Assembly: GCA_019058365.1 (NCBI GenBank)
Contig: JAHPZE010000003.1
Span: forward strand, 32,001 to 96,000
Direction of reading: 5' to 3'
Source: Promethearchaeota archaeon
GTDB lineage: Archaea > Asgardarchaeota > Lokiarchaeia > Sigyniarchaeales > SOKP01
DNA: 64,000 nucleotides
This document shows, piece after piece, positions 1-64,000 of the stretch. The notes beneath the pieces were generated by a model that was given only the letters and a program-made list of their open reading frames with translations, made no database searches and was not told the origin of the DNA. Within the stretch, counting starts at the first letter, position 1. Every line of letters starts with the position of its first letter. Both the position numbers and the translations under genes were made by a program.

Positions 1-1590
1 ATCATCAATTACAAGCCAATCTTTATTTGTGGGTGCTATTTGAGTTTTCTTTCCATATATTGGAGCTAAATGTCTGCATATCAAGAGTTCTTTCATTGTT
101 TCTACTGGGTTATTGTTTTCTAAACCTGGTATCAACATATTTAAATCAAGAATACTGTCACCATGAAAAATTAATGAATTTACATTGTGCGTTTGAATAA
201 GTGAAGGATTCCCTATACAAATAACACCGCTATTTATAAGTTCTGCTGAATATTTCTTTGGTACAGCGGGTCTAGGAATTGCATTCCTTACTGGTTCATG
301 GTTTCCTGAGCTATAGAAAATTTTTATATAATCTGGAATGTTTGAAAGCATTTCTGTGGCTTTTTTAAATTGGTTATAGATATCAGGTATGTTAAGATCA
401 TCCTTTTGGGTAGGATATACACCAATACCATCAACGAGATCGCCATTTATTATAATATATTTAATTCTTCCAGCTTGTTCTCTTTGATTCTTATTTCCTA
501 TTTTCCCATTTAAGAAATCTATAAACCTATTCCATAATTTTTCTTCAAATTCTTTACTACCGATGTGAGTATCAGAAATCAAAACAATCGATAAAGGATC
601 TGGCGATTTATTTGGTAAATAATTCTTGGGAATATCAATTTTTGATATATAAGTGCAATATATTATCCCACTTTTACCTCTTTCTCCTGGATTGTAAGTA
701 CCCTCTATATAAATCATTTGATCGTTAATTGTTCTTTCCGCTATTTTTATATTATCTTGGTTTTCTGAATCTTTACGGATTATAATATTAATAAAATTAG
801 TTTGATCTTCCAATGTTAAAAAAAAATTTCCATTTTTAGTCTTCCGAATTTGATTAACCATTCCTATTGCAGAAACTTCTACTCTATTAGTTAATCTTAA
901 AATATTGTTAATATTATTAGCTGAAAGTACTTCTGGTCTCTTTTTAATTAAACTCCTAAGTTTATTGAATTTATCTAAAGTTAAATTGTAAAAATCTTCA
1001 TAATCTCCATTTGTATAGAGTTTTCCAGTAGGATCTTTTAAAATTTCATATTGAAAGTCAAAATTTTTTGCTATTGGCTTAAATCCTACCGTTGATTTCG
1101 AACTTCCAAAAGGAGAAACTTTTTGGTTATTCTTCTTTGAGATTTTAAGTGGATTATTATCAAGATTATTTAAGATTAGGGGATTCTCATTAATTTCTAA
1201 TTGATTTTTAAGGTGATCTGCATATTCAGATTTTTCATGAGTTTTTATTTTGATTTTTTCAGTTTCTATTATACTTAGTGAACTTGACAACTCAGTTTTG
1301 TCATTCTCTCCTAATTGTTTGTCTTGAATAGCTACTGAACTTATTTCTTTTAACATGACTGTCTTTAATGACTTGCTTAGTTCCTCGTTTGAAATTTTCT
1401 TTAAAATATCTTTTGTTAAATGACCCTCAAAATTAGGGAGAAAACTAACATTTTTAATAATTAATTTAACTTTTTTTAAGGGTTCCTCTAAATTTATAAG
1501 AAGATCTAGAATTGAAGGTGTTATATTGATGCCAGAATTGACCAAATCTTTGATAATGACTTTTTTTTCACTTATATTATCGGTTTTCAA
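1..1590 (-). CDS. polB: DNA polymerase D small (proofreading exonuclease) subunit DP1, runs off the left edge
   Basis: Not in the ORF track. Manual translation from TTG at 1590 (MKTDNISEKK) gives calcineurin-like phosphoesterase motifs LISDTHIGS, GDLVDGIGVYP, GNHEP, FHGDS and RHLAPIYG; divergent from DP2. Confidence 0.93.
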   Translation of the reverse strand, partial: MKTDNISEKKVIIKDLVNSGINITPSILDLLINLEEPLKKVKLIIKNVSFLPNFEGHLTKDILKKISNEELSKSLKTVMLKEISSVAIQDKQLGENDKTELSSSLSIIETEKIKIKTHEKSEYADHLKNQLEINENPLILNNLDNNPLKISKKNNQKVSPFGSSKSTVGFKPIAKNFDFQYEILKDPTGKLYTNGDYEDFYNLTLDKFNKLRSLIKKRPEVLSANNINNILRLTNRVEVSAIGMVNQIRKTKNGNFFLTLEDQTNFINIIIRKDSENQDNIKIAERTINDQMIYIEGTYNPGERGKSGIIYCTYISKIDIPKNYLPNKSPDPLSIVLISDTHIGSKEFEEKLWNRFIDFLNGKIGNKNQREQAGRIKYIIINGDLVDGIGVYPTQKDDLNIPDIYNQFKKATEMLSNIPDYIKIFYSSGNHEPVRNAIPRPAVPKKYSAELINSGVICIGNPSLIQTHNVNSLIFHGDSILDLNMLIPGLENNNPVETMKELLICRHLAPIYGKKTQIAPTNKDWLVIDD

Positions 1591-1830
1591 TATTCTACTA
1601 TCTAAAATGGAATTATAATAATAATTGAGGAAAATAAATAAATTATTTATTATTAAAGGAAAAACATCTTTATTTTTATAAGGGAAGAGTGTAGAAAATT
1701 AGCATTCTCTATAATTTTATAAATGAAATAGCTGATTAATAAATGAATTTAATTTAATTCATAAAAATAAGAATATTAATTCTAAGTTTTATTAAATTAG
1801 TTTTTCTCAATTTTAAAAATAGGTTAGTTT

Positions 1831-4800
1831 ATGCCAGACATGAGTAGAGCTATGGAATTATATTTTAATCAAATTCAAAAGCAAGTCAATGAATGTTATT
1901 CAATTGCTGAGCAAGCACGGCAAAAAGGTTTAGATCCTGAATTAGAAGTGGAATCCCCTCAGGCAAAAGATTTAGCTGGACGAGTAGAAAAACTTGTAGG
2001 GCCCGTGGGTGTTGCAGAGGTAATACGGGAGTTAAAAATAAAAGGATTGACTGAGGATGAACTTGTCTTTAAAGTAGTTGCTGATATTTTAGATGAAAAA
2101 ATTGGAAAGATTGCATCTTTAGAGGCCCGTGTGGATAGAGCAATAAGAGTAGGATTAGCTATTAAAACAATGGGTGTTGTAAGTGCTCCCCTGGAAGGAA
2201 TTTCTAAAATTTTAATTCGAAAAGATAATTTTGGCAGAAAATATCTATCTCTCTACTTTGCAGGCCCAATTCGGGCTGCAGGGGGGACAACCGCTGCACT
2301 TTGCGTATTAATTGCTGATTATGTAAGAAGAAAATCAAAAATTCCAAAATATGAAGCATCTGAAGCTGAAATTGGTAGATATGTTGAGGAGGTTAAATTA
2401 TATGACAGAATAGTACATTTACAATATCCTTCATCTAACCAAGAAATTCGATATGCTGTGAATCGATTGCCAGTAGAAATAAATGGTGATTCAACTGAAG
2501 ACGAAGAAGTGTCAGCATTCAGAGATCTACCTAGGATTGAAACAAATAATGTTAGAGGTGGTGCTTGTTTAGTTTTAAACGATGGTATTCTTCTTAAAGC
2601 ACCAAAATTACTAAAGATTGCTAAGGCTATGAAATTAGAAGGTTGGGACTGGCTTGAGGAATTAAAGAAAATTGCTCAGAAGCAAGATAATCAGGAGAAA
2701 GAAGAAAAAAGTGAGAAAAAAAACAATGTAAAAATCACCCCAAATTCGAAATTTGTTGCTGATATTATTGCTGGACGCCCAGTTTTCAGTCATCCTTCAG
2801 AAGTAGGTGGTCATAGAATAAGATATGGGCGTTCTAGAAATACGGGACTCGCCGCAGGAGGGATGCATCCGGCCACAATGGCTGTTTTAGATGATTTTGT
2901 AGCAATTGGAACACAATTGAGAATTGAACGTCCGGGAAAAAGCGCAAGTATATGTCCCGTGGATGGCATTGAACCACCAATTGTAAAACTGCAAAATGGT
3001 GATGTAATAAAAGTTTCAAGCATCAATAAAGCTAAACAGATTTTTTCTGAAATTAAAAAAGTGCTATTTATTGGCGATATATTGTTTGGATATGGTGAAT
3101 TTACTGAAAACAACCATCTATTAGTGCCCTCTGGATATGTAGAAGAGTGGTGGGCATTAGAATTAGAAAAATCTATTATTAACCTAGAAAAATGTGATAA
3201 GCAGCTACAAGCATTTATTAATAATCCTTTTACAAATATTCCTACAGCAGAAGAAGCAATTCAAATTTCAAAAAGATTTGATATTCCCTTACATCCTTCA
3301 TATTTGGATTTCTGGGGGAATATTACATTAGAAGAATTGGATTTATTACGAACTACGTTAATTAAGAGTTTCTCTAAATCTGAACGAAATATCAAGTTAA
3401 ATTATGAGAAATCGATAAAAAAGATTTTGGAAAAAGCATTTGTACTTCATAGAATAAAAGATAATAAAATAGTATTTAATAAAACAATGAGTCTCATTTA
3501 TAAAACAATTTTTAACTTAGAAGATGAAAAACTCATAAAAATTGAAAAGAATGATGATGTTTTCAATTATTTTTATAAGATTTCTTCACTCAAAATAAAA
3601 AATAAAGCACCATATTATATAGGCTCACGTATGGGAAGACCAGAAAAATCAGAAAGAAAAAGCATGAAAGGAGTTCATACATTATTTCCTTTAAGTGATG
3701 TTGTTGGTAGTTCGAGATTACTTGAAAAAGCCATAGGACATAATATTAAAAAAAGAAATGAAAATGAATTTGGATCTAAAAAAAGGAAGTCTATCGATTT
3801 TGGAAATAAAAATAACGTTGTAGAAACTGGTAAAGTCAGAATCGATGTATGTAGAAAAAAGTGTATGAATTGTGGGAAGTCGAGCATCTTTAATATTTGT
3901 CCGGTTTGTGGCACTCATACCGAAGTACAAAAAATCTGTCCACGATGCAAATTATTATATCCAACATTTGAGGAAAAATGCTCTAAGTGTCATGAAACTC
4001 TGAAAACCTCAAGTGAAGCTAAATTTAACATGAAAAAGTATGTAAACTCAGTATTAAAATCACTTAATATGCAATTACCTAAGAAAATAAAAGGTATTAT
4101 TGGATTAAGTAATGAATATAAAGTTCCAGAACCACTTGAAAAAGGAATTTTAAGAGCAAAAAATAATGTTTTAGTCTATAAAACAGCTGAGATAAGATAT
4201 GATGCCACAGATATACCATTAACTCATTTCAAGCCAAATGAAATTGGTACATCAATAAATTTATTAAAAAAATTAGGATATGAGACTGATTATTATAAAG
4301 ATCCTCTCAATAATGAAAATCAGGTTTTAGAATTGAAAGTTCAAGATGTCATTTTGTCTGATGACTGTGCTAAATACTTTATAAAGGTAGCTAAGTTCTT
4401 AGATGAAGAATTAGAGTTGTTTTATAAACTAAAGTGCTTTTATAATGTGTCTGTTAAAGAAGATTTAATAGGTCATTTAGTTGTGGGTTTAGCTCCTCAC
4501 ACGAGTGCCGGAATTATAGGAAGAATAATTGGTTTTACCCCAGCTCGATCAATCTATGCCCATCCTTATTGGCATGCCGCAAAGAGAAGAAATTGTGATG
4601 GAGATGAAGATGGGCTTATGCTACTTTTAGATCCTTTATTAAATTTTTCCAGACATTATCTCCCAAGTAAAATAGGAGGTCGGATGGACGCAACTCTAGT
4701 AATTGGTACAAAGATTGACCCTAATGAAATTGATGTGGAAGCGCTTAATATAGATACATTATTTAAATATCCTTTAGAATTTTATGAAGCAACTGAACGA

Positions 4801-5352
4801 TATTGTTCACCATCAGAAATAGAACCAATAATGAACCTAGTTAAAAATAATTTAGGTACAGAAGAACAGTATGAAAATATTGGCTATAATATTCCAACCG
4901 ATGATATTAATGAAGGTCCTAAAACTACGGCATACAAATTATATGAAACTATGGATGATAAGATTGAAGCTCAACTACAACTTGCAAACATCATCAAACC
5001 TGTTAATGCAAAGAAAGTAGCCGAGAAAATATTAATTACTCATTTCAATCCAGATATTCTTGGTAATTTAAGAAAATTTTCTGTTCAAAATTTTCGTTGC
5101 GTTAAATGCAATGAAAAATACAGGCGTCCTCCCTTATCAAACGGCGGTAAATGCCCTAAATGCGGAAACAGAATAATATTGACAGTAAATCGTGGGGGTA
5201 TTGAAAAATATATTCCTCGAGCCTTAAATTTAGTTAAAATATTTAATTTAGATAATTATACAAAACAAAGGATGGAATTAATTGAGGAATACGTAGAAAG
5301 TTTAACGAATAATCCAAAAATTAAACAACATAAGCTATCTGACTTTTTTTAA
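1831..5352 (+). CDS. polC: DNA polymerase D large subunit DP2
   Basis: FAGPIRAAGGT, RYGRSRNTGLA, catalytic RRNCDGDED and Cys-rich zinc modules; no intein. Confidence 0.98.
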   Translation: MPDMSRAMELYFNQIQKQVNECYSIAEQARQKGLDPELEVESPQAKDLAGRVEKLVGPVGVAEVIRELKIKGLTEDELVFKVVADILDEKIGKIASLEARVDRAIRVGLAIKTMGVVSAPLEGISKILIRKDNFGRKYLSLYFAGPIRAAGGTTAALCVLIADYVRRKSKIPKYEASEAEIGRYVEEVKLYDRIVHLQYPSSNQEIRYAVNRLPVEINGDSTEDEEVSAFRDLPRIETNNVRGGACLVLNDGILLKAPKLLKIAKAMKLEGWDWLEELKKIAQKQDNQEKEEKSEKKNNVKITPNSKFVADIIAGRPVFSHPSEVGGHRIRYGRSRNTGLAAGGMHPATMAVLDDFVAIGTQLRIERPGKSASICPVDGIEPPIVKLQNGDVIKVSSINKAKQIFSEIKKVLFIGDILFGYGEFTENNHLLVPSGYVEEWWALELEKSIINLEKCDKQLQAFINNPFTNIPTAEEAIQISKRFDIPLHPSYLDFWGNITLEELDLLRTTLIKSFSKSERNIKLNYEKSIKKILEKAFVLHRIKDNKIVFNKTMSLIYKTIFNLEDEKLIKIEKNDDVFNYFYKISSLKIKNKAPYYIGSRMGRPEKSERKSMKGVHTLFPLSDVVGSSRLLEKAIGHNIKKRNENEFGSKKRKSIDFGNKNNVVETGKVRIDVCRKKCMNCGKSSIFNICPVCGTHTEVQKICPRCKLLYPTFEEKCSKCHETLKTSSEAKFNMKKYVNSVLKSLNMQLPKKIKGIIGLSNEYKVPEPLEKGILRAKNNVLVYKTAEIRYDATDIPLTHFKPNEIGTSINLLKKLGYETDYYKDPLNNENQVLELKVQDVILSDDCAKYFIKVAKFLDEELELFYKLKCFYNVSVKEDLIGHLVVGLAPHTSAGIIGRIIGFTPARSIYAHPYWHAAKRRNCDGDEDGLMLLLDPLLNFSRHYLPSKIGGRMDATLVIGTKIDPNEIDVEALNIDTLFKYPLEFYEATERYCSPSEIEPIMNLVKNNLGTEEQYENIGYNIPTDDINEGPKTTAYKLYETMDDKIEAQLQLANIIKPVNAKKVAEKILITHFNPDILGNLRKFSVQNFRCVKCNEKYRRPPLSNGGKCPKCGNRIILTVNRGGIEKYIPRALNLVKIFNLDNYTKQRMELIEEYVESLTNNPKIKQHKLSDFF

Positions 5353-6550
5353 CATCCTCTATCCTTAAATCAATGCTTCTTAATGCTTGATGACATATAT
5401 TTAAACATCCATTTAGATTTTCTAAAGAACATTTGTCAGGTGTATCTTTTAACGAATGAATATATTTTGAATCCTTACTTGAATGAAAGCACATTACTTG
5501 AAATTTACTCCTCACTTTTCTAGCATATTTCCTGAAGGATTTATAGTCACTATTGGGTTTAAGAGTTTTGTTATAAATTTGTAGGGGAATATTCAATTGC
5601 TTTGCTGTTGCCCTAAAAATTTCATTTAAATTTCGATTTATTTTTTTTCTAAATAATCCTGATCTATTTAAAAGCCCTATATAACTGCCAATCATATCAA
5701 TATTAATATTAAAGGATTTATCAAGATCATATGTCTGGTTAAGACTGTTAAAATGTGTTTTGCAGAACTTTTTTGATCCCTTTAAACCCCATTCTTCAGC
5801 TCCAGGCCATAAAATCAGAATATCTGTTCTTTCAAGGGGATTTTTTTTGAAAACCTTTGCCAATTCAATTGATATAGCAACTCCACTTGCATTATCGATT
5901 GATCCTGACGACGGATGGTCTTTAAATACTAAATACAACATGGGGATTGAAATAAATATCGCAATAATTGAAGTAAAAGCTATGGTAGTTACAATAAAAT
6001 TAGAGAGAGAGATAAATGCTAAAATATTGAGAAAAAATATTGTTATAAAAACGAAAAAGATTATACCATAAAAAAAAACTATCAATCTATAAATGAAAAA
6101 GATAATAACTTGCAACTTAAAAGGGATATTTGCAGAAATGGAGTCATAATGAGCAGATATTATTACCAATGGTCGATTAGGTGCTTTTTCTTTAGCGGAA
6201 ATTAACGTAAATATGTTTTTTGATTTCTCTGCTTTTATGAATGAAATATTACGTAGGGTTTCAAACATGTTTTTTATAATGAAATAAGCTATGACAATTA
6301 AGATCATACGGAAAAGTATTAAATTGATAAGTATAAGAATGTAACTCACCCTCATAAGTATCTTGAGTGGGCCTGTCCAATCAAAATGTTCAATTTCCGG
6401 TTTAAGATTATTCTGTTTTAACTCTTTTGCTATATAATTTAATGCTTCGGTCTCTCCTGTAGATGAAGCTGTTCGGTTAAAAGCTAAAGAATATATGTGC
6501 TCCATCGTTTTCGGCTCATTATTTAATTGCAAACTTGAAATCAAAATCAC
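5321..6550 (-). CDS. M28 family metallopeptidase with transmembrane inserts
   Basis: SAHYDS, DNASG, GAEEWGL, NIDMIG and IHSLKDT motifs; hydrophobic segments; overlaps the DP2 3' end. Confidence 0.85.
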   Translation of the reverse strand: MILISSLQLNNEPKTMEHIYSLAFNRTASSTGETEALNYIAKELKQNNLKPEIEHFDWTGPLKILMRVSYILILINLILFRMILIVIAYFIIKNMFETLRNISFIKAEKSKNIFTLISAKEKAPNRPLVIISAHYDSISANIPFKLQVIIFFIYRLIVFFYGIIFFVFITIFFLNILAFISLSNFIVTTIAFTSIIAIFISIPMLYLVFKDHPSSGSIDNASGVAISIELAKVFKKNPLERTDILILWPGAEEWGLKGSKKFCKTHFNSLNQTYDLDKSFNINIDMIGSYIGLLNRSGLFRKKINRNLNEIFRATAKQLNIPLQIYNKTLKPNSDYKSFRKYARKVRSKFQVMCFHSSKDSKYIHSLKDTPDKCSLENLNGCLNICHQALRSIDLRIEDVKKSQIAYVV

Positions 6551-6790
6551 TTATACAATATGTTATTTATTATTATAATTTATTAATTAGGAGAAATGAT
6601 CTCAATTTAAATGCTCTTAGTATAGAAATCAAATATATCATAATATTAAGTTAAATAATATAAGTCTTTAAAATTTAAATTGATTTATCCACGGTTTAAT
6701 TCAATAAGTATTATTATAAAAATTTAGATTTTTCAATGTTTTTCTTTCCATACTTCTACAGATTCAATTCTATTATTTAGAAATATAATG

Positions 6791-6933
6791 TGCAGGAGGT
6801 GGGATTCGAACCCACGAATTTAGGTCGAGGAGATATTTCCTTCGAAGACCTATGTCACTAGAGCCTCAGTAACGCCATAAAAGCACAAAAGTGTAATATT
6901 CTAGCGCCGTAGACCAGGCTTGGCAACTCCTGC
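6791..6933 (-). tRNA. tRNA-Leu(GAG) with two non-canonical introns (6871-6900 and 6819-6846)
   Basis: Acceptor GCAGGAG/CTCCTGC, T-arm GTGGG-TTCGAAT-CCCAC. Removing both inserts restores anticodon arm CTAGA-CTGAGGC-TCTAG and variable arm GAC-ATAG-GTC. Confidence 0.9.
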
Positions 6934-7270
6934 GAGGATAAAATTTTCTTTTTGTTAGTATATTTCTTGTTGGGGACTTGATCATAGATAATGAATTTAA
7001 TTTTTAATATTTTATTCCCCTATTATCTTTAATTAATAAATCAAAATAAAAAATAAGAGAGTAATTTCCAATCCTCAAAGCAAAATGATATTAGATCTTA
7101 CTTTAAACTGAATTAATGATAGGTACATTTTATTTTTATAAACCATAATTCTAAATTCTTTGAATTTTATCGTATTCTATAAATTTTAATAACAAATCTA
7201 TTATATTAAATAATATATTTTAGTTTATTTATAATAAATTTGAAACCAAAGTATAAAGGATATCGGATTC

Positions 7271-8284
7271 ATGTCAGTCGATCGAGATAAACTTGAAGCA
7301 CTTCTAAAATGGTATAAGCAAGAAGTTGGAGAGAACTTAATCGCTGTTCTCATTGTAAATAGAGAAGGTTTAGTAATGTCTGCATTAAAAGGATCATCAG
7401 ATCAAGATGTAGAAGAAGATGTAATTGGTGGGGTGAGTGCATTAGTAGAACCTGTTTTAACCAGAATTACAGAGGAATTTAGTTCTGGATCTTTTGGAAC
7501 TGGAACGTTCGATACAGAAGAGCAAAGATTTATTTTTTGCGAAGCTGGTCCGGAAGCAATTTTTGTAACTGTTTTGAATTCTATTGCCATGGTAGATCCT
7601 GTTTTTCCATATGCATATTTAGCTGCAGAAAAAATTGCCAGAATATTTGATGGAAGAACTGTAAGTCCTGTAATTCCTAAATTATTCACAGAAAGAGAAA
7701 CGCCAAAGATTGAAAGAAAAATTGATAAATTACAGCAAATCAAGATACAATCAGGAGAATATGCGTTCAAGTTAATCCTTGGTGGCGAAGGTGGTGTTGG
7801 AAAAACCAGTATGGTTCATCGATTTGTTGAGGATGCGTTTCAGACTGATTATAAATCCACAATTGGGACATCCATAATGAAAAAAGAGTGTGATTTTCAA
7901 GGTTTAGAATCTAAAGTACGTTTTGTTATTTGGGATTTAGCGGGTCAAGCGCAATTTAAACGTGTAAGGCAAACATATCTAGGAAATGCCGAAGCAGGTA
8001 TTTTAGTTTTTGATGTAACTCGTAAAGAAACCTTCGATAAATTAGAAGATTGGTTCAATGAAATTAAGAAGGTATCTTTAACAATTTCATTAATATTAGT
8101 GGGAAATAAGATAGATCTGGAAGATCAACGGATTATATCGCTTGGACAAGGAGAAGAACTCGCACAAAAATTGAACCTTTCTTATATTGAAACTTCTGCT
8201 AAAACAGGGGAAAATATAAATGATGCATTTAAAATGCTCGCTTTACAAATGATAAAACGCTTTGTTTTTACTGAAGAAGTATGA
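7271..8284 (+). CDS. Roadblock/LC7 domain fused to a Rab-like small GTPase
   Basis: N-terminal roadblock pattern (AVLIVNREGLVMS); C-terminal GEGGVGKTS, WDLAGQ, NKID and ETSAK. Confidence 0.9.
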   Translation: MSVDRDKLEALLKWYKQEVGENLIAVLIVNREGLVMSALKGSSDQDVEEDVIGGVSALVEPVLTRITEEFSSGSFGTGTFDTEEQRFIFCEAGPEAIFVTVLNSIAMVDPVFPYAYLAAEKIARIFDGRTVSPVIPKLFTERETPKIERKIDKLQQIKIQSGEYAFKLILGGEGGVGKTSMVHRFVEDAFQTDYKSTIGTSIMKKECDFQGLESKVRFVIWDLAGQAQFKRVRQTYLGNAEAGILVFDVTRKETFDKLEDWFNEIKKVSLTISLILVGNKIDLEDQRIISLGQGEELAQKLNLSYIETSAKTGENINDAFKMLALQMIKRFVFTEEV

Positions 8285-8288
8285 TGAA

Positions 8289-8390
8289 AGCCTCTGGGGG
8301 GAATTGAACCCCCGACCTACAGATTACGAATCTTTAGCATTTTCTTCAAAGTGACATTTAATGTTGCTATACCTGCTAAGCCACAGAGGC
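8289..8390 (-). tRNA. tRNA-Thr(CGT) with a 29-nt intron at 28/29 (8334-8362)
   Basis: Acceptor GCCTCTG/CAGAGGC; spliced anticodon arm ACAGA-TTCGTAA-TCTGT; BHB central helix AGCA/TGCT with ACA and AAA bulges. Confidence 0.9.
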
Positions 8391-8456
8391 AAGAAATTTT
8401 AAAAATATGAGTTACTTCAAAAATTATAATTATGATAAAATTTTAAATTTTATTTA

Positions 8457-9482
8457 ATGAAAAATAATCTTCAAGTAGGAAATTTAGGAGAAATAAAAAT
8501 AATAAAACTTATAGAAGAACTGGTTTTGAAAAAAACTGGAAAAGATCTTTTAAGAGATGATTCTTTTTTTTTTGAATTTAAAAACCAAGATTCAAATAGA
8601 AATATTGTTTTAAATTCTGATATGTTAGTCTCCACAACAGATGTCCCACCTCAAATGAATTCCTATCAGATCGGTAGGAAATCTGTATTAATGAATGTGA
8701 GTGATTTACTGGTTAAAGGTGTTAGACCAAGTGGTTTAATTATATCTTTTGGTCTTCCAAGGGAATTGAAAAAATATGAGTTAATTGAATTATTAAATGG
8801 GATTATTGATTACAGTGTTAAATTTAATCTGGATTATATTGGGGGAGACGTTAATGAAACAAAAGAATTAATCATAAATCCAACTGTATTTGGTTTTAAA
8901 AATCCTTCAGCAATGATTTATAGGAAGGGGATAAATATAGGTGATATCTTAATAGCTAATAATAAATTTGGTTTAACGGGAGTAGGTTTTGACATCCTTT
9001 TAAACAAAAAAGGTGGTTCTCATGAGTTTCCAAATTATGAAAGATCTATTATGAGTGTATTAGAGCCTAAAATCACCGGAAATGAAGCGTTCATATTATC
9101 AGAAAGAAATTTGGCAACTTCAAGTATAGATTCGTCAGATGGGTTGTTTAAATCTTTACAAGATTTAATGTTATCAAATCCTAATTTAGGTTTTGAAATC
9201 TACTTTAATGAAGATTTAATTGATACAGAAGCGATTAAATATTCCAATGAATTCAATGTTTCCTTAGAAGATTTAGTTTTAGGTGGGGGTGAAGAATTTA
9301 TTCACTTATTTACTATTGATCCTTCAGATTTTAATACAGCTCAACAAGAAATTCAATCTAAATATGGACAGATTTTTAAAATTGGAAAAGTATTATATGG
9401 AGAACATATATATATTGTTAAAGAGGGTGAAAAAAAAGAATTAAAGAGTCATGGTTTTGAGCATTTCAACAAAAGGACTTGA
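8457..9482 (+). CDS. thiL: Thiamine-monophosphate kinase
   Basis: GE N-terminus, NVSDL, IGGD, IDSSDGL and GGEEF motifs; C-terminal GFEHF. Confidence 0.92.
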   Translation: MKNNLQVGNLGEIKIIKLIEELVLKKTGKDLLRDDSFFFEFKNQDSNRNIVLNSDMLVSTTDVPPQMNSYQIGRKSVLMNVSDLLVKGVRPSGLIISFGLPRELKKYELIELLNGIIDYSVKFNLDYIGGDVNETKELIINPTVFGFKNPSAMIYRKGINIGDILIANNKFGLTGVGFDILLNKKGGSHEFPNYERSIMSVLEPKITGNEAFILSERNLATSSIDSSDGLFKSLQDLMLSNPNLGFEIYFNEDLIDTEAIKYSNEFNVSLEDLVLGGGEEFIHLFTIDPSDFNTAQQEIQSKYGQIFKIGKVLYGEHIYIVKEGEKKELKSHGFEHFNKRT

Positions 9483-9607
9483 GATTTTATAGCTTTTACT
9501 ATATTATTTAAAAATTGAAGGAAAGAAACTCATTTAAATAAAATTTTTATATTATAATGGATTTATTCTTATGCAATTTACGTCTACACATAAAAAAAAT
9601 TCTTTAA

Positions 9608-9711
9608 GGGCTATTGGCGCAGGCAGGTAGCGCAGCAGGCTTTTAACCTGACATTTAAGGGTATATCTCCCTTAAAAAGAAAGGTCGGGGGTTCAATTCC
9701 CCTATAGCCCG
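9608..9711 (+). tRNA. tRNA-Lys(TTT) with a ~30-nt insert near 43-45 (about 9653-9682)
   Basis: Acceptor GGGCTAT/ATAGCCC, D-stem GCGC/GCGC, CAGG-CTTTTAA-CCTG; the insert folds as TTTAAGGG/CCCTTAAA. Confidence 0.85.
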
Positions 9712-9827
9712 TTATTTTCCACTAATATATTAATAGTCGATTATCATCTAAAGAAATTTTATTAAGAAAAATTTATGAAATCTTTAAGTTTATAATTAAT
9801 TAATTATTCCTTTCACTATTATTCAGT

Positions 9828-10832
9828 ATGGAAAATTTAGAATTTAAATTACCCTCTGATGAACCTGAGCAACTTTTAGTAAAATCTCAAGATACTTCTG
9901 ACTCAAATTATGGCATTGAGCCTGAAAAGAGAAGTATTGAATTACTTTTACAATACGGAGTAATAAATCTTGATAAACCAAGTGGTCCAACTAGTCATGA
10001 AGTAGTTTCATGGGTTCGTAAAATTTTGGGTATTTCAAATGCAGGTCATGGGGGAACTCTTGATCCAAAAGTTACCGGTATATTACCATGTGCTCTTGGA
10101 AAAGCAACACGAGTGTTGTCAGCATTATTATACGCCGGTAAGGAATATATAGGAGTGATGTATTTACACTCTCCAGAAAAAAGAAAAAAGATAGAGAAAA
10201 TATTTGAATTATTTACAGGAAAAATCTATCAAAGACCTCCATTAAAATCGTCCGTTGCAAGAAAATTACGGGTAAGAGAGATTTATTATAGCGAAGTTAT
10301 TGAAGTTAACAATAATCACATATTATTTCGTATTGGATGTGAAGCGGGAACTTATGTGAGGAAATTTTGTTTTGATTTAGGAGAAGCTCTATGTTCTGGT
10401 GCTCATATGCTTGAGTTGAGAAGAACAAGAGTAGGTAATTTTAAAGAAAGTGATAATCTAATAACACTACAAAATTTAAAAGATGCCTTTACAATTTATC
10501 AAATAGAGGGAAATCATTATTATTTGAAGAAATTAATATTCCCAATGGAGAAAATGGTTTCTCATCTACCTAAGATTTATGTTAGAGATACAGCAGTAGA
10601 TGCTTTATGTCATGGAGCAGATTTAGCATCTGCTGGTATATGTTATATTGATGCTAGGATAAAACCCAATATGTTAGTTGCATTTATGAGTTTAAAAAAA
10701 GAGTTAATTGGGTTTGGTATAGCTTTAAAAGATGCACTTCAAATATATAAAGCAAAATCAGGAATCCTCGTAAAAACTAATAAAGTTTTCATGGAAAGAG
10801 GAACCTATCCACGTTGGAATGAGAAAAAATAA
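9828..10832 (+). CDS. cbf5: H/ACA RNA-guided pseudouridine synthase Cbf5
   Basis: LDKPSGPTSHEV, GHGGTLDPKVTG, YQRPP and a C-terminal PUA domain. Confidence 0.96.
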   Translation: MENLEFKLPSDEPEQLLVKSQDTSDSNYGIEPEKRSIELLLQYGVINLDKPSGPTSHEVVSWVRKILGISNAGHGGTLDPKVTGILPCALGKATRVLSALLYAGKEYIGVMYLHSPEKRKKIEKIFELFTGKIYQRPPLKSSVARKLRVREIYYSEVIEVNNNHILFRIGCEAGTYVRKFCFDLGEALCSGAHMLELRRTRVGNFKESDNLITLQNLKDAFTIYQIEGNHYYLKKLIFPMEKMVSHLPKIYVRDTAVDALCHGADLASAGICYIDARIKPNMLVAFMSLKKELIGFGIALKDALQIYKAKSGILVKTNKVFMERGTYPRWNEKK

Positions 10833-10861
10833 TAGATTTAAACAATACTAATTTTTATACT

Positions 10862-11491
10862 ATGGATAATAATAAAACCCATTATTATAGCAGAGTTCCC
10901 GAAGTTAATGTAAAAATTTATACTATACCAGAAAGTTTAAGAAAACATCTTTATATTTTTAAAACCATCACAGGTGTTTTTTCATTTAAAAAGCTTGACT
11001 TAGGTACTAAAGTTCTTATTGAACATATGTATATCCCAAAAGAATCTAGTATTTTACTTGATTTGGGATGTGGGTATGGACCAATAGGAATTGTTCTAGC
11101 TTATGAGTCTCCTCAAAGCTCTGTTTATCTATTAGATATTAATAGACGAGCTATTTGGTGTGCAAAAGAAAATATTAAATTAAATCTTCCAAGGGAAAGG
11201 AAAAATATAATTGCTTTATCTGGAAATTATTTTAACCCAATTAAAACCAAAAATTTAAGATTTGATGGAATTTATATGAATCCTCCTCTGCGTCAAGGAA
11301 GGAGAGATTTTTTAGATTTGCTTTCTAAAATTCACAACAATTTAAAACCAAATGGGTATTTTCAATTTGTAATTAAGAAAAAAATGGGGGCAGCTTACAT
11401 TTTAAAATATTTTAAAGATGCTTTTCCAAATGAAAATATTGAGATTTTATGTAAAAGAAGTGGATATTGGGTTTTTAATTGTTTTGATTAA
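10862..11491 (+). CDS. RsmC-like class I SAM-dependent methyltransferase
   Basis: GVFS, LDLGCGYG and NPP motifs. Confidence 0.88.
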   Translation: MDNNKTHYYSRVPEVNVKIYTIPESLRKHLYIFKTITGVFSFKKLDLGTKVLIEHMYIPKESSILLDLGCGYGPIGIVLAYESPQSSVYLLDINRRAIWCAKENIKLNLPRERKNIIALSGNYFNPIKTKNLRFDGIYMNPPLRQGRRDFLDLLSKIHNNLKPNGYFQFVIKKKMGAAYILKYFKDAFPNENIEILCKRSGYWVFNCFD

Positions 11492-11604
11492 TTATAATTT
11501 AATAGAAACCCGTTTATTATGAGAAAAATGATAGAAAAATGGAAAAATTTTTTAGAATAGCATCACTTCATTATTTATAATTCGTAAAAATAGAGGATTT
11601 TTCC

Positions 11605-11862
11605 TTGACTAAAAAGAAACAGATAGATGTTTTGCTCCATAAATTTGTCCCTAAACATTTGCTCTTAACTAAAGAAGAATCGCAACATCTTTTAGAAAAA
11701 TATCGGATTGATATAACTGATTTACCACAAATGTTTGAAAAAGATCCAGTTGCGATCGCTATCGGAGCAAAAGAAGGAGATATTGTAAAAATAATTCGTG
11801 ACTCTAATACTACAGTAAGATCTATGGATTATTATCGATATGTTAAAAAGGAAAAAGCTTAA
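11605..11862 (+). CDS. rpoH: RNA polymerase subunit Rpo5 (H)
   Basis: HKFVPKH, LP, DPVA, GDIVKIIR and YYRYV; immediately upstream of rpoB. Confidence 0.96.
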   Translation: MTKKKQIDVLLHKFVPKHLLLTKEESQHLLEKYRIDITDLPQMFEKDPVAIAIGAKEGDIVKIIRDSNTTVRSMDYYRYVKKEKA

Positions 11863-11907
11863 TATTGTTTTTTTATGAAAAATTACATATATATGGTTTA
11901 ATGAATT

Positions 11908-14900
11908 TTGAGTTCTGAAAAATTATCAAATGAAGATAAATGGATTATCTTAAAAAGTTTATTCGATGAAAAGGGTTTAGTTCGTCAGCATTTAGACTCA
12001 TACAATAATTTTATTGAATATGAAATGCAGACGATTGTTGATGAATCGGGGGAAGTCATTCCCGATATACCGGGATTTAAAATTAAATTTGGTAAAATTA
12101 AAGTTGGAGTGCCAAAAGTAAGAGAAGCGGATGGAGCTACTATGGAGATTACTCCAATAGAAGCTAGAATTAGAGAATTAAGCTATGCTGCAGATATTAC
12201 TTTAGAGATGACCCCTATAACCATTGATGAACGAACCCAGAGAGAGGAAGCTGAAGAAACTTTAGATATATATATTGGAAAGATTCCAATAATGCTTAAA
12301 AGCTGTCGATGTCCTTTAGAAAGCTTATCTGAACAAGAATTGATTAATAGGGGTGAAGATCCGTTAGATCCTGGTGGGTACTTCATAATAAATGGAACTG
12401 AACGAGTGCTCGTAACGCAGGAAGATCTTGCTCCGAATAGGATACTTGCTGAAGAAGCTAGTAGAAGTTCTAGTGCAACTCATCAAGCGAAAGTTTTTTC
12501 GACAAGAAGTGGTTTTAGAGCTCCTGTAACAATTGAGCGAAAAAAAGATGGCAATCTTAGAGTATCATTTCCATCAGTTCCAGGAAAAATACCTTTAGCA
12601 ATATTAATGCGTTCCTTAGGATTACATTCAGACAGAGAGATATTTGAAGCTATTTCAGAAAATGATGAAATCCAGAAAGAATTAATTCCTGTAATAGATG
12701 TTGCTTCTGAGATACAAGTATTAAAAGATCCAGAAAAATCACAGCATAATGCGCTTGATTATATAGGAAAAAGAGTTGCTATTGGACAAACGAAAGATTA
12801 TCGTATTAGAAGAGCTTTACAGGTTTTAGACAGATATCTTTTACCCCATATCGGAAATGATGAAGGAGATAGAATTAAAAAAGCTTATTATTTAGGACAG
12901 ATGGCGCAAAAAGTAATGGAACTCGCTTTAAATTTAAGAGAACCAGATGATAAAGATCATTATGCTAACAAAAGGTTAAAATTAGCGGGTGAACTATTCA
13001 CATCGTTATTTAGGGTAGCTTTTTTAAATCTTGTTAAAGATATTAAATATCAATTAGAAAGGACTGCTGTCCGAGGTAGAGCTCCAAATATAAAAACTGC
13101 GGTAAGGGCAGATGTGATTACAGAAAGGATTAGACATGCATTAGCTACGGGTAATTGGGTTGGTGGTAAAGCAGGTGTTAGCCAACTTTTAAATAGAACC
13201 AATCATGTTGGCACATTAAGCCACTTGAGAAGAGTTATATCACCTCTCAGCCGTAGTCAACCACATTTTGAAGCTAGAGATTTGCATCCAACTCAATGGG
13301 GGAAAATTTGTCCCGCAGAAACTCCTGAGGGTCCAAATTGTGGTTTAGTTAAAAATCTTGGATTAGCTTCAATAATATCTGTAGGAACTAATGAGAGGAT
13401 TATTGAGAATATTTTAATCGATTTAGGTGTTATTCCTATAAATGAGGTAAAAAATGTAAAAGGAGAGAAAGTAAAAGTCTTTTTAAATGGGAAATTAGTT
13501 GGTATACATCAACAACATAATCCATTCATACGTCAACTGAGAGAAAAACGAAGGAAAGGCGAGATAGGGCAACATGTAAATATAGGATATTATCATGAAT
13601 CCAGAGAAATTCAAATTAATTGTGATGCTGGAAGAGCAACCAGACCTTTATTTGTTTTGAAAAATCAAAAGCTACTCGTTTCAAAAGATGATATTGAAAA
13701 GATAAAACAAAATAAATTTATTTGGTCAGATTTGATTCAAAAGGGTGTTATTGAATATTTAGATGCCGAAGAAGAAGAAAATGCATATATTGCCATGTTC
13801 GAGGAGGATATCAGTATAGAACATACTCATTTAGAGATATCTCCTGCTGCAATTCTAGGTATTTGTGCTTCCATAATTCCTTTTCCAGAACATAATCAAT
13901 CCCCTAGAAATACATATGAGGCGGGAATGGTAAAACAAGCATTAGGTTTATTTGCAGCTAATATGCACTTGAGATTAGACACCAGAGGACACACATTACA
14001 TTATCCTCAACAACCATTAGTAAAAACCAGTCCAATGGAAATCATAGGGATAAATAAAAGACCCGCTGGACAAAATTTTATCATTGCGATGATGAGTTTC
14101 GAAGGATTTAATATAGAAGATGCGATCATCATCAATAAAGCATCAATTGAGAGAGGACTAGCACGTAGTCATTTTTTTAGAACCTACGATGCTGAAGAAA
14201 GAAAATATCCAGGTGGAGAGGTTGATAAATTTGAAATTCCAGAAAGAGGAGTAAGAGGATTCAAATCGGCTGAATCATATCGGTTATTATCTGAAGTAGA
14301 TGGAATAATAGAACCAGAGACACAAGTAAATGGAGGAGATGTGTTAATTGGGAGAACATCCCCACCTAGATTTATAAAATCGTACGAAGAATTTGAACTT
14401 ATGCAACCGAATAGACGTGAAACTTCAAAAAACATGCGACATAATGAACAAGGAATTGTAGATACAGTAATTATTTCAGAAACCGTTGATGGAAATAAAT
14501 TAGTTAAAATAAAAGTTAGAGATTTAAGAATCCCAGAATTGGGAGATAAATTCTCATCTCGCCATGGTCAAAAGGGGGTTTTAGGATTAGTAGTAGATCA
14601 AGCAGATATGCCATATACTACCTCTGGGGTCATTCCAGATATAATTGTAAATCCTCACGCAATGCCATCACGAATGACTTTAGGACAACTTTTTGAGGGT
14701 ATTAGTGGAAAGATTGCCTGTACAACAGGAAAATTAGGAGATGCAACTGCATTTGAGTGGACAGATATTACAAAACTTCAAGAACAATTAGTTGAAGCGG
14801 GATTTGAATTTAATGGAAGAGAAGTAATGTATAATGGAATTACAGGTGAAAAATATGAAGCAGGAATTTATTGCGCTCCAATTTATTACCAAAAGTTATA

Positions 14901-15279
14901 TCACTTAGTAGCAGATAAACTTCATGCGAGAGCAAGAGGGCCAGTTCAAATTTTAACGAGGCAGCCAACAGAAGGTCGTGCTCGAGAAGGAGGGTTAAGG
15001 TTTGGAGAAATGGAGAGAGATTGTTTAGTTGGTCATGGTTCTGCATTATTATTAAAAGAACGACTTTTAGATGAATCTGATCGAACTGTGATTTTAGTAT
15101 GTGAAAAATGTGGACTTTTAGCTGTATATGATCGAAATAGAGATAAGCGATATTGCCCAGTATGTGGAGAAGGAACCATTATTTCTAAAGTTGTATGTTC
15201 TTATGCATTCAAGTTGTTATTACAGGAGATGATGAGCTTAGGACTTGCTCCAAGACTTAAACTAAAAGAAAAAATTTAG
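11908..15279 (+). CDS. rpoB: RNA polymerase subunit Rpo2 (B), unsplit
   Basis: GYFIINGTERV, ETPEGPNCGLVKN, GDKFSSRHGQKG and GGLRFGEMERD. Confidence 0.99.
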   Translation: MSSEKLSNEDKWIILKSLFDEKGLVRQHLDSYNNFIEYEMQTIVDESGEVIPDIPGFKIKFGKIKVGVPKVREADGATMEITPIEARIRELSYAADITLEMTPITIDERTQREEAEETLDIYIGKIPIMLKSCRCPLESLSEQELINRGEDPLDPGGYFIINGTERVLVTQEDLAPNRILAEEASRSSSATHQAKVFSTRSGFRAPVTIERKKDGNLRVSFPSVPGKIPLAILMRSLGLHSDREIFEAISENDEIQKELIPVIDVASEIQVLKDPEKSQHNALDYIGKRVAIGQTKDYRIRRALQVLDRYLLPHIGNDEGDRIKKAYYLGQMAQKVMELALNLREPDDKDHYANKRLKLAGELFTSLFRVAFLNLVKDIKYQLERTAVRGRAPNIKTAVRADVITERIRHALATGNWVGGKAGVSQLLNRTNHVGTLSHLRRVISPLSRSQPHFEARDLHPTQWGKICPAETPEGPNCGLVKNLGLASIISVGTNERIIENILIDLGVIPINEVKNVKGEKVKVFLNGKLVGIHQQHNPFIRQLREKRRKGEIGQHVNIGYYHESREIQINCDAGRATRPLFVLKNQKLLVSKDDIEKIKQNKFIWSDLIQKGVIEYLDAEEEENAYIAMFEEDISIEHTHLEISPAAILGICASIIPFPEHNQSPRNTYEAGMVKQALGLFAANMHLRLDTRGHTLHYPQQPLVKTSPMEIIGINKRPAGQNFIIAMMSFEGFNIEDAIIINKASIERGLARSHFFRTYDAEERKYPGGEVDKFEIPERGVRGFKSAESYRLLSEVDGIIEPETQVNGGDVLIGRTSPPRFIKSYEEFELMQPNRRETSKNMRHNEQGIVDTVIISETVDGNKLVKIKVRDLRIPELGDKFSSRHGQKGVLGLVVDQADMPYTTSGVIPDIIVNPHAMPSRMTLGQLFEGISGKIACTTGKLGDATAFEWTDITKLQEQLVEAGFEFNGREVMYNGITGEKYEAGIYCAPIYYQKLYHLVADKLHARARGPVQILTRQPTEGRAREGGLRFGEMERDCLVGHGSALLLKERLLDESDRTVILVCEKCGLLAVYDRNRDKRYCPVCGEGTIISKVVCSYAFKLLLQEMMSLGLAPRLKLKEKI

Positions 15280-15416
15280 TTTCTTATTTTTTTATAATAT
15301 ATTTATGTGTATTGGAATCTCTCAAAAAAATGAACATCTAGTAGTAGTTTTTAACAATATAATAAATTATAAAAAAAAATGGAATTTTTATATTGAATTG
15401 TTAGATCTACTCTTAA

Positions 15417-15956
15417 TTAAAAAGCTACTCCAACAAATGTATATAATTCTGGTACCAAGGAAAACAAAATATATAGTAAGAATAGTAGCAACAATGAAAC
15501 CCAAACTGAATTATCCCACGGTATATCAATTAAATATTTAACCAGAACTAATAGTATGAGAAAACCAAATACGGGGACTAATAGTACTAAGAAATTTTGT
15601 CCACGATGATCAATCGCATTTCTAATATCAGCAAGAGCACCCCCAATCGCAGTTAAAACAGTTCCTATTGCATTCAGAACAACAGGTAAAAATAATACAA
15701 TAATTAGTGCCAAGAGAAGTATCATAAATTTCTTATCAGACGCTTTAGTTCTCGATTCTAATAGAAGAACAACTATATAAGCTATCAATGCTACGATAAC
15801 AGTTGCGATAACTAACCATATTAGAAATACCCAAGGCTCTGCGTTTTGAAACAGCATAATAATATCCCAAATTGTGTTTTTTTTACTAGTTTTTTTATTA
15901 AGATATGTTGTAATAAAAATATTACACTTCTTCTTTTTTAAATCTTGAGAAAACAA
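15417..15956 (-). CDS. Hypothetical membrane protein (true start probably near 15856)
   Basis: About four hydrophobic helices. Confidence 0.65.
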   Translation of the reverse strand: MFSQDLKKKKCNIFITTYLNKKTSKKNTIWDIIMLFQNAEPWVFLIWLVIATVIVALIAYIVVLLLESRTKASDKKFMILLLALIIVLFLPVVLNAIGTVLTAIGGALADIRNAIDHRGQNFLVLLVPVFGFLILLVLVKYLIDIPWDNSVWVSLLLLFLLYILFSLVPELYTFVGVAF

Positions 15957-16046
15957 ATTATAAATGAATAAAACTGAGAATTAAGAATGTGTAATGTTAT
16001 TTTGGAAAAAATACGTCTTACTTAGATGTATATGTTTATGATTAGA

Positions 16047-16259
16047 TTAAATACCCCATGAGAGTAATAAGAAATGAAAAGCGAATCCAAGAAATATTGA
16101 AGCAACAACTATACTTAATATAGAAAGGCGAATAGATACTTCTCTTCCATATTTAGTATATATTATTAAAATTGCAAATGAAGCTAACCCTATAAGAAGA
16201 AAAATCCACGCAAAAACCCATATAGTTAAGGAAGGAATTCCAGCCATATTATATAACAA
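16047..16259 (-). CDS. Small two-TM membrane protein
   Basis: Two hydrophobic helices with a short charged loop. Confidence 0.6.
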   Translation of the reverse strand: MLYNMAGIPSLTIWVFAWIFLLIGLASFAILIIYTKYGREVSIRLSILSIVVASIFLGFAFHFLLLSWGI

Positions 16260-16401
16260 TAAATTTTTTGTGGTCTGTATGTTTAGATATATTTTATTTT
16301 TTTTTAATTTTACTAATGAATAAAATTTATAATTATAATCTTGTGATATTTAATAAATAGAACAAAATTTTCTTCAAAGAAAAATTAAACTACTAAAAAT
16401 T

Positions 16402-17184
16402 ATGCATTTTATTAAAAAAATTATTGAATCACCGGTTTTGAATGATCCTGCGGAAAAATATAAAAGTATTCATCGGCACTTCTATAGATATTCTAGAGGA
16501 GATTTTATAGGACCTGCAATAAAAATTTCTAAAACAAAAGCTAAATTAACACTTAAAGGGAGTCATGAATATGAAGATTTGATTCTTGAAATAGTAACGA
16601 GAGGAATTTCAAATTCAGATGAAAAATTCGAAATTAAAGGAAAATTAATATCTGGAGTAGACGTTTCTGAAATGATAAATAATTTAGGGTATAATTGGAA
16701 TCTTAAACAATCATCAGGTCAAACGAAAAATTATAAAGCGGAGATCATAGACCAAACAAATAGAGATTTATTATTAGAGAGTATTGAAAGATTTCGGGAA
16801 AATAGCTATTTTCTGTTATCATTTAACATAAACCCGAGTTGCAAGGTGACAACCAAAAAAAACATACCTCAGCCATCTAAAAAGAAAGTTGAAGATGATG
16901 ATGTAAATAATAGGATTCAATTTTGCACAGGATATCTTAGTAATACTGAAAAAAATCTTAACTATACATTAGAGGCTATATTATCAGACTTTAAATCAGA
17001 ACTCCCTAAAAACTGGAAAACAATCACACTTTTTAATAATTATAAAATAATTGACGTTGAAATTCCTAAAAGCATCAAAGATTCAAGATTATTAAGAATA
17101 ATGGCTATAAGAAAAGGTACGCTATTTCGAATTGTCAATATAGATGGAGAAATTATTGAAAAACAATATTCTATCGTCGTCTAA
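16402..17184 (+). CDS. Hypothetical protein
   Basis: 260-aa ORF upstream of tfe; no function recognised. Confidence 0.7.
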   Translation: MHFIKKIIESPVLNDPAEKYKSIHRHFYRYSRGDFIGPAIKISKTKAKLTLKGSHEYEDLILEIVTRGISNSDEKFEIKGKLISGVDVSEMINNLGYNWNLKQSSGQTKNYKAEIIDQTNRDLLLESIERFRENSYFLLSFNINPSCKVTTKKNIPQPSKKKVEDDDVNNRIQFCTGYLSNTEKNLNYTLEAILSDFKSELPKNWKTITLFNNYKIIDVEIPKSIKDSRLLRIMAIRKGTLFRIVNIDGEIIEKQYSIVV

Positions 17185-17272
17185 GGATTAAAATTAATTT
17201 CTTTTTAGAAATTTTAAAAAAATTTAATTTTTATCAAAGATAATTATATATCAAGTTAAAATTATATTACAA

Positions 17273-17863
17273 ATGAGGCTAAGTCGTATTATAGAATTAA
17301 ATCCTTACTTACAGTCTTTTTTATATATTATTGGTGGAGATATCGCAATTTATGTTGGAATGGAGCTTCTGAATTCTGAATCTAAAGATATAACAGATGA
17401 AGATATTACTGAAAATATAAAAGAGCATATTGAAGGTACGGATATTGATTTCGAACCAGATGACACTGAAATCTTAAAATTAAATACTGTTCGTAAAACG
17501 CTTTATAAACTTTATTCTGAAAAGTTAGCTCAGTTTAGACGTATAAGAGATAAATCAACTGGGTGGTTTATTTATTATTGGTGGCATGAATTTGACTTAC
17601 TTGAAGAAATTATTCTTGAAAAAAAGAAATTGATTGAATCAAAATTGCGAGACAGGTTGGAATTCGAGCAAAATAATTATTTCTTTATTTGCATAAATTG
17701 TGAAGATTCAAATATTAAATATAATTTTGAGGAAGCTTTTGAGCTTAATTTTAGGTGCCCTAACTGTGGAGGTTCACTTGAAGCACAAGATAATCAAGCT
17801 ATAATTGAGTTTTTAAAAAATAAGATTGTTTTAAATGAAAATACAAAAATTGCAATTGATTAA
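17273..17863 (+). CDS. tfe: Transcription factor E alpha subunit
   Basis: Winged helix (LNTVRKTLYKLY, GWFIYYW) plus zinc ribbon (CINC, FRCPNCG). Confidence 0.94.
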   Translation: MRLSRIIELNPYLQSFLYIIGGDIAIYVGMELLNSESKDITDEDITENIKEHIEGTDIDFEPDDTEILKLNTVRKTLYKLYSEKLAQFRRIRDKSTGWFIYYWWHEFDLLEEIILEKKKLIESKLRDRLEFEQNNYFFICINCEDSNIKYNFEEAFELNFRCPNCGGSLEAQDNQAIIEFLKNKIVLNENTKIAID

Positions 17864-17916
17864 TAAATTTAATTGACTCGGACATTAATTTTTTAAATAT
17901 TTAATTTAGAGTTTTT

Positions 17917-19959
17917 ATGAAAGAAAACAAAAATCTCAAAAAAATTCGATTTGGTACTTGTACAAAAGATTGCTACGGTTCTTGTGTGTTTACAGGTGTA
18001 TGGAATGATAAGGTTCCTAAACATAAATTAATAAATGCCCATCCATTGAAAACTCATCCATTTACTAATGGTTTTTTTTGTCCTAAACTTACTCAAAGAC
18101 AAAATTTAATATATCATCAAGATAGATTGAAAAATCCATTAATCCGAAATGGCCCAAAACTTGAAAACAATTTTAAACCTATTTCTTTAAACCATGTGAT
18201 CAGTATTATTGCTGAAAAAATAGTTGAAATCAAGGAAAAAGGGAATTTAACTTCTATTTTGGGGGCTTTTTATTCTGGAAATTCAGGTTTAATTTCAAAA
18301 TACGCTCCTTTAAGATTTTTTAATAAATTGGGAGCCACAATCACCAATGGAGGTATCTGTAATGAAGGAGGATGTGCGGGACTTACACGGTTATTTGGTA
18401 CCTATTCCACTACAAATCCCTTTCAGTTAAAAAATCCGTCAACCAGATTAATAGTAAATTGGGGTAGTAATCTTTCAGAAAGTAATAACCATGCTTATTA
18501 TTTAGTTAAACAAGCTTTAAAAATGGGGACTAAACTTGTTGTTGTGGATTCTCGACGTACGAGAATAGCAAATAAAGCTCATTGTTTTCTACATATTATG
18601 CCAAGTACAGAACATTTGTTAGTTAAAATTGTACTCAATGAACTTATTACCTGTAATGTTCATGATGAAAAGTTTCTGAAAAACCATGTTGATAATTATT
18701 CCTCTCTTTTTCGAGAAGTAATCAATATTGATAAAAAGAAGCTTTTAGAGCAAATTGGAATTGACAGTCAGACATTTCAGAATTTTGTTGAATTATTGAT
18801 TAAATTTAAACACCATACTTTGTTTAATATAGGGTATGGCGTTCAGAAAGACTACTATGGTGGTAGAATCGTAAAATCTATTGCTTTTATTCAAATTTTA
18901 CTTGGAAATATAGGTAAACCCGGTTCAGGGTTGATCTATTCTCAGAGTGACTTTCTAAACCCTCTCCTTCAACCTCTTCGTAGATACATAGCGTATTTTA
19001 GCGGTGAATCAAAGATGAAAGAAATTCCTATAATAAAACTTGGCTCATCCTTATCTTCTGGGAATTATCAGGTATTATTTATATATAATTTTAATCCAGC
19101 AAGCTCATTACCTAATCAAAATTTATTAAGAAGCGCATTACTTAAAGAAGATCTATTTGTAGTAGTAATAGATATGTTTTTAAATGAAACGACTAAGTTT
19201 GCTGATATAGTCATCCCCGCAAAATTTGATTTAGAGTCTTTTGATTTGATATCTCCTTACTATATGCCAGGTTTATCGATTAATATTGGAGGTCCATGTC
19301 CATATGAAGATTGTGTATCTAACTATGAATTCTTCCAACAATTAGCATGGAAATTAGGATTTGAAAACTCGGTGATTTTTCAAGAATCAGAAAAAACAAT
19401 ATTTAAAAATTGTATAAAAATGCTACCGTTAGAAATTCAAAATCACCTTCATCAGGAAGGATATTATTTATTATTTAATAATGATGATGTTCCTTTTAAT
19501 ACATTAGAGTTTCCTACTCCCAATAATCGGATTCAAATTATTGGCACACAATTAAAATTTGGAGAAAGCGAATTGAAACGAAAAATAAACTTGAAAAAAA
19601 ATGAATTCGTCCTTATTTCTCCTTCTCATTTGCATTTCTTACACTCTCAACTATGGCAGTTAAATTCCAAATATGTGAATGAATTTAGTAAAATTTACTT
19701 ATCATCAAAAGATATTAAAAGATTGAATTTAGAAATTGGTCATGAGGTTCTTGTATCAAATGAATATGGATCTGAAACCTATATATTAGCAGAATCTCCG
19801 ATATTAAAGCATAAAACAACATTAATATATCATGGTTTATCTTCATCTTTAAAAGGAAGTCCAAATGTTAACTTTTTCATCCCCGATAAACCAGAAGAAT
19901 TAGGCTTTTCTGGATCATATAATTCTGCAATCGTTAAAATTAAAAAGATAGAGTCTTAA
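17917..19959 (+). CDS. Molybdopterin-dependent oxidoreductase catalytic subunit
   Basis: N-terminal CTKDCYGSC...CPK 4Fe-4S motif, RLKNPLIR, NPASSLPN and ETTKFADIVIPA. Confidence 0.88.
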   Translation: MKENKNLKKIRFGTCTKDCYGSCVFTGVWNDKVPKHKLINAHPLKTHPFTNGFFCPKLTQRQNLIYHQDRLKNPLIRNGPKLENNFKPISLNHVISIIAEKIVEIKEKGNLTSILGAFYSGNSGLISKYAPLRFFNKLGATITNGGICNEGGCAGLTRLFGTYSTTNPFQLKNPSTRLIVNWGSNLSESNNHAYYLVKQALKMGTKLVVVDSRRTRIANKAHCFLHIMPSTEHLLVKIVLNELITCNVHDEKFLKNHVDNYSSLFREVINIDKKKLLEQIGIDSQTFQNFVELLIKFKHHTLFNIGYGVQKDYYGGRIVKSIAFIQILLGNIGKPGSGLIYSQSDFLNPLLQPLRRYIAYFSGESKMKEIPIIKLGSSLSSGNYQVLFIYNFNPASSLPNQNLLRSALLKEDLFVVVIDMFLNETTKFADIVIPAKFDLESFDLISPYYMPGLSINIGGPCPYEDCVSNYEFFQQLAWKLGFENSVIFQESEKTIFKNCIKMLPLEIQNHLHQEGYYLLFNNDDVPFNTLEFPTPNNRIQIIGTQLKFGESELKRKINLKKNEFVLISPSHLHFLHSQLWQLNSKYVNEFSKIYLSSKDIKRLNLEIGHEVLVSNEYGSETYILAESPILKHKTTLIYHGLSSSLKGSPNVNFFIPDKPEELGFSGSYNSAIVKIKKIES

Positions 19960-19980
19960 AAAAGATCCTGAGACAATTTA

Positions 19981-20517
19981 CTATTGATTCTTCTTTTTAA
20001 TAAAAGCAATATCACCAAGAGATGTCCGAGATGACTTTTTCATATATTTATCGTTCTGAACATTTGACTCAATCTCATCCGTCTTTTTTAGGATTTTTAG
20101 ATTATAAATATCTTCTATTTTTTTAGCTAATTTAATAGTAGGCTCTACTTTTCCAGTCTCAATTCTCTTTAATAATGAAGGTTTTTCATTTAGCTTTTGA
20201 GCGAACTGATCTTGATTGAGTCCAAGGGAATTCCTTTTATTTCTTATTTTATTAGCGTAATCAGAAATTAATTCCAAATCACCAATAAAATCCTTTTTTA
20301 AGACTTGTCGTTTTGGAGGATTTTTTCTATTATAGGGATAGGATTTTTTAATTTGCGTGTTAGTTGGTGGTTTATGTAATTTTGTGCCATGTTGAGCACA
20401 ATTATGACATACTGTTATTTTAGCTCCTTCTAATAAAACTTTTTGTCCTTTGCCCCAAATAATACTTCCACATATGGGGCATTCCTTATCAATTTCATTG
20501 TATCGTGATTTTGGCAT
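19981..20517 (-). CDS. Archaeal multiprotein bridging factor aMBF1
   Basis: CPICG...VCHNC zinc ribbon, Cro-type HTH and C-terminal SLGD. Confidence 0.92.
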   Translation of the reverse strand: MPKSRYNEIDKECPICGSIIWGKGQKVLLEGAKITVCHNCAQHGTKLHKPPTNTQIKKSYPYNRKNPPKRQVLKKDFIGDLELISDYANKIRNKRNSLGLNQDQFAQKLNEKPSLLKRIETGKVEPTIKLAKKIEDIYNLKILKKTDEIESNVQNDKYMKKSSRTSLGDIAFIKKKNQ

Positions 20518-20761
20518 AATTATGTCTCAAATACGATTTATAGATAGAAATGTGTTTTATGTATAGAATTTATTTAAATATTCTTATAATTTACGATTTA
20601 CTGTCATTATATTTTATAAACTATAAATTTTTTAAAAATCGACATTTTTAAGTAAATGTACAGAAGTAACCTTAAATTTAAATGATTAAAAGTTTATTAA
20701 TATTTTAAGGTATTTTCTTAAAAATGTAAATTAAAGTGAGAAAAGAAGGGGTATACTTTTT

Positions 20762-21970
20762 TTGACTACAACTAAAGAGAAACGAAAAAAAGAAGAAACT
20801 AAGGATGGAGAATATCTTATAACTTATACTAGACATTTAGAGAAACGACTTAGAAATTTGGAGACAGAAAAACAATTATTAGATGCAGAGCGTTTAAGAT
20901 TAGAACAAGAATTACATAGTCTAAGAAATGAAATTGATAGATTAAGAGAACCACCATTAGTATCTGCAACTATCATTGATTTTTTAGACGAAAAAGGGAG
21001 AGCAATTGTAAAAAGTTCAACAGGACCAAGTTTTGTTGTTAATAGTAGTAGAAAAGTGAAAAATGAAAAACTAGCACCTGGAACAAGGGTAGCTTTAAAT
21101 CAAAGAACTTTTGCGATTATGGAGGTCCTTCCTACTAAATTAGATCCTTTTGTTAAAGGTATGGAAGTAATTGATTCAATTCCAGACATATCATATGTAG
21201 ATGTCGGAGGATTGGAAGACCAAATGCAAGAAGTAAGAGAAACTGTAGAATTACCTTTAAAAAAGCCAGAATTATTTAAAAAAATTGGGATTGAACCACC
21301 TAAAGGAGTTTTGCTATTTGGTCCACCAGGTACTGGAAAAACTTTATTAGCAAAGGCAGTTGCGCATGAAACGGAAGCAACGTTTATAAGAATTATCGGA
21401 TCTGAATTAGTACAAAAATTTATCGGTGAAGGAGCACGTTTAGTAAGAGAGATCTTTAATTTAGCAAAAGAAAAAGCCCCTACAATATTATTTATAGATG
21501 AATTAGATGCAATAGGATCCCAAAGACTTAAGATTGCTACATCTGGAGATAGAGAAGTTCAAAGAACTCTTATGCAATTATTAAGTGAATTAGATGGATT
21601 TGAACAAAGAGGAGATGTAAAAATCATTGGTGCAACAAATAGAGTAGATATTTTAGATCCTGCACTATTGAGACCAGGAAGATTTGATCGTATGATTGAA
21701 TTTCCCATTCCTGATGAGGTAGCTCGAGAGGCAATATTTAAAATACACTCGAGAAATTTACGTATCGAAGAGAATATTGAATTTAAACGATTAGTAAATC
21801 TCACAGAGGGAGCTACTGGTGCTGATATTAAAGCAATTTGTACAGAAGCGGGAATGTTTGCAATTAGAAAAGATGCGGATATGATTATCAATAAAGATTT
21901 TATTGACGCTATAAGTAAAGTAATGAATAAAGTTAAAGGTCAAATGGTAGAATCCCGACTTTACTCTTAA
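20762..21970 (+). CDS. pan: Proteasome-activating nucleotidase
   Basis: Coiled coil, OB fold, [21 protein letters not shown] and C-terminal HbYX (LYS). Confidence 0.97.
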
Positions 21971-22043
21971 ATTGTGATTTAAACAATCTATTTATGTTCT
22001 ACTTTCTTTTTCTAAAATAAATATTATTTTTAATTATTGATCT

Positions 22044-22535
22044 ATGGAAACTGAATTATTATTAGGTTTAAGACAAATTAAAGCAATTTCAGATTATCAA
22101 TTTGGTAATGAAATTACTGATCTTCTTTTTGATGAAATTGATCAGATAAGTATAGAAAGATCACCAAATACTAATAAAATCAGATATATCTATTATAATG
22201 ATAATCTATTACTTACCTTAAGACCCACAAATGGTTTTTTTACTTTAACTCTCTTTTCCGCTGCTAAAATAATTAATAATACTATGTCTCCAAAGCTAAG
22301 AGTTATTGTTTTAAATGATATTTCAGAATTTATAAAAAAGGGAAGAAATGTTTTCTGTAAACATGTTGTTAGAATTGATGAAAATTTAAGACCTTTGGAT
22401 GAGGTAATTATCGTAAATCAAGAGGATGAATTGCTGGGTATTGGTAAGTTAAAAATTCCTGTTAATTATATAAAATCATTTTCTAGTGGTATTGCAGTTA
22501 ACGTAAGAAAAGGTATTCATAAATTAAAAATTTAA
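22044..22535 (+). CDS. PUA-domain protein resembling the ArcTGT C-terminal region
   Basis: DYQFG, GRNVFCKHV, DEVIIV and AVNVRKG. Confidence 0.85.
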   Translation: METELLLGLRQIKAISDYQFGNEITDLLFDEIDQISIERSPNTNKIRYIYYNDNLLLTLRPTNGFFTLTLFSAAKIINNTMSPKLRVIVLNDISEFIKKGRNVFCKHVVRIDENLRPLDEVIIVNQEDELLGIGKLKIPVNYIKSFSSGIAVNVRKGIHKLKI

Positions 22536-22587
22536 ATTTTGAATAATTATATATTTTAAGAAAAAAGGTTTTTTAACGTGAAATAAA

Positions 22588-23067
22588 GTGGTAAAATTAC
22601 CAAAGGAAATGCAAAATAAAGAAAAAAGTAAACCCAAACGCCCACAACCAGTTAAAGCGCGAGAAGGTCAACAATTTGGATCAAGACAGATGCGTAGAAA
22701 AATGGCTCAACAGGGTATAGATATGGAACCTGTCGATGCTACTCGAGTTATAATAGAGGGAGTAGAAAAATCATTGATAATAGAACAACCCGAAGTGGTT
22801 AGAATGAAACAAGCAGGTCAAGAGATATATCAAATAATAGGTCAAGCTGAAGAAGTTTCTCCAGAGTGTATTTCAATCAAAAGTGATGATACGTATATGG
22901 AGTTGGAACCCAGTGAAGAATCTGAGGTAAAACCCACAATCACTGAAAATGATATTATGCTAGTGGCTACTCAAGCAAATGTAGATAAAAATGAAGCAGA
23001 GTCTATATTAAAAGAATGCAATGGAGATATCGCTAAAGCGATTTTATTTTTAAAGAATAGACCTTAA
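22588..23067 (+). CDS. nac: Nascent polypeptide-associated complex protein
   Basis: RQMRRKM, NAC domain and C-terminal UBA (GDIAKAIL). Confidence 0.92.
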   Translation: MVKLPKEMQNKEKSKPKRPQPVKAREGQQFGSRQMRRKMAQQGIDMEPVDATRVIIEGVEKSLIIEQPEVVRMKQAGQEIYQIIGQAEEVSPECISIKSDDTYMELEPSEESEVKPTITENDIMLVATQANVDKNEAESILKECNGDIAKAILFLKNRP

Positions 23068-23145
23068 TATCGAAGCATTATTCAAATAATAAAGATTAAG
23101 AGTTATAAAATTTTTATAATCAAAAAGTACGAATTTTGATTTTAT

Positions 23146-23499
23146 ATGTCGAAAATTAAGAAGAAACATAGTGAAGATCTTACAATTATTTCAGATTTGG
23201 ATATTATATTTGAGAAAATCATTCAATTTTCAGGTTGGTTGTTTTTATTAGTTCTTGTGGGTTTTATGGGTGCTTGGATATTTTTTGATACTGTTTTAAA
23301 AATAGTAGATTTGGAATTAACAGCCATGACCTATTCTTTTATTATATTTATTGGAACAAACTCAGCAATTAGTTTTGCTTTAGCCACAAAGATAAAAAAC
23401 AATAGAGATAAGAAAAAACAATTTTTTCACGATTGGTTGTTAGGAGAATTTATGTTCTGTATGTTAACGGTTTTTGCTATTGCTATTTATCAATGGTAA
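23146..23499 (+). CDS. Hypothetical three-TM membrane protein
   Basis: Hydrophobic segments only. Confidence 0.65.
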   Translation: MSKIKKKHSEDLTIISDLDIIFEKIIQFSGWLFLLVLVGFMGAWIFFDTVLKIVDLELTAMTYSFIIFIGTNSAISFALATKIKNNRDKKKQFFHDWLLGEFMFCMLTVFAIAIYQW

Positions 23500-23946
23500 A
23501 TTCTTATTTAAGAAGTTTTTCTTTATTATAAAGGTACTTTCAGTTGTTGCAATGCTTTTTTTTAAATACACTTAATCTTAATTCTTATTAAATTTTAAAA
23601 GTTGAAACTAGTGAAATGTGCTAATTTACGCGACAAAAATTTCTATAAAATGTAATTAAAGAATTAATAAATTAGAAATTGAAGAGACTCCAAAGAATTA
23701 AGAATTCTTTTATAATTTTAGTAAACATGTTTTAGATTCGCAAATAAAGTATTAATAAAATAAGTTTAAATTGGAAAAACAAATAAATTTTTATATCATA
23801 AGAGGTAAAATATTAACGATAATAAGCAATTAATAATTCTCTAAATTCAGTTCATATTACCGACAAAAATTTTTAATTAAAAATAATGTTGTATTCCACT
23901 ATATTATAATAGGATGTATAAAAATTGAAAAAGAGGAAGGTTTATA

Positions 23947-26900
23947 TTGGTCTTGGTATCAGATTTAAAACCATTAAAAGATAAAGATACTGAAAAAATT
24001 AGACGTAAATATTTGACAAAATTATTACCACGAGTTTTTAGAACTGAAGGTGATGTAGTACCATTCGATCCAATAAAGATTGAACAAAGTCTTATAAATG
24101 AAACTGCTTTAACCCAAAAATCTGCGGATAAAATTACTGAATTAGTTATCAGGAGGATAATATCTTCTGGGATTAGGTTCTTATCGGGTCCTCATATTAG
24201 AGAAATTGTATGCTCAATATTATCAGAACAACATTTTGAGGACGAGCGAAAAATATATACGAGAATAGGAATGCCATTAATGGATTATGAAGCAATTTTA
24301 GAACATGGAATAGATGAAAATGCAAATCAAGATATGAATCCAGAAAGTATTCATCATTGGGCTGCAAATAGAATATCAGATGAATACGCTTTATTAAGAA
24401 TTTTAGATTCTGAAGAAGCTCATGCTCATTTATACGGTGATATTCATGTACATATGTTAAGATATTTTGATTTAAGACCATTCTGTCAGGAATGGGATCC
24501 ACGTATGATTCTAGAACATGGATTACCTCCTGTCGAGAGTTGGGCACATTGCAGTAGATCAGGACCAGCAGGAAGCTTACGTGTAGCTGTAACTCACCTC
24601 GCCAAGTGGCTTGGAATTATTCAGGGGGAATTCAGCTTACCTTACGAAGAAACTGTGCTAATTGAAGAAAATGGAATTTTATATTGGAGTAAAATTGGAA
24701 AAGTTGTAAATAACAATTTAAATTCCCTTAAAGAAATTTATACGTTTGCATTTAATCCTCGAACATTAAAAATGGAAAAACATCAAATAACTAATGTATG
24801 TAAACATAAATGCAATGAGCCCTTTTTAAAATTTAAACTTGAATATGGGCGTGAAATAACAGTAACAAAACACCATAGCTTATTTACTCTTGATGAGGGT
24901 GAAATTATTCCAATTAAAGGAGCAAATTTAAAAATTGGAGATTATATCGTTATTCCTAAGAAAATCAATTATGAGAATGAATTTCAATTTCTCAATGTTA
25001 TAGAACTAATTAAAAAATATTCTCCAAATGCATCCAAATGGTATATTAGATCAATAAAAAATAAACTTACATCAAAACAAATTGATAAACTGCGAAAGAT
25101 TGACAAATGGGCAAATCAGCACTTATATAATGATTCAATTCCTTTCAATTTCTTTTATGAATTGAATGTTAATCCTTCCATTTATAATCAGATTCAATTA
25201 GGAATAGCTCGAAGTTCTCACAGCATTCCAGCAAAGATCCCAATTACAAATGAGTTATTATTTCTTTTAGGGATTTATGTAGCTGAAGGGTCAGGTTCAT
25301 ATAAACATTTCAGTTTAACACTTGGAGTTCATGAAAAGAATTTAATTAATGAATTAAAACAAGTGTTCTATTCTATATTTAGTGTTGATCTCAAAGATAG
25401 ACATCCCCATAAATCCGTTGATCAATTATCGATAGATAGTGAGCTTTTTAGGGAGCTTTTTGAAAATTTATTTCAAATTGGTCACGGTGCTGCTAATAAG
25501 AGAGTTCCTTTTTTTGTATTCGGTTTAGGAGAAGAGGGTATTCGAAGTTTTATTAGAGGGTATTTTCTTGGTGATGGTTATTGTAGAAATTCATACTTGA
25601 AAAAAGCCCGTGTTAGAAACGAAATTTCTGGAAAAACCGTAAGTAATCAACTAATAGAGGATTTAAATTTCATATTACTTAAAATAGGCATTGTCCCTTC
25701 AATTAATTATAGAGAAAACGGAAATATAATATCGATTTATGGTAAAGAATACTTAGAAATATTTTTAAAATCTTTTAGAGAAAAAGATTTAAAATGGAGG
25801 GTAGAACAAACAGAATTTGATATATCTCCTCTTCCCTTACAAGTTCCGACTAATCATTGCGGATTGCAACAGCATTATGGAAACAATACTAAATTGAATT
25901 ATGTTGAAAGAGGGTCCATTAATCAAAAACAGAGAATTGGAAGAAAAGCTCTGAGAAAAATATTAATGAAGGTTCCAAATAGTTCTTACAAGTCTCAATT
26001 AACAAAATTTTTAAAAAGTGATCTAACTGTTTTAAGAATAAAAGATATAACTGAACTTCCTAAAGAAGAATATGCTTATGATTTTGAAGTAGCTCCTAAA
26101 GGTGAATTAATTGAAAATTTTATTGGTGGTAAAGGATTAATTATTGCTCATAATTCAGGAGGTCAAGGGTATGATTATATAACTACATTTTTAGCCCCAT
26201 ATGCACGTAATCTAAGTGCTAGAGAAATAGAACAATCAATGCAATGCTTAATTTTTGAGACTAATCAAATTTTTGCTGCTAGAGGTGGGCAAGTACCTTT
26301 CACCTCCATCTCATGCACTCCTACTGTACCTGATGGTTTGTTAAATATCCCTTCTATTGGACCTCATGGAAAAGTTGTAGGAAGATATGGAGATTATAAA
26401 GAGGAATGCCTCAGACTATTTGATGCTTTAACTGATGTTTATATTCAAGGTGATCATAATGGAAAACTTTTTGCTTTTCCGAAACATGAGATTAAAATTA
26501 AAAAAGATTGGTTGTACGAATTTGAACCATCTTATTTAAAAGTAATGGAAGAAGTTGCTACCATGGGAACTCCATATTTCCTTAATATGTGCCCTAATTG
26601 GATGCCAGATGAAATCCACAGTCAATGTTGTAGAAAATTTTTAAGGGGTGATAAAATCGTCGAGCAATGCAATTTAGATCCTGAAAAGAGAAAAAAAGTA
26701 AACGTATGGGAAAATTATGTAACAATTGGTTCACTTCAAAGTGTTAGTTTAAATCTTCCTCGGTATGCTTATCTTTCAGAAAATGAATCTGATTATTTCA
26801 ATGTATTAGATGAGAAAATTGAGCTTTCTGCAAGAATTTTATTAAAAAAATGGAAATTAATGGAGAGAAGATTAAAAACAGGGCATTTGCCATTGTGTAG

Positions 26901-27603
26901 TGGTAAAATAAAAGGTAAATCAATCTTCAACTTAAAAGATCAGAATCTTTCAATAGGGTTTACTGGATTAAATGAAGCTGTAAAAAGTCTATCTGGATAT
27001 GAACTTCATGAAGATAATACTGCTTATGAGTTAGGAAAAAAGATTTTAAATTACATCGTTGCTAAATGTAATACTATGACTCAAAGAGACGGGAAGTTTT
27101 ATTCTATATGGGAGCAACCTGCAGAATCTAGTTCTGGACGTTTTGCTAGATTGGATTTAAAACATTTCCCTAAAAAAGCAATAGTGCAATCGTCTGGCAT
27201 TTCTGCTTATTATACTAATTCAGGTCACTTTAGATATGACGCAGATTTACCTTTTTTCGAACGTATAATAAAGCAAGGAGATTTGCATCCAATTATTGAG
27301 GGTGGTGTAATTACTCACATTTGGTTAGGAGAACAAAAGCCAGATCTTTATGGACTTTGGGAACTTACCAAAAACATTTGCCTTAATACAAATACTGCCT
27401 ATTTTGCTTACACAATTGATTTTATTTATTGTCCTTCATGTAGGAAAATGTTTAGAGGGACTCAATTTAATTGTCCGAAATGTAATTCTGAGAATGTAAA
27501 AGTGTATTCAAGAGTTACGGGATATTATAGTGAAGTAAATAGATATAATCCCGGAAAAAAGGCAGAATGGGAAGCTCGTAGACGCGAGCATCTTTTTTAT
27601 TAA
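23947..27603 (+). CDS. nrdD: Class III anaerobic ribonucleoside-triphosphate reductase, intein-containing
   Basis: ATP cone, QCCR active-site loop, YYTNS, CxxC...CxxC and glycyl-radical motif RVTGYY. Confidence 0.96.
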   Translation: MVLVSDLKPLKDKDTEKIRRKYLTKLLPRVFRTEGDVVPFDPIKIEQSLINETALTQKSADKITELVIRRIISSGIRFLSGPHIREIVCSILSEQHFEDERKIYTRIGMPLMDYEAILEHGIDENANQDMNPESIHHWAANRISDEYALLRILDSEEAHAHLYGDIHVHMLRYFDLRPFCQEWDPRMILEHGLPPVESWAHCSRSGPAGSLRVAVTHLAKWLGIIQGEFSLPYEETVLIEENGILYWSKIGKVVNNNLNSLKEIYTFAFNPRTLKMEKHQITNVCKHKCNEPFLKFKLEYGREITVTKHHSLFTLDEGEIIPIKGANLKIGDYIVIPKKINYENEFQFLNVIELIKKYSPNASKWYIRSIKNKLTSKQIDKLRKIDKWANQHLYNDSIPFNFFYELNVNPSIYNQIQLGIARSSHSIPAKIPITNELLFLLGIYVAEGSGSYKHFSLTLGVHEKNLINELKQVFYSIFSVDLKDRHPHKSVDQLSIDSELFRELFENLFQIGHGAANKRVPFFVFGLGEEGIRSFIRGYFLGDGYCRNSYLKKARVRNEISGKTVSNQLIEDLNFILLKIGIVPSINYRENGNIISIYGKEYLEIFLKSFREKDLKWRVEQTEFDISPLPLQVPTNHCGLQQHYGNNTKLNYVERGSINQKQRIGRKALRKILMKVPNSSYKSQLTKFLKSDLTVLRIKDITELPKEEYAYDFEVAPKGELIENFIGGKGLIIAHNSGGQGYDYITTFLAPYARNLSAREIEQSMQCLIFETNQIFAARGGQVPFTSISCTPTVPDGLLNIPSIGPHGKVVGRYGDYKEECLRLFDALTDVYIQGDHNGKLFAFPKHEIKIKKDWLYEFEPSYLKVMEEVATMGTPYFLNMCPNWMPDEIHSQCCRKFLRGDKIVEQCNLDPEKRKKVNVWENYVTIGSLQSVSLNLPRYAYLSENESDYFNVLDEKIELSARILLKKWKLMERRLKTGHLPLCSGKIKGKSIFNLKDQNLSIGFTGLNEAVKSLSGYELHEDNTAYELGKKILNYIVAKCNTMTQRDGKFYSIWEQPAESSSGRFARLDLKHFPKKAIVQSSGISAYYTNSGHFRYDADLPFFERIIKQGDLHPIIEGGVITHIWLGEQKPDLYGLWELTKNICLNTNTAYFAYTIDFIYCPSCRKMFRGTQFNCPKCNSENVKVYSRVTGYYSEVNRYNPGKKAEWEARRREHLFY
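24634..26154 (+). mobile_element. 507-aa intein with LAGLIDADG homing endonuclease in nrdD
   Basis: Junctions GEF|SLPYEE and IIAHN|SGGQG; block B VTKHHSLF; LLGIYVAEG and FIRGYFLGDG motifs. Confidence 0.93.
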
Positions 27604-27649
27604 TTTTTACTTTTCTATTTTTTAAATATTATCATATTTTATACTATAT

Positions 27650-27967
27650 ATGATTAAAGAGTATTTACTTAAAGAAGTGCAAGAAATCGTAGACAATTGG
27701 ATCCATAATCATGGGGGGTATTGGCCACCTTTATCAATGATTTGCGCTAGTATGGAAGAATTAGGAGAAGTTGCAAGAGAAATAAATTCTCTAGAAGGAT
27801 ATAAACCAAAAAAGTCAAATAATTTAGATTCTAATTTAGGACAAGAATTGGCAGATCTTCTTTTTTCTATTATATGCATTGCTAATCATTATAAAATTGA
27901 TTTAGGGAAAGAATTTAATAAAATAATTAATAAGTATTCCAATAGAGATTCAAAACGATTTAAATAA
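27650..27967 (+). CDS. MazG-like nucleotide pyrophosphohydrolase
   Basis: EELGEVAR and ELADLLF motifs. Confidence 0.9.
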   Translation: MIKEYLLKEVQEIVDNWIHNHGGYWPPLSMICASMEELGEVAREINSLEGYKPKKSNNLDSNLGQELADLLFSIICIANHYKIDLGKEFNKIINKYSNRDSKRFK

Positions 27968-28076
27968 GTTAGAGCCGTCCATAGGGAATTTCATTTGATA
28001 ATGCTATAATTTTAATTGTTTAAATTTTTCTATTTTATGAAGTAATAAGAATGAATAAGTAAGTTTTTAAGTAGCA

Positions 28077-29255
28077 ATGTTGAAAGAAGGATTGGAAAAA
28101 CAGGAAATACTAAAAATACTTGATGAAAAATTAAAAAGCGACTATTCATATAAATCAGGGTCAATTTTAGGGTCAATGTGTACTGAACCTCTAGCTATTG
28201 CCGTTGAAGTTTATATGAAATACGTTGCAAAAAATCTTGGAGATCCGGGTTTATTTTTAGGGACTGCAGATTTAGAAAAAGAATTAGTTACTGAGATTGG
28301 TGAGCTTTTTAGAGGAAAGAAAATAATAGGGACTTTCACTACGGGTGGTTCAGAAGCAAACTTAATAGCTATGAGGATTGCTAAAAAGTTAAGACCTGAT
28401 ATTGCATATCCAGAAGTAGTAGTTCCCTATTCAGCTCATTTATCTTTTGATAAAGCAGCAGATTTACTTGGAATTAAGCTTCGAAAAGCAAAATTACACG
28501 ATAATTTTGAACTTGATCTCGATCATTTTAATTCACTAATCAATAATAATACTTGTGGTGTTGTAGGAATTGCAGGGACAACTTCATTAGGTTTGATTGA
28601 TCCAATAGAAGATATTGGAAAATTAATTGAAGGCAAAAATATATTTTTTCATGTCGATGCTGCATTTGGGGGATTCATTTTACCATTTCTAAAAGAATTG
28701 AACTATCCCGTTCCTGCGTGGGACTTTTCTGTAAATTCGGTTGATTCTATAACCGCAGATCCCCATAAAATGGGTTTAGGAATCATTCCTTCAGGAGGTT
28801 TTTTTTTAAGAGATCCTTCAATTTTACAAAAAACAGGATTTGAAATTCCGTATTTAGCTGGAGGAAATTTTAAACACTTCCACATAGTGGGAACTAGATC
28901 TGGGGGAACTGTAATAGCTTTTTGGGTAATTCTAAAATCTTTAGGATTTAATGGATTTTTAGAAATCGTAAAAAATTGTATGGATAACACCCGATATTTG
29001 ACTCAACGAATAAATGAAATAAAAGGAGTAAAGTTAGCTACTAATCCAACTATAAATATTGTTGGTATTACTACTGAAAATAAAGAAAATATTTGTAAAA
29101 TTGATGAAGAATTACGAAAGAGAAATTGGATGATAGGTAAATTTGAAGATTTCAATCTTATTAGAGTGGTAATTATGCCACATGTTCAAAAAACTCATTT
29201 ACAAAATTTTACAGATGATTTAGAGAAAATTTTAAAAAAGTTAAAAATTTCTTAA
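28077..29255 (+). CDS. mfnA: PLP-dependent L-tyrosine/L-aspartate decarboxylase
   Basis: LGSMCT, NLGDPGLF, GGSEAN, HVDAAFGG and DPHKMG. Confidence 0.92.
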   Translation: MLKEGLEKQEILKILDEKLKSDYSYKSGSILGSMCTEPLAIAVEVYMKYVAKNLGDPGLFLGTADLEKELVTEIGELFRGKKIIGTFTTGGSEANLIAMRIAKKLRPDIAYPEVVVPYSAHLSFDKAADLLGIKLRKAKLHDNFELDLDHFNSLINNNTCGVVGIAGTTSLGLIDPIEDIGKLIEGKNIFFHVDAAFGGFILPFLKELNYPVPAWDFSVNSVDSITADPHKMGLGIIPSGGFFLRDPSILQKTGFEIPYLAGGNFKHFHIVGTRSGGTVIAFWVILKSLGFNGFLEIVKNCMDNTRYLTQRINEIKGVKLATNPTINIVGITTENKENICKIDEELRKRNWMIGKFEDFNLIRVVIMPHVQKTHLQNFTDDLEKILKKLKIS

Positions 29256-29391
29256 GATTCGAATAGAAGTTTTATAAAAATTACCGTTTTAATTAATATA
29301 GTTAGAAAAAAAATATATTTAGTACAAATTATTATTAAATTAATAGTAAGGTTTTTTGGGAGTTTAATTTCAAAAACTTGGAATTAAGATT

Positions 29392-30165
29392 ATGGGCAAA
29401 GAAAAAAAAACACTTGGAATAAAAACAACAAGATATTTTACAAAAAATTGTTCTAAGTGTAATTTTGAATATCCTAATTGGTTTACTAATTGCCCTAAAT
29501 GCGGAGCAGCATGGGATGATACAGAAATTATCACTACTCCAAAGGAAGCTCATAAAAAAACAATTAAAATTGTTGTAAAAATCACAGAAGAAACTTTTAA
29601 TAAAGCTATTTTTATAGTAAATTTAATTTTTAGTGCTGATCAAGGGAAATCATGGTACCAAATGGAAATGGAATCTAAAATGGACTATTACATAGCTGAA
29701 ATTGCTGAAGTTCCCATTGGTTCGATTATCATTTATTACGTCGAAGTCTGTTTAGAAGATGGAGAGAGAATAATAGAAAATAATGATAATAAATACTTTT
29801 TTTATAAAGTGGGAGTCCCAATTGGAGAAATCGAATCCGAAACTCCCAAACCAGAACGAAAAGCGTTAGAAAAAAATATTAAAGAAATCCCTATTAAACC
29901 CCAAAAGTATACTAAACCTCCCTTAGAATTATCAGCAGAAAAAACTTATGTTACTAAAGAAATGGTTGAAAAATCCACTTTAGTTCCTCAAGATCAAATT
30001 AAAGCTCCTGTAGAAGAAAATCCTTATGAATATAATAAAGTTGAACCGACAATATTTGGGAAACCTCAAACACAAATCGATCCCGAATTAAAAGTATGCA
30101 TCCATTGTAAATCAAAAATTAAAAAAATGTGGAGTATTTGTCCAATTTGTGGAAAATCGCTCTGA
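29392..30165 (+). CDS. Hypothetical protein with N- and C-terminal zinc ribbons
   Basis: CSKC/CPKC and CIHC/CPIC pairs. Confidence 0.7.
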   Translation: MGKEKKTLGIKTTRYFTKNCSKCNFEYPNWFTNCPKCGAAWDDTEIITTPKEAHKKTIKIVVKITEETFNKAIFIVNLIFSADQGKSWYQMEMESKMDYYIAEIAEVPIGSIIIYYVEVCLEDGERIIENNDNKYFFYKVGVPIGEIESETPKPERKALEKNIKEIPIKPQKYTKPPLELSAEKTYVTKEMVEKSTLVPQDQIKAPVEENPYEYNKVEPTIFGKPQTQIDPELKVCIHCKSKIKKMWSICPICGKSL

Positions 30166-30269
30166 CTTAAACGATTAAACTACCTAAATGTGAAACATAC
30201 TAAAAATTTAGAAATGCATTTTAAAAGAAGGACAGAAGATATAAAAATGACTTGATTCTAAACCATATA

Positions 30270-31889
30270 TTATAACGGGGCTCCACATTTATTACAAAAT
30301 TGATAATCGCTCGACAAAATTGCTCCACATTGTTGACAAATAATAATTTCTTTTTCTGAGGGTTTTGATACTTCTGATTGAACTGGTTTGCTTTCTATAT
30401 CTGGTATATTTGGTATAATTCTTAATTTACTAACCTCTTGAGTTTCAGATCTTTTTTTTGGTGTAAATGGCATAAAATCTGCGACTATAGGTTTCTCTGT
30501 CTCATCAGTTTTTTGACTTAAAGTTTGAAATAGAGAGGGTGTGCTTGATACTTCTGCTGTTGGGGTGGTAGGGACTGGGACTGTAGTTTTAGATTCTAAT
30601 TTTTCTTTCTTTTCTTTTTTTGGTTTTTCTTTTTTTTCTTTCTTAGCTTTTTTCATATCCTCTAATAATTTTTGTTGCCTTTCCTTTTCTTCTTGGAGTT
30701 TTTTCTCCTTCTCCGCTTTCTTTTTCTGCTTTTCAGCCTTTTTCATATCTTTCTTAGAATAAACTGGTTCTGGTAAGTTATCCATCAAAGAATCTGATTT
30801 TGTTTCTTGGGTATCTTGTGGCATTAAAAAAGGAGCACCACTTGAAGGTTTACTATCAATAGATGGTGTTACCAATGGAGATTGAAATCCTTCTGGTGCA
30901 GGAGCTGGAACTGGTACATTTGATGTAAAAGGTACTGCTTTTGGTTTATATATTTCATCTCTCCTCGTTGTAATGTTTGGTTCAGAAGGACTATGTAGTT
31001 GTTCTTCAGACAATTCATTCATTAATATTTCTTCTGGTGTTTTAAAGTCGAAAACGACGGGTTGTTTACTTGTTTTTTCAATTTGTGATTCTGGTAAAGG
31101 TATTTCTGGTTCAAATTCAGGTTCAAATATAGTTGTTGGTTCTGGAACTGGTGGAGCTTCAAACTCAAATTCAGGTTCTGGTTCAAATGTTGAACTTGGT
31201 TCAATATTTCCGGGAGATATAGGTTCTGGAACGGGTGGAGCTTCAAACTCAAATTCAGGTTCTAATTGCCTTAAAGGTGTTGGATAGGTTCCTGTTGCTG
31301 TTGTGAGAATTTGACCAGGACTGAACACAATTCCTTTTGAAATTAACTGATCGGGGACTCCTGATCCGATCATTAAACATGCAAGAATATAAAAACAATC
31401 ACCAACCCCTTCACCCGTTTTCGCTGAAGTTTCCATATAATACAAATTAAATTTACTTGTGAAATCATTAATTTCTTCAATGGAGACAGCTCTTAATTCG
31501 GTCAAATCACTTTTATTACCAACAAGGAGTAAAGGAATCTCTGTTTTAACATTCGCTCTTACTTCTTCTATCCATTGAGGAAGGTGTTCAAAGCTTGCAC
31601 CATTAGTAAGATCGAAGATCAATAATGCTCCTAAAGATCCTCTATAATACATTGGTCTAATTGAACTAAACCTCTCCTGTCCTCCGGTATCCCATATTTG
31701 AAGCTTTGCTCGTATTGAGCCTTCGACAGAATCGATATTAATTGTTTTTACGTGGAAATCTACCCCAATCGTCATTTTATAATCTTCAGTGAAAAAACCC
31801 TTACTAAATCTGAGAGTTAAAGCAGTTTTTCCGACTCCACCATCTCCTACGACAATCGATTTAAAGAGATAATCATATTCTTCAGCCAT
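30270..31889 (-). CDS. Rab-like GTPase with a long Pro/Glu-rich tail, Lys/Glu coiled coil and C-terminal zinc ribbon
   Basis: YDYLFK, GDGGVGKT, TIGVDF, WDTGGQERF, NKSD and ETSAK; CQQC...CNKC at the C-terminus. Confidence 0.92.
   Translation of the reverse strand: MAEEYDYLFKSIVVGDGGVGKTALTLRFSKGFFTEDYKMTIGVDFHVKTINIDSVEGSIRAKLQIWDTGGQERFSSIRPMYYRGSLGALLIFDLTNGASFEHLPQWIEEVRANVKTEIPLLLVGNKSDLTELRAVSIEEINDFTSKFNLYYMETSAKTGEGVGDCFYILACLMIGSGVPDQLISKGIVFSPGQILTTATGTYPTPLRQLEPEFEFEAPPVPEPISPGNIEPSSTFEPEPEFEFEAPPVPEPTTIFEPEFEPEIPLPESQIEKTSKQPVVFDFKTPEEILMNELSEEQLHSPSEPNITTRRDEIYKPKAVPFTSNVPVPAPAPEGFQSPLVTPSIDSKPSSGAPFLMPQDTQETKSDSLMDNLPEPVYSKKDMKKAEKQKKKAEKEKKLQEEKERQQKLLEDMKKAKKEKKEKPKKEKKEKLESKTTVPVPTTPTAEVSSTPSLFQTLSQKTDETEKPIVADFMPFTPKKRSETQEVSKLRIIPNIPDIESKPVQSEVSKPSEKEIIICQQCGAILSSDYQFCNKCGAPL
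31138..31263. repeat. 42-bp intragenic direct repeat (EPEFEFEAPPVPEP x2)
   Basis: 31138-31179 vs 31222-31263, one mismatch. Confidence 0.9.
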
Positions 31890-32185
31890 TACACGTCCCT
31901 ATATTACATTTCAATTTATTATATAATGAAATATTTTCTAAAATGGTCTAGCTTTTATATATTATAACTATAAATACAAATTTATAATTTTATTTATAAA
32001 ACTATATTCTGTAATTTTAATAATAACAATATAAGATATCGTAATAATATTTTTTTTTAAATTAAAAAATATTGTGAAAGTCATAAAATTTAAAGAAAAA
32101 TACTATAATTAAAATATTATTTTACGTAATCACTAAGAACTTGTTTCCTTATTAAGATGAGATTCTAATATTATATATACGAATT

Positions 32186-33070
32186 CTACGTTAGTTTATG
32201 AGCTTCTTTACAGACGTCAACATTTTCAATCCATTCGTTGATTTTATTTAGCTCCTGTTCAGGAAATTCATATGAATGCTCTCGATCAGGGTATATTCCA
32301 TTTATAACTTCGTCTTTATAATTATTCAAAGCATGACGAATAGATTCTCCAATGTTACCAAAATATTTAACAAATTTAGGTTTAAACTCTGTAAAGATAC
32401 CTAACATGTCGTGAATTACCAATATTTGGCCATCACAATACACTCCAGCTCCGATACCTATAGTTGGAACATCAACACTACTTGTAATTATTTTTGCTAT
32501 TTGCCAAGGAATACCTTCTAAAACAATTGAAAAAACTCCTGATTCCTCTAAATTTTTTGCATCTAATATTAATTTCTTTGCTGCTTCTATTGTTTTCCCT
32601 TGAACTAAATAACCTCCAAACTCATAAATTGCTTGAGGGGTGAGACCAATATGCCCCATAACTTGAATATCTGCATTGATCATTGCTTTAATCGTAGGAC
32701 AAATTTCTGTTCCCCCTTCGACTTTAACAGCTTCAGCACCACCTTCTTGAATAAAACGTCCAGCATTTTTAACAGCATCGGTGAGATTTATCTTATATGA
32801 AAGAAAAGGCATGTCTCCAACAAGTAATGCATTTGATACTCCTCGGCTTACCGCTTTAGTATGATGAATCATTTCATCCATAGTTACAGATAGAGTATTC
32901 TTATATCCAAGCATTACCATTGAAAGCGTATCTCCTACAAGTATAAGATCAATACCACTATTATCAACGATTTTTGCTAGTGAATAATCATAGGAGGTGA
33001 TGGTAACTATTTTTTCTCCTTTTTTTTTCTTCCCAATAATATCATTTATTGTGACTTTTTGTAAGGACAT
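32186..33070 (-). CDS. panB: 3-methyl-2-oxobutanoate hydroxymethyltransferase
   Basis: [24 protein letters not shown] and TIGIGAG. Confidence 0.96.
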
Positions 33071-33258
33071 ATTTTCAAATAACTAATTAGCTTTGAAAAA
33101 TGTTATGAAATTTTGCTTAAGTTATTTTCGAGAGCATGAAAAGAAGATCATTAGAAATATGCAAATTTGCTATTTGTAATAATAATAATTTTTATCAATA
33201 AGACTTTTTAATCTTCACATATTAACCCTAATAGTCTAATAAAGAGGATTTAAGCATT

Positions 33259-34287
33259 ATGATAGATCCAAAAGATATTGATTTCTATTCATTGGGATTT
33301 AATTTTATTGCAACAAAAACTATGTTTATGGCAAATCATAAAAATGGCAAATGGGAAGATGGAAAATTATTACCTTTTGGAAACTTCGAAATTTCTCCAG
33401 CATCATGTGTAATAAATTACGGACAAGGTATTTTTGAAGGAATGAAAGCCTTAAGAGCAAAGAATGGAGAAGTTACGTTGTTTAGACCAGCAGAAAATAG
33501 TAAAAGATTTAATTTTAGTGCTAGAAGAATGTTAATGCCAGAATATGATGCCGATAAGTTTATTGATGCTGTGAAGAGAGTGGTAAAGGCTAATGAAGAG
33601 TTTATTCCTCCTTATGATAGTGGAGGAGCTTTATATATCCGGCCGATTTTGTTTGGATATGGACCTATTCTTGGAGTACACTCAGCAGAAGAATTTAAAT
33701 TGATAATTTTTACAGTTCCTGTTGGACCTTATTTTCCAGAGGGCTTTAAAGGAATTAAGTTAGAAATATCAAAAAATTATACTAGAGCTGCTCCTGGAGG
33801 GACGGGTTCAGCAAAAACAATATGTAATTATGCTGGGACAATGTTGCCCGCAAAAGAAGCTAAAGCAAGAGGGTTTTCACAAATTTTATATTTAGATGCC
33901 ATTCATTTAGAGTATATCGAAGAAGTCGGTGCAGCTAATTTTTTCGCAATGATTAATGGTAAATTAGCCACTCCCAGAAAGTCGGGAACAATTTTAGAAG
34001 GAATTACGAGGGAATCTATTTTAGAACTTGCATCCAAAAAATTAGGAATTGAGGTTGAAGAGAGAGAAATTTCTTATAGAGAATTATTTAAAGATTCATG
34101 TACAGAAGCATTCTGTAGCGGTACTGCAGCGGTAATTACTCCAATTGCATCAGTTAATATAGAAGGGAACGAGCGAATCTTTAATGACCAAGAACCAGGG
34201 GAAATAACTAATAAAATATATAAATTGCTAACAGGAATTCAGCGAATAGAAATAGAAGATGAGTTTGGATGGATTACTAAAGTATAA
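33259..34287 (+). CDS. ilvE: Branched-chain amino acid aminotransferase
   Basis: YGQGIFEGMKA, LYIRP, ILEGITR and GTAAVITP. Confidence 0.95.
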   Translation: MIDPKDIDFYSLGFNFIATKTMFMANHKNGKWEDGKLLPFGNFEISPASCVINYGQGIFEGMKALRAKNGEVTLFRPAENSKRFNFSARRMLMPEYDADKFIDAVKRVVKANEEFIPPYDSGGALYIRPILFGYGPILGVHSAEEFKLIIFTVPVGPYFPEGFKGIKLEISKNYTRAAPGGTGSAKTICNYAGTMLPAKEAKARGFSQILYLDAIHLEYIEEVGAANFFAMINGKLATPRKSGTILEGITRESILELASKKLGIEVEEREISYRELFKDSCTEAFCSGTAAVITPIASVNIEGNERIFNDQEPGEITNKIYKLLTGIQRIEIEDEFGWITKV

Positions 34288-34301
34288 TTTTTTTTTATTT
34301 T

Positions 34302-34805
34302 TTAAATTCTTTCTATGAGAGAAATGAATGCTTTCTTAACGTTATCTCCTGTTTTTGAGGAGATTTTTAAATATCCTATAATATTATTATATTTTTTTAT
34401 TATATTTAATATATAATCATCAAAAATTTTACAGTTATATATATCAATAATATCAGATTTGTTTCCCAATATAAAAGCAGATATATTACCATATTGATTT
34501 AATTTTTTTATCCAATCTTCAACTCCTTCAAGCGTGTTGAATCGAGATAAGTCAAATAATACAAAAGCTGCTATAGAACCATCCACAAAATCATTTAACA
34601 ATTGTTTAAATTGAGATTGCCCTGCAAAGTCCCACATTACAAAATTATATTCTTGCTCATTTATAGTTAGATTTTTGGAAAAAAAATCAATTCCTTTAGT
34701 TAATTCGCAATTATCATCGAAATTATCATGGATTAAACGATTTAGAAACGATGTTTTCCCAACACCACCATCTCCAGAAACAATGATTTTTACTGTTTTT
34801 TTCAT
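34302..34805 (-). CDS. Rab/Ras-like small GTPase
   Basis: GDGGVGKT, WDFAGQ, NKSD and SSK. Confidence 0.9.
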   Translation of the reverse strand: MKKTVKIIVSGDGGVGKTSFLNRLIHDNFDDNCELTKGIDFFSKNLTINEQEYNFVMWDFAGQSQFKQLLNDFVDGSIAAFVLFDLSRFNTLEGVEDWIKKLNQYGNISAFILGNKSDIIDIYNCKIFDDYILNIIKKYNNIIGYLKISSKTGDNVKKAFISLIERI

Positions 34806-34983
34806 GTTAATATATACTATATTGTTTTTAGTTTAAAAAACTACGATAAAAGGTGATTTCCGTAATAGTAGAACATAAAAAAATCTTGCTATATACAATC
34901 CTTTTACTTACTTAAATGTAAAAATCAGTGTATTTTAAAATATAGAAAATGATAAGATAAGATTTATACGGAGTTTGAGTATT

Positions 34984-35388
34984 TTATTGTACTCGAAGAA
35001 GCTGTGAACTTCCAGTACAAATTAATCCTCCTTTTTCATCCCAGATTTTTGCTTTACAAAAGAAGATATTTTTCCCACTCTTAATGCACTTAGCCTTTGC
35101 TGTTAAACGTCCCTTAGATACGGGTTTGAGAAATTCGACTTGTAAATCTATTGTTGTAACATATACATCAGGAAGGATCAGAGACAACGCTGCACATCCA
35201 CAAGTAGAATCGACAAGAGAAGCTAAAACGCCTCCATGAATGATCCCATTCTGGGTAAGGTTTTCTCTTATTTCCATTTCAAAATTAACTCTTCCATCCG
35301 CGATTTCTTGTATTTCAAAACCCAATGTGGAATAGTACGGTATTTTTTTATAGAGTAGCTTTATAATATCATTCATATTATATATCAT
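34984..35388 (-). CDS. PaaI family thioesterase
   Basis: GIIHGGVLASLVD hot-dog motif. Confidence 0.9.
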   Translation of the reverse strand: MIYNMNDIIKLLYKKIPYYSTLGFEIQEIADGRVNFEMEIRENLTQNGIIHGGVLASLVDSTCGCAALSLILPDVYVTTIDLQVEFLKPVSKGRLTAKAKCIKSGKNIFFCKAKIWDEKGGLICTGSSQLLRVQ

Positions 35389-35478
35389 TCTGTTTTAGAA
35401 TATAATTATATGTGTTAATGGAGATTTTTTAAAATTTCTAAAGGCAAAAAATTAAAACCTATGAAATCACACTAATTC

Positions 35479-36384
35479 TTGATGCTGAAATTTAGAATTA
35501 ATAGCTTTATCGACCTTAGATTTGAAGATGGGAAAACTAATATTTATGTGAATAATAGACTATTTAATCATTGTAAATATATCCTACTGAATCTTCCAGC
35601 TGATGATTCTAAGAATATTACTGATATTGATTCAATAGATGATGCTGTTAAAAATTTAAATAACTCCGTCGAAATTATAGGAAATGAGATAAATAAGATT
35701 AATCCTGAAATATTATTTTGGGCTCATTGTTCAAATCTTCAAACATGGTATGAAAATAATTATAATACAAATTTGATCCATAGTAATTTAGCATTTCCAT
35801 TGCTTAAAGAGTTGACTAGAGCAGGAGATCTTAAAGCAACGAAAATTTTTAAAGAAGAAGTTGCAAAAAGATTTGAGGGTCATAATCTAAACGTAATTCA
35901 ATTCTTGTTGTATAATAAATATTTAGATTGTTTAAATAAGGAGGAATTAGAGACTTTATTAGAACGTATTAGTGCTAGTTTAACTGATTTGGTTACTAGA
36001 AAACTTAGAGAACAATTAAAAGCAATTTACGCTAATTTCAGAGAAATTAAAGATGTAATTGATATATTACTTTTTCTTGATTTAAATTATAATCAAAATT
36101 TAATTCTTCGAATCCTAAATAAATTAAGTATGAAAAATAATACTCATTTTACATATTTTTTAATATTGCATTTAAACTTTAAAGACCATTTTGATTTTAA
36201 AATCCCTTATGGAAAATTTTTCACTTACTTTGAGAAGATCCTTAATGATATTTATAAGAATTATCCAGAAATCGATGATTTACTTAAAATTATCGATTCT
36301 GGCTTTATAAATGGTGGAATTTCTCTAGATGAAAAACTTTCCTATGGTTTTGTATCTAATCCAGAAGGCATATATGAAGAATAA
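35479..36384 (+). CDS. Hypothetical protein with a Lokiarchaeia-type N-terminal domain
   Basis: KTNIYVN, DSIDD, FWAHCSNLQTWYEN and LAFPLLKEL motifs, recalled from Loki LRR-protein N-termini. Confidence 0.7.
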   Translation: MMLKFRINSFIDLRFEDGKTNIYVNNRLFNHCKYILLNLPADDSKNITDIDSIDDAVKNLNNSVEIIGNEINKINPEILFWAHCSNLQTWYENNYNTNLIHSNLAFPLLKELTRAGDLKATKIFKEEVAKRFEGHNLNVIQFLLYNKYLDCLNKEELETLLERISASLTDLVTRKLREQLKAIYANFREIKDVIDILLFLDLNYNQNLILRILNKLSMKNNTHFTYFLILHLNFKDHFDFKIPYGKFFTYFEKILNDIYKNYPEIDDLLKIIDSGFINGGISLDEKLSYGFVSNPEGIYEE

Positions 36385-36401
36385 TCAAATTCGAATAATT
36401 A

Positions 36402-37184
36402 TTACTCTAAACTTTTTTCTAGATAATAATAACTATAAGCTTTTTCAAAACCTAATTTATTGTAGAGGTTCATAGCTTTATTATTTTCAATTTCAACTTG
36501 TAACCATATGGTTTTGACACCATTTGGAATAGCCCAATCGCTTATAACTTTAAAAAGCATTGATGTAGCAATATATTGCTTCCGAAAATTTGGTTTTACT
36601 AATAGATCAGCAATATACAAGAATCCATGTGGATCTAATATTCCCATGAGGGTTCCTACAACTTTATTTTCGTGTTTGGCTATAATAAAACGTTTCTTTG
36701 GAATAATAATTCTTTTAACTAAAGCATCTAAAATTTTCTGTGCACTTTGATCTCTCTTAGAATATTTGCTTATAAAATTAGAAATTACTTCTTCTCGTTT
36801 AGAATAGATAAAATATTTAAATTTTTCATTAATTACCCCAATTCTTAATTTTTGAGCAGAAGCAATCAGTGTATGAGTAATACAACCTAGTTGGTGATAT
36901 CTATGCTCTTTTAGTTTAACAACTAAATTGCTTGGTTCAAAAAAGTCAGGTATTGTAAAGATTGTCGGTAAATTATATGCTTGATAGGCTTTTTCAGCGA
37001 GTTTGATATCTTTATCTAATTCATTCAAATAACCAGTATAACGTAAAGGAAAGACAGAATTTGCGCGAGATGTAACTCCATCAGTAAAGCGCAAGATCCA
37101 CCCATGTAAAAAGTAATAATGGTGCGCCGGCCATGAATTCATCAATATTTCTTGTAAAAATTTTATATCTTCTTTTCCAAACAT
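36402..37184 (-). CDS. GNAT family acetyltransferase
   Basis: GWILRF..G.TSRANS; C-terminal WLQV..N.AMNLYNKLGF. Confidence 0.88.
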   Translation of the reverse strand: MFGKEDIKFLQEILMNSWPAHHYYFLHGWILRFTDGVTSRANSVFPLRYTGYLNELDKDIKLAEKAYQAYNLPTIFTIPDFFEPSNLVVKLKEHRYHQLGCITHTLIASAQKLRIGVINEKFKYFIYSKREEVISNFISKYSKRDQSAQKILDALVKRIIIPKKRFIIAKHENKVVGTLMGILDPHGFLYIADLLVKPNFRKQYIATSMLFKVISDWAIPNGVKTIWLQVEIENNKAMNLYNKLGFEKAYSYYYLEKSLE

Positions 37185-37462
37185 AAATATCTAACTCTTA
37201 ATTTTTTTTAAATTAAAGTACTTTTTCTTTCTTTTTCTTATTTTAATTTCAGTGTTGCCCAACTTAGCACTACAATACCTACAATTAGTAGTATAACCCT
37301 CTAATTCCTTTCCACATTCTGGACAATATTTAGGTCCCGATAAGCAATTGTCTCTTATACAAACCCACTCTCGTCGTCAATATCTAAATTATTAAAAAAA
37401 ATTTATTTATATTTACCTATTTTGTATTTTAAATCAGTCATATAGTTTTTTAATACACAATT

Positions 37463-38068
37463 GTGATAAGGAATATAATTTTTGATTTGGGTAATGTAAT
37501 TTTCAATTTTAAACCAGAGAAATTCTTACGCAGATATACTAACGATGAAATTTATATAAAAGACTTTATTTCCAAAGTGATTCGAAGTGAAATTTGGTTA
37601 AAATTAGATCGTGGAACAATTTCAATTAAAAAGGCAGAGGAAGAATTCATTGAGAAATTTCCAGAAGATCGCAATTTTATTTTGATGTTCTTTGAAGAAT
37701 GGATGAAGATGCTTACTCCAATCCAAGAAAATGTAAAAATTCTATATGAGTTAAAAGCTAATGGTTATAAATTATATATTTTATCTAATTTTATTATTGA
37801 AGCGTTTGATTATGTACAAAACCAATATAGTTTTCTGACACTTTTTGATGGAAAGATTATTTCAGGGAACGTAAAAGTTATTAAACCTGAGCTTGAGATC
37901 TATCAAATGTTAATTAAAATATACAATTTAGTACCAGAAGAATGTATATTTATTGACGATGTACTCGCTTTTTTATCTAGAGCAAGACGATTGAATATAA
38001 AAACAATTTTATTTACACAAGATACAAATTTACGTACAGAATTAAGGAAATTGAAAGTGAATATTTAA
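37463..38068 (+). CDS. HAD family phosphatase
   Basis: IIFDLGNV, LSN, KP and FIDD motifs. Confidence 0.9.
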   Translation: MIRNIIFDLGNVIFNFKPEKFLRRYTNDEIYIKDFISKVIRSEIWLKLDRGTISIKKAEEEFIEKFPEDRNFILMFFEEWMKMLTPIQENVKILYELKANGYKLYILSNFIIEAFDYVQNQYSFLTLFDGKIISGNVKVIKPELEIYQMLIKIYNLVPEECIFIDDVLAFLSRARRLNIKTILFTQDTNLRTELRKLKVNI

Positions 38069-38077
38069 AATTAAATT

Positions 38078-38917
38078 TTATAGAGATTTTCGGTTTTTTT
38101 TAATCCATTTAATACCAAAATCCACGATGTCTCGTTGTGATATTAGTCTAGATTCTGCTAAACCGACTTTCCCGGGAATATAATTAATTTTTAATTCGAA
38201 ATCAATTCCTAATTGCTCAAAATCGTCATTATTGATATCTAATTCTTTCCATTCTACCCATTTTCTTTCATTACCTACTTGAATTGCTGATCCATTTAAT
38301 CTATAATGTTTTCCTGGATAATCACCTCGATATTCAGCAAGGTGTAGAGAGCTGTTATTTTCGTGGGACACTCCAACTAATAAAACTTTTCCATCAAGTT
38401 CATATATTCGAGCTATTGGAGAATTTTCACCTAGATCAGCCAGTAATTCGTGATTTTCTATTATGAGTTTAGCATATTTTCCCCATGCTGCAAAAGAGGA
38501 TATTGGATGATTACTACGAAGTACATTAGGCCATTTTCTAAAAGTATCCACAATTATTCCCATTCCTCGAGTAGGCGTTATTCCAGGATGATAAGCAGGC
38601 ATTTCATTACGAATTATATCCCACCAACTTTTTGGTACAGGTGGATTTTCCCAAAATGATGGATCCGTATTATCACCGGAAAATGTGGGCATAATCAATG
38701 TTCCTTCTGAAGTAAGGATTTGCATCACTGCTTTTATAACTGAAACAGGCCCTCCTACAGTCCATCCTATTGCGCTTAATGAACTATGCATTATCAGTGT
38801 TTGTCCTGATCTAATGCCGAGCGATTCAAAATCTTGTTTTAATGAAGTTATAGTGTTAGGATATTGAGTAGATTCCACAACATCCCACTCAGATTGTTTA
38901 TGATGACCAATTCCCAT
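38078..38917 (-). CDS. AAC(3)/YokD family N-acetyltransferase
   Basis: MHSSLS, GTLIMPT, RSNHP and SLHLAE. Confidence 0.9.
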   Translation of the reverse strand: MGIGHHKQSEWDVVESTQYPNTITSLKQDFESLGIRSGQTLIMHSSLSAIGWTVGGPVSVIKAVMQILTSEGTLIMPTFSGDNTDPSFWENPPVPKSWWDIIRNEMPAYHPGITPTRGMGIIVDTFRKWPNVLRSNHPISSFAAWGKYAKLIIENHELLADLGENSPIARIYELDGKVLLVGVSHENNSSLHLAEYRGDYPGKHYRLNGSAIQVGNERKWVEWKELDINNDDFEQLGIDFELKINYIPGKVGLAESRLISQRDIVDFGIKWIKKNRKSL

Positions 38918-39036
38918 AGCGTTGAGAATTATTAAAAATTAAAAAAATTTTTGTAAAAGTGATTTTTGTTTTTTCGATAAAAATACTAAATTTATACTCT
39001 GTTTTTCTTTAAAAATGCACAATAATTGATAGATCT

Positions 39037-39753
39037 ATGGTTGATAATCATAGTTACAGTTTTTTTGGCCAGAAGGTAGGATTGATTATTCAAAGTTCTT
39101 CTAAAAATGAGCTTCATATCTTTTTTAGACTTATTAAATGCAAAAATGATGGTTCTTGGGAAAAACCAAGTATCGGAGAAGGCAAAGTTATTAAATTTTC
39201 ATTGGAAGAGATAGTTTGGATCATCCGTGTATTAGACAAAGAAACTAACTCGTGGTCAAGTTATCATACGTTTAAAGATGCGAAAACACAAATTTCCTTC
39301 AAGTGGGAAAATGGAGAATATAATAAGTTATGGATTCACATTGGTAAATATTCTAAAGTCCTTGAATATGCTCAGATTAAGATACTAGAATTATTATTGA
39401 AACATTTTTTAAAAGAAAAAATAGAATTCGCTACAACTCCTAATATTTCAAAAAAAAGTGATTCAGAATTAATCGAAAACATTATAGTTCAAGAGGAAAT
39501 AATCACAAATAAAGAAAAATCATTTCTTGATATGAAACATAGAGAAAAGATAGATAATTCAAGTGAGATACAAAGTGTTAATGGAACCATCAAGGGTGAA
39601 ACTAATAAAGCTCTACTTATCCAATTTGATAACGGAACTGAAATTTGGATTCCTAAGTCCAGAATTCACTCAAGTTTTGATAAGAACAGAAATGATAATC
39701 AAAAGTTCATAATCGACGACTGGATTTTAAAAAAAAATGAAGTTGTTTCTTAA
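39037..39753 (+). CDS. Hypothetical protein
   Basis: 238-aa ORF; C-terminal ETNKALLI..WIPKS small beta domain. Confidence 0.65.
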   Translation: MVDNHSYSFFGQKVGLIIQSSSKNELHIFFRLIKCKNDGSWEKPSIGEGKVIKFSLEEIVWIIRVLDKETNSWSSYHTFKDAKTQISFKWENGEYNKLWIHIGKYSKVLEYAQIKILELLLKHFLKEKIEFATTPNISKKSDSELIENIIVQEEIITNKEKSFLDMKHREKIDNSSEIQSVNGTIKGETNKALLIQFDNGTEIWIPKSRIHSSFDKNRNDNQKFIIDDWILKKNEVVS

Positions 39754-40052
39754 GGGTCCTAAATAATGCCTAAATCTGAGGAAGAGGATATCGAGAAATA
39801 CAGATTCATAATATATCATGGACATATTCATATATTATCAAAAAATGATGAGATTCAAGAATTTAAGAATATTGATGAAGAAAAATTACCAATTTTATAA
39901 GCAATTTTCTCAGTAAGTACATATCTTTCCCTTTAAATTAATCATTTTTATCATAGCCACAAACCAAATAAAACATAGACTATTTTTTATTGTAGAATCA
40001 TAAAAATGATTACGAAGAAATTTAGAATATTTAGGAAAACGGGGCAATTAAT

Positions 40053-41438
40053 ATGGAAAAATCTGCTGATATAGTTATAATTGGTGCTGGACCTGTAGGA
40101 ATTTATTTTGGTTGGCAATTGGCAAAAAAGGGGCACTCTGTCTTAATTATTGAGAAAGAATCCAAAGAAAATACAGGTTCAAAAATGGATCAGTTTCATT
40201 TAGAGACTATGGTTTTTGATAAGTATAAAATACCCCCACCTGTAGAGGGAACAGATGAGTTTATTACAAATTTTAAGTGGACTTCATATTATGGGCCTTA
40301 TGGAAAATATCAACAGGTAATGGAATATCCGGTAACTGCAATGAGATTTCAATATTTTATACAGAGACTAATATATATAACTGAAGTAGATGGGGTTCAA
40401 TTCAAATTTTCAGCTACATATAAAGAACCAATAATAAAAGAAAATAAAATAATAGGAGTTAAATTTGAAAAAGATGGTAAAATCTATGAAATTCTAGGAA
40501 AGCTAATTGTTGATTCTACTGGTTCTTCAGCAATTGTACGACAGTCTCTGCCTAAGGATTTTGGAGTAGAAACATTCAAAATTGAGAATGAAGATAAAAT
40601 GTATGTAATTCAGAGAGTTATACAATGGAAGAATCCAGATGAACCACACCCGGGTACGGGAAAATACGAAGAATCAATTTCATATCTATATTATAAAACT
40701 TGGGTAGCACCTCATTTCTTACCAAATGCAAATATATTTGGCGGAGGTCAACCAGGAGGATATCAAAACCAAGAAAAAGCTACTGAAATCTTCCTACAAG
40801 AAGTTCCTTTCCCTCCTTATGAAATTTTAGAAGTACATAAAGCCACTACAGCTTATCGTAGGTCACCATATTCTCTTGTTGGTAATGGATTCTTTTGTAT
40901 TGGTGATAGTGCATGTATGTCGAAATCTTTTAGTGGGGAAGCAATCGAATCTTCTTGGAATGTGGGTCTTATAGCATCGGACGTAATTCATACAACTTTA
41001 GAGAAAAATTTAGAGTTGAATAGAGTAAATTTATGGCCAATAAATATACGTTTTTTCAGAAATCGAGGAGCAAAACTTGCTGCTTTATTAGCTCAAATTC
41101 CGGGTGCTGCAAACACTACTAAAAAAGACGTGATTTATCTTTTCAAGAAAAGTTTTATATTTAGTGGTCGAGATTTCACTTCAATGTGGGAAAACCTTGA
41201 ATTAGATATGAGTTTTGGAAGGATGATAAAGATAGTAGGTTTATTTCTTTGGGGTCTTTTAACTCGACAGTTTTCCAAAAAAGCATTAGGAACGATGTTA
41301 AAATATATGAAAATTTCTGGAAGGATTAGAGAACATTATGAAAATTATCCTGAAAATCCAAAAAATTTTGACATTTGGACTGAAAAAGCTAATGAACTAT
41401 GGAGTCACGTTGAAAAGATGAAATTTACACTTATCTAA
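40053..41438 (+). CDS. Geranylgeranyl reductase-like FAD oxidoreductase
   Basis: GAGPVG Rossmann motif, VDSTG and IGDSA. Confidence 0.8.
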   Translation: MEKSADIVIIGAGPVGIYFGWQLAKKGHSVLIIEKESKENTGSKMDQFHLETMVFDKYKIPPPVEGTDEFITNFKWTSYYGPYGKYQQVMEYPVTAMRFQYFIQRLIYITEVDGVQFKFSATYKEPIIKENKIIGVKFEKDGKIYEILGKLIVDSTGSSAIVRQSLPKDFGVETFKIENEDKMYVIQRVIQWKNPDEPHPGTGKYEESISYLYYKTWVAPHFLPNANIFGGGQPGGYQNQEKATEIFLQEVPFPPYEILEVHKATTAYRRSPYSLVGNGFFCIGDSACMSKSFSGEAIESSWNVGLIASDVIHTTLEKNLELNRVNLWPINIRFFRNRGAKLAALLAQIPGAANTTKKDVIYLFKKSFIFSGRDFTSMWENLELDMSFGRMIKIVGLFLWGLLTRQFSKKALGTMLKYMKISGRIREHYENYPENPKNFDIWTEKANELWSHVEKMKFTLI

Positions 41439-41497
41439 TAGAATTTCTCGATATCTTTTATATATATCATTCTAGTTATAATAATATTCGAAAAATT

Positions 41498-41704
41498 TCA
41501 ATTATACCCACTATAACAATATTTCTGATGAAAATTTATGCAAATAGCGCAAAATGTCTCTCCGCACAACGCACAAACGATTTCTTCATTTTTATATATA
41601 TCTAAATTCTTCTCACATCGATTACAATGTCTATATCTCAAAGCAAAAGAATCTCTAGCTTTTTGGAACTTTCGCTTTTTTTTTTTATACTTTAACTCAA
41701 GCAT
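41498..41704 (-). CDS. Small zinc-finger protein
   Basis: CNRC, CALC, CAIC, H...C in 68 aa. Confidence 0.55.
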   Translation of the reverse strand: MLELKYKKKKRKFQKARDSFALRYRHCNRCEKNLDIYKNEEIVCALCGETFCAICINFHQKYCYSGYN

Positions 41705-41806
41705 TACTACTGTATTTTAAAAAAAACAATTTAAACTCAGATAAAAATTTCTGAAATCGTTTATATGAGTTAATGAACGATGATTTTAACTTTTTAGGAT
41801 ATATAT

Positions 41807-42100
41807 TTTATTTCAAATCCTCAACTAATTCAAGAAATCCTGTATATGGAATAGCAACCCAACTTTCTGCAAATGTAGCCCCCCGCAGAACGAGAAAGCA
41901 ACGAAACTTTTGCTGCTTCCTTTTCATTTTTAACTTCGAAGATATCAAGGAAATCATATCGCCCTAAAATGGCATAATGTGCGATCTATTTAATATTTGG
42001 AACTTTCTCTCTAACCAGGTTTAACTATTTTTCTCCTCATTCTTTCCTTTTCTCTACTAAGTCAGGATTTTGAAGTTTAGTTACTAATATATATATTAGT
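41807..42100 (-). pseudogene. GYD-domain protein pseudogene
   Basis: Manual translation YILVTKL...HYAILGRYDFLDIFEV..EAAKVSLL...ESWVAIPY with three in-frame stops and a frameshift in a G run. Confidence 0.7.
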
Positions 42101-42193
42101 ATAAAGAAAAGAATAATAATTGAAAATTTAAATCTTATTGAGTCTATTGAATTCTAAAGACTAATATCTAATTAGTGGAAAATAAAGGAAGTA

Positions 42194-42730
42194 TTATAAC
42201 CTAACTTTTTTTATCATAAACCTTGTTATTGATTCAAATATTTTTTCTACATTTTGGCCTGTTTTTGATGAACACTCATAATATCCATCTAAATTATGTA
42301 ATTGTGCCAGATCAATAGCTTGTCCCATATCGATTGTTCTTAAATTCTCCAGATCTGTTTTACCTCCAACTATTATAATTGGAATTGATAGAATACCCTG
42401 CTTATCTTTGAAGAATGATAACCAGTTTTCAATACTTCTTAAACTACTCTTTCTAGTTATGTCATACATAAAAATGCCACCATGAGCACCTTTAACAAAA
42501 CTAGGAAAAAGAATTTGATATTTTTCTTCACCAGCAAAATCCCATATCTGAAGTACTACATTCTTTCCATCGACTTCTAGAGATTTTTTTGTAATATCCG
42601 TACCTATTGTCATTTTTAAGTCTTCTTTAAAAGTTTTTGTTACAAATCTTCGAGTTAAAGATGTTTTTCCAACACCATGATCGCCAAAAACACATAATTT
42701 ATATTTTAACTGTTCTGAGATAATATACAC
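42194..42730 (-). CDS. Rab-like small GTPase
   Basis: GDHGVGKT, TIG, WDFAGE, GKTD and ECSSK. Confidence 0.9.
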   Translation of the reverse strand: MYIISEQLKYKLCVFGDHGVGKTSLTRRFVTKTFKEDLKMTIGTDITKKSLEVDGKNVVLQIWDFAGEEKYQILFPSFVKGAHGGIFMYDITRKSSLRSIENWLSFFKDKQGILSIPIIIVGGKTDLENLRTIDMGQAIDLAQLHNLDGYYECSSKTGQNVEKIFESITRFMIKKVRL

Positions 42731-42757
42731 CCTTTCATAATATTATAAAATAAAAAA

Positions 42758-43876
42758 TTAAGAATTTTTTTCAACATGTGCTAATTCTGCCTTTTTATCC
42801 ATTATCGCCATATAAGTTCCTTTAGTATTTATCGGAGGGATAATTTCTTTTTCTTTTTTATAAAGCTGAATAGCCTCAGAAGTGCAAGTAGGAATACAAG
42901 CACCACACCCAATACACCTCGCTTTATTAACATGAGCAATATTATCTTCAATATAAATAGCGTCCATGTTACACCTATCCTCACAGGTTTCACATCCTAC
43001 ACAGAGATCCTCATCAACAGAAGCATAGAAATTCGTAGCAAAGAACTGAGCCGGTTCTGATAGTCTTTTTTGATTAGTAAGAATTCCACAACAACATCCA
43101 CAACAAGTACAGATGCACATTGGTCTTTGAGAGTTACCTGGCTGTATAACTAAGCCATCCTCTTTAGCTTTCTTTAAAATATTTATAGCTTCTTCTTTAG
43201 TAATTTCTCGTCCCAATCCTTTATCTATATATATTTTTGCTGCGTTTCGAAAGGCAAAACAAGATTCCCGGAGATCTGTTTTTTTACAAGGATCTGCGAC
43301 AAGATCTTTAGCTTGTCTGCAAATACATTCTTGAACTGATATCGGTTCTCCTATATTTTCAATCATTGTTCTTAGCTCGTCATAATTTGAAATTTTTTGC
43401 TCATAAGATATACTTTGTTCTATAGGAATCGTACGTAATTGAGGGATTTTTGTCCTATTAAATTCCGCTAGAAATGCCTCTTCAAAATATTGCATAAAAT
43501 CATGATAAAAATCTTCAGTAAGTCGATTTAGTTGGAATTCATAAAAGCCGATGACTATTGGAGCATTTGCATAATATTTTATTTCCTCATCTCCTTCTTT
43601 AGCTGAACCGAAATTTATAAGCCCTTTTTTCTCCATTTTATCTAGCTCTTGTTCTAATTGCTCAACCGTTATACCACTATTTTTAACCTTTCTATAGATT
43701 TTCTTTAAAGGTAGAGGTTGGAACCCCAGCTTCAATGCCAGTTCTGCTTGCTTTGGAGTAAAAAGATGCTTTAAAATTCGCAGCTCAACACCAGATTCTG
43801 TAGCAGGATATCCAATTGGTAATTTATCTAGATGTTTTTGCAATTCTTGATAGATATCTAAATCCTCATTATTCAT
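42758..43876 (-). CDS. 4Fe-4S ferredoxin-domain protein
   Basis: CICR, ICTCCGCCC and two CxxCxxCxxxC motifs. Confidence 0.88.
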   Translation of the reverse strand: MNNEDLDIYQELQKHLDKLPIGYPATESGVELRILKHLFTPKQAELALKLGFQPLPLKKIYRKVKNSGITVEQLEQELDKMEKKGLINFGSAKEGDEEIKYYANAPIVIGFYEFQLNRLTEDFYHDFMQYFEEAFLAEFNRTKIPQLRTIPIEQSISYEQKISNYDELRTMIENIGEPISVQECICRQAKDLVADPCKKTDLRESCFAFRNAAKIYIDKGLGREITKEEAINILKKAKEDGLVIQPGNSQRPMCICTCCGCCCGILTNQKRLSEPAQFFATNFYASVDEDLCVGCETCEDRCNMDAIYIEDNIAHVNKARCIGCGACIPTCTSEAIQLYKKEKEIIPPINTKGTYMAIMDKKAELAHVEKNS

Positions 43877-44085
43877 ACTAATTTATTATATTCAAATCTT
43901 TTTGAAATTAATCATTAAATGGAATAAGCTTTAAAGTTTAATTTTCCATTTTTAACAATTTCAGCTTAAATTAAGGGAATTTCAAAAAATAGAAAGAAGT
44001 AAAGGTTTAAGCATTTTCAAACCATCTTCTAAAGTTTTAAATAGTTTTACTAGCTCTGCAATTATTCTTCATATTCCAAAATATT

Positions 44086-44769
44086 CTATTTAATCAAAAA
44101 ACCTTTTAATATTGCTATTGTTCCGATGTTAATTGCAATTAAAGCAAAAATTTCAATTATGATTGATCTGAGGAATCCACCAATTAGGTTGATGAACATC
44201 CCAATTATGGCAAAAATAATCCCGACAAAAAACCACTGTACTTTCTTTTTAGTTTTTTCTTCAATTTTTCTTGTTATCATCACGTACTTATATACTACAT
44301 AAATAGACATTATTGTTCTGACAATAGTTATGAAAATAAACCAGTCAGTGGGAGTGTTGGTATCAACAATGCCTTTTTCATATCGATCCATATTTAATTC
44401 TGGTGTCCAGATAAAATATCCAACACTCATTATGAAGAATAGTACTATCATTGATCCGAAGTATTTTAGACTCATTGCAATCTTTTTATATTTCTCTAAG
44501 ATAAAAATCGTCATCACTAAGGAAATAAAGATAAAATTGAAAATTATCTGAGCTGTAATCATAATGGGAATAATAATCTGTGAATTATTAAGTATTAAAT
44601 GGTAAATTGTATATGTTAAAAATCCGAGGGAAGAGGAAATGAAGAATAGAGTAAACCAAATATTTAACAAGTCTTTTGGATTTAATCGCAAAACTCTAAA
44701 TCCAACTGAGAAAGAAATTATAACTGTTATGATTGCTGTAATTATTTTAATTATGTTGTAAAACTCCAT
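44086..44769 (-). CDS. Hypothetical seven-TM membrane protein
   Basis: About seven hydrophobic helices. Confidence 0.7.
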   Translation of the reverse strand: MEFYNIIKIITAIITVIISFSVGFRVLRLNPKDLLNIWFTLFFISSSLGFLTYTIYHLILNNSQIIIPIMITAQIIFNFIFISLVMTIFILEKYKKIAMSLKYFGSMIVLFFIMSVGYFIWTPELNMDRYEKGIVDTNTPTDWFIFITIVRTIMSIYVVYKYVMITRKIEEKTKKKVQWFFVGIIFAIIGMFINLIGGFLRSIIIEIFALIAINIGTIAILKGFLIK

Positions 44770-45089
44770 ATTATATTCTTTTGATACATATTTATAAAAA
44801 GATTTTTACAAAATTAAAAAAAAATAGAATTTTCTGTTATATCTTGTTGCTTGAATAGTAAGTATATAAAAAAACTAGTGTTAGTGAAATCTACCAATCT
44901 TCTCCTGGTTCGTTAATTGATTCAGGTATCTCAATTTCTTTTGTTTTCTTTCCTTCAGAAATCGCCTTTAGTACGGCATTTTTAAAATCTTCAAGAAGGA
45001 CAGTTCTTCTATAATATAATCTTTTCTTACAATAGGGTTATGCCCGGGTATTATGTATTCAATATTAAGGGTTAACATATATTCAAATG

Positions 45090-45294
45090 ATTTTATCAGT
45101 ATCCATATCTCCTGATAATAACTATGTAATCGTAGCTCATTCGATAAGAATATAAGAGTATGGTACTTAGCGACCGGTGACCTTATATTTACACTTAATG
45201 GCACAAAAAAGAAGTAGTAGCAGTTGCTATTTCTTCTGATAGTAAATATATTATCAGTGGTTCAAATGATACAACAATTAAAATATGGGAATGA
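45090..45294 (+). pseudogene. WD40-repeat gene relic
   Basis: SVSISPDNNYV/SSFDKNIRVW and HKKEVVAVAISSDSKYIISGSNDTTIKIWE, broken by frameshifts; no start codon. Confidence 0.7.
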
Positions 45295-45388
45295 TTAAAG
45301 AAGAATTCATAATTGAGGAAAAAATACTAATCGTTTAATTTTAAACTACTCTTTTCATTTATAATATCTAAAAAAAAGAAGAATATAA

Positions 45389-46882
45389 ATGATTGAATAT
45401 ACAATTTCTGAAATACTGAAGTTAATGGAAACGGGGAAGCTTACAGCAAAAGTACTTACAAAAAACTATCTAAAAAGGATTAGCAAAATCGATAAAGCAG
45501 GACCAAAAATTAATTCAATAATTGAAATAAATCCCGATGTATTACAAATAGCGGATGTTCTTGATGAAGAAAGGAAAAATAAAAAGATTCGTGGCCCATT
45601 ACATGGTATTCCCGTTTTAATCAAGGATAATATATCCACTTCAGATAAAATGATGACTACAGCAGGATCGTTAGCTCTTGACGGTTATAGAGCTACTCGA
45701 GATGCTTTTATTGTTAATAAGTTAAGAGAAGCGGGAGCAATAATCTTAGGTAAGACAAATCTTAGTGAATGGGCTAATTTCAGATCTACGCGCTCGACGA
45801 GTGGCTGGAGCAGTCGTGGAGGTCAAACTCTAAATCCATATGTACTTGATCGTAATCCTTGTGGTTCTAGTTCTGGTTCAGCAGTAGCAGTAGCCGCAAA
45901 TCTATGTGTAGGGGCAATTGGTACTGAAACCGATGGTTCAATAATTTGCCCCTCACAAATAAATTCAATAGTTGGAATAAAACCCTCAATCGGGTTGGTT
46001 AGTCGAACTGGAATTATACCAATTTCGCATAATCAAGATACTGCAGGCCCAATGGCACGAACAGTTGAGGATATCGCTACTTTATTGAGTGTGATAGTCG
46101 GGGCTGATCCAGAAGATCCAAGCACTATAATGGATAATAAAGAGATTCCATCTGATTACACCAAATTTTTGGTTATTAATGGATTGCGTGAAGCTAGAAT
46201 TGGTGTTGCTCGTAACTTTTTTGGCAGAAATGAGTATGTAGATCAAGTAATAGAAAAATGTATTAAGAAGATGAAGGAGTTAGGTACTACGATTATAGAT
46301 CCAACTGATTTAACTATAGTGAATGATCTACAAGATCCCGAATATGAAGTTCTTCTATATGATTTCAAACATGATATGAACGAATTTCTAAAGAATAATG
46401 TTCCAGATGATTTTCCTCAAACATTAAATGAGTTAATCCAATATAATAATCAAAATAAAGACACAATTATGCCATATTTTGATCAAGAAATATTTAAAAG
46501 GGCAGAAGAAAAAGGACCTCTCTCAAGTGAAGAATATAAAACAGCTTTGGAAAAATGTCAAAAACTTGCTCGTGAAGAGGGTATTGATAAAGTTATCCAA
46601 GAGAATCAACTTGATGCTATTGTTGCTCCCAGCGGAGGTCCCGCATGGTTTATTGATTATATTAACGGGGACCATTCTACAGGAGGAAGTTCGTCCCCCT
46701 CTGCTGTTGCAGGTTATCCAAATATAACTATTCCCGCTGGTTATGTGTTTGGACTTCCAATTGGGATTTCATTTATTGGGGGATTATTTCAAGAACCAGT
46801 TCTTCTTAAATTGGCATATGCATTTGAACAAGCATCTAAAGTATGGCAACCGCCAAACTATCGAAAAACACTTAAAATTTAA
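45389..46882 (+). CDS. Amidase signature family protein
   Basis: PLHGIPVLIKDNI, GKTNLSEWA, GSSSGS and GTETDGSI. Confidence 0.93.
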   Translation: MIEYTISEILKLMETGKLTAKVLTKNYLKRISKIDKAGPKINSIIEINPDVLQIADVLDEERKNKKIRGPLHGIPVLIKDNISTSDKMMTTAGSLALDGYRATRDAFIVNKLREAGAIILGKTNLSEWANFRSTRSTSGWSSRGGQTLNPYVLDRNPCGSSSGSAVAVAANLCVGAIGTETDGSIICPSQINSIVGIKPSIGLVSRTGIIPISHNQDTAGPMARTVEDIATLLSVIVGADPEDPSTIMDNKEIPSDYTKFLVINGLREARIGVARNFFGRNEYVDQVIEKCIKKMKELGTTIIDPTDLTIVNDLQDPEYEVLLYDFKHDMNEFLKNNVPDDFPQTLNELIQYNNQNKDTIMPYFDQEIFKRAEEKGPLSSEEYKTALEKCQKLAREEGIDKVIQENQLDAIVAPSGGPAWFIDYINGDHSTGGSSSPSAVAGYPNITIPAGYVFGLPIGISFIGGLFQEPVLLKLAYAFEQASKVWQPPNYRKTLKI

Positions 46883-46921
46883 TTAGCTATGAATCATTTC
46901 TCGTCACCGGAATTAAACTAA

Positions 46922-47728
46922 TCATAAAATTTTGCAGTTAAGGTATTTTTTCAGAGCCGATTTACGTATACCCATTGCTAAAGCCCTATTTTCTTCTCCT
47001 GGGATAAATATGACATTTTTGCTTTTAACTGCATTCAGTGAGAGTGTAACTACCTCTTCCGCAGTCATCCATGGCACTTTAGAAAAGGATTCACGACTAA
47101 ACCCTCCCATAGAATTTGTATCATGAAATTCTGAATAGGTGAAACCAGGGCACAAAGCTTGAATATAAATTCTGGGGTTTCTCACATTTGAACTTAATAA
47201 TTCAGAAAAAATAGCAAGTGCGGCTTTAGTAGAAGAGTACATAACACTCGTTCTAGCTATGGCTGACATTGAAGCGGTATTTATTATTACTCCTTTTCTT
47301 CTTTTTGTCATTTCTTGTATTGCGGCATGACATAACATTACGGGACTAGTGTAATGTACATTAATCATATCAATATTCTGCTTATTTTCTCTTTCAATAA
47401 ATGGTATAATGATTCCATAACCGGCGTTGTTTATGAGAATATCAAGATTATCCGCCTCTAATATTTTAGAAGCAACTTTTTCTGTATCATTCAGATTTGA
47501 TAAATCAGCAATTAATACTTCTGCCTTAATAGAAAATTTTGCACTAAGTTCTTGACTTAGTTTCTCTAGCTTATTTTTTCTCCTAGCCACTAAGATTAAA
47601 TCAAATCCTTGCTCAGCTAGTTGACGAGCAAATTCTGCTCCAATTCCCGATGAAGCACCCGTTATTAAAGCGCTTCCAAGATTAACCCAATTCATAAAAT
47701 TCTCTTTATTATTCATAATTTCTACCAC
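46922..47728 (-). CDS. Short-chain dehydrogenase/reductase
   Basis: TGASSGIG, NNAG and YSSTK. Confidence 0.92.
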   Translation of the reverse strand: MVEIMNNKENFMNWVNLGSALITGASSGIGAEFARQLAEQGFDLILVARRKNKLEKLSQELSAKFSIKAEVLIADLSNLNDTEKVASKILEADNLDILINNAGYGIIIPFIERENKQNIDMINVHYTSPVMLCHAAIQEMTKRRKGVIINTASMSAIARTSVMYSSTKAALAIFSELLSSNVRNPRIYIQALCPGFTYSEFHDTNSMGGFSRESFSKVPWMTAEEVVTLSLNAVKSKNVIFIPGEENRALAMGIRKSALKKYLNCKIL

Positions 47729-47863
47729 TATTCCAATTTTAATTTCAATTATAGATTTCTTTAATAAATATCTAAAGTAATGATTTAAGGAATACTTTTA
47801 CATTTTTGAATTTTAATTTTAAAAACTTATAACTCAAATAACTTTTTAAGTAATTGAGTAATA

Positions 47864-48364
47864 ATGGAAGATTCATTAAAGCAATGGTTATCTGATAATA
47901 AAATTCAATATATCTTACACACGCACCCGGCAGTATTTACTGTTCCTGAGGCTAAAATTCATTGTGGACATATCCCTGGAACTCATTGTAAGAATTTACT
48001 TATCAAAAATAAAAAATCTGGACAACTCTATTTAGTTACCATTCCTCATCAAAAACGTTTAGATTTAAATCAATTCCGTAAAATGATAAATGCTCCAAAA
48101 GTTCGTTTTGCAGGCCCTGAAGAACTTTCTGAAACGTTGGGTATTACACCCGGTGCGGTTTCTCCAATTGGATTAGTTAATGATACCGATGACAAGGTAA
48201 TATTCATTATTGATGAAAGTCTATGGAATGCGAAAGAGTTATGTTGTCATCCAAATGTGAACACCGAAACCTTACAAATCTCCGGAAGAGATTTTCGAAA
48301 ATTAATCAAGGCAACGGGTACATCTATGGAAATTAAAATTCTTCCATATTTAGAGCACTCTTAA
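47864..48364 (+). CDS. YbaK/ProX (PrdX) aminoacyl-tRNA deacylase
   Basis: KNLL, LGITPGAVSP and HPNVNT. Confidence 0.88.
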   Translation: MEDSLKQWLSDNKIQYILHTHPAVFTVPEAKIHCGHIPGTHCKNLLIKNKKSGQLYLVTIPHQKRLDLNQFRKMINAPKVRFAGPEELSETLGITPGAVSPIGLVNDTDDKVIFIIDESLWNAKELCCHPNVNTETLQISGRDFRKLIKATGTSMEIKILPYLEHS

Positions 48365-48429
48365 CTTAAAAATTAAAAAAAAAATGATTGATATGTAATT
48401 CTTAAATTTATTTCTTCTCGTTTTTTTTA

Positions 48430-48810
48430 TTATCTCTCTAAAGCTGCGCTAGCTTTATTTAGATTATCAACTCCAAGAACTATTCTATTATTTTCAGCTA
48501 AATAGATCAAGTCAATATTAACTCCAGCATTACCTATTTTTCGAGCCATCTTTCCCCCAGTGCCGGGTTTTCCTACAACATTCCCGATATCTATAACCAA
48601 TACATCGCGTATAGCCCTTACTTCAAAACCAGCATCTTCGAGTGCCCATTGAGCTGTGGTTTCATCTTCAACCAGAATATGGACGACACCTTCACCTTTT
48701 TGGGGAAATGCACATAATCCTTCCATATTAATGCCATTTTTGCCTAAAGCCTCACCCATATCAGCTAGAGTACCTGGTTTATTTTTCAAAATAACGGTTA
48801 AATCTTTCAT
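48430..48810 (-). CDS. ACT domain protein
   Basis: Tandem NKPGTLA/GIN and KPG/GVNI. Confidence 0.85.
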   Translation of the reverse strand: MKDLTVILKNKPGTLADMGEALGKNGINMEGLCAFPQKGEGVVHILVEDETTAQWALEDAGFEVRAIRDVLVIDIGNVVGKPGTGGKMARKIGNAGVNIDLIYLAENNRIVLGVDNLNKASAALER

Positions 48811-49290
48811 TATTTTATTCCTCCTACTTCTATTTACTTTATTTATTAGATTAGATCTAAATTTGTTATCTCAAGATTTTTTTCCATTGCTTAATTATGT
48901 CTTTTCCCTATTTAAGCTTTCTTTTAAATTTTCTAAAATACCCAGATTACATTATAAACGATCCCAATATCCTAAAGCTTTAAAATTATTTGAAGACGCA
49001 ATTCAGATTTTAGATAACCTTAAAATGAGCGTTGAGCCTATAACTGAAACTCTTAAAGAAAATATTGAATTTATCAAAAATGAGATGGAAAAAAAGCCAA
49101 TTAATTAATCAAAAATATCGAAGCTTGTGAATATACTCTTTTTTATTATATCTCTTTTTAGATCACTGCAGAAATGTAAAAATAATCTTAAATATTACCA
49201 AATCATACTAAATTCTTACTATTTTGACTAAGATATTTACCTAAAAACTTTCTGTAATAATTTTAAAATTTTAAAAAAGGGTAAAATTTT

Positions 49291-49308
49291 CCTTTAGAAC
49301 ATACTCCA
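49291..49308 (-). repeat. R9: core motif of the 23S-trailer repeat just 3' of tRNA-Pro
   Basis: + strand TAGAACATACTCC next to an A-tract, same orientation as the other copies. Confidence 0.6.
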
Positions 49309-49311
49309 CTA

Positions 49312-49385
49312 TGGGGTAGGAGGGACTTGAACCCTCGACCTCCTGATCCCGAACCAGGAATCCTACCAAGCTGGACTACCACCCC
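49312..49385 (-). tRNA. tRNA-Pro(CGG), intronless
   Basis: GGGGTGG/CTACCCC, CCTGG-TTCGGGA-TCAGG and GAGGG-TTCAAGT-CCCTC. Confidence 0.95.
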
Positions 49386-49466
49386 ATTTCGAACATTTCT
49401 CGTAATCCTTATACCTTAAACCCATTCCTTTTTCCCAAACTAAAAAAAATAAAAAATTTAAAAACC

Positions 49467-49525
49467 TCTATTATGAACGGACTCTTTCTCATCCCACCTC
49501 AATCCATACAAACCTTACCTTACCG
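49467..49525 (-). repeat. R8: highly degenerate 23S-trailer copy
   Basis: A-tract, then TGAACGGACTC...CTCAATCCATACAAACCTTACC, aligning with 61931-61983. Confidence 0.5.
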
Positions 49526-49568
49526 TTTCAAATAAAATATATATCCTAGGGTTCTTAAATTCTTACTT

Positions 49569-50048
49569 TTACTTTTCATTTATTTGTTTGCCAAATTTAA
49601 TGGCATTTTTTGTTCCGATCCACAATATTTTTCTAAATTTTCTCTGGTTGATTACTTCGGCTCCTGCTTCTTCTACTTTTATTTTCATATATTCTAATGC
49701 TTTTCCACCAGTAAAACGAGCAGTGTTAAATACAATCGCTTTTTTTCCACTAAGATTTCCCATTCTTGCTAAGATTTCATCAAAAGCTTTTGGTGGAAAA
49801 TTTCCATATGTGGGCATACCGAAAATAATTAAATCATAACTTGCAGCATCAAGAATATTCAATTCCGTTTCTATTGCTGAAAAATCTTTATTTTCGAACT
49901 TGTCTAACAATTTTATCTTTTCAATAAATTTCCCGGTTATTTCGACTGGAAAGTAACTCACTTCATGAGTAGCCAGAGCACTCGCAATAGCTTCTGCTGT
50001 TTTTTTCGTTCTTCCTCCCATTGTAAAATATGCAATTAGAATTTTCAT
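49569..50048 (-). CDS. Flavodoxin family protein
   Basis: YFTMGGRTKKTAEAIA and GMPTYG. Confidence 0.85.
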   Translation of the reverse strand: MKILIAYFTMGGRTKKTAEAIASALATHEVSYFPVEITGKFIEKIKLLDKFENKDFSAIETELNILDAASYDLIIFGMPTYGNFPPKAFDEILARMGNLSGKKAIVFNTARFTGGKALEYMKIKVEEAGAEVINQRKFRKILWIGTKNAIKFGKQINEK

Positions 50049-50119
50049 AATAAACAGTAATTTTTGAATAAACTAATTCTTTTGGATTGGTTATAATAAA
50101 AAGAGAAAAATTGTAATAT

Positions 50120-50758
50120 TTAGAATTTCCTTGACTTTCCTTGCAAATCAAAATTTGCTATCATCCCACTTCTATTCTTAAACTCCCAATTTTTTCCAAA
50201 ATCATTATATTTCCAAAAGTGAGTGTTACAAATTTTGAAATCTGAGAGGAACATACCAAAAAGAGAATTTTGAAGTCTTTGAGGATTTTTCCCATCGAGT
50301 CCCGGAGCATAGGATAATTTCATTTCTCCATTAGGCATAGTAATGTGGTAAGTATTTCCTTCTTGATTTAGATTAATATCGACATATTTTATTCCTAAAA
50401 TCTTTTTTAAAAGTATCGCACCAGGTATATTGTTAATAAAAAGAGGTTCTAAATACCTCCTTTGTTCTTCAGTAGTTTTATTACTAATATATAGCCCTCC
50501 TTCTCCACCTTTTGGCAGAACATCAGCAGCTTTATTAGAATATAAATCAATTACATTAATAGCCAATACTCCACTAATATCTACATCTCCAATTTTTCCC
50601 TCATTATATTGGAACAATTGAAATGATTTGCATGGAGTTTCTCTGTCTCTCCCAAAATAATATGAACAGAGCCCCTCTGATGCGCATGCCTCATACCACA
50701 CACCTTTCATACTCCAACTAATTCTCTCACTAATTTCTTTAGCCATTATTTCACCCAT
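50120..50758 (-). CDS. DUF1326-like protein
   Basis: W...G.WYEAC...C..C and G..GDVDISG pattern. Confidence 0.65.
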   Translation of the reverse strand: MGEIMAKEISERISWSMKGVWYEACASEGLCSYYFGRDRETPCKSFQLFQYNEGKIGDVDISGVLAINVIDLYSNKAADVLPKGGEGGLYISNKTTEEQRRYLEPLFINNIPGAILLKKILGIKYVDINLNQEGNTYHITMPNGEMKLSYAPGLDGKNPQRLQNSLFGMFLSDFKICNTHFWKYNDFGKNWEFKNRSGMIANFDLQGKSRKF

Positions 50759-50867
50759 TTAGTTTAATTTTAATTGAATTTTAAATTTTATGGCCTAGCA
50801 TTTATAATTAAGAAGAAACATTTATTAAATCATTCTATAAAACAAAATTAGTTAAAAATAAAAGCTT

Positions 50868-50915
50868 CTACTCAAGAACATACTCCGTCCTTTCTTATCT
50901 CACTATTAAATCCTG
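50868..50915 (-). repeat. R7: 23S-trailer copy
   Basis: A-tract, then CTCAAGAACATACTCCGTCCTTTCTTATCTCA. Confidence 0.8.
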
Positions 50916-51000
50916 CTTTTTCCGCATCTGCAAAATAATTTATTTGTTATCGAAATCAAATTTAAATTTTTTTATTTCTTAAGTATAATTTATAATTACT

Positions 51001-51603
51001 TTGGAGATTATAATGGTAAAAAATAAAATTAGACCTAATCCATATATTTACCCAATGCCTCTAGTTCTAATTGGTGCAAATGTTAATGGTAAAGCAAATT
51101 TCATGCCGCTTGCTTGGATTAGTATGGCAGAACATGAACCTCCTATGATTTCAATATCCTCATCTAAATCTCATTATACAAATAAAGGAATAGTAGAAAA
51201 TCAAACGTTTAGTGTCAATACACCCTCAGAAGATATGATTAAATCCGCAGATTATTGTGGCTTAAAATCTGGCAAAGATATTGATAAATCAAAGATATTT
51301 GAAATTTTTTATGGAGAATTAGGAACAGCACCAATGTTAATAGAGACACCCTTAAACCTTGAATGTAGAGTAGTGAAAATAGTAGACACTAAAGATTTTA
51401 TCGCCCCTGATAAAAGAGGACATTATATTTTTATTGGCGAAATTGTTCAAGCATATTCAGGTGAGGAATATCTTACAAATGGAATCCCTGATATAAAAAA
51501 AATAAATCCATATACACTTACCCAAATCGATGCGAGTTATTGGAAAATTGGTGAAAAAATCGGTAAAGCTTGGAGTATTGGAAAAGATTATTCTACTAAT
51601 TAA
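51001..51603 (+). CDS. Flavin reductase-like family protein
   Basis: YPMP, NFMPLAW, FSVN, LECRV and HYIFIGEI. Confidence 0.88.
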   Translation: MEIIMVKNKIRPNPYIYPMPLVLIGANVNGKANFMPLAWISMAEHEPPMISISSSKSHYTNKGIVENQTFSVNTPSEDMIKSADYCGLKSGKDIDKSKIFEIFYGELGTAPMLIETPLNLECRVVKIVDTKDFIAPDKRGHYIFIGEIVQAYSGEEYLTNGIPDIKKINPYTLTQIDASYWKIGEKIGKAWSIGKDYSTN

Positions 51604-51874
51604 TCTTATATTTTTTTTAATGAATATTAATCCATGTATTTAACTCTCAATTTATAATAAGGATTTAATAGTATCTGAATTATTCATAGTAAGATATACC
51701 AAATTATTAACAAAAAGATCTTTATCTTTTGAATTTTATTTTTCATTTTAATCATCATCTCAAATTCATTAACATTCTTATTTTTATAATCACTGAATTT
51801 TGCTAAAAATACTGAACCAAATTAATCATCCGAAAGATTCTTTATTATTATAGAGAGAATTATCCAATAAAAAT

Positions 51875-52408
51875 TTAATCAGTTCTATGAATTGGTTGAT
51901 CTATTGCCTTTAAATAGTAAATCCTAAAATTTATTCCTTTTAATTTAACCACAACATTAATAAAAATGCCCGGACCCCATTTTGGACCTTCTCGAAATAT
52001 CATCTCATATGTACTCCCATATAGCTTATATTCGTTTGTAGGTAAAGCTGAAATTATTTCTGTACCATATATTAACCATAAACGCTCAAGGCTTATTGTT
52101 GAGGGGAATTCCAAAACACCACTTGCGTGAATTTTAATAACTACTATTAAAGGTTTTCCATCTGGTGGTGAAATTGGCATAAAATCACGCCACATATAGG
52201 TCTCTAAAGAATATGTAATATTCCCTTCATGAATCTCCTCCTGTGCTGTATATATACCAGGTTCAATATAATAATCCCATTTAGGATTTGAATTAGTTCC
52301 GTTAAGATTCACTAAAACACTTATTATACTGAAAGGAATTACAATAATACCTATAATAATTATGATTAATATAATAAAGCTTGAATTCCTCTTCAAGAGT
52401 ATAAACAA
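51875..52408 (-). CDS. Hypothetical protein with an N-terminal membrane anchor
   Basis: Hydrophobic N-terminus followed by a beta-rich domain. Confidence 0.65.
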   Translation of the reverse strand: MFILLKRNSSFIILIIIIIGIIVIPFSIISVLVNLNGTNSNPKWDYYIEPGIYTAQEEIHEGNITYSLETYMWRDFMPISPPDGKPLIVVIKIHASGVLEFPSTISLERLWLIYGTEIISALPTNEYKLYGSTYEMIFREGPKWGPGIFINVVVKLKGINFRIYYLKAIDQPIHRTD

Positions 52409-52507
52409 TCCGTTTCTTAATTTTTATTTACTAAATAGGATTTTTATGTTTTTAAACTTATTTGTCTAAGATTTAAACAATTCAAAAATTAAAAAAAATA
52501 AAATCCT

Positions 52508-52606
52508 TGCTCGTGAACATACTCCTTCCAGCTCTTCTCGTCTCAAACCAAGTATTTCTTCTCATCCATTTCTAAGCTACAAATCCTCATACCCTAAGCT
52601 TGAACT
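52508..52606 (-). repeat. R6: 23S-trailer copy
   Basis: A-tract, then TGCTCGTGAACATACTCC...TCTCAAACCA...CTAAGCTTGAAC. Confidence 0.85.
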
Positions 52607-52709
52607 GTAAATTGTCAGTTTATTCAAAATTTAATGAATTTAAAATCCAAATAATTATATGTACAACTGTAAAAATTATTCATAGAGAATCGAAAATCTA
52701 TTTAGAAAA

Positions 52710-53987
52710 TTGAAAAAAAAAACCTATATTCTATTAGGATTAGTAATTGGTTTGCTTTTTAGCTCTTTACCTCAATTTAAATTATCCAGGTTTGATCACC
52801 AGAATAATAAAAACAATAATTTAAAGATTAAAACTAATGAATTAGACGAATCATGGGAAAATGCTTTTGAATTTTTTGGATTAGATATGGTTATTGATTT
52901 AAATGATTGTATTTATGTTATGGCAGCTGAAAATTACTATTCAGGTTTGGGTTATTGGTATTATGGTGATCTAATATTATCAAAGTACAACAGCACTGGA
53001 GATCAATTATGGAGTTTTAATTTAGAGGGATTAAGATTAGATTATTCTGTGATTGCTATCGATTCAAAATCTAACCTATATTTAGCAAGCATGTTTGATA
53101 ATTATTCAATAACGCCCAACATGATATTGTTTAAATTCAATTCTTCTGGGGATTTAATATGGCAAAAAACATGGGATGGAGGAGGTAATGGAGATATTGT
53201 CGATATTGGTGTTGATTCAAAAGATGATATTTATATTTATGGGACTGCGGATTTAACTGAAGAATTCAAATCAAGTTTATTTATAGTAAAATATAATAGT
53301 TCTGGTGATCAACAATGGGTGTATCTTTATGGAGAATTAGAGGGATTTTATGAAGGAGAGGATATGGAAATTGATTCAAATGGTAATTTAATAGTATCAG
53401 GTTTTTACTATATCCAAGGGGATTCTTCTAATTGGATAAGATGCTATAATCAGTCTGGAATTTTGAAGTGGGAAATGATTAGTGAACAGGGGGGTTATTA
53501 TAATCTAGCAATAGATTCTTCGGATAATATAATTGTTGGAGGAAGATCATATATAGTGAAATATAATGATTTAGGTGATTTAATATGGGCATGGCAACAT
53601 CATTTTGAATTTTATTGGTCAATTGATATAACATTTGATTCTTTTGATAATATATATGCAGGTACGATTATAAGCATCCCAGAAGACCACCATAATTATG
53701 ATCTATATGTTGTTAAAATTAATAGTTCTGGAAATTTTGATTGGTATTTAACATGGGGTGGTGCAGGTGATGAAGATTTAATCGCAATTGATATTGACTC
53801 AAGTGACAATATCTATATATTATCTGATCATTTTCTACTAAAGAATCCAGAAAGTAATGGGAAATCACTCACTAATGAGAAATTATGGTCATTTTATCTG
53901 ATTATGTTTGGTATCTGCTTCTCTATTTCTGCGATCTCGTTGGTTCTTATTGTAAAGCGACGAGGTCGTAAAATGGAAATAAATTAA
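52710..53987 (+). CDS. Surface beta-propeller (SBBP-like repeat) protein
   Basis: Signal-like N-terminus, repeated IAIDS..NIY/KYNSSG..W units and a C-terminal TM helix. Confidence 0.82.
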   Translation: MKKKTYILLGLVIGLLFSSLPQFKLSRFDHQNNKNNNLKIKTNELDESWENAFEFFGLDMVIDLNDCIYVMAAENYYSGLGYWYYGDLILSKYNSTGDQLWSFNLEGLRLDYSVIAIDSKSNLYLASMFDNYSITPNMILFKFNSSGDLIWQKTWDGGGNGDIVDIGVDSKDDIYIYGTADLTEEFKSSLFIVKYNSSGDQQWVYLYGELEGFYEGEDMEIDSNGNLIVSGFYYIQGDSSNWIRCYNQSGILKWEMISEQGGYYNLAIDSSDNIIVGGRSYIVKYNDLGDLIWAWQHHFEFYWSIDITFDSFDNIYAGTIISIPEDHHNYDLYVVKINSSGNFDWYLTWGGAGDEDLIAIDIDSSDNIYILSDHFLLKNPESNGKSLTNEKLWSFYLIMFGICFSISAISLVLIVKRRGRKMEIN

Positions 53988-54091
53988 ATCTAAAAGCAAA
54001 AATCTTAAGATTTAATTTAGCTAAAAGATAATGCAGACTTCTAATTTAATACTGTTCATGAAAGAAATAAATGATATTAATAATGTAAGCA

Positions 54092-54634
54092 TTAAAAGTA
54101 TCTCGCACCAAAAAAGAAGTAAGCATTCATCAGATAAGCATCAATTATACCAATTACTAAAAATGATAAAGTATTGATGATTGCTGATATTGAAAATACT
54201 GTTTTAGATGATAAGATTATCCTTGATCGATCTTCTGTCAAAAGCTTTTGAAATTCTGATTGATATAAAATCCATTCAATAATGATTACAATAATTTCAA
54301 TCACAAGCCAAATATAGAGTATAAAAATTATATTAAACGCTAATGAAAAATAAAATGCTAAGTGGGTAGCTGGAAATGTGATAAGGTTGACTAGTATTAC
54401 AGATAGTAATAATTCTCGTTTACCCACTTCATGTGACCTCGAAATATCATAAAGAACACCATATTCAATAAATGTATTAAGAAAGAAAGTCCCAACCAAA
54501 GCTATTATTATGAAAACGGGATACTCCCAAAAAGCAATCGGTACGATACCTGCTGGGATATATAAAATTGTACTAGATATAAACGCGATGAATACCACAA
54601 ATCCAATAACTCCAATATAATTTCGAAGCCTCAT
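54092..54634 (-). CDS. Hypothetical membrane protein
   Basis: Five hydrophobic helices. Confidence 0.65.
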   Translation of the reverse strand: MRLRNYIGVIGFVVFIAFISSTILYIPAGIVPIAFWEYPVFIIIALVGTFFLNTFIEYGVLYDISRSHEVGKRELLLSVILVNLITFPATHLAFYFSLAFNIIFILYIWLVIEIIVIIIEWILYQSEFQKLLTEDRSRIILSSKTVFSISAIINTLSFLVIGIIDAYLMNAYFFFGARYF

Positions 54635-54713
54635 AATGAAATTGTAGATAATGTACTTTTTAAGCTTTTGTGCTCATAAATTTAGTTTTCTATAAATATG
54701 AAATTACCGAAAT

Positions 54714-54870
54714 TGCTCAAGAGCATACTCCTTCCCGTCTTATCTCAAAAAAGCATTTAACAAAACTTACCATCTCCATCCACACCACAATCCCCTACAC
54801 GTTAAGCTTGAACCTTGTGATTCCTCTTTCAACACTATACACCAGTGCTATTGAGAGCAGCGTGTTAAGA
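54714..54870 (-). repeat. R5: full 23S trailer plus last ~30 nt of 23S
   Basis: Colinear with about 61930-62080, including TCCCCTACACGTTAAGCTTGAACCTTGTG and GTGCTATTGAGAG. Confidence 0.92.
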
Positions 54871-54873
54871 ATC

Positions 54874-55365
54874 TTAAGAATATAACTTCCTTAAATATGA
54901 TTTTAATGTGTCAATATTTTTAAAGTAAAATAAGCTTTCCTCTTCCTTAAAAAAAGGTTTTAATAAACCTCCTCTTTTAAGGACTTCTGTAATTTCCGCA
55001 TCTCTTAATACGAATACTTTTGTCTTTTTAGAAAGTTCTCTAAAGGAGAGGATGATTCCCATTTCGATCATATGACCTCCTTTATCGTGTTCTATAATCA
55101 TGATGATTTCATTCGAAAATTTAGCAATAAGATCAAATTTAAAAATTAAATTCTCAAGATGGGTACGTCTAAATTCTTTTTCAAAAAATCCTAGGTTATT
55201 CTTAACAGAATTTACAATCTTTTGTACTTCTTGAAGAGTAGTGAAAGCTTCTTCATTGTACGAACCACAAATAAAGATCTTGTTTTTCTTCAAATCGTAA
55301 ACTGAAAAAATATTAGTAAATTCATCTAAAAAATCATCCCATGCATTATCGTGTGAAAACTGCAT
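54874..55365 (-). CDS. Hypothetical protein, possible nucleoside 2-deoxyribosyltransferase-like fold
   Basis: IFICGS and SNEIIMII...GGHMIEMG pattern. Confidence 0.55.
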   Translation of the reverse strand: MQFSHDNAWDDFLDEFTNIFSVYDLKKNKIFICGSYNEEAFTTLQEVQKIVNSVKNNLGFFEKEFRRTHLENLIFKFDLIAKFSNEIIMIIEHDKGGHMIEMGIILSFRELSKKTKVFVLRDAEITEVLKRGGLLKPFFKEEESLFYFKNIDTLKSYLRKLYS

Positions 55366-55538
55366 TCTCTACTCCCAATAAATATAAAATAAATTAGAAA
55401 TTCATTTATGGTATAATTTATTATATACCAATAATAATTGACTCAATTAATTTTGAGTTAAATTTAAATAATTGATTATGCATATTTAATTTGAAATTAG
55501 ATGAAATATAGAATATAAATAATGAGAGTGAAAAAGTT

Positions 55539-55880
55539 TTGGATACTCCCAAAAACCTTGAAAATATAAGGAAAGAATTGGAAATCATATCAGAAAAGAC
55601 ACGATATAAGATACTGCTAACTTTATTAGCTAGTGAAAAATCTCTCTCATTCAGTCGATTTAGGGAACTTTTACCTTCTATTCCAGAGAATACTCTGAAT
55701 TATCATCTTAAAATCCTTAAAGAACAAAATTTTATTAAAAATGAAAAAAGAATGGGATACAAACGTTCTGAACCTCGCTCTTTTTATTCTCTTAGGAAAA
55801 AATCCATTGATCTGCTTGGAAATTTAGGTTTAAATGATGTGAAAGAAGAATTTCAAGCGTTATTTAAACAAATGACATAA
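55539..55880 (+). CDS. ArsR-like winged-helix regulator
   Basis: TRYKILLTL, LSFS and NTLNYHLKIL. Confidence 0.85.
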   Translation: MDTPKNLENIRKELEIISEKTRYKILLTLLASEKSLSFSRFRELLPSIPENTLNYHLKILKEQNFIKNEKRMGYKRSEPRSFYSLRKKSIDLLGNLGLNDVKEEFQALFKQMT

Positions 55881-55901
55881 TTTATTTTTTAAAAAAAAAA
55901 A

Positions 55902-55970
55902 CGCTGCTCAAGAACATACTCCCCCTCGTCTTGTCCGTTCCATCTCGTTTTTATTCTTATCACCACCCCC
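55902..55970 (-). repeat. R4: 23S-trailer copy
   Basis: A11 tract, then CGCTGCTCAAGAACATACTCC and a pyrimidine-rich tail. Confidence 0.8.
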
Positions 55971-56173
55971 AAACACAAACAAAAAAAAATAAAAAACCAT
56001 AGCTAATATAACAGAAATTTTATAATCTTAAAAAACTCCTTTATTTAATATAACTAGACAAATTTATCAAAATATTGGACTCATAATTGTTATGACCATA
56101 TATCCTGAAATTGTATAATCTTATAGTTGTATTATTCTTTATATTTAAATATAACATTAAGTTGAAATAAGTT

Positions 56174-56839
56174 ATGAAATATACTTCTATCTTTGATGTA
56201 ATTGGCCATATAATGGTTGGACCAAGTTCAAGCCATACTGCAGGAGCGTGTCAAATTGCGTATGTTGCACGGTTATTATTTGGAAAAAAGCCTAAAACTG
56301 TAAAAATAGGACTTCATGGTTCATTTGCAGAGACATATAAAGGTCATGGTACGGATATCGCAATTTTAGCTGGACTACTTGGATTTACACCTGAAGATGA
56401 TATGATCAAAAACGCATTTGAAATTGCTGAAAAAGAGGGGCTTGATTATTCATTTGAACTTGTGGATTTAGGGGTGGATTACCATCCAAATTCAGTTAGT
56501 ATAGAGATGTTTGATGGATCAGAAAAAATGAATGTAATAGGTTCTTCAATTGGAGGAGGTAACATAATAATCAAAGAAGTTAATAGCTTAGAAGCAGGAT
56601 TTGGGGGAGAACCAAATACGCTCGTAATATTAAATCATGACAAGATTGGGGCACTTGTAAATATAGCAAATACACTTCAAAAATTTAAATTAAATATAGG
56701 ATCGATGAAAATCTCCAGAAATTTGAAAAAAAAGATATCTTTAACATGGCTTGAAGCAGATACCGCGATACCAGAAGATCTAATTGATGCATTAAAAAAA
56801 TATCCAGAAATAATTTGGGTGAGGGTAATCAATGTTTGA
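56174..56839 (+). CDS. sdaAB: Fe-S L-serine dehydratase beta subunit
   Basis: MVGPSSSHTAGA, GHGTD, HPN, SIGGG and an ACT domain. Confidence 0.95.
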   Translation: MKYTSIFDVIGHIMVGPSSSHTAGACQIAYVARLLFGKKPKTVKIGLHGSFAETYKGHGTDIAILAGLLGFTPEDDMIKNAFEIAEKEGLDYSFELVDLGVDYHPNSVSIEMFDGSEKMNVIGSSIGGGNIIIKEVNSLEAGFGGEPNTLVILNHDKIGALVNIANTLQKFKLNIGSMKISRNLKKKISLTWLEADTAIPEDLIDALKKYPEIIWVRVINV

Positions 56840-57698
56840 ATCTATTTCTAATCTGCTCAATGAATCTCAAACAAAAGGGATTCCATTACATGAATTAATA
56901 ATAAACGATGAAATGGAATTTCAAAATATTCCTAAGCGGATTATAATTGAAAAGCTTAATAAATCTTTAATTATAATGAAACAGTCTCTTGAAAAAGCAC
57001 TTGTAAGTGATATTGAATTGCCGATCAAAGAAGCAAGCCATCAGGCAAAAAGAATGCTTTCACCAGGAATTTTCTGTGGAACTAATTTAAAAGAAGCCGT
57101 GGGCTGGGCAATGGCTATCGGTGAATATAATAGTGGTATGGGATTAATTGTTGCTTGTCCTACAGCAGGTTCTTCTGGAACCCTACCTGCTGTTCTTTTT
57201 AAAGCTAAAGAAATTCTAAATAAATCGGATGATGATGTATTAAACGCTTTAATCGTTGCGGCAGCAATAGGGGCAATTATTGGTAATAACGCAATGCTTT
57301 CGGGAAGTGAAGGAGGTTGTCAAGCTGAAATTGGAGTTGCATCTGCAATGGCGTCGGCTGCTATAACTTATATGGCTGGAGGAACCCATCTTCAGATAGA
57401 CAATGCGATTGCATTAACATTAAAAAATCTATTAGGACTTGTTTGTGATCCTGTTGCCGGATTAGTAATTTCACCATGCATTAAAAGGAATGCTATAGGT
57501 GTGGTTAACGCATTTTTAGCTGCTGAAATGGCAATATCAGGAGTTGTATCTATTATCCCAGCAGATGAAGTTGTGGATGCTATGATGAAAGTTGGTCGTA
57601 AATTACCATATGAATTAAAAGAGACAGGAAAGGGTGGAATAGCAGCAACTAAAACGGGGAAAAGAATAAGAAAGAGCCTTTTTTCTGATATGTTATAA
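56832..57698 (+). CDS. sdaAA: Fe-S L-serine dehydratase alpha subunit
   Basis: ACPTAGS, GGCQAEIG, GLVCDPVAG, PCIKRN and ETGKGG. Confidence 0.95.
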   Translation: MFESISNLLNESQTKGIPLHELIINDEMEFQNIPKRIIIEKLNKSLIIMKQSLEKALVSDIELPIKEASHQAKRMLSPGIFCGTNLKEAVGWAMAIGEYNSGMGLIVACPTAGSSGTLPAVLFKAKEILNKSDDDVLNALIVAAAIGAIIGNNAMLSGSEGGCQAEIGVASAMASAAITYMAGGTHLQIDNAIALTLKNLLGLVCDPVAGLVISPCIKRNAIGVVNAFLAAEMAISGVVSIIPADEVVDAMMKVGRKLPYELKETGKGGIAATKTGKRIRKSLFSDML

Positions 57699-58012
57699 CA
57701 TTTATAAATCCAATAGAAAAAAAAGGATGAGTGAGAAATTAAAAATTGAATAATTAGGTCTTTATATTTTTTTTTATTCTCCCTATTTTTATGATTGGAA
57801 TTGTTCACTAAATTTTCATTGAAATCAGGCAGAAATAAATATATCCATTAATATATGTTCTTGAAAAATTAATCATCTCGAATTTTAATAATATACGTTC
57901 TAAAAATATAATTTCTTGCATTTGTTCATCTAATTGTTCAAGATTTAGTTCGAAATAAAAACAAAAATTATAAATATTATTGTTCTATTATATAATATAA
58001 TGGTGTTCAATT

Positions 58013-58687
58013 ATGAAAATGATGATTGAAAAAGATAGAAAAGAGATAATTTCAGAAGTGCAAAAATATGGTGGTATAGGTCTGCGACACCAATCTTTAA
58101 GAGTACACAAGAATGGGGCAAAATTTCCAATAAGTAAGAACTATATTGATGATGAACTTTTGGATCCCGAAATAGTATATACTCTTATTTTAATACCGGA
58201 AATTAAAATTGCTACTAAAACTAGTGTAGCATTAAGTTATTTTGCTCGAAAAAAAGGTCCTCTCGTATTTTATACATATCCCGAGAGCATTCTTGAAGAA
58301 GGTTTTTCCGTTCAAATTGCAAATATAATGGTTCAAGTATCTAAAGAGGGTTTCTTTGCCAACCAGTCAAGCACTGTACCATCAACCTTGAATTATTATT
58401 TTGAAATTCCTTCAGAATGGGCTCGTGGAAATAAAGAAATGCTCATGATCAGCGTGTTTTTAGATAAACCTATAAATAAGCTACTAGAAAAAAGGATTCA
58501 GGAAATATGTACTGATTTTGCTTTGCAATTAAAAAATGCAGAAGGACTTTTTAAAGCGCTATATATGGAAACAATTGATAAAATTCCGGAAAAGGATCGT
58601 TCAGACATTAAAAAATTTAATGAAAATTTAAAAACTAAAATAAAAACTTTATATGAGGAAATAGAAATATCGAGTAAGGAAAAATGA
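58013..58687 (+). CDS. Hypothetical protein, possible longin/uDENN-like domain
   Basis: LSYF...GPLVFYTYP and SEWARG..MLMIS pattern. Confidence 0.55.
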   Translation: MKMMIEKDRKEIISEVQKYGGIGLRHQSLRVHKNGAKFPISKNYIDDELLDPEIVYTLILIPEIKIATKTSVALSYFARKKGPLVFYTYPESILEEGFSVQIANIMVQVSKEGFFANQSSTVPSTLNYYFEIPSEWARGNKEMLMISVFLDKPINKLLEKRIQEICTDFALQLKNAEGLFKALYMETIDKIPEKDRSDIKKFNENLKTKIKTLYEEIEISSKEK

Positions 58688-58691
58688 AGAT

Positions 58692-58804
58692 GGTCGCCCG
58701 AAAGCTCCCTACGTACACCCACACCTCACTAACCCCGTCTTTTACGGGTGTACTTGTCTCGCATACTCAGTTCGCACCACCGCGCTCTGATCTCGTTACT
58801 CAGC
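58692..58804 (-). repeat. R3: 113-nt copy of mature 23S sequence (62083-62195)
   Basis: 7 mismatches and no gaps against 62083-62195. Confidence 0.96.
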
Positions 58805-60625
58805 TTAGGGAACAAAATAATGGGTATTTTGTTGGTGATCCTGTGAATGTATTTTCCCAGTCGATCTAAGTTTATTCAATGTTTCTTTTAGATTTTCTTT
58901 TCCGAATTCTAACATTTTAGGATCTTTAAGAAAATTTTCTAACCTTTTTTCTAAAGCTTCTAATGTAAAAGCAGAACCTTGATTATCTTTCAAATAATTG
59001 TAAATTTTTTCTTTAAAATCTTCTTCAATTGAATATTCCTTCTTAATTGTTGTTGTTTTTTTAAATGCCAGTTTCTCAATAATTTCCATATTCCTTTTTG
59101 TTAAAGCAAAGTCACTTTTAATTTCAAGTGCTTTTTGGTAGCATTTATATGCTACCTCGTATTGCATGAGCATTTGTTGGGCAACACCATTAGCTGTCCA
59201 TGATTTTTCATCAGGGAAGAATCCATGATGCTTAGCTTCTACAGATTTCAGATGTGTTTTTGAAAGATCAGGACGCTTGAATTTAGAAATGTTATTCTTA
59301 GCCATTAGACCATACATCATAATTTGTATTGGATTAAATCCTAATTGCTGACTTTTTGCAAAACACATAAGGGCATTTTTAAACTCTCCCAAGGCGCAGT
59401 GCGCTTTCCCACGATAAAACCATGCTGGTCCTGATGTGGGCTCACGTTCATTGATTCTAATTAATGTAGTAAGAGCACTTTCAAAATTACCAGTTGCTTC
59501 TTCTTCAACGACCATTTGCAATAATTCTTCTATATTCTCTTTATGCATGGGAGTCCTGCAATACGGGCATATACCACTGTTGGTATAATTTTTCTTTCCA
59601 CAGCGGGGACAATAATCACGTCCATCAACAACTGAATGAATTGTACCTTCTACTCCCATCGTACTGAAATGCTTCAATGCATCGATTTGTTCTTTAGCAT
59701 TTTCATGATTAGGTTTTAACTCCAATGTTTTTTTATAATCAGCCAAGGCTCTCTCAAATTGATTAGTTTTTTTGAAACTTGTTGCTCGGTTATAGTATGC
59801 CCCCTCAAAATCTGGATTAATTTCGATAGATTTAGAATAACTTAATATTGCTTCATCATATCTCTCCAGTGAATCTAATGCAAGCCCTTTATTATTATAT
59901 GAAGCAGAATAATTGGGATTTAACTCTATAGCTCTATCATAACATTCAATAGCTTTTTCAAATAAATTTTGGCTATCATAAACCCACCCTTTATGAACCC
60001 ACGCTAAAAATAATGTTGGTTCATATTTTAATGCTTTTTCGAAATAAACAAGTGCATTTTTTTGATTCTGAGACATTTGGTTAATGATACCTAAGTAAAG
60101 ATAAGCCTCAGCAAATTCTGGGAATATTTTAATCGCAGAATTAATCGCATTAAGAGCTTCAGACATTTTATTTCGATGGGTAAGTTTAATACCCTGTTTA
60201 AATAAGTCTAAAGCTTTTTTTGGAATGTTTTTGCCTTCAACTTTTAATGATCCAAAAAACTCCTTCTGTCGCTTTGCTTGCATTAGTAGAGGGAGAGCTT
60301 GTCGAAAATTAGGATTATGCTTCAAAATTTTCTCAATTGTCTCTATTGATTCATCATATTTTCCCTCCATTAAGAGCATTAATGCAAGATTGAGAAGTGT
60401 AAAGGGATTGTAAGGATCATAAGAAAGTGCACGATTAAGACATTCTTTTGCTTTCTCAAACTCCTCAAGGTGGAGATAAACACTTCCCATATTGCAAAAT
60501 AACTCTGGATCGTCATCTACTAGTTTATAAGCCTTTTTAAAAAAATTTAAAGCTTCTTGTGGTTTACGATTATTCAATGCTATTGTGCCTTGGTTGTATA
60601 AATCTTCGTATTCTTTACTATACAA
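58805..60625 (-). CDS. TPR-repeat protein with an internal zinc ribbon
   Basis: Many TPR units (A...Y..A.EL.P) and CPRC...CPYC. Confidence 0.92.
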   Translation of the reverse strand: MYSKEYEDLYNQGTIALNNRKPQEALNFFKKAYKLVDDDPELFCNMGSVYLHLEEFEKAKECLNRALSYDPYNPFTLLNLALMLLMEGKYDESIETIEKILKHNPNFRQALPLLMQAKRQKEFFGSLKVEGKNIPKKALDLFKQGIKLTHRNKMSEALNAINSAIKIFPEFAEAYLYLGIINQMSQNQKNALVYFEKALKYEPTLFLAWVHKGWVYDSQNLFEKAIECYDRAIELNPNYSASYNNKGLALDSLERYDEAILSYSKSIEINPDFEGAYYNRATSFKKTNQFERALADYKKTLELKPNHENAKEQIDALKHFSTMGVEGTIHSVVDGRDYCPRCGKKNYTNSGICPYCRTPMHKENIEELLQMVVEEEATGNFESALTTLIRINEREPTSGPAWFYRGKAHCALGEFKNALMCFAKSQQLGFNPIQIMMYGLMAKNNISKFKRPDLSKTHLKSVEAKHHGFFPDEKSWTANGVAQQMLMQYEVAYKCYQKALEIKSDFALTKRNMEIIEKLAFKKTTTIKKEYSIEEDFKEKIYNYLKDNQGSAFTLEALEKRLENFLKDPKMLEFGKENLKETLNKLRSTGKIHSQDHQQNTHYFVP

Positions 60626-60759
60626 TAAAAATCACATTTTTGTCTTTGTAATAAAATATTTGTTTAATTAATTTATAAATATTTTTAAGATTGAGATATG
60701 AACATTGAATACCCAAATTTGGATACCTTCTTAATTAAAAATAAGAAAAAATAAAACCG

Positions 60760-60874
60760 TGCTCTAAAACATACTCCAGTCCTTCTCGTCTCAAACCATT
60801 CAATCCTTACCTTATTGCTCCGTCCACGCGACAATCCCCTACACGCTAAGCCTGAACCTTATGATTCCCCTTTC
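60760..60874 (-). repeat. R2: 23S-trailer copy
   Basis: Colinear with 61930-62041, roughly 80% identical by eye; exact TCCCCTACACGCTAAGCCTGAACCTT. Confidence 0.93.
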
Positions 60875-60875
60875 T

Positions 60876-61253
60876 TTAATAACTCCATGCCTTCATTTCT
60901 AATTCTTTTATTTTTCTCTCTTAATTTCTGTATTTCATAGAGATTTTTCCTAACTAAATGTTCTATATATTCTCCTAGTTTTCTTTTTTCCATTAATAAT
61001 ATATTCTTATCTCTCAGATTGTCTATTTCAATTTGATTCCCTAAATATTCAATTGGCCTCTTAATATTCTTATCTCAACTCCAGTTCTTTTTTTTGCTTG
61101 AATTAAACTCTCTTTATATTTCCCTTCAGATGTAATCGGAAGCAATTGATTAATTGTAAACAATTTGTCTTCTAAGTCTACTAAATAATGATTAAAAAGC
61201 TCTTTTCTCTTTCCTAAATCCTTAATATCTATTGCTATTTTTTCGCAATCCAT
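60876..61253 (-). pseudogene. Probable frameshifted coiled-coil gene
   Basis: The 70-aa ORF 61041-61253 continues after a one-base shift as GNQIEIDNLRDKNILLMEKRK...AWSY, with its stop at 60876. Confidence 0.5.
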
Positions 61254-61311
61254 TTTAAGAATTAAAGTTGAAAACGTTACTACTAAATAAGTAAAAGAAA
61301 TATAAAAATAA

Positions 61312-61356
61312 TGCTCATGAACATACTCCTTCTAAACCCTTCTCATCTCAAACCAT
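61312..61356 (-). repeat. R1: short 23S-trailer copy
   Basis: TGCTCATGAACATACTCCTTC...CCTTCTCATCTCAAACCA after an A-tract. Confidence 0.88.
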
Positions 61357-61870
61357 GATAATTGTATAAGAAACTACCAATTCGCTCAAAAACCTCTTCA
61401 CATCCCAACCCAGTCCCCGCTGAAATCTCCATATATCCCATCAAATTATTATCACTTGCAAAATTCCTAATATCTTCTCCAGAAACCTTGCGAACCCCTA
61501 CTAAATCGAGTTTATTTCCAATTAAGTAAATTGGAATATCTCCTGCATATTCCTTAATCATTCTAGGAAATTCAGATAAATAGGTAAAGGAATTTAAATT
61601 TGTCAGATCATAAAAAAGAATGACAACATCTGACCCTGATATAAATATTCTTAAATCACGTCTAAAACTTTCTTTATTCGAAACATTCCAAATCATAAAA
61701 TTAATTACACACTCTCCAACAAACAATTCCTTTTTATAAGCCTCTACTCCTATGGTCTCTAAATGATCTTCAACGAAAAAATGATCATCGATAGACTTCC
61801 TAAGAAAAGTACGCCTTCCAACCTCTCTATCACCGATTATGACAAGTCTGAATATATAATTAGGCTTCAC
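61343..61870 (-). CDS. Degenerate Rab-like small GTPase
   Basis: GDREVGRR (G1), TIGVE, WNVS (G3), NKLD and EISA. Confidence 0.85.
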   Translation of the reverse strand: MKPNYIFRLVIIGDREVGRRTFLRKSIDDHFFVEDHLETIGVEAYKKELFVGECVINFMIWNVSNKESFRRDLRIFISGSDVVILFYDLTNLNSFTYLSEFPRMIKEYAGDIPIYLIGNKLDLVGVRKVSGEDIRNFASDNNLMGYMEISAGTGLGCEEVFERIGSFLYNYHGLR

Positions 61871-61910
61871 AATACTTCTATATCAATTTTTCCTAAATAA
61901 ATCATATGAT

Positions 61911-61925
61911 AAAAAAAAAATAAAA
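61911..61925 (-). terminator. Oligo-T terminator of the 23S transcript
   Basis: TTTTATTTTTTTTTT on the minus strand right after the G-rich trailer. Confidence 0.7.
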
Positions 61926-61927
61926 TC

Positions 61928-62050
61928 GCTGCTCTAGAGCACACTCCATCCCTTCTCTTATCTCAAATCATTCATTCCTTACCATCCCCTCCACGCTACA
62001 TTCCCCTACACGCTAAGCCTGAACCTTGTGGTTCCTTTTTCAACACCACA
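61928..62050 (-). other. 23S pre-rRNA 3' trailer (R0, reference repeat copy)
   Basis: G-rich 120-nt stretch between the 23S end and the T-tract; hairpin TGTGG..CCACA and terminal palindrome TGCTCTAGAGCA. Confidence 0.7.
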
Positions 62051-62147
62051 CACTCGTGCTATTGAGAGTGGCGGGCTGAACAGGTCGCCCGAAAGCTCCC
62101 TGCGTACACCCCCACCTCACTAACCCCGTCTTTTACGGGTGCACTCG

Positions 62148-62391
62148 TCTCGCATACTCAGTTCGCGTCACCGCGCCCTGATCTCGTTACTCAGCATCCC
62201 ATACATTCAAATTATAATGCTTCTCGCTTCATGCTCATGCATATGTCTACCCTCATGCTTCCGCTTCCACAATCAAGCACACACTTACACTCGCACTTAC
62301 ACTCCGATTGGCTTCCGGTTTTCACAGGAGAACCTTACCAATCACACTAACTTAAATACACAACATACCTCGCAACACTCTTTACACGAGA
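62148..62391 (-). other. ES39 (helix 98) expansion segment, about 244 nt
   Basis: Non-conserved insert closed by TCTCG/CGAGA at the H98 position. Confidence 0.82.
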
Positions 62392-62580
62392 TTGGCTGAC
62401 TATTTTCGGGTTTGGCTTCGTGCTTAGATGCTTTCAGCACTTATCCATTGGCGCGTGGCTGCCCGGCCTTACCTTGTCAGATAACCGGTACACTAGAGGC
62501 GCCGGCAAAATGTTCCTCTCGTACTGATTTTCCCTTGCCCTCAGTCAACCCACAAACCCAGTAGATAGAATCCGACCTGT

Positions 62581-63391
<811 letters not shown>

Positions 63392-64000
63392 TTAATGGGC
63401 GTACAGCCCCACCCTTGGAGGTTCTGCGCTGTGCTCCACTACGGAAACACATATGTGCGCCTCCAGGATAGGAAGAGCCGACATCGAGGAAGCAAGCCAC
63501 GAGGTCGATAGGGACTCTTACTCGTGACAACTCTGTTACCCCCGGGGTAATTTTTCTATCACCTCAACCATCCACACGAGAAATGTTGAGGATCGCTAGA
63601 CCAGGCGTTAGCCTCAGGATTCCTTGGTGATCAGAATCCAGTCAGACCAGCTTATGCTCTTAAACTCTTCAGCGGATTCCTGACCCGCTTGAGCTGATCA
63701 TAGGTTACTCTAGATATTGTTTCTAGAGTGAGCCGCCCCAGCCAAACTGCCCACCTGCGGGTGTCCGACGCGGTATAGGCGCCGTTAGCGATTTCAAAGG
63801 GGAAAGCCGGTGTTCCAATTGTGCTCCGCCGCTACCGAGATAGCGACATCGACGCTCCCGACTACACTCTGTATCCAATTCAAAACCGCAGCAACAAGCT
63901 GCAGTAAAACTCCACGGGGTCTTCTCGTCCCACTGGGTTTCTCCGGACCGTTCGCCGGAGTGCAAGTTCAATCGTCAGGAGGCTGGGACAAGAGGGAGAA

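What the first reader, a model, noticed from the sequence alone, without database searches (positions are those of the whole stretch)
49291..62050. Gene-cassette-like array built from decayed copies of the 23S rRNA 3' end (candidate rRNA-anchored gene-capture locus)
Seen: downstream of the 23S gene, same-orientation partial copies of its 3' trailer/end occur at about 61312, 60760, 58692, 55902, 54714, 52508, 50868, 49467 and 49291. Apart from the 58692 copy they begin at the terminator end (A-rich run + GCTCwwGArCAyACTCC on +) and extend roughly 18-157 nt toward the rRNA. Each interval holds 1-3 unrelated genes: GTPase, coiled-coil relic, TPR protein, sdaAB/AA plus a longin-like gene, wHTH plus NDT-like, beta-propeller, flavin reductase, flavodoxin plus DUF1326, and finally tRNA-Pro. 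No integrase or transposase is in the window. Inference: repeated homology-facilitated illegitimate recombination. Incoming DNA from a relative pairs in the conserved 23S, brings its own trailer and downstream genes, and joins by microhomology inside the resident trailer, pushing the old trailer stub and cargo outward. That would make the rRNA a landing pad for an integron-like, chronologically ordered array. An unlinked site-specific recombinase or an RNA-templated route are alternatives. I am not aware of a description of this in Asgard archaea but cannot search.
Basis: partly seen in the sequence, partly recalled or inferred. Interest (0 to 1): 0.92.

Follow-up and report, generated by a model that had tools for sequence, protein, structure and literature searches.

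The report
Gene cassettes stacked behind 23S rRNA
Behind the single 23S ribosomal RNA gene of this Asgard (Loki-type) archaeon, small gene packets are separated by leftover copies of the rRNA gene's tail; related species swap and reorder the same packets without a linked integrase, so the rRNA tail acts as a reusable landing site for new genes.

Summary
Real. All nine copies are where stated, on one strand, and confined to this locus in the 4.7-Mb genome. They are pieces of the pre-23S 3' trailer, which pairs with the 23S leader through a conserved bulge-helix-bulge stem; only two contain mature rRNA. Many species of the genus (Promethearchaeia) have the same array at the same place with other cargo; some distant Asgard families have it with unrelated trailer sequences. 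A stub's start is inherited with the cassette before it, while the next cassette changes. An sdaAB cassette is 92-97% identical between species whose core is 73-82% identical. Order is shuffled, not chronological (tRNA-Pro is itself a cassette). No integrase or reverse transcriptase lies in the arrays. Best reading: homology-driven insertion-duplication, then exchange at the short shared trailer motif. The genome shows the same footprint at about 55 other loci, so 23S is a hotspot of a general process. Also found: a second ~50-bp att-like repeat, linked elsewhere to a 302-aa tyrosine recombinase, follows 24 of 151 trailer ends. The scan noted such arrays before in other Asgard genomes; I found no paper. 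No read-level check was possible.

The parts
62040..64000 (-). 3' part of the single 23S rRNA gene (gene continues to about C35:98216), with hypervariable ES39-type expansion at about 62200-62390
   Evidence: Rfam RF02540; BLAST gaps against relatives; ES39/H98 in PMC7594248; mature end inferred
62584..63356 (-). Intron in 23S with LAGLIDADG homing endonuclease ORF 62651-63286; absent at this site in most relatives
61903..62040 (-). Functional pre-23S trailer: 3' strand of processing stem (BHB near 62012-62022, terminal 17-nt motif near 61929-61947), then T-run
   Evidence: cofold with leader; BHB in 11 of 12 genomes with compensatory changes
61343..61870 (-). Cassette 1: Ras-family small GTPase; homologous cassette with similar junction in G048, G065, G042
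61289..61356 (-). Stub (trailer, model 255-320)
   Evidence: 21 bits
61041..61253 (-). Cassette 2: 70-aa ORF, no family
60738..60874 (-). Stub (whole trailer, model 184-319), closer to G046's intact trailer than to this genome's
58805..60625 (-). Cassette 3: TPR protein, not found in 53 congeners at DNA level
58691..58806 (-). Stub of mature 23S (model 28-143, 94% identical), 3' part lost by later deletion (inferred)
58013..58687 (+). 224-aa gene (longin-like only as a weak lead); flanked by two B repeats in G001:C78
57799..57828 (-). Half copy of second repeat 'B' (att-like, about 50 bp)
   Evidence: B HMM 21.5 bits, E=0.0009; full B at the same spot in G005 and G024
56174..57698 (+). sdaAB serine dehydratase genes; cassette 92-97% identical in distant congeners
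55891..55990 (-). Stub carried with sdaAB (HMM core 55891-55935; longer by alignment to relatives)
54874..55880 (.). Cassette: wHTH gene (55539-55880 +) and 163-aa gene (54874-55365 -); same junctions in G005, G046, G008
54695..54868 (-). Stub (last ~37 nt of 23S plus trailer, model 146-316)
   Evidence: 92 bits
52710..54634 (.). Cassette: 180-aa membrane-type ORF (54092-54634 -) and 425-aa repeat/propeller-like ORF (52710-53987 +)
52491..52608 (-). Stub (model 198-314)
   Evidence: 43 bits
51001..52408 (.). Cassette: 177-aa ORF (51875-52408 -; directly behind the intact trailer in G052) and flavin reductase (51001-51603 +)
50850..50902 (-). Stub (model 261-316)
   Evidence: 18 bits
49569..50758 (-). 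Cassette: DUF1326 and flavodoxin; each has a conserved non-array locus in other congeners
49451..49528 (-). Decayed stub (model 234-314)
49311..49386 (-). tRNA-Pro(CGG), itself a cassette found at different ranks in five genomes
49273..49309 (-). Terminal-motif-only stub directly behind tRNA-Pro
   Evidence: (8 bits)
49122..49140 (-).
   Evidence: aligns with G005 and G066 stubs

Best explanation
An additive gene-cassette island that grows and reshuffles by homology at the end of the 23S transcription unit, without a dedicated integrase. SHOWN: each unit is [T-run | cargo | joint | copy of 23S end/trailer]; the joint position is arbitrary but travels with the cargo; neighbours change; units move between species. 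INFERRED step 1 (birth): DNA from a relative that carries 23S end + trailer + genes recombines in the conserved 23S end, and its far end is joined illegitimately inside the resident 23S end/trailer (or the fragment circularises first and pops in), so the resident tail is duplicated instead of deleted. Selection keeps an intact trailer next to 23S because it must pair with the leader. INFERRED step 2 (spread): once a cassette has a stub behind it, it can be inserted, excised or replaced by host recombination at any trailer or stub, often at the last ~20 shared bases; this scrambles order. INFERRED step 3 (supply): in about one sixth of junctions a separate att-like repeat (B) sits right behind the terminator, so tyrosine-recombinase modules can deliver new genes there. 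The 23S end is a hotspot because it is the best-conserved sequence among donor species; the same process marks other gene ends in this genome.
For: 181 of 182 HMM hits in 61 loci co-oriented, none in decoys. 129 of 154 stubs end at the terminator while starts spread over model positions 9-280; longest about 500 nt. Homologous upstream cargo gives the same joint within 5 nt in 17 of 28 pairs (about 8 cassette families, pairs not independent; median offset 12.5 vs 71 random), and only 2 of 28 share the downstream cargo. sdaAB plus its distinctive stub in G000, G005, G024, G044, G006, G009 is followed by four different neighbours, switching at the terminal motif; identity 92-97% against 73-82% for the core flank in G024, G044, G006, G009. 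Cargo has no close copy elsewhere in G000. Genes complete, in either orientation (84 vs 63), upstream regions kept, which fits DNA capture. No PF00589 or RVT_1 match in arrays. Stub conservation tracks that of intact trailers in every region, no extra constraint on the motif (0.90 vs 0.93). A distant family (G227) has the same layout with an unrelated trailer. G000 has 116 direct vs 9 inverted relic repeat pairs, 56 vs 9 loci. B follows 24 of 151 trailer ends, 0.9 expected, and borders elements with a 302-aa tyrosine recombinase in G042 and G058.
Against: No birth event or circle was observed. Microhomology seen clearly once (5 nt, G011) and 0-4 nt elsewhere. Described HFIR gives insertion-deletions, not duplications (PMC2884548; reference titles). 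Exchange at about 20 shared bases is short for RadA-type recombination (my knowledge) and is what a site-specific enzyme would also give. The 16S gene, equally conserved, has no stubs in this genome, nor has the 23S 5' side. Several congeners have an intact trailer with no detectable stub. No outgroup genome for the direct-repeat count.
Confidence: 0.6

Rival explanations
1. An unlinked site-specific recombinase (XerA, the B-associated 302-aa enzyme or an unknown one) recognises the terminal trailer motif and moves cassettes as circles, integron-fashion.
For: sdaAB stub switches neighbours at the motif; T-run similarity follows the downstream cargo, stub body the upstream cargo (confounded by kinship); a XerA-like gene is in nearly all congeners; motif is weakly palindromic.
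Against: Motif conservation is explained by leader pairing and is no higher in stubs; motif differs completely in another family with the same layout; 25 stubs lack it; the 302-aa enzyme is absent from G000 and found in only 5 of 40 congeners; it does not explain variable starts.
Confidence: 0.15
2. Break-induced templated insertion: forks stall or break at the end of the heavily transcribed rRNA unit, the nascent strand switches to other DNA, copies 0.3-4 kb and returns upstream, duplicating the tail (MMBIR-like; analogous to the eukaryotic rDNA fork barrier). May account for cassette birth together with the best explanation.
For: Fixed 3' end and variable 5' start; one-sided (downstream only); cargo genes have unrelated native loci, so both joints must be made de novo at some time.
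Against: No near-identical template in the same genome; similar relics at ordinary gene ends; stubs often resemble other species' trailers more than the host's.
Confidence: 0.13
3. Remnants of integrase-encoding islands whose attP carried the 23S tail (as at tRNA or ssrA ends), later stripped of their integrases.
For: Same geometry as ssrA tandem islands (PMC3146451); one orphan stub lies 1.5 kb from a tyrosine integrase in G024:C28.
Against: No integrase in any array examined; continuous spread of starts would need dozens of specificities; median cassette 1.1 kb.
Confidence: 0.06
4. RNA-templated or homing-driven copies: reverse transcription of pre-rRNA from its 3' end, or co-conversion during homing of the 23S LAGLIDADG intron.
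For: Fixed 3' end with 5' truncation resembles retrocopies; an intron endonuclease sits 500 nt upstream.
Against: No RVT_1 in five array genomes; copies are local and co-oriented, not dispersed; starts do not cluster at the BHB; cargo keeps either orientation and upstream regions; the intron is missing in most array-bearing relatives.
Confidence: 0.04
5. Assembly chimera of several strains joined at rRNA repeats.
Against: Copies are at most 174 nt and 94% identical; independent assemblies share the same joints and neighbours; the contig is 323 kb and syntenic with relatives on the distal side.
Confidence: 0.02

Closest known systems
Tandem ssrA-specific genomic islands of Dehalococcoides (PMC3146451) and tRNA-end island stacks
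   Same: Tandem accessory modules behind a single-copy stable-RNA gene, each bounded by a direct repeat of its 3' end; strain-specific content; no duplicates within a strain.
   Different: There a 20-bp repeat with a fixed insertion point and a serine-integrase module on 16 of 31 islands; here an rRNA processing trailer, repeat length 17-500 nt with arbitrary start, about 1-kb units, no integrase.
Additive flexible genomic islands (Alteromonas, PMC5217437)
   Same: Same chromosomal position across strains; cassettes added or removed; near-identical cassettes across species.
   Different: Ascribed largely to site-directed recombination, with plasmids and ICEs as vectors; not anchored on rRNA.
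rRNA-associated hypervariable region HVR2 of SAR11 (10.64898/2026.04.03.716430)
   Same: Variable accessory island beside the 23S gene.
   Different: Bounded by tRNAs, rRNAs are landmarks; no internal rRNA-tail repeats described in the passages read.
Integrons and CALINs, including Asgard ones (10.1101/2022.02.06.479319)
   Same: Array of small, shuffled, repeat-delimited gene units, enriched in Asgard archaea.
   Different: No IntI, no attC; delimiters are rRNA tail; genes in both orientations with own upstream regions; order not an age series; that paper does not mention rRNA.
Homology-facilitated illegitimate recombination and Campbell-type insertion-duplication (described in PMC2884548; PMC3784515 reference list)
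   Same: One homologous anchor plus one illegitimate joint; host recombination only.
   Different: Known from single laboratory events in competent bacteria, usually with deletion of recipient DNA; here repeated, duplicative and building a heritable array.

Membership tests
Integron / CALIN | Integron integrase gene (IntI) linked or in genome | tested here: not met
   No PF00589 in arrays; G000 has only XerA-like and a 437-aa integrase on other contigs; B-associated enzyme scores 54 bits on TIGR02249, cut-off 265
Integron / CALIN | attC-type delimiters | tested here: not met
   Delimiters are pre-23S trailer copies; no attC-type Rfam hit at gathering score; no dedicated attC model was run
Integron / CALIN | Co-oriented promoterless cassettes, newest at the insertion site | tested here: not met
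   84 vs 63 orientations, median 131 nt upstream kept; no age gradient, order inversions
Integrase-driven tandem islands at tRNA/ssrA ends | Direct repeats of the host RNA gene's 3' region bound each island | tested here: met
Integrase-driven tandem islands at tRNA/ssrA ends | Integrase module in at least some islands | tested here: not met
   none in arrays; serine recombinases were not searched
Integrase-driven tandem islands at tRNA/ssrA ends | Fixed crossover position | tested here: not met
   starts at model 9-280
Additive flexible genomic island | Conserved position, cassette-wise gain and loss, lateral movement | tested here: met
Additive flexible genomic island | Site-directed recombination by element enzymes | tested here: inconclusive
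   none for the stubs; plausible for the B repeat
HFIR | Homologous anchor on one side | tested here: met
   23S end conserved at about 94% among intact copies; geometry only, event not observed
HFIR | Short microhomology at the illegitimate joint | tested here: inconclusive
   one 5-nt case, others 0-4 nt, donors only 85-93% identical
HFIR | Deletion of recipient DNA next to the anchor | tested here: not met
   resident tail is duplicated
HFIR | RecA/RadA dependence, DNA uptake | not testable with these tools
   needs a culture
MITE / dispersed repeat | Genome-wide dispersal, either orientation | tested here: not met
   all G000 hits at this locus, one strand
Archaeal pre-rRNA processing stem | Leader-trailer duplex with 3-4-3 bulge-helix-bulge | tested here: met
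   G000 and 10 more genomes, compensatory changes

The most novel reading that the evidence does not exclude
Asgard archaea have an undescribed two-tier gene-exchange system: a duplicative, integrase-free capture route active at many gene ends and most prolific at the rRNA processing trailer, which serves as a cross-species recombination handle, fed in Lokiarchaeia by tyrosine-recombinase modules docking at an att site behind the rRNA terminator. It would be a main route by which these relatives of eukaryotes gain and shuffle accessory genes, including small GTPases and TPR proteins.
Probability: 0.35. Interest if true: 0.88.

Novelty: new variant of a known kind. Interest (0 to 1): 0.7.

Why it matters
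How Asgard archaea take up and rearrange genes is largely open, and it bears on how the eukaryote-like gene set was assembled. This locus shows dated-by-sequence lateral moves of whole cassettes (sdaAB, tRNA-Pro, wHTH pair) between species at a defined, PCR-accessible site, with no known mobile-element signature, so island and integron finders miss it. It also predicts a general duplicative integration mode in these genomes, and a natural landing site for genetic tools in cultured Asgard strains. Stub copies can also mislead rRNA-based binning and assembly.

Tried and rejected
Run search: no RNA holder listed; small-share runs not used. Age gradient: not significant except relative rank vs bits per column (rho -0.32, p=0.01), which is confounded by which part of the trailer a stub covers. 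16S flanks and 23S 5' side: no stubs (first attempt timed out). 5S not found. Other tRNAs lack the motif, so it is no generic terminator. Promoter/terminator scan at chance level. Motif as att core: no extra conservation. Homing intron as driver: absent in most relatives. RT: none. Intragenomic copying: none. Orphan stubs in single-record MAGs G006 and G023 not used as evidence of dispersal, since those records look like joined contigs (sdaB match stops abruptly). Atlas look-ups of two cargo proteins gave leads only. Nine literature searches found no description of rRNA-tail-delimited arrays; the library lacks most subscription papers.
Full report
OBSERVATION. The window is C35:32001-96000 of a 4.74-Mb MAG; relatives are labelled Promethearchaeota/Promethearchaeia. 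The 23S gene lies on the minus strand and is split by an intron with a LAGLIDADG ORF. Nine partial copies of its 3' end/trailer lie downstream at the stated places. An HMM from ten intact trailers finds them all and nothing else in the genome. 16S is unlinked and has no such copies; neither has the 5' side of 23S. One further relic lies near 49130.

WHAT THE REPEAT IS. The BHB holds in 11 of 12 genomes with compensatory changes. The motif is therefore conserved because the functional trailer needs it. In stubs every region is 2-7 points less conserved than in intact trailers, the motif included, so there is no sign of separate selection on it as an att site. Seven of the nine copies are trailer only.

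RELATIVES. 39 of 53 congeners match the tail, many several times. In 61 fetched loci, 181 of 182 hits are co-oriented and decoys give none. Arrays sit before the same conserved flank, with mostly unique cargo, median 1.1 kb. 129 of 154 stubs end at the T-run; starts spread over 270 positions, almost all downstream of the hypervariable ES39-type insert. Some congeners have no visible stub. A self-comparison finds at least one copy in 7 of 19 genomes of other genera, in two genomes of other families of the order, and in 5 of 19 across the phylum, one with eight copies of an unrelated trailer in 17 kb. These are samples; kin are not independent.

CASSETTE BEHAVIOUR. Where two genomes share the cargo before a stub, the joint is the same within 5 nt in 17 of 28 pairs (about 8 cassette families), but only 2 pairs share the next cargo. 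The wHTH pair keeps both joints in G000, G005, G046 and G008 with different neighbours. sdaAB with its distinctive stub occurs in six genomes before four different neighbours, switching at the terminal motif; it is 92-97% identical in species whose core flank is 73-82% identical, i.e. lateral transfer. Modules directly behind the intact trailer in G052, G019 and G056 sit behind stubs elsewhere, as expected if new units push old ones outward. But order is not an age series: tRNA-Pro(CGG) is a cassette that is last in G000 and earlier in G005, G046, G066; the 177-aa gene precedes sdaAB in G024 and follows it in G000 and G044; rank does not predict identity. Cargo has no close copy elsewhere in G000; flavodoxin and DUF1326 have conserved non-array loci in other species. 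Genes are whole, in both orientations, with upstream regions.

ENZYMES. No tyrosine recombinase or reverse transcriptase lies in an array; serine recombinases were not searched. One orphan stub is 1.5 kb from an integrase. While aligning joints I found a second, fixed-length repeat (B, about 50 bp). It forms co-oriented clusters in two genera, borders elements carrying a 302-aa tyrosine recombinase (not IntI by cut-off) and a 172-182-aa partner in G042 and G058, and follows 24 of 151 trailer ends against 0.9 expected. G000 lacks that enzyme but keeps about ten B copies, one half copy at 57799-57828. The 224-aa gene next to it is B-flanked in G001, which explains the odd 58692 copy as a later B-site insertion followed by deletion of the stub's end (inference).

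GENOME CONTEXT. Earlier notes on this genome pointed to gene-end duplications around cassettes. My scan finds 116 direct against 9 inverted relic repeat pairs 0.25-15 kb apart, in 56 against 9 loci. Direct repeats are favoured in any genome and I had no outgroup, but this suggests the 23S array is the most prolific case of a general duplicative integration.

MECHANISM. Shown: geometry, inheritance of joints, reshuffling, lateral transfer, absence of a linked integrase. Inferred: birth by one homologous and one illegitimate joint (linear, or through a circle) that duplicates the resident tail; spread by host recombination between trailer copies, often at about 20 shared bases; supply partly through B sites. 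Microhomology evidence is thin: one 5-nt case, others 0-4 nt. Described HFIR replaces recipient DNA. Confidence 0.6; rivals are a motif-specific recombinase (0.15), break-induced templated insertion (0.13), stripped integrase islands (0.06), RNA or homing routes (0.04), artefact (0.02).

COMPARISON. It works like tandem islands at ssrA/tRNA ends (PMC3146451) and additive flexible islands (PMC5217437), but fails their integrase and fixed-site features. It fails integron membership (for the Asgard integron survey). SAR11 HVR2 lies by rRNA but is tRNA-bounded. I found no paper on rRNA-tail-delimited arrays; this scan noted them in several other Asgard genomes, which I treated as leads.

VERDICT. 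Real, lineage-wide, apparently undescribed variant of additive islands with an unproven, probably host-recombination mechanism. Interest 0.70. Limits: no reads, no culture, MAG fragments, non-independent pairs.

Noticed in passing
window 57799-57828; L054, L045, L055, L193, L196, L197, L208-L212: Second ~50-bp repeat (B) in co-oriented clusters in two genera, bordering elements with a 302-aa tyrosine recombinase plus a 172-182-aa partner; likely att site of integrase-less module stacks.
   Followed up: partly
window 62584-63356: LAGLIDADG-encoding intron in 23S, present here but absent at this site in most congeners; G041 has only a short insert.
   Followed up: partly
window 62200-62390: About 190-nt hypervariable ES39-type expansion; all but a few stubs start downstream of it.
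   Followed up: partly
G000 genome-wide (e.g. C49:54761-59771, C43:40241-41778, C39:244983-245810, C46:182012-183455): About 55 other loci with direct-repeat-flanked segments where one copy is a non-coding relic of a gene end or intergenic region.
   Followed up: partly
L050:3977-6917 (G024:C28): 270-nt decayed 23S-tail stub 1.5 kb from a 391-aa tyrosine integrase, far from the 23S gene: a mobile element may have carried a cassette away.
   Followed up: no
L087 (G064:C84:6697-7066): About 500-nt stub that includes the donor's expansion segment, the longest seen.
   Followed up: partly
L084 (G069:C1) and L104 (G017:C39): 'Empty' units: trailer, B repeat, then the next stub with no gene between.
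   Followed up: no
G000 C35:148078-148181 and C35:231183-231285: A tRNA gene follows 16S and has a 76% identical paralogue 83 kb away; 16S and 23S are unlinked and no 5S was found by Rfam.
   Followed up: no
G000 C24:47906-57199 and C11:6727-11287: Clusters of non-coding direct repeats of 100-500 nt not related to the 23S tail.
   Followed up: no
L070 (G032): A 16S gene start follows the 23S trailer directly; no stubs there.
   Followed up: no

Follow-up and report, generated by a model that had tools for sequence, protein, structure and literature searches.

The DNA analysed here is a 64,000-nt window of a Promethearchaeota archaeon genome (GCA_019058365.1, contig JAHPZE010000003.1, positions 32,001-96,000 of the forward strand), which holds the 3' end of a 23S rRNA gene, the relics R1 to R8 and the genes among which they lie (Table 1). 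In this genus of Promethearchaeia (Lokiarchaeia-type Asgard archaea), such relics accumulate on the 3' side of the lone 23S gene. They are decayed, 5'-truncated pseudocopies of the 23S 3' end and its trailer, and they align, all in identical orientation, to the last 37-190 nt of the 23S plus trailer. At the live gene, the Rfam LSU_rRNA_archaea alignment stops at 62042; in the trailer, the processing stem of the 23S has its 3' arm at 61947-61930, and an oligo-T tract runs to about 61911. The conserved core of the relics is this same 3' arm followed by oligo-T, and its reverse complement is found at C35:98361, in the leader upstream of the 23S 5' end. The core motif is confined to the array locus and to that complement in the leader, and we therefore rejected it as a genome-wide terminator motif. 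An Rfam search of the relics and the trailer returned LSU rRNA only, with no 5S and no other family. In a literature search of limited coverage, which does not prove novelty, we found no account of arrays of 23S 3'-end relics from Asgard archaea.

Relic boundaries were drawn with Smith-Waterman, blastn and an nhmmer profile covering the 3' end of the 23S and its trailer. Strict Smith-Waterman under-called decayed relics, and the nhmmer boundaries were used instead; for R1, R3 and R5 the boundaries are sharp and agree among the three methods. Genes were called by longest-ORF heuristics rather than by a trained gene finder.

Table 1. Genes and 23S-derived relics in the window (window coordinates; profile positions refer to the nhmmer profile)
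Feature	Coordinates	Strand	Remarks
Live 23S rRNA 3' end (to ~62042) and trailer	61905..62198	-	Reference for all relics
Ras-family small GTPase, 175 aa	61343..61870	-	Pfam PF00071, E 3.8e-30
Relic R1	61290..61356	-	Profile positions 236-297; core and T-rich tail
Broken coiled-coil-like gene	60859..61253	-	70-aa ORF 61253..61041 and 44-aa ORF 60993..60859
Relic R2	60735..60874	-	Profile positions 160-300
TPR protein, 606 aa	58805..60625	-	Pfam; C-terminal domain of ~70 aa
Relic R3	58688..58804	-	Profile positions 6-122; mature 23S piece without trailer
224-aa gene	58013..58687	+	Function unassigned; TGA abuts 3' end of R3
Relic R4	55890..55935	-	Core and oligo-T; between two + strand genes, no stop at 5' side
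163-aa gene	54874..55365	-	Genus-conserved resident downstream of 23S
Relic R5	54692..54869	-	Profile positions 121-297; last ~37 nt of 23S and trailer, oligo-T decayed
Relic R6	52485..52605	-	5' side toward start of divergent gene
Relic R7	50847..50902	-	5' side toward start of divergent gene
Relic R8	49445..49527	-	Decayed; after 159-aa gene, before tRNA-Pro

The preliminary description of this DNA had four minus-strand genes ending at their junctions with R1, R2, R3 and R5, and it had proposed orthologue alignments to map the breakpoints and any replaced C-termini. Those alignments show native stops in three genes, with breakpoints 0-4 nt beyond, and a replaced C-terminus in the GTPase. The TPR gene stop (58807-58805) does abut R3 as described, with a spacer of 0. 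Of its closest relatives, P0001 (93% identity, 523 aa) and P0002, the latter terminates at the same residue, and homologues of the C-terminal domain exist; a single metagenome scan added only a relative at 25%. R3 itself, 94% identical to 62195-62083, sits flush between two convergent stops, since a fifth junction lies at its end opposite the TPR gene, where it is touched by the TGA of the 224-aa gene on the + strand. Six orthologues of that gene (80-87% nucleotide identity) have the same stop, and homology ceases there; R3 ends at TGTTCA, of which TTCA is common to the flank of the 224-aa orthologues. Both the TPR and the 224-aa stops are thus native, with the breakpoint 0-4 nt beyond each.

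The 163-aa gene, present in 31 of 54 genomes of the genus at 44 loci, gives a similar picture. From its stop (54876-54874) to R5 the spacer is 4 to 16 nt depending on whether the relic is taken to start at 54869 (nhmmer), 54862 (another determination) or 54857 (Smith-Waterman), so the earlier figure of about 4 nt agrees with the nhmmer boundary. The junction reads TAA-GATT and then CAGCCC-type rRNA sequence. GATT, the first 4 nt, is the native flank of the gene in relic-less orthologues, its TT is common to that flank and to the rRNA TGTTCA, and the same junction recurs in G050, G072 and G090. Here too the stop is native, with the breakpoint 0-4 nt beyond it.

The GTPase ends differently. Its ORF runs from 61870 to 61343 and R1 starts at 61356, therefore 14 nt of the ORF lie inside R1: two thirds of a His codon, Gly, Leu, Arg and the TGA. 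R1 thus supplies the last 3.7 codons and the stop, as had been noticed before; the codon matching this TGA is CGA in the paralogue R2 and TAA in the live trailer. GTPase orthologues in G059 (56% identity) and G074 end in other C-terminal tails, relative to which the tail in the window is replaced. It is at R2 that the original picture fails. A TAA does exist at 60878-60876, about 2 nt from R2, and had been taken for the end of the coiled-coil relic; its frame is that of the 70-aa ORF, in which eight stops follow 61041. Because this frame is dead and the only ORF that reaches R2, the 44-aa one, runs five codons in and ends 13-15 nt inside the relic, that description is wrong in detail. Elsewhere in the window, R4, R6 and R7 face gene starts rather than stops, and the alignable spacer between the 159-aa gene (stop 49569) and R8 is 41 nt, though probably about 10.

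How unusual is such flushness? In the window alone, five of six gene-end junctions fall within -16 to +4 nt (binomial about 0.002 at p = 0.2, calculated post hoc). In related arrays, which had been suggested as a yardstick, over some 28 junctions in 15 related genomes, the stop-to-relic spacer ranges from -22 to +147 nt with a median of 26.5, and the excess at 5 nt or less (8 of 28, against a genome background of 17-20%) is not significant (p = 0.09-0.18). The clustering is therefore tighter than background within the window but not across homologous arrays. Since the boundaries of decayed relics are under-called, the spacers in the other genomes are upper bounds, and the true distribution may be tighter than the one measured.

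These numbers invite the reading that the relics, with their fuzzy boundaries, merely fill short intergenic spaces and that stops are nothing special. In fact, the median spacer between convergent genes in this genome is 39 nt, and 17-20% of all same-strand and convergent spacers measure 5 nt or less. Yet R3 puts 117 nt between two stops, above the usual convergent spacer, and is flush on both sides; the concordance of three methods at R1, R3 and R5 speaks against fuzziness; and two ORF tails are relic-encoded. Pure coincidence, to which the non-significant excess across the 28 junctions lends some weight, is in our judgement rather improbable. As for the read-on tails, the median read-on in the trailer is 4.5 codons, and tails of 4-5 codons are what is expected from a stop-rich trailer.

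The relic arrays mark a gene-turnover hotspot in the archaea closest to eukaryotes, and their junctions are the only record of gene entry and movement there. Array content differs even between species whose proteins are about 95% identical: G000 and G050 share synteny but for the rRNA-proximal part, which is replaced wholesale, and homology resumes exactly at the live oligo-T end. The tRNA-Pro block follows three different genes in G000, G050 and G053, with breakpoints inside relics. Integrated elements are known to accrete at the 3' ends of tRNA and tmRNA genes, one form of this being the 'gene capture' that SSV-type integrases carry out in the chromosomes of archaea. There, as here, accessory genes lie in blocks set apart by direct, partial repeats of a conserved RNA gene's 3' end, and the blocks nearest the RNA gene vary most between relatives. 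Here, however, the 3' end of the 23S rRNA and its trailer are the target, no integrase or split integrase halves were found at the arrays scanned or their borders, the relic repeats range in length between about 45 and over 220 nt, and many blocks are single ordinary genes.

Foreign DNA could still have been anchored at the 23S 3' end, through either homology-facilitated illegitimate recombination or the Campbell insertion of circular DNA with an rRNA 3' fragment. The resident 3' end would be pushed distally, each junction would be the place where an imported piece ends, and retention would be limited to pieces that end shortly beyond an intact gene. Such import would account for the replacement beside the 23S in G000 and G050, whose proximal breakpoint is the live trailer end, for the retention of the 3' side and loss of the 5' side that the nhmmer profile gives for every relic, for the accessory-type cargo and for the 2-4 nt of putative microhomology at junctions. 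It sits poorly with the 163-aa gene, an old genus-wide resident whose relic is flush all the same, and with relic B of G050, which carries a 13-nt copy of the 163-aa-stop/R5 junction and was copied from another relic rather than from a live rRNA gene; on its own it also predicts no tightness at stops. We regard it as unlikely, although it overlaps our preferred reading, given below, as a source of relics and does not exclude that reading. Homology-facilitated illegitimate recombination (de Vries and Wackernagel 2002; Prudhomme et al. 2002, both in the reference list of PMC3646047) resembles the arrays in its one-sided anchor in a conserved gene, in the displaced remnant of the anchor and, putatively, in the joining of the other end at 0-4 nt of microhomology. 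Its known setting is bacterial natural transformation, whereas here it would have acted in archaea, is read from sequence only and would require relic-to-relic recombination in addition.

A Pfam scan of the array ORFs of G000, G050, G045, G054 and G053, together with the 10 kb that precede the 23S and the flank on the distal side, returned no recombinase, and among about 30 proteins in and around the arrays of these five genomes there is no integrase, transposase or nuclease. This bears on integron-like capture, in which a recombinase encoded elsewhere would insert and excise gene-plus-relic cassettes at a core, the imperfect palindrome TGYTCnnGAGCA, with one cut at the gene end. Integrons have been reported in Archaea, and their cassettes consist of an ORF and attC. 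There are likenesses: a compact ORF is closely trailed by a conserved, partly palindromic element in one-orientation arrays, the newest differences lie beside the 23S, three junctions are 0-4 nt from native stops, and GTPase cassettes recur in three genomes (G000, G059, G074) at differing array positions. The core is indeed conserved far better than the rest of the relic, but pairing with the 23S leader, together with the terminator, can account for this. Unlike attC, which has paired inverted core sites set at a constant place behind each ORF, the relics are rRNA-derived, with a core that pairs with the 23S leader and carries oligo-T, and have a variable 5' extent, truncation points being spread over more than 20 profile positions (nhmmer); stop offsets run from -22 to +147 nt. 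Orthologous cassettes also differ in their junctions, the GTPase stop lying at -14 nt in G000, +27 to +38 in G059 and about +20 in G074; many blocks contain several genes, in both orientations; and no IntI-type tyrosine recombinase lies beside the arrays scanned. Integron-like capture is thus very unlikely, and the scattered truncation points and spacers, the differing GTPase junctions and the missing recombinase likewise tell against the precise joining at gene ends that had first been considered. Just as doubtful is a cassette system without an array-borne recombinase, in which the joining of new DNA to the H101 hairpin or trailer would favour the 3' ends of genes (at termination-linked breaks, for instance), so donating the rRNA terminator to each captured gene, with the relic as portable homology for later shuffling.

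Native stops, 0-4 nt of putative microhomology, a twice-used H101 site, relics copied from relics and the lack of a recombinase together argue for recombination and repair rather than for a mobile-element enzyme. We propose, with a probability of roughly 0.58, that ordinary recombination and deletion in a compact genome made the relic-gene junctions, and that no enzyme recognising gene ends is needed. Each junction would be created by illegitimate recombination at 0-4 nt of microhomology, by way of a duplication, a deletion or a one-sided homologous insertion, and one of the breakpoints would fall in the 3' end of the 23S or in its trailer; the loop of the H101 hairpin (TGTTCA) would have served as breakpoint at least twice. 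Homologous recombination between relics would later shuffle the blocks, and small deletions would erode the junctions. Flushness would then have three sources: the genome tolerates very little DNA past stop codons; a breakpoint may clip a dispensable tail, leaving the ORF to read a few codons into the stop-rich trailer; and selection would act on both flanks of a junction, preserving the gene and, across from it, the terminator core of the relic. The microhomologies with TGTTCA, TT at the 163-aa/R5 junction and TTCA at R3/224-aa, are short, lie in AT-rich DNA and amount to two cases only. What counts against this proposal is the presence in one window of three native stops with breakpoints at 0-4 nt, tighter than background. 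R3, only 6% diverged and flush on both sides, has had little time for repeated trimming, and the simplest reading of the three stops would be a single microhomology-level breakpoint near each.

R3 and R5 might look like a single relic that a 3.8-kb insertion has cut in two, as their profile coordinates would fit (R3 ends at 122, R5 starts at 121). We rejected this: the 163-aa/R5 junction recurs in G050, G072 and G090, and in G050, the one of the three checked for a 3'-truncated half, there is no R3-like half, and the far end of the block is different. A hotspot at TGTTCA shared by R3 and R5 is at least as likely.

The preliminary description had also offered trimming by selection and deletion, which would turn the old rRNA trailer into the captured gene's 3' UTR. 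This is partly supported and does better than precise joining: it fits a deletion in G053, where the 163-aa gene breaks off at codon ~59 and is joined there to the core of a relic, as well as the read-on tails and the kept oligo-T; the three native stops at 0-4 nt are left unexplained by trimming alone. The stop-codon claim, once a candidate for a new mechanism, is reduced to mostly ordinary compaction of the genome, while the relic array itself still merits study. Of 53 relics, 46 have a T5+ run within 40 nt of the core, as do 20% of control positions, which makes it plausible that relics serve upstream genes as terminator or 3' UTR. As at archaeal oligo-T terminators and the 23S processing stem (bulge-helix-bulge), the relics keep the 3' arm of the stem with T5+ directly behind it, and can therefore, putatively, end the upstream gene's transcript; unlike those, they are not part of the rRNA operon but stand behind protein genes, in a putative role.

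The archaeal 23S rRNA gene at the right end of the window continues with its 5' part beyond it (C35:96001-98215, C35 being the contig), and is followed downstream by eight relics (R1-R8) in a single orientation, each a partial copy of the 23S 3' end plus trailer. Their boundaries were drawn with Smith-Waterman alignment, blastn and a 303-position nhmmer profile.

Coordinates of the features discussed (window positions unless a locus handle, L, of a related genome is given)
Feature	Position	Strand	Remark
23S 3' end	near 62042	-	
23S trailer	62041 to ~61905	-	oligo-T tract at its end
stretch enclosing the LAGLIDADG ORF	62581-63357		
LAGLIDADG ORF	63286..62651	-	in the 23S intron
23S 3'-domain insertion	~62150-62390	-	~240 nt, between model positions 2882 and 2883
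R1	61356-61290	-	profile positions from 236
R2	60874-60735	-	profile positions from 160
R3	58804-58688	-	profile positions 6-122; mature 23S only; 94% identical to live gene
R4	55935-55890	-	
R5	54869-54692	-	profile positions from 121
R6	52605-52485	-	profile positions from 177
R7	50902-50847	-	
R8	49527-49445	-	
GTPase gene	61870..61343	-	Ras family by Pfam
44-aa ORF	60993..60859	-	reaches R2
TPR gene	60625..58805	-	TAA 58807-58805
224-aa gene	58013..58687	+	
163-aa gene	55365..54874	-	
tRNA-Pro(CGG), arm-motif copy, T-tract	49267-49386; L060 7880-8000; L065 3720-3832	- (window)	
GGAAAGGTAAATTCAGnGTCTGATTTCAATGAAAAT element	57790-57831; L060 11160-11215; L079 after 3492; L073, L098, L101, L103, L115, L118	- (window)	

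The preliminary description had four minus-strand genes stopping at the edges of R1, R2, R3 and R5, and as a whole this observation stands, with genes called by longest-ORF heuristics. The end of the GTPase is encoded by R1 (two thirds of a His codon followed by Gly-Leu-Arg and TGA; at this TGA codon, R2 reads CGA and the live trailer TAA, in the same frame), the TPR stop abuts R3 and the 163-aa gene stops 4 nt short of where nhmmer starts R5. Only R2 needs correction: the TAA assigned to a coiled-coil gene (60878-60876) is in the frame of a 70-aa ORF already broken by eight stops, and the ORF that truly reaches R2 reads five codons into it before stopping. There is also a fifth junction, the TGA of the 224-aa gene lying against the 3' end of R3. 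Since this TGA and the TPR TAA each touch R3, the relic fills the whole gap between two convergent stops. R4, R6 and R7 are 98-238 nt away from the gene starts that they face. R8 lies behind a stop, with 41 nt between them by alignment; comparison with the related genome G050 suggests a true value of about 10 nt.

Orthologues locate several breakpoints. The TPR stop is native, because P0002, a 614-aa relative with 59-63% identity, shares the C-terminal domain and terminates at the same residue (HYFIP versus HYFVP). The closest relative (P0001, 93% identity, 523 aa) and several more distant ones that end where it does are without this ~80-aa domain, which has therefore been gained or lost as a module. 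The stop of the 224-aa gene is common to six orthologues (80-87% nucleotide identity), and homology ends exactly there; their 3' flanks all differ, three carry TTTCA, and the rRNA at the R3 end point reads TGTTCA, so that a 3-4 nt microhomology is possible at this junction. The 163-aa gene is kept in 31 of the 54 genus genomes and at 44 loci in GTDB species; its end is always at residue 162-168. A relic follows it only in the genome studied here (G000) and in G050, G072 and G090 (91-93% identical), beginning at the identical rRNA position in all four. Its closest relic-less orthologues have TAA, TAG or TGA followed by GATTT, and the relic-bearing loci have TAA-GATT and then rRNA from CAGCCC of TGTTCAGCCC. 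From these alignments, the junction with R5 goes back to a single inherited event that broke 2-4 nt beyond the stop, with TT shared.

Is joining then precise at gene ends, as had been proposed? Some 28 distinct junctions that have an upstream ORF on the same strand were measured across 15 genomes. Their alignable spacers run from -22 to +147 nt (negative where the stop is inside the relic; median 26.5), those of decayed relics being upper bounds; well-preserved relics give -16, 0, 4, 8, 24, 31, 36, 37, 57, 95, 112 and 133 nt. Eight of the 28 are at most 5 nt, five of them negative. Over the whole of G000, 17-20% of the spacers between same-strand or convergent genes are that short (median convergent spacer 39 nt), and the excess is not significant (p = 0.09-0.18), becoming so only against stop-to-T5 distance (p = 0.004). 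Within G000 itself, 5 of 6 gene-end junctions fall between -16 and +4 nt, tighter than background in a set chosen after the fact. Relics opposite gene starts lie much further off (median 147 nt), because a promoter needs room. For an ORF that enters the trailer at random, the median distance to the first stop is 4.5 codons, in line with the tails of 4-5 codons at R1 and R2 and with comparable extensions into relics in G053 and G056; the G041 stop is the first codon of the relic itself (TGA).

The GTPase also argues against precision. In G059 (contig C6) and G074, orthologous cassettes within relic arrays conserve the upstream relic and promoter region, with stop-to-core distances of 27-38 and about 20 nt, respectively. 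Their tails read ..ENI(L/M).. versus ..SFLYNYHGLR in G000, and because stop position and tail both differ, the G000 junction is a later fusion. G074 also has a second small GTPase immediately behind the live trailer (L123 2040-2110); its TAA is 0-5 nt ahead of a shortened relic core, a flush junction independent of those in G000. At least four further Ras-family paralogues occur in the window (7760-8242, 31392-31874, 34284-34790 and 42215-42703; 29-37% identical to the R1-joined GTPase). The R1-joined GTPase itself has 3 to 18 matches per related genome at E <= 1e-20. With this spread of spacers, these differing GTPase junctions and no integrase, transposase or nuclease among array cargo or flanking genes, precise joining is not upheld.

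Other junctions are imprecise or reshuffled. In G053, the 163-aa gene is severed at about codon 59 and joined to a relic core. A G050 relic (L060 11323-11345) with an internal deletion of ~55 nt bears at its 5' side TTAAGATTCTTAA, which reproduces 13 nt of the 163-aa-stop/R5 junction. The template of this relic was therefore another relic plus a few bases of gene end, and relics arise from relics too, not from the live gene alone. tRNA-Pro(CGG), with a further copy of the processing-stem arm and a T-tract immediately downstream, sits behind three different genes at differing array positions in G000, G050 and G053, with breakpoints inside relics. G000 and G050 are syntenic (~95% protein identity); their rRNA-proximal 4-7 kb are wholly different, and homology picks up again at the final base of the live oligo-T tract.

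We envision that breakpoints would be imprecise, one side of each lying in the 23S 3' end or trailer, and the H101 hairpin loop used at least twice; that later homologous recombination between relics would shuffle blocks; and that small deletions would erode junctions in a genome keeping almost nothing past stop codons, selection preserving both the gene and, across the junction, the arm-plus-oligo-T core. This combination is the best account of the flush junctions. It does not cover three native stops with breakpoints within 4 nt in one window, nor the flush fit of the young R3 on both sides.

What selection might hold on to is visible in the core, GGAGTRTGYTYnnRAGCA, which in the 4.7-Mb genome is confined to the relic/23S locus, plus one copy in reverse complement within the 23S 5' leader, which identifies the core as the 3' arm of the 23S processing stem. 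Within 40 nt, 46 of 53 relic cores (15 genomes) retain a T5+ tract, versus 20% of control sites; judging from sequence, a trailer relic very plausibly terminates transcription of the gene upstream. Arrays of relics are present in 10 of 10 genus members sampled, and several further genera of the family have them too; the literature, partially covered, yielded no description of such arrays. The conserved GGAAAGGTAAATTCAGnGTCTGATTTCAATGAAAAT element, found behind the oligo-T of live trailers or relics in many genomes, may be ancestral sequence downstream of the trailer; G000 retains only its 3' half.

R3 starts within the 23S 3'-domain insertion, which resembles the large ES39-type expansion reported for Asgard rRNA. 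R3-like 3'-domain fragments without trailer occur in other genomes too (L063 1403-1463; L064 2654-2696; L067 4961-5047; L072 4069-4189; L098 8206-8288). The intron ORF is intact, with two LAGLIDADG-type motifs, in an insert skipped by the Rfam alignment. Upstream of the 23S gene lie housekeeping genes, with no 16S gene in the 12 kb examined (reaching ~10 kb beyond the 23S 5' end); G+C of this Lokiarchaeia-type Asgard archaeon is ~30%. Two tRNA matches, 8289-8390 (minus strand, 102 nt) and 9608-9711 (plus strand, 104 nt), probably both contain introns.

Follow-up and report, generated by a model that had tools for sequence, protein, structure and literature searches.

Gene capture at stable RNA genes

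Partial copies of tRNA and tmRNA genes are reportedly found beside, and are said to flank, integrated elements, a condition that at archaeal tRNA genes is said to go by the name of "gene capture".

Two other processes that bring accessory DNA into a chromosome have been described in bacteria. Insertion with long target duplication, which generates direct duplications of the target ranging from tens to about 400 bp, has been described for bacterial restriction-modification genes (Nobusato et al. 2000; Furuta, Abe & Kobayashi 2010), the screen leaving no archaeal example (PMC2853133). Homology-facilitated illegitimate recombination combines one homologous anchor with one illegitimate joint, and its experimental demonstration is reportedly confined to bacteria (PMC3240628). 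As to the Asgard archaea, full-text literature searches found no published description of arrays of relics derived from the tail of the 23S rRNA gene, Wu et al. having reported only an element beside a 16S gene (PMC8813620).

The locus considered here lies in a 64,000-nt stretch of DNA (hereafter the window) belonging to a Promethearchaeota archaeon of the Lokiarchaeia (assembly GCA_019058365.1, contig JAHPZE010000003.1, positions 32,001 to 96,000), whose genome is designated G000. Its centre is a 113-nt piece of 23S rRNA sequence lying between two convergent genes.

Extent, flanks and map position of the fragment

The fragment (58692-58804) can be aligned without gaps with 62083-62195, within the only 23S rRNA gene, 7 of the 113 nt being mismatched (93.8% identity, 106/113; BLAST E about 1e-44 to 7e-44), and in the 4.74-Mb, 54-contig assembly these two segments are the only copies of the sequence found by BLAST. 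The fragment makes up 113 of the 117 nt of the spacer separating the TGA (58685-58687) of a plus-strand ORF from the TAA (58805-58807) of a minus-strand ORF, and has a GC content of 56.6% as against ~32% in its flanks, the GC content of the genome being 29%. Thus, the 113-nt match, the seven substitutions (six of them GC-to-AT) and the filling of the gap between convergent stop codons, all put forward in a preliminary description of this DNA, were reproduced by the alignment and by the ORF coordinates. Both ends of the fragment are found 0–4 nt from a stop codon, which is closer than random joints predict unless deletion trimmed the ends at a later time. The relevant features, in the order of their coordinates, are the following.

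54714-54880, minus strand: trailer-anchored older relic, consisting of trailer and the last ~40 nt of mature 23S rRNA
58013-58687, plus strand: gene for a 224-aa protein without Pfam family, its TGA (58685-58687) 4 nt from the 113-nt relic
58692-58804, minus strand (rRNA sense): 113-nt relic of the 23S rRNA 3' domain, 93.8% identical to 62083-62195
58805-60625, minus strand: gene for a 606-aa TPR-repeat protein, its TAA (58805-58807) abutting the 113-nt relic
60743-60874, minus strand: trailer-only relic between the TPR gene and a 70-aa ORF, 80% identical to the live trailer
62042-64000 (running past the window edge), minus strand: 3' part of the only 23S rRNA gene, containing ES39 and an intron
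62083-62195, minus strand: live counterpart of the fragment in the single 23S rRNA gene, RF02540 positions 2883 to about 2944 plus ES39 insertion

The position of the live counterpart within the gene was established by an Rfam scan of 61900-62590, in which the archaeal large-subunit model (LSU_rRNA_archaea, RF02540) is matched with 208 bits and its last position falls at 62042, the 3' end of the 23S rRNA. A 244-nt insertion (62149-62392) separates model positions 2882 and 2883, at H98, and corresponds to ES39. The segment 62083-62195 covers the last 47 nt of ES39, the 5' strand of H99, the whole of H100 and, of H101, the 5' strand, the loop and 2 nt of the 3' strand, in agreement with the earlier placement of the match from the H101 region into ES39. 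The fragment is 23S rRNA-derived by homology to this mapped part of the gene, and its homology stops at 62083, 41 nt before the 23S rRNA 3' end; it is without the H99 3' strand, the H101 3' strand (but for the 2 nt), the 3' end, the trailer and the terminator. Further upstream in the rRNA sense, the gene is interrupted by an intron of 773 nt (62584-63356) which encodes a 211-aa LAGLIDADG protein and is absent in the two nearest relatives; it is because of this insertion that the first Rfam match ends at 63319.

Descent and decay of the fragment

From the live gene to the fragment (plus strand) the changes are 62102 G>A, 62112 C>A, 62142 C>T, 62146 C>T, 62167 G>A, 62168 T>C and 62177 C>T, six being GC-to-AT and one AT-to-GC. 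The fragment was aligned with 10 live 23S rRNA alleles of the genus and 15 other relics, and six of its seven differences (62112, 62142, 62146, 62167, 62168 and 62177; five GC-to-AT, one AT-to-GC) proved to be private, affecting positions that are invariant in 10/10 live alleles; the fragment covers 90 such invariant sites and is altered at 6 of them. The remaining difference, 62102, falls at a position that is polymorphic in the live alleles, a wobble-tolerant site of H101 occupied by either C–G or U·G. Furthermore, the upper (3'-most) end of the fragment, GTTACTCAGC, is a state common only to the live alleles of G000 and of one relative, G001.

Placed in this alignment, the six private variants match no other strain's allele, and two of them break pairs that the Rfam structure shows as conserved: at 62112 a G–C pair of H101 becomes U·C, and at 62142 a G–C pair of H99 becomes A·C. 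With helix strands missing, pairs broken and six of seven variants private, the sequence has the properties neither of a functional 23S rRNA allele nor of a second rRNA gene. An origin from a foreign allele, or from that of another strain, was ruled out by the private variants together with the resident-type, allele-specific end. Judged from its sequence, the fragment is descended from the 23S rRNA of the resident lineage itself and decayed afterwards, because its changes are private and the GTTACTCAGC state is limited to G000 and G001. The earlier view of a relic of a displaced 23S rRNA allele holds insofar as a relic of the 23S rRNA 3' region is concerned; on the other hand, the notion of a distinct allele had to be abandoned, six of the seven variants occurring in no live allele.

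As to the extent of the decay, about 10% of the GC sites and 3% of the AT sites of the fragment have changed. Between G000 and its nearest relative, G005, 7.7% of the four-fold sites differ (31/402, in six shared genes), so that, as a rough estimate, the decay of the fragment would fit neutral AT-biased drift over approximately the age of the G000/G005 split. G005 retains the adjacent block 54715-57828 at 94.5% identity, at a locus that has neither the 224-aa gene nor the fragment nor the TPR gene; as an empty-site relative, it differs from G000 at the fragment locus by more than one event.

The 23S rRNA-tail relics and their gene neighborhoods

Besides the fragment, the window contains five same-orientation copies of the 23S rRNA tail (61282-61356, 60743-60874, 54714-54880, 52468-52605 and 50854-50902), all of which are anchored at the terminator end. 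As had been noticed from the outset, the fragment is the sole copy in the window to be truncated on both sides and to miss trailer and terminator, the others being trailer-anchored. The relic at 54714-54880, which adjoins a 163-aa gene and is orthologous to a copy in G005, has its upper end next to the point of the live sequence at which the 113-nt piece begins.

Comparable series of same-orientation relics, kilobases apart behind the live 23S rRNA gene, were found in at least seven genomes of the genus (G000, G001, G005, G008, G011, G024 and G031), the length of the copies ranging from about 50 to 280 nt. The loci have modules in common but in differing order, namely a pair of genes consisting of the 163-aa gene and an HTH gene, the alpha and beta genes of a serine dehydratase, and a pair of 425-aa and 180-aa genes. 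The upper end of a relic is usually no more than a few tens of bases from a stop codon, that of a gene running in the rRNA direction, and, downstream of the terminator end, the next gene begins ~100 nt on; the relics thus occupy the 3' flanks of genes and may act as such. The premise that breakpoints can fall inside the mature rRNA is borne out by the relatives, whose relics end at many positions within the mature 3' domain. Doubly cut internal pieces likewise exist elsewhere, one in G001 (L035, 3456-3509) that also separates convergent stops and one in G008 (L033, 4105-4181) that directly adjoins a TAG stop. Over 172 nt comprising the proximal trailer and the mature 3' region, a young relic of G031 shows 100% identity to the live gene of its own genome, and in the distal trailer ~78%, a pattern which is the signature to be expected when a new tail arrives with its cargo and displaces the old one in the downstream direction.

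Independent relic ends seem to gather near the H101 loop (about 62075-62090; a CGGGC/GCCCG hairpin), ~5 falling within 27 nt where ~2.2 are expected (p about 0.07, the interval having been chosen post hoc), which is only suggestive of a preferred breakpoint. A second repeat family, CATTGAAATCAGACTCTGAATTTAC, is present at two other loci and has no link to any RNA gene.

A search with PF00589, the model for tyrosine recombinases, detected none of these on the array contigs of five genomes, the matches in G000, G001, G005, G008 and G011 being located on other contigs. With no PF00589 gene beside it and without the 23S rRNA 3' end, the fragment does not have the make-up of an integrase att repeat. 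No virus or plasmid copy of the rRNA piece usable as attP was found, since the two 18-mer matches in viral contigs are due to chance (24 nt, in unrelated phage DNA of 45% GC), and no relic array was found behind the 16S gene of this genome, ~50 kb away.

The genes on either side of the fragment have different distributions. Among the 40 genomes of the genus that were sampled, none has an orthologue of the TPR gene; orthologues of the 224-aa gene are present in G001, G011, G017, G008 and G027, the homology to G000 ending within a few bases of the stop and the downstream sequence being different at each of the five orthologous loci. In no other genome sampled are the two genes neighbors, and no orthologous context of the fragment was found in the genus genomes sampled; the fragment occurs in this genome only. 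When metagenome_contigs and genome_contigs were each scanned once for the exact patterns, neither junction turned up in any other assembly, the junctions being known from one assembly.

Probable origin of the fragment

Taken together, these data make it probable, and in our opinion rather well founded, that the fragment is a non-functional, neutrally decaying remnant of the 3' region of the lineage's own 23S rRNA gene, left over from the repeated insertion, replacement and shuffling of genes behind that gene. Accessory genes would be repeatedly inserted, replaced and shuffled directly downstream of the 23S rRNA gene in this genus, the likeliest route being homologous recombination with the conserved rRNA sequence as its anchor, combined with illegitimate joints, and each such event could leave an extra, same-orientation copy of the 23S rRNA tail. 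In the present case, a 23S-anchored recombination would have installed new downstream DNA, leaving beside the TPR gene a copy of the resident-type tail extending into ES39; an illegitimate event would then have deleted the lower part of this copy (H101 3' strand, 3' end, trailer and terminator) and fused the rest to the end of the 224-aa gene. Two events are assumed because no single-step event accounts for a doubly cut piece, and both their order and the recombination mechanism are inferred.

Alternatively, the fragment could be templated filler, a break between the convergent genes having been repaired with 113 nt copied from the live 23S rRNA gene at a distance of 3.3 kb, either through template switching or in a microhomology-mediated reaction, no displaced tail having ever been present. 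The fragment is indeed cut on both sides, lies in cis and in the same orientation as the live gene, derives from an allele of the resident type and possibly has a 4-nt microhomology (TGAA) at its left junction. This origin is unlikely, however, insofar as the two flanking genes, adjacent in no other sampled genome, provide no documented prior junction, no clean microhomology joint is seen on the left (GAT in the fragment versus CA in the live gene) and the locus is rich in relics formed by another route. Quite unlikely, too, is that the fragment and the relic 54714-54880 are the upper and the lower half, respectively, of one old 23S rRNA copy, split at the H101 loop by the 3.8-kb block 54881-58691, even if the pieces tile the live sequence (the copy at 54714-54880 fades at ~62080 and the fragment starts at 62083) and both ends of the block are 3' ends of genes (stops at 54874 and 58687). 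The lower piece is the more decayed of the two (7/32 invariant sites as against 6/90; Fisher p = 0.039) and G005 and G008 have it at the orthologous place, by the 163-aa gene, without an upper half behind the block; the block containing the 163-aa, HTH and serine dehydratase genes together with the lower relic has, in three relatives, unrelated sequence on its far side. In addition, the TGAA of the left junction is native to the 224-aa gene and is kept in its orthologues, hence there is no target duplication. A target-site duplication of the form TGAA(C/G)A at both halves had been a candidate and was rejected, the orthologues showing AAAAATGAA to belong to the 224-aa gene itself.

The assembly itself consists of 54 contigs with an estimated contamination of 6.6%, and the junctions occur in no independent assembly, so that a chimeric join made via rRNA-like reads in this metagenome-assembled genome had to be considered. 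Such an artefact is extremely improbable because the private changes, found in no live 23S rRNA allele, exclude an origin from rRNA reads of this or of a co-occurring strain, and because independent assemblies of other species hold internal fragments of the same kind; moreover, the piece amounts to just 113 nt between unique genes, within a 323-kb contig.

Beyond the remnant as such, a broader reading is tentative and, on balance, somewhat doubtful: the locus might represent a 23S-anchored gene-capture array that requires no recombinase and is common in this genus of the Promethearchaeia (Lokiarchaeia), in which the fragment would be a secondary breakpoint. The displaced tails would serve as ready-made 3' flanks or terminators for the captured genes and as joints for interspecies block swaps, breaks would fall preferentially in the GC-rich hairpin loop of H101 (about 62075-62090), and the LAGLIDADG homing endonuclease could start the breaks.

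Transcription and possible function

Should the fragment be more than a remnant, it could act as a functional RNA element, namely as a mimic of sense 23S rRNA in the 3' UTR of the TPR transcripts, as an antisense RNA to 23S rRNA, or as a hairpin spacer or terminator serving the two convergent genes. The orientation of the flanking genes permits both transcripts. The TPR transcripts should carry the fragment in sense orientation as their 3' UTR, because the first minus-strand T5 available to this gene (58680-58684, an A run on the plus strand) falls just beyond the fragment. For a transcript coming from the 224-aa gene, the only oligo-T inside the fragment is a T4 run on the plus strand (58740), none being found on the minus strand. 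The antisense transcript envisaged in the preliminary description as a product of read-through from this gene is correct as far as orientation goes, the plus strand of the fragment being antisense to 23S rRNA; the transcript itself would depend on read-through taking place. A T5 or longer run on the transcribed strand, as found in archaeal terminators, does not occur within the fragment.

It is also true that H100 is unbroken and that the internal fragments of G001, G008 and G011 all overlap this helix, but at their lengths such an overlap is almost inevitable. Folding compared with that of 200 shuffled sequences gave z = -1.1 for the sense and z = -0.7 for the antisense strand, so that neither strand displays an excess of stability; by this measure the fragment does not have the character of a structured regulatory RNA, and it has no orthologous copies that could show covariation, the sequence being restricted to this genome. 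Six changes are private and hit positions that stay constant in every live allele, which speaks against a need to stay rRNA-like. Altogether, a functional role is very improbable, and nothing in the sequence suggests that transcription of the fragment, either sense or antisense, matters.

Significance of the relics

Taken alone, the fragment is a scrap of decaying pseudogene with no sign of function, and it is the locus that is unusual. The fragment may be regarded as a dated marker, indicating that recombination behind a single 23S rRNA gene cuts the mature rRNA and re-uses the resident allele and that the resulting debris decays at an approximately neutral rate. Considered together, the relics would outline a hot spot at which genes are gained and lost, with an rRNA gene instead of a tRNA gene as its anchor and without a visible integrase; if this is true, it bears on the movement of accessory genes, such as those of small GTPases and TPR proteins, among Asgard lineages. 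From a practical point of view, relics of this type can mislead rRNA gene calling and binning in metagenome-assembled genomes.

Comparison with known systems

The closest of the described processes are insertion with long target duplication, homology-facilitated illegitimate recombination and the tRNA-anchored capture by integrative elements, yet each of them differs from the present case in some respect. With the capture at tRNA and tmRNA genes, this locus shares the presence, downstream of the live gene, of same-orientation partial 3' copies of a stable RNA gene that bound blocks of accessory genes, as well as the property that serial events make arrays in which the old copies decay. Here, however, the anchor is the 23S rRNA gene, no integrase (PF00589) is found in or near the arrays of five genomes and the relics are of variable length; the fragment as it now stands lacks the 3' end of the gene, which excludes it as an att repeat.

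In the case of insertion with long target duplication, the likeness consists in blocks that contain no mobility gene and in direct duplications that are long and variable, and both the 23S rRNA locus and the young relic of G031 would fit; the differences are that the target is here always the 23S rRNA tail, that the events are stacked and that the 113-nt piece would be a secondary remnant. Homology-facilitated illegitimate recombination would likewise suit the locus, a 23S rRNA anchor admitting foreign DNA whose other end is joined with hardly any homology or none, and the tail being displaced at a variable point of the mature rRNA, although here the process is deduced from structure alone. 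Finally, as in the cassette arrays of integrons, cassettes are stacked, sites are repeated, the anchor is fixed and the order is shuffled between relatives; on the other hand, no IntI-type recombinase was found, the repeats are copies of the rRNA tail and not attC hairpins, and the blocks often comprise several genes, in both orientations and with upstream regions of their own.

Displaced and internal 23S fragments in related genomes

The displaced 23S tail of the related genome G031, in which positions 187-457 and 3628-3919 of the extracted locus L032 (G031:C34) were compared, is very young; it shares with that genome's own live 23S gene 172 nt at 100% identity, followed by a sharp fall to ~78% in the distal trailer, and the stop codon of a 501-aa gene lies 17 nt from its upper end. 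Internal fragments of the 23S gene, cut on both sides like the 113-nt relic of the window, are found in three other relatives:

L035 (G001:C145) 3456-3509, between convergent stop codons
L033 (G008:C98) 4105-4181, directly abutting the TAG stop of a 1001-aa gene in antisense orientation relative to the rRNA
L034 (G011:C160) 17023-17086

Furthermore, in two relatives, each represented by a single contig, 23S tail relics are separated from the live gene by hundreds of kb; the rRNA locus is thus not the sole location of such relics, or of the blocks in which they are carried:

G006:C1 728255-728424 and 932700-932794
G023:C1 487326-487509

The live 23S gene and the unlinked 16S gene

The live 23S gene of the source genome (G000) carries the following insertions:

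62149-62392, ES39 insertion at H98, 244 nt relative to the archaeal LSU model
62584-63356, insertion of 773 nt near the peptidyl-transferase region
62651-63286, minus strand, LAGLIDADG ORF inside the 773-nt insertion (211 aa; PF14528, E = 3e-9)

Several relatives lack ~85 nt of ES39, the stretch equivalent to window 62222-62306, and the 773-nt insertion is missing in the 23S genes of both G005 and G031, with which it was compared. Breaks made by the LAGLIDADG protein could be a stimulus to recombination within the last 540 nt of the 23S gene.

The single 16S gene (C35:148365-149856) and the single 23S gene (C35:~94042 onwards) of the source genome are unlinked; both lie on one strand, with ~50 kb between them, and no relic array was found at the 16S tail. 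Two tRNA matches in the window (9608-9711 and 8289-8390) are 102-104 nt long as against a model of 71 positions and, in view of this length, probably contain introns.

A second repeat family

A second repeat family, having the approximate consensus TTCACTAAATTTTCATTGAAATCAGACTCTGAATTTACC and the dyad TCAGA.TCTGA, is present in the source genome at:

window 57806-57840
C16:418370-427030 (4 copies)
C7:29795 and 32550

The synteny between G000 and G005 is broken at 57828, in the middle of the motif, which in G001 and G017 is found on both sides of the 224-aa gene; the repeat may act as an operator or as a joint for recombination.
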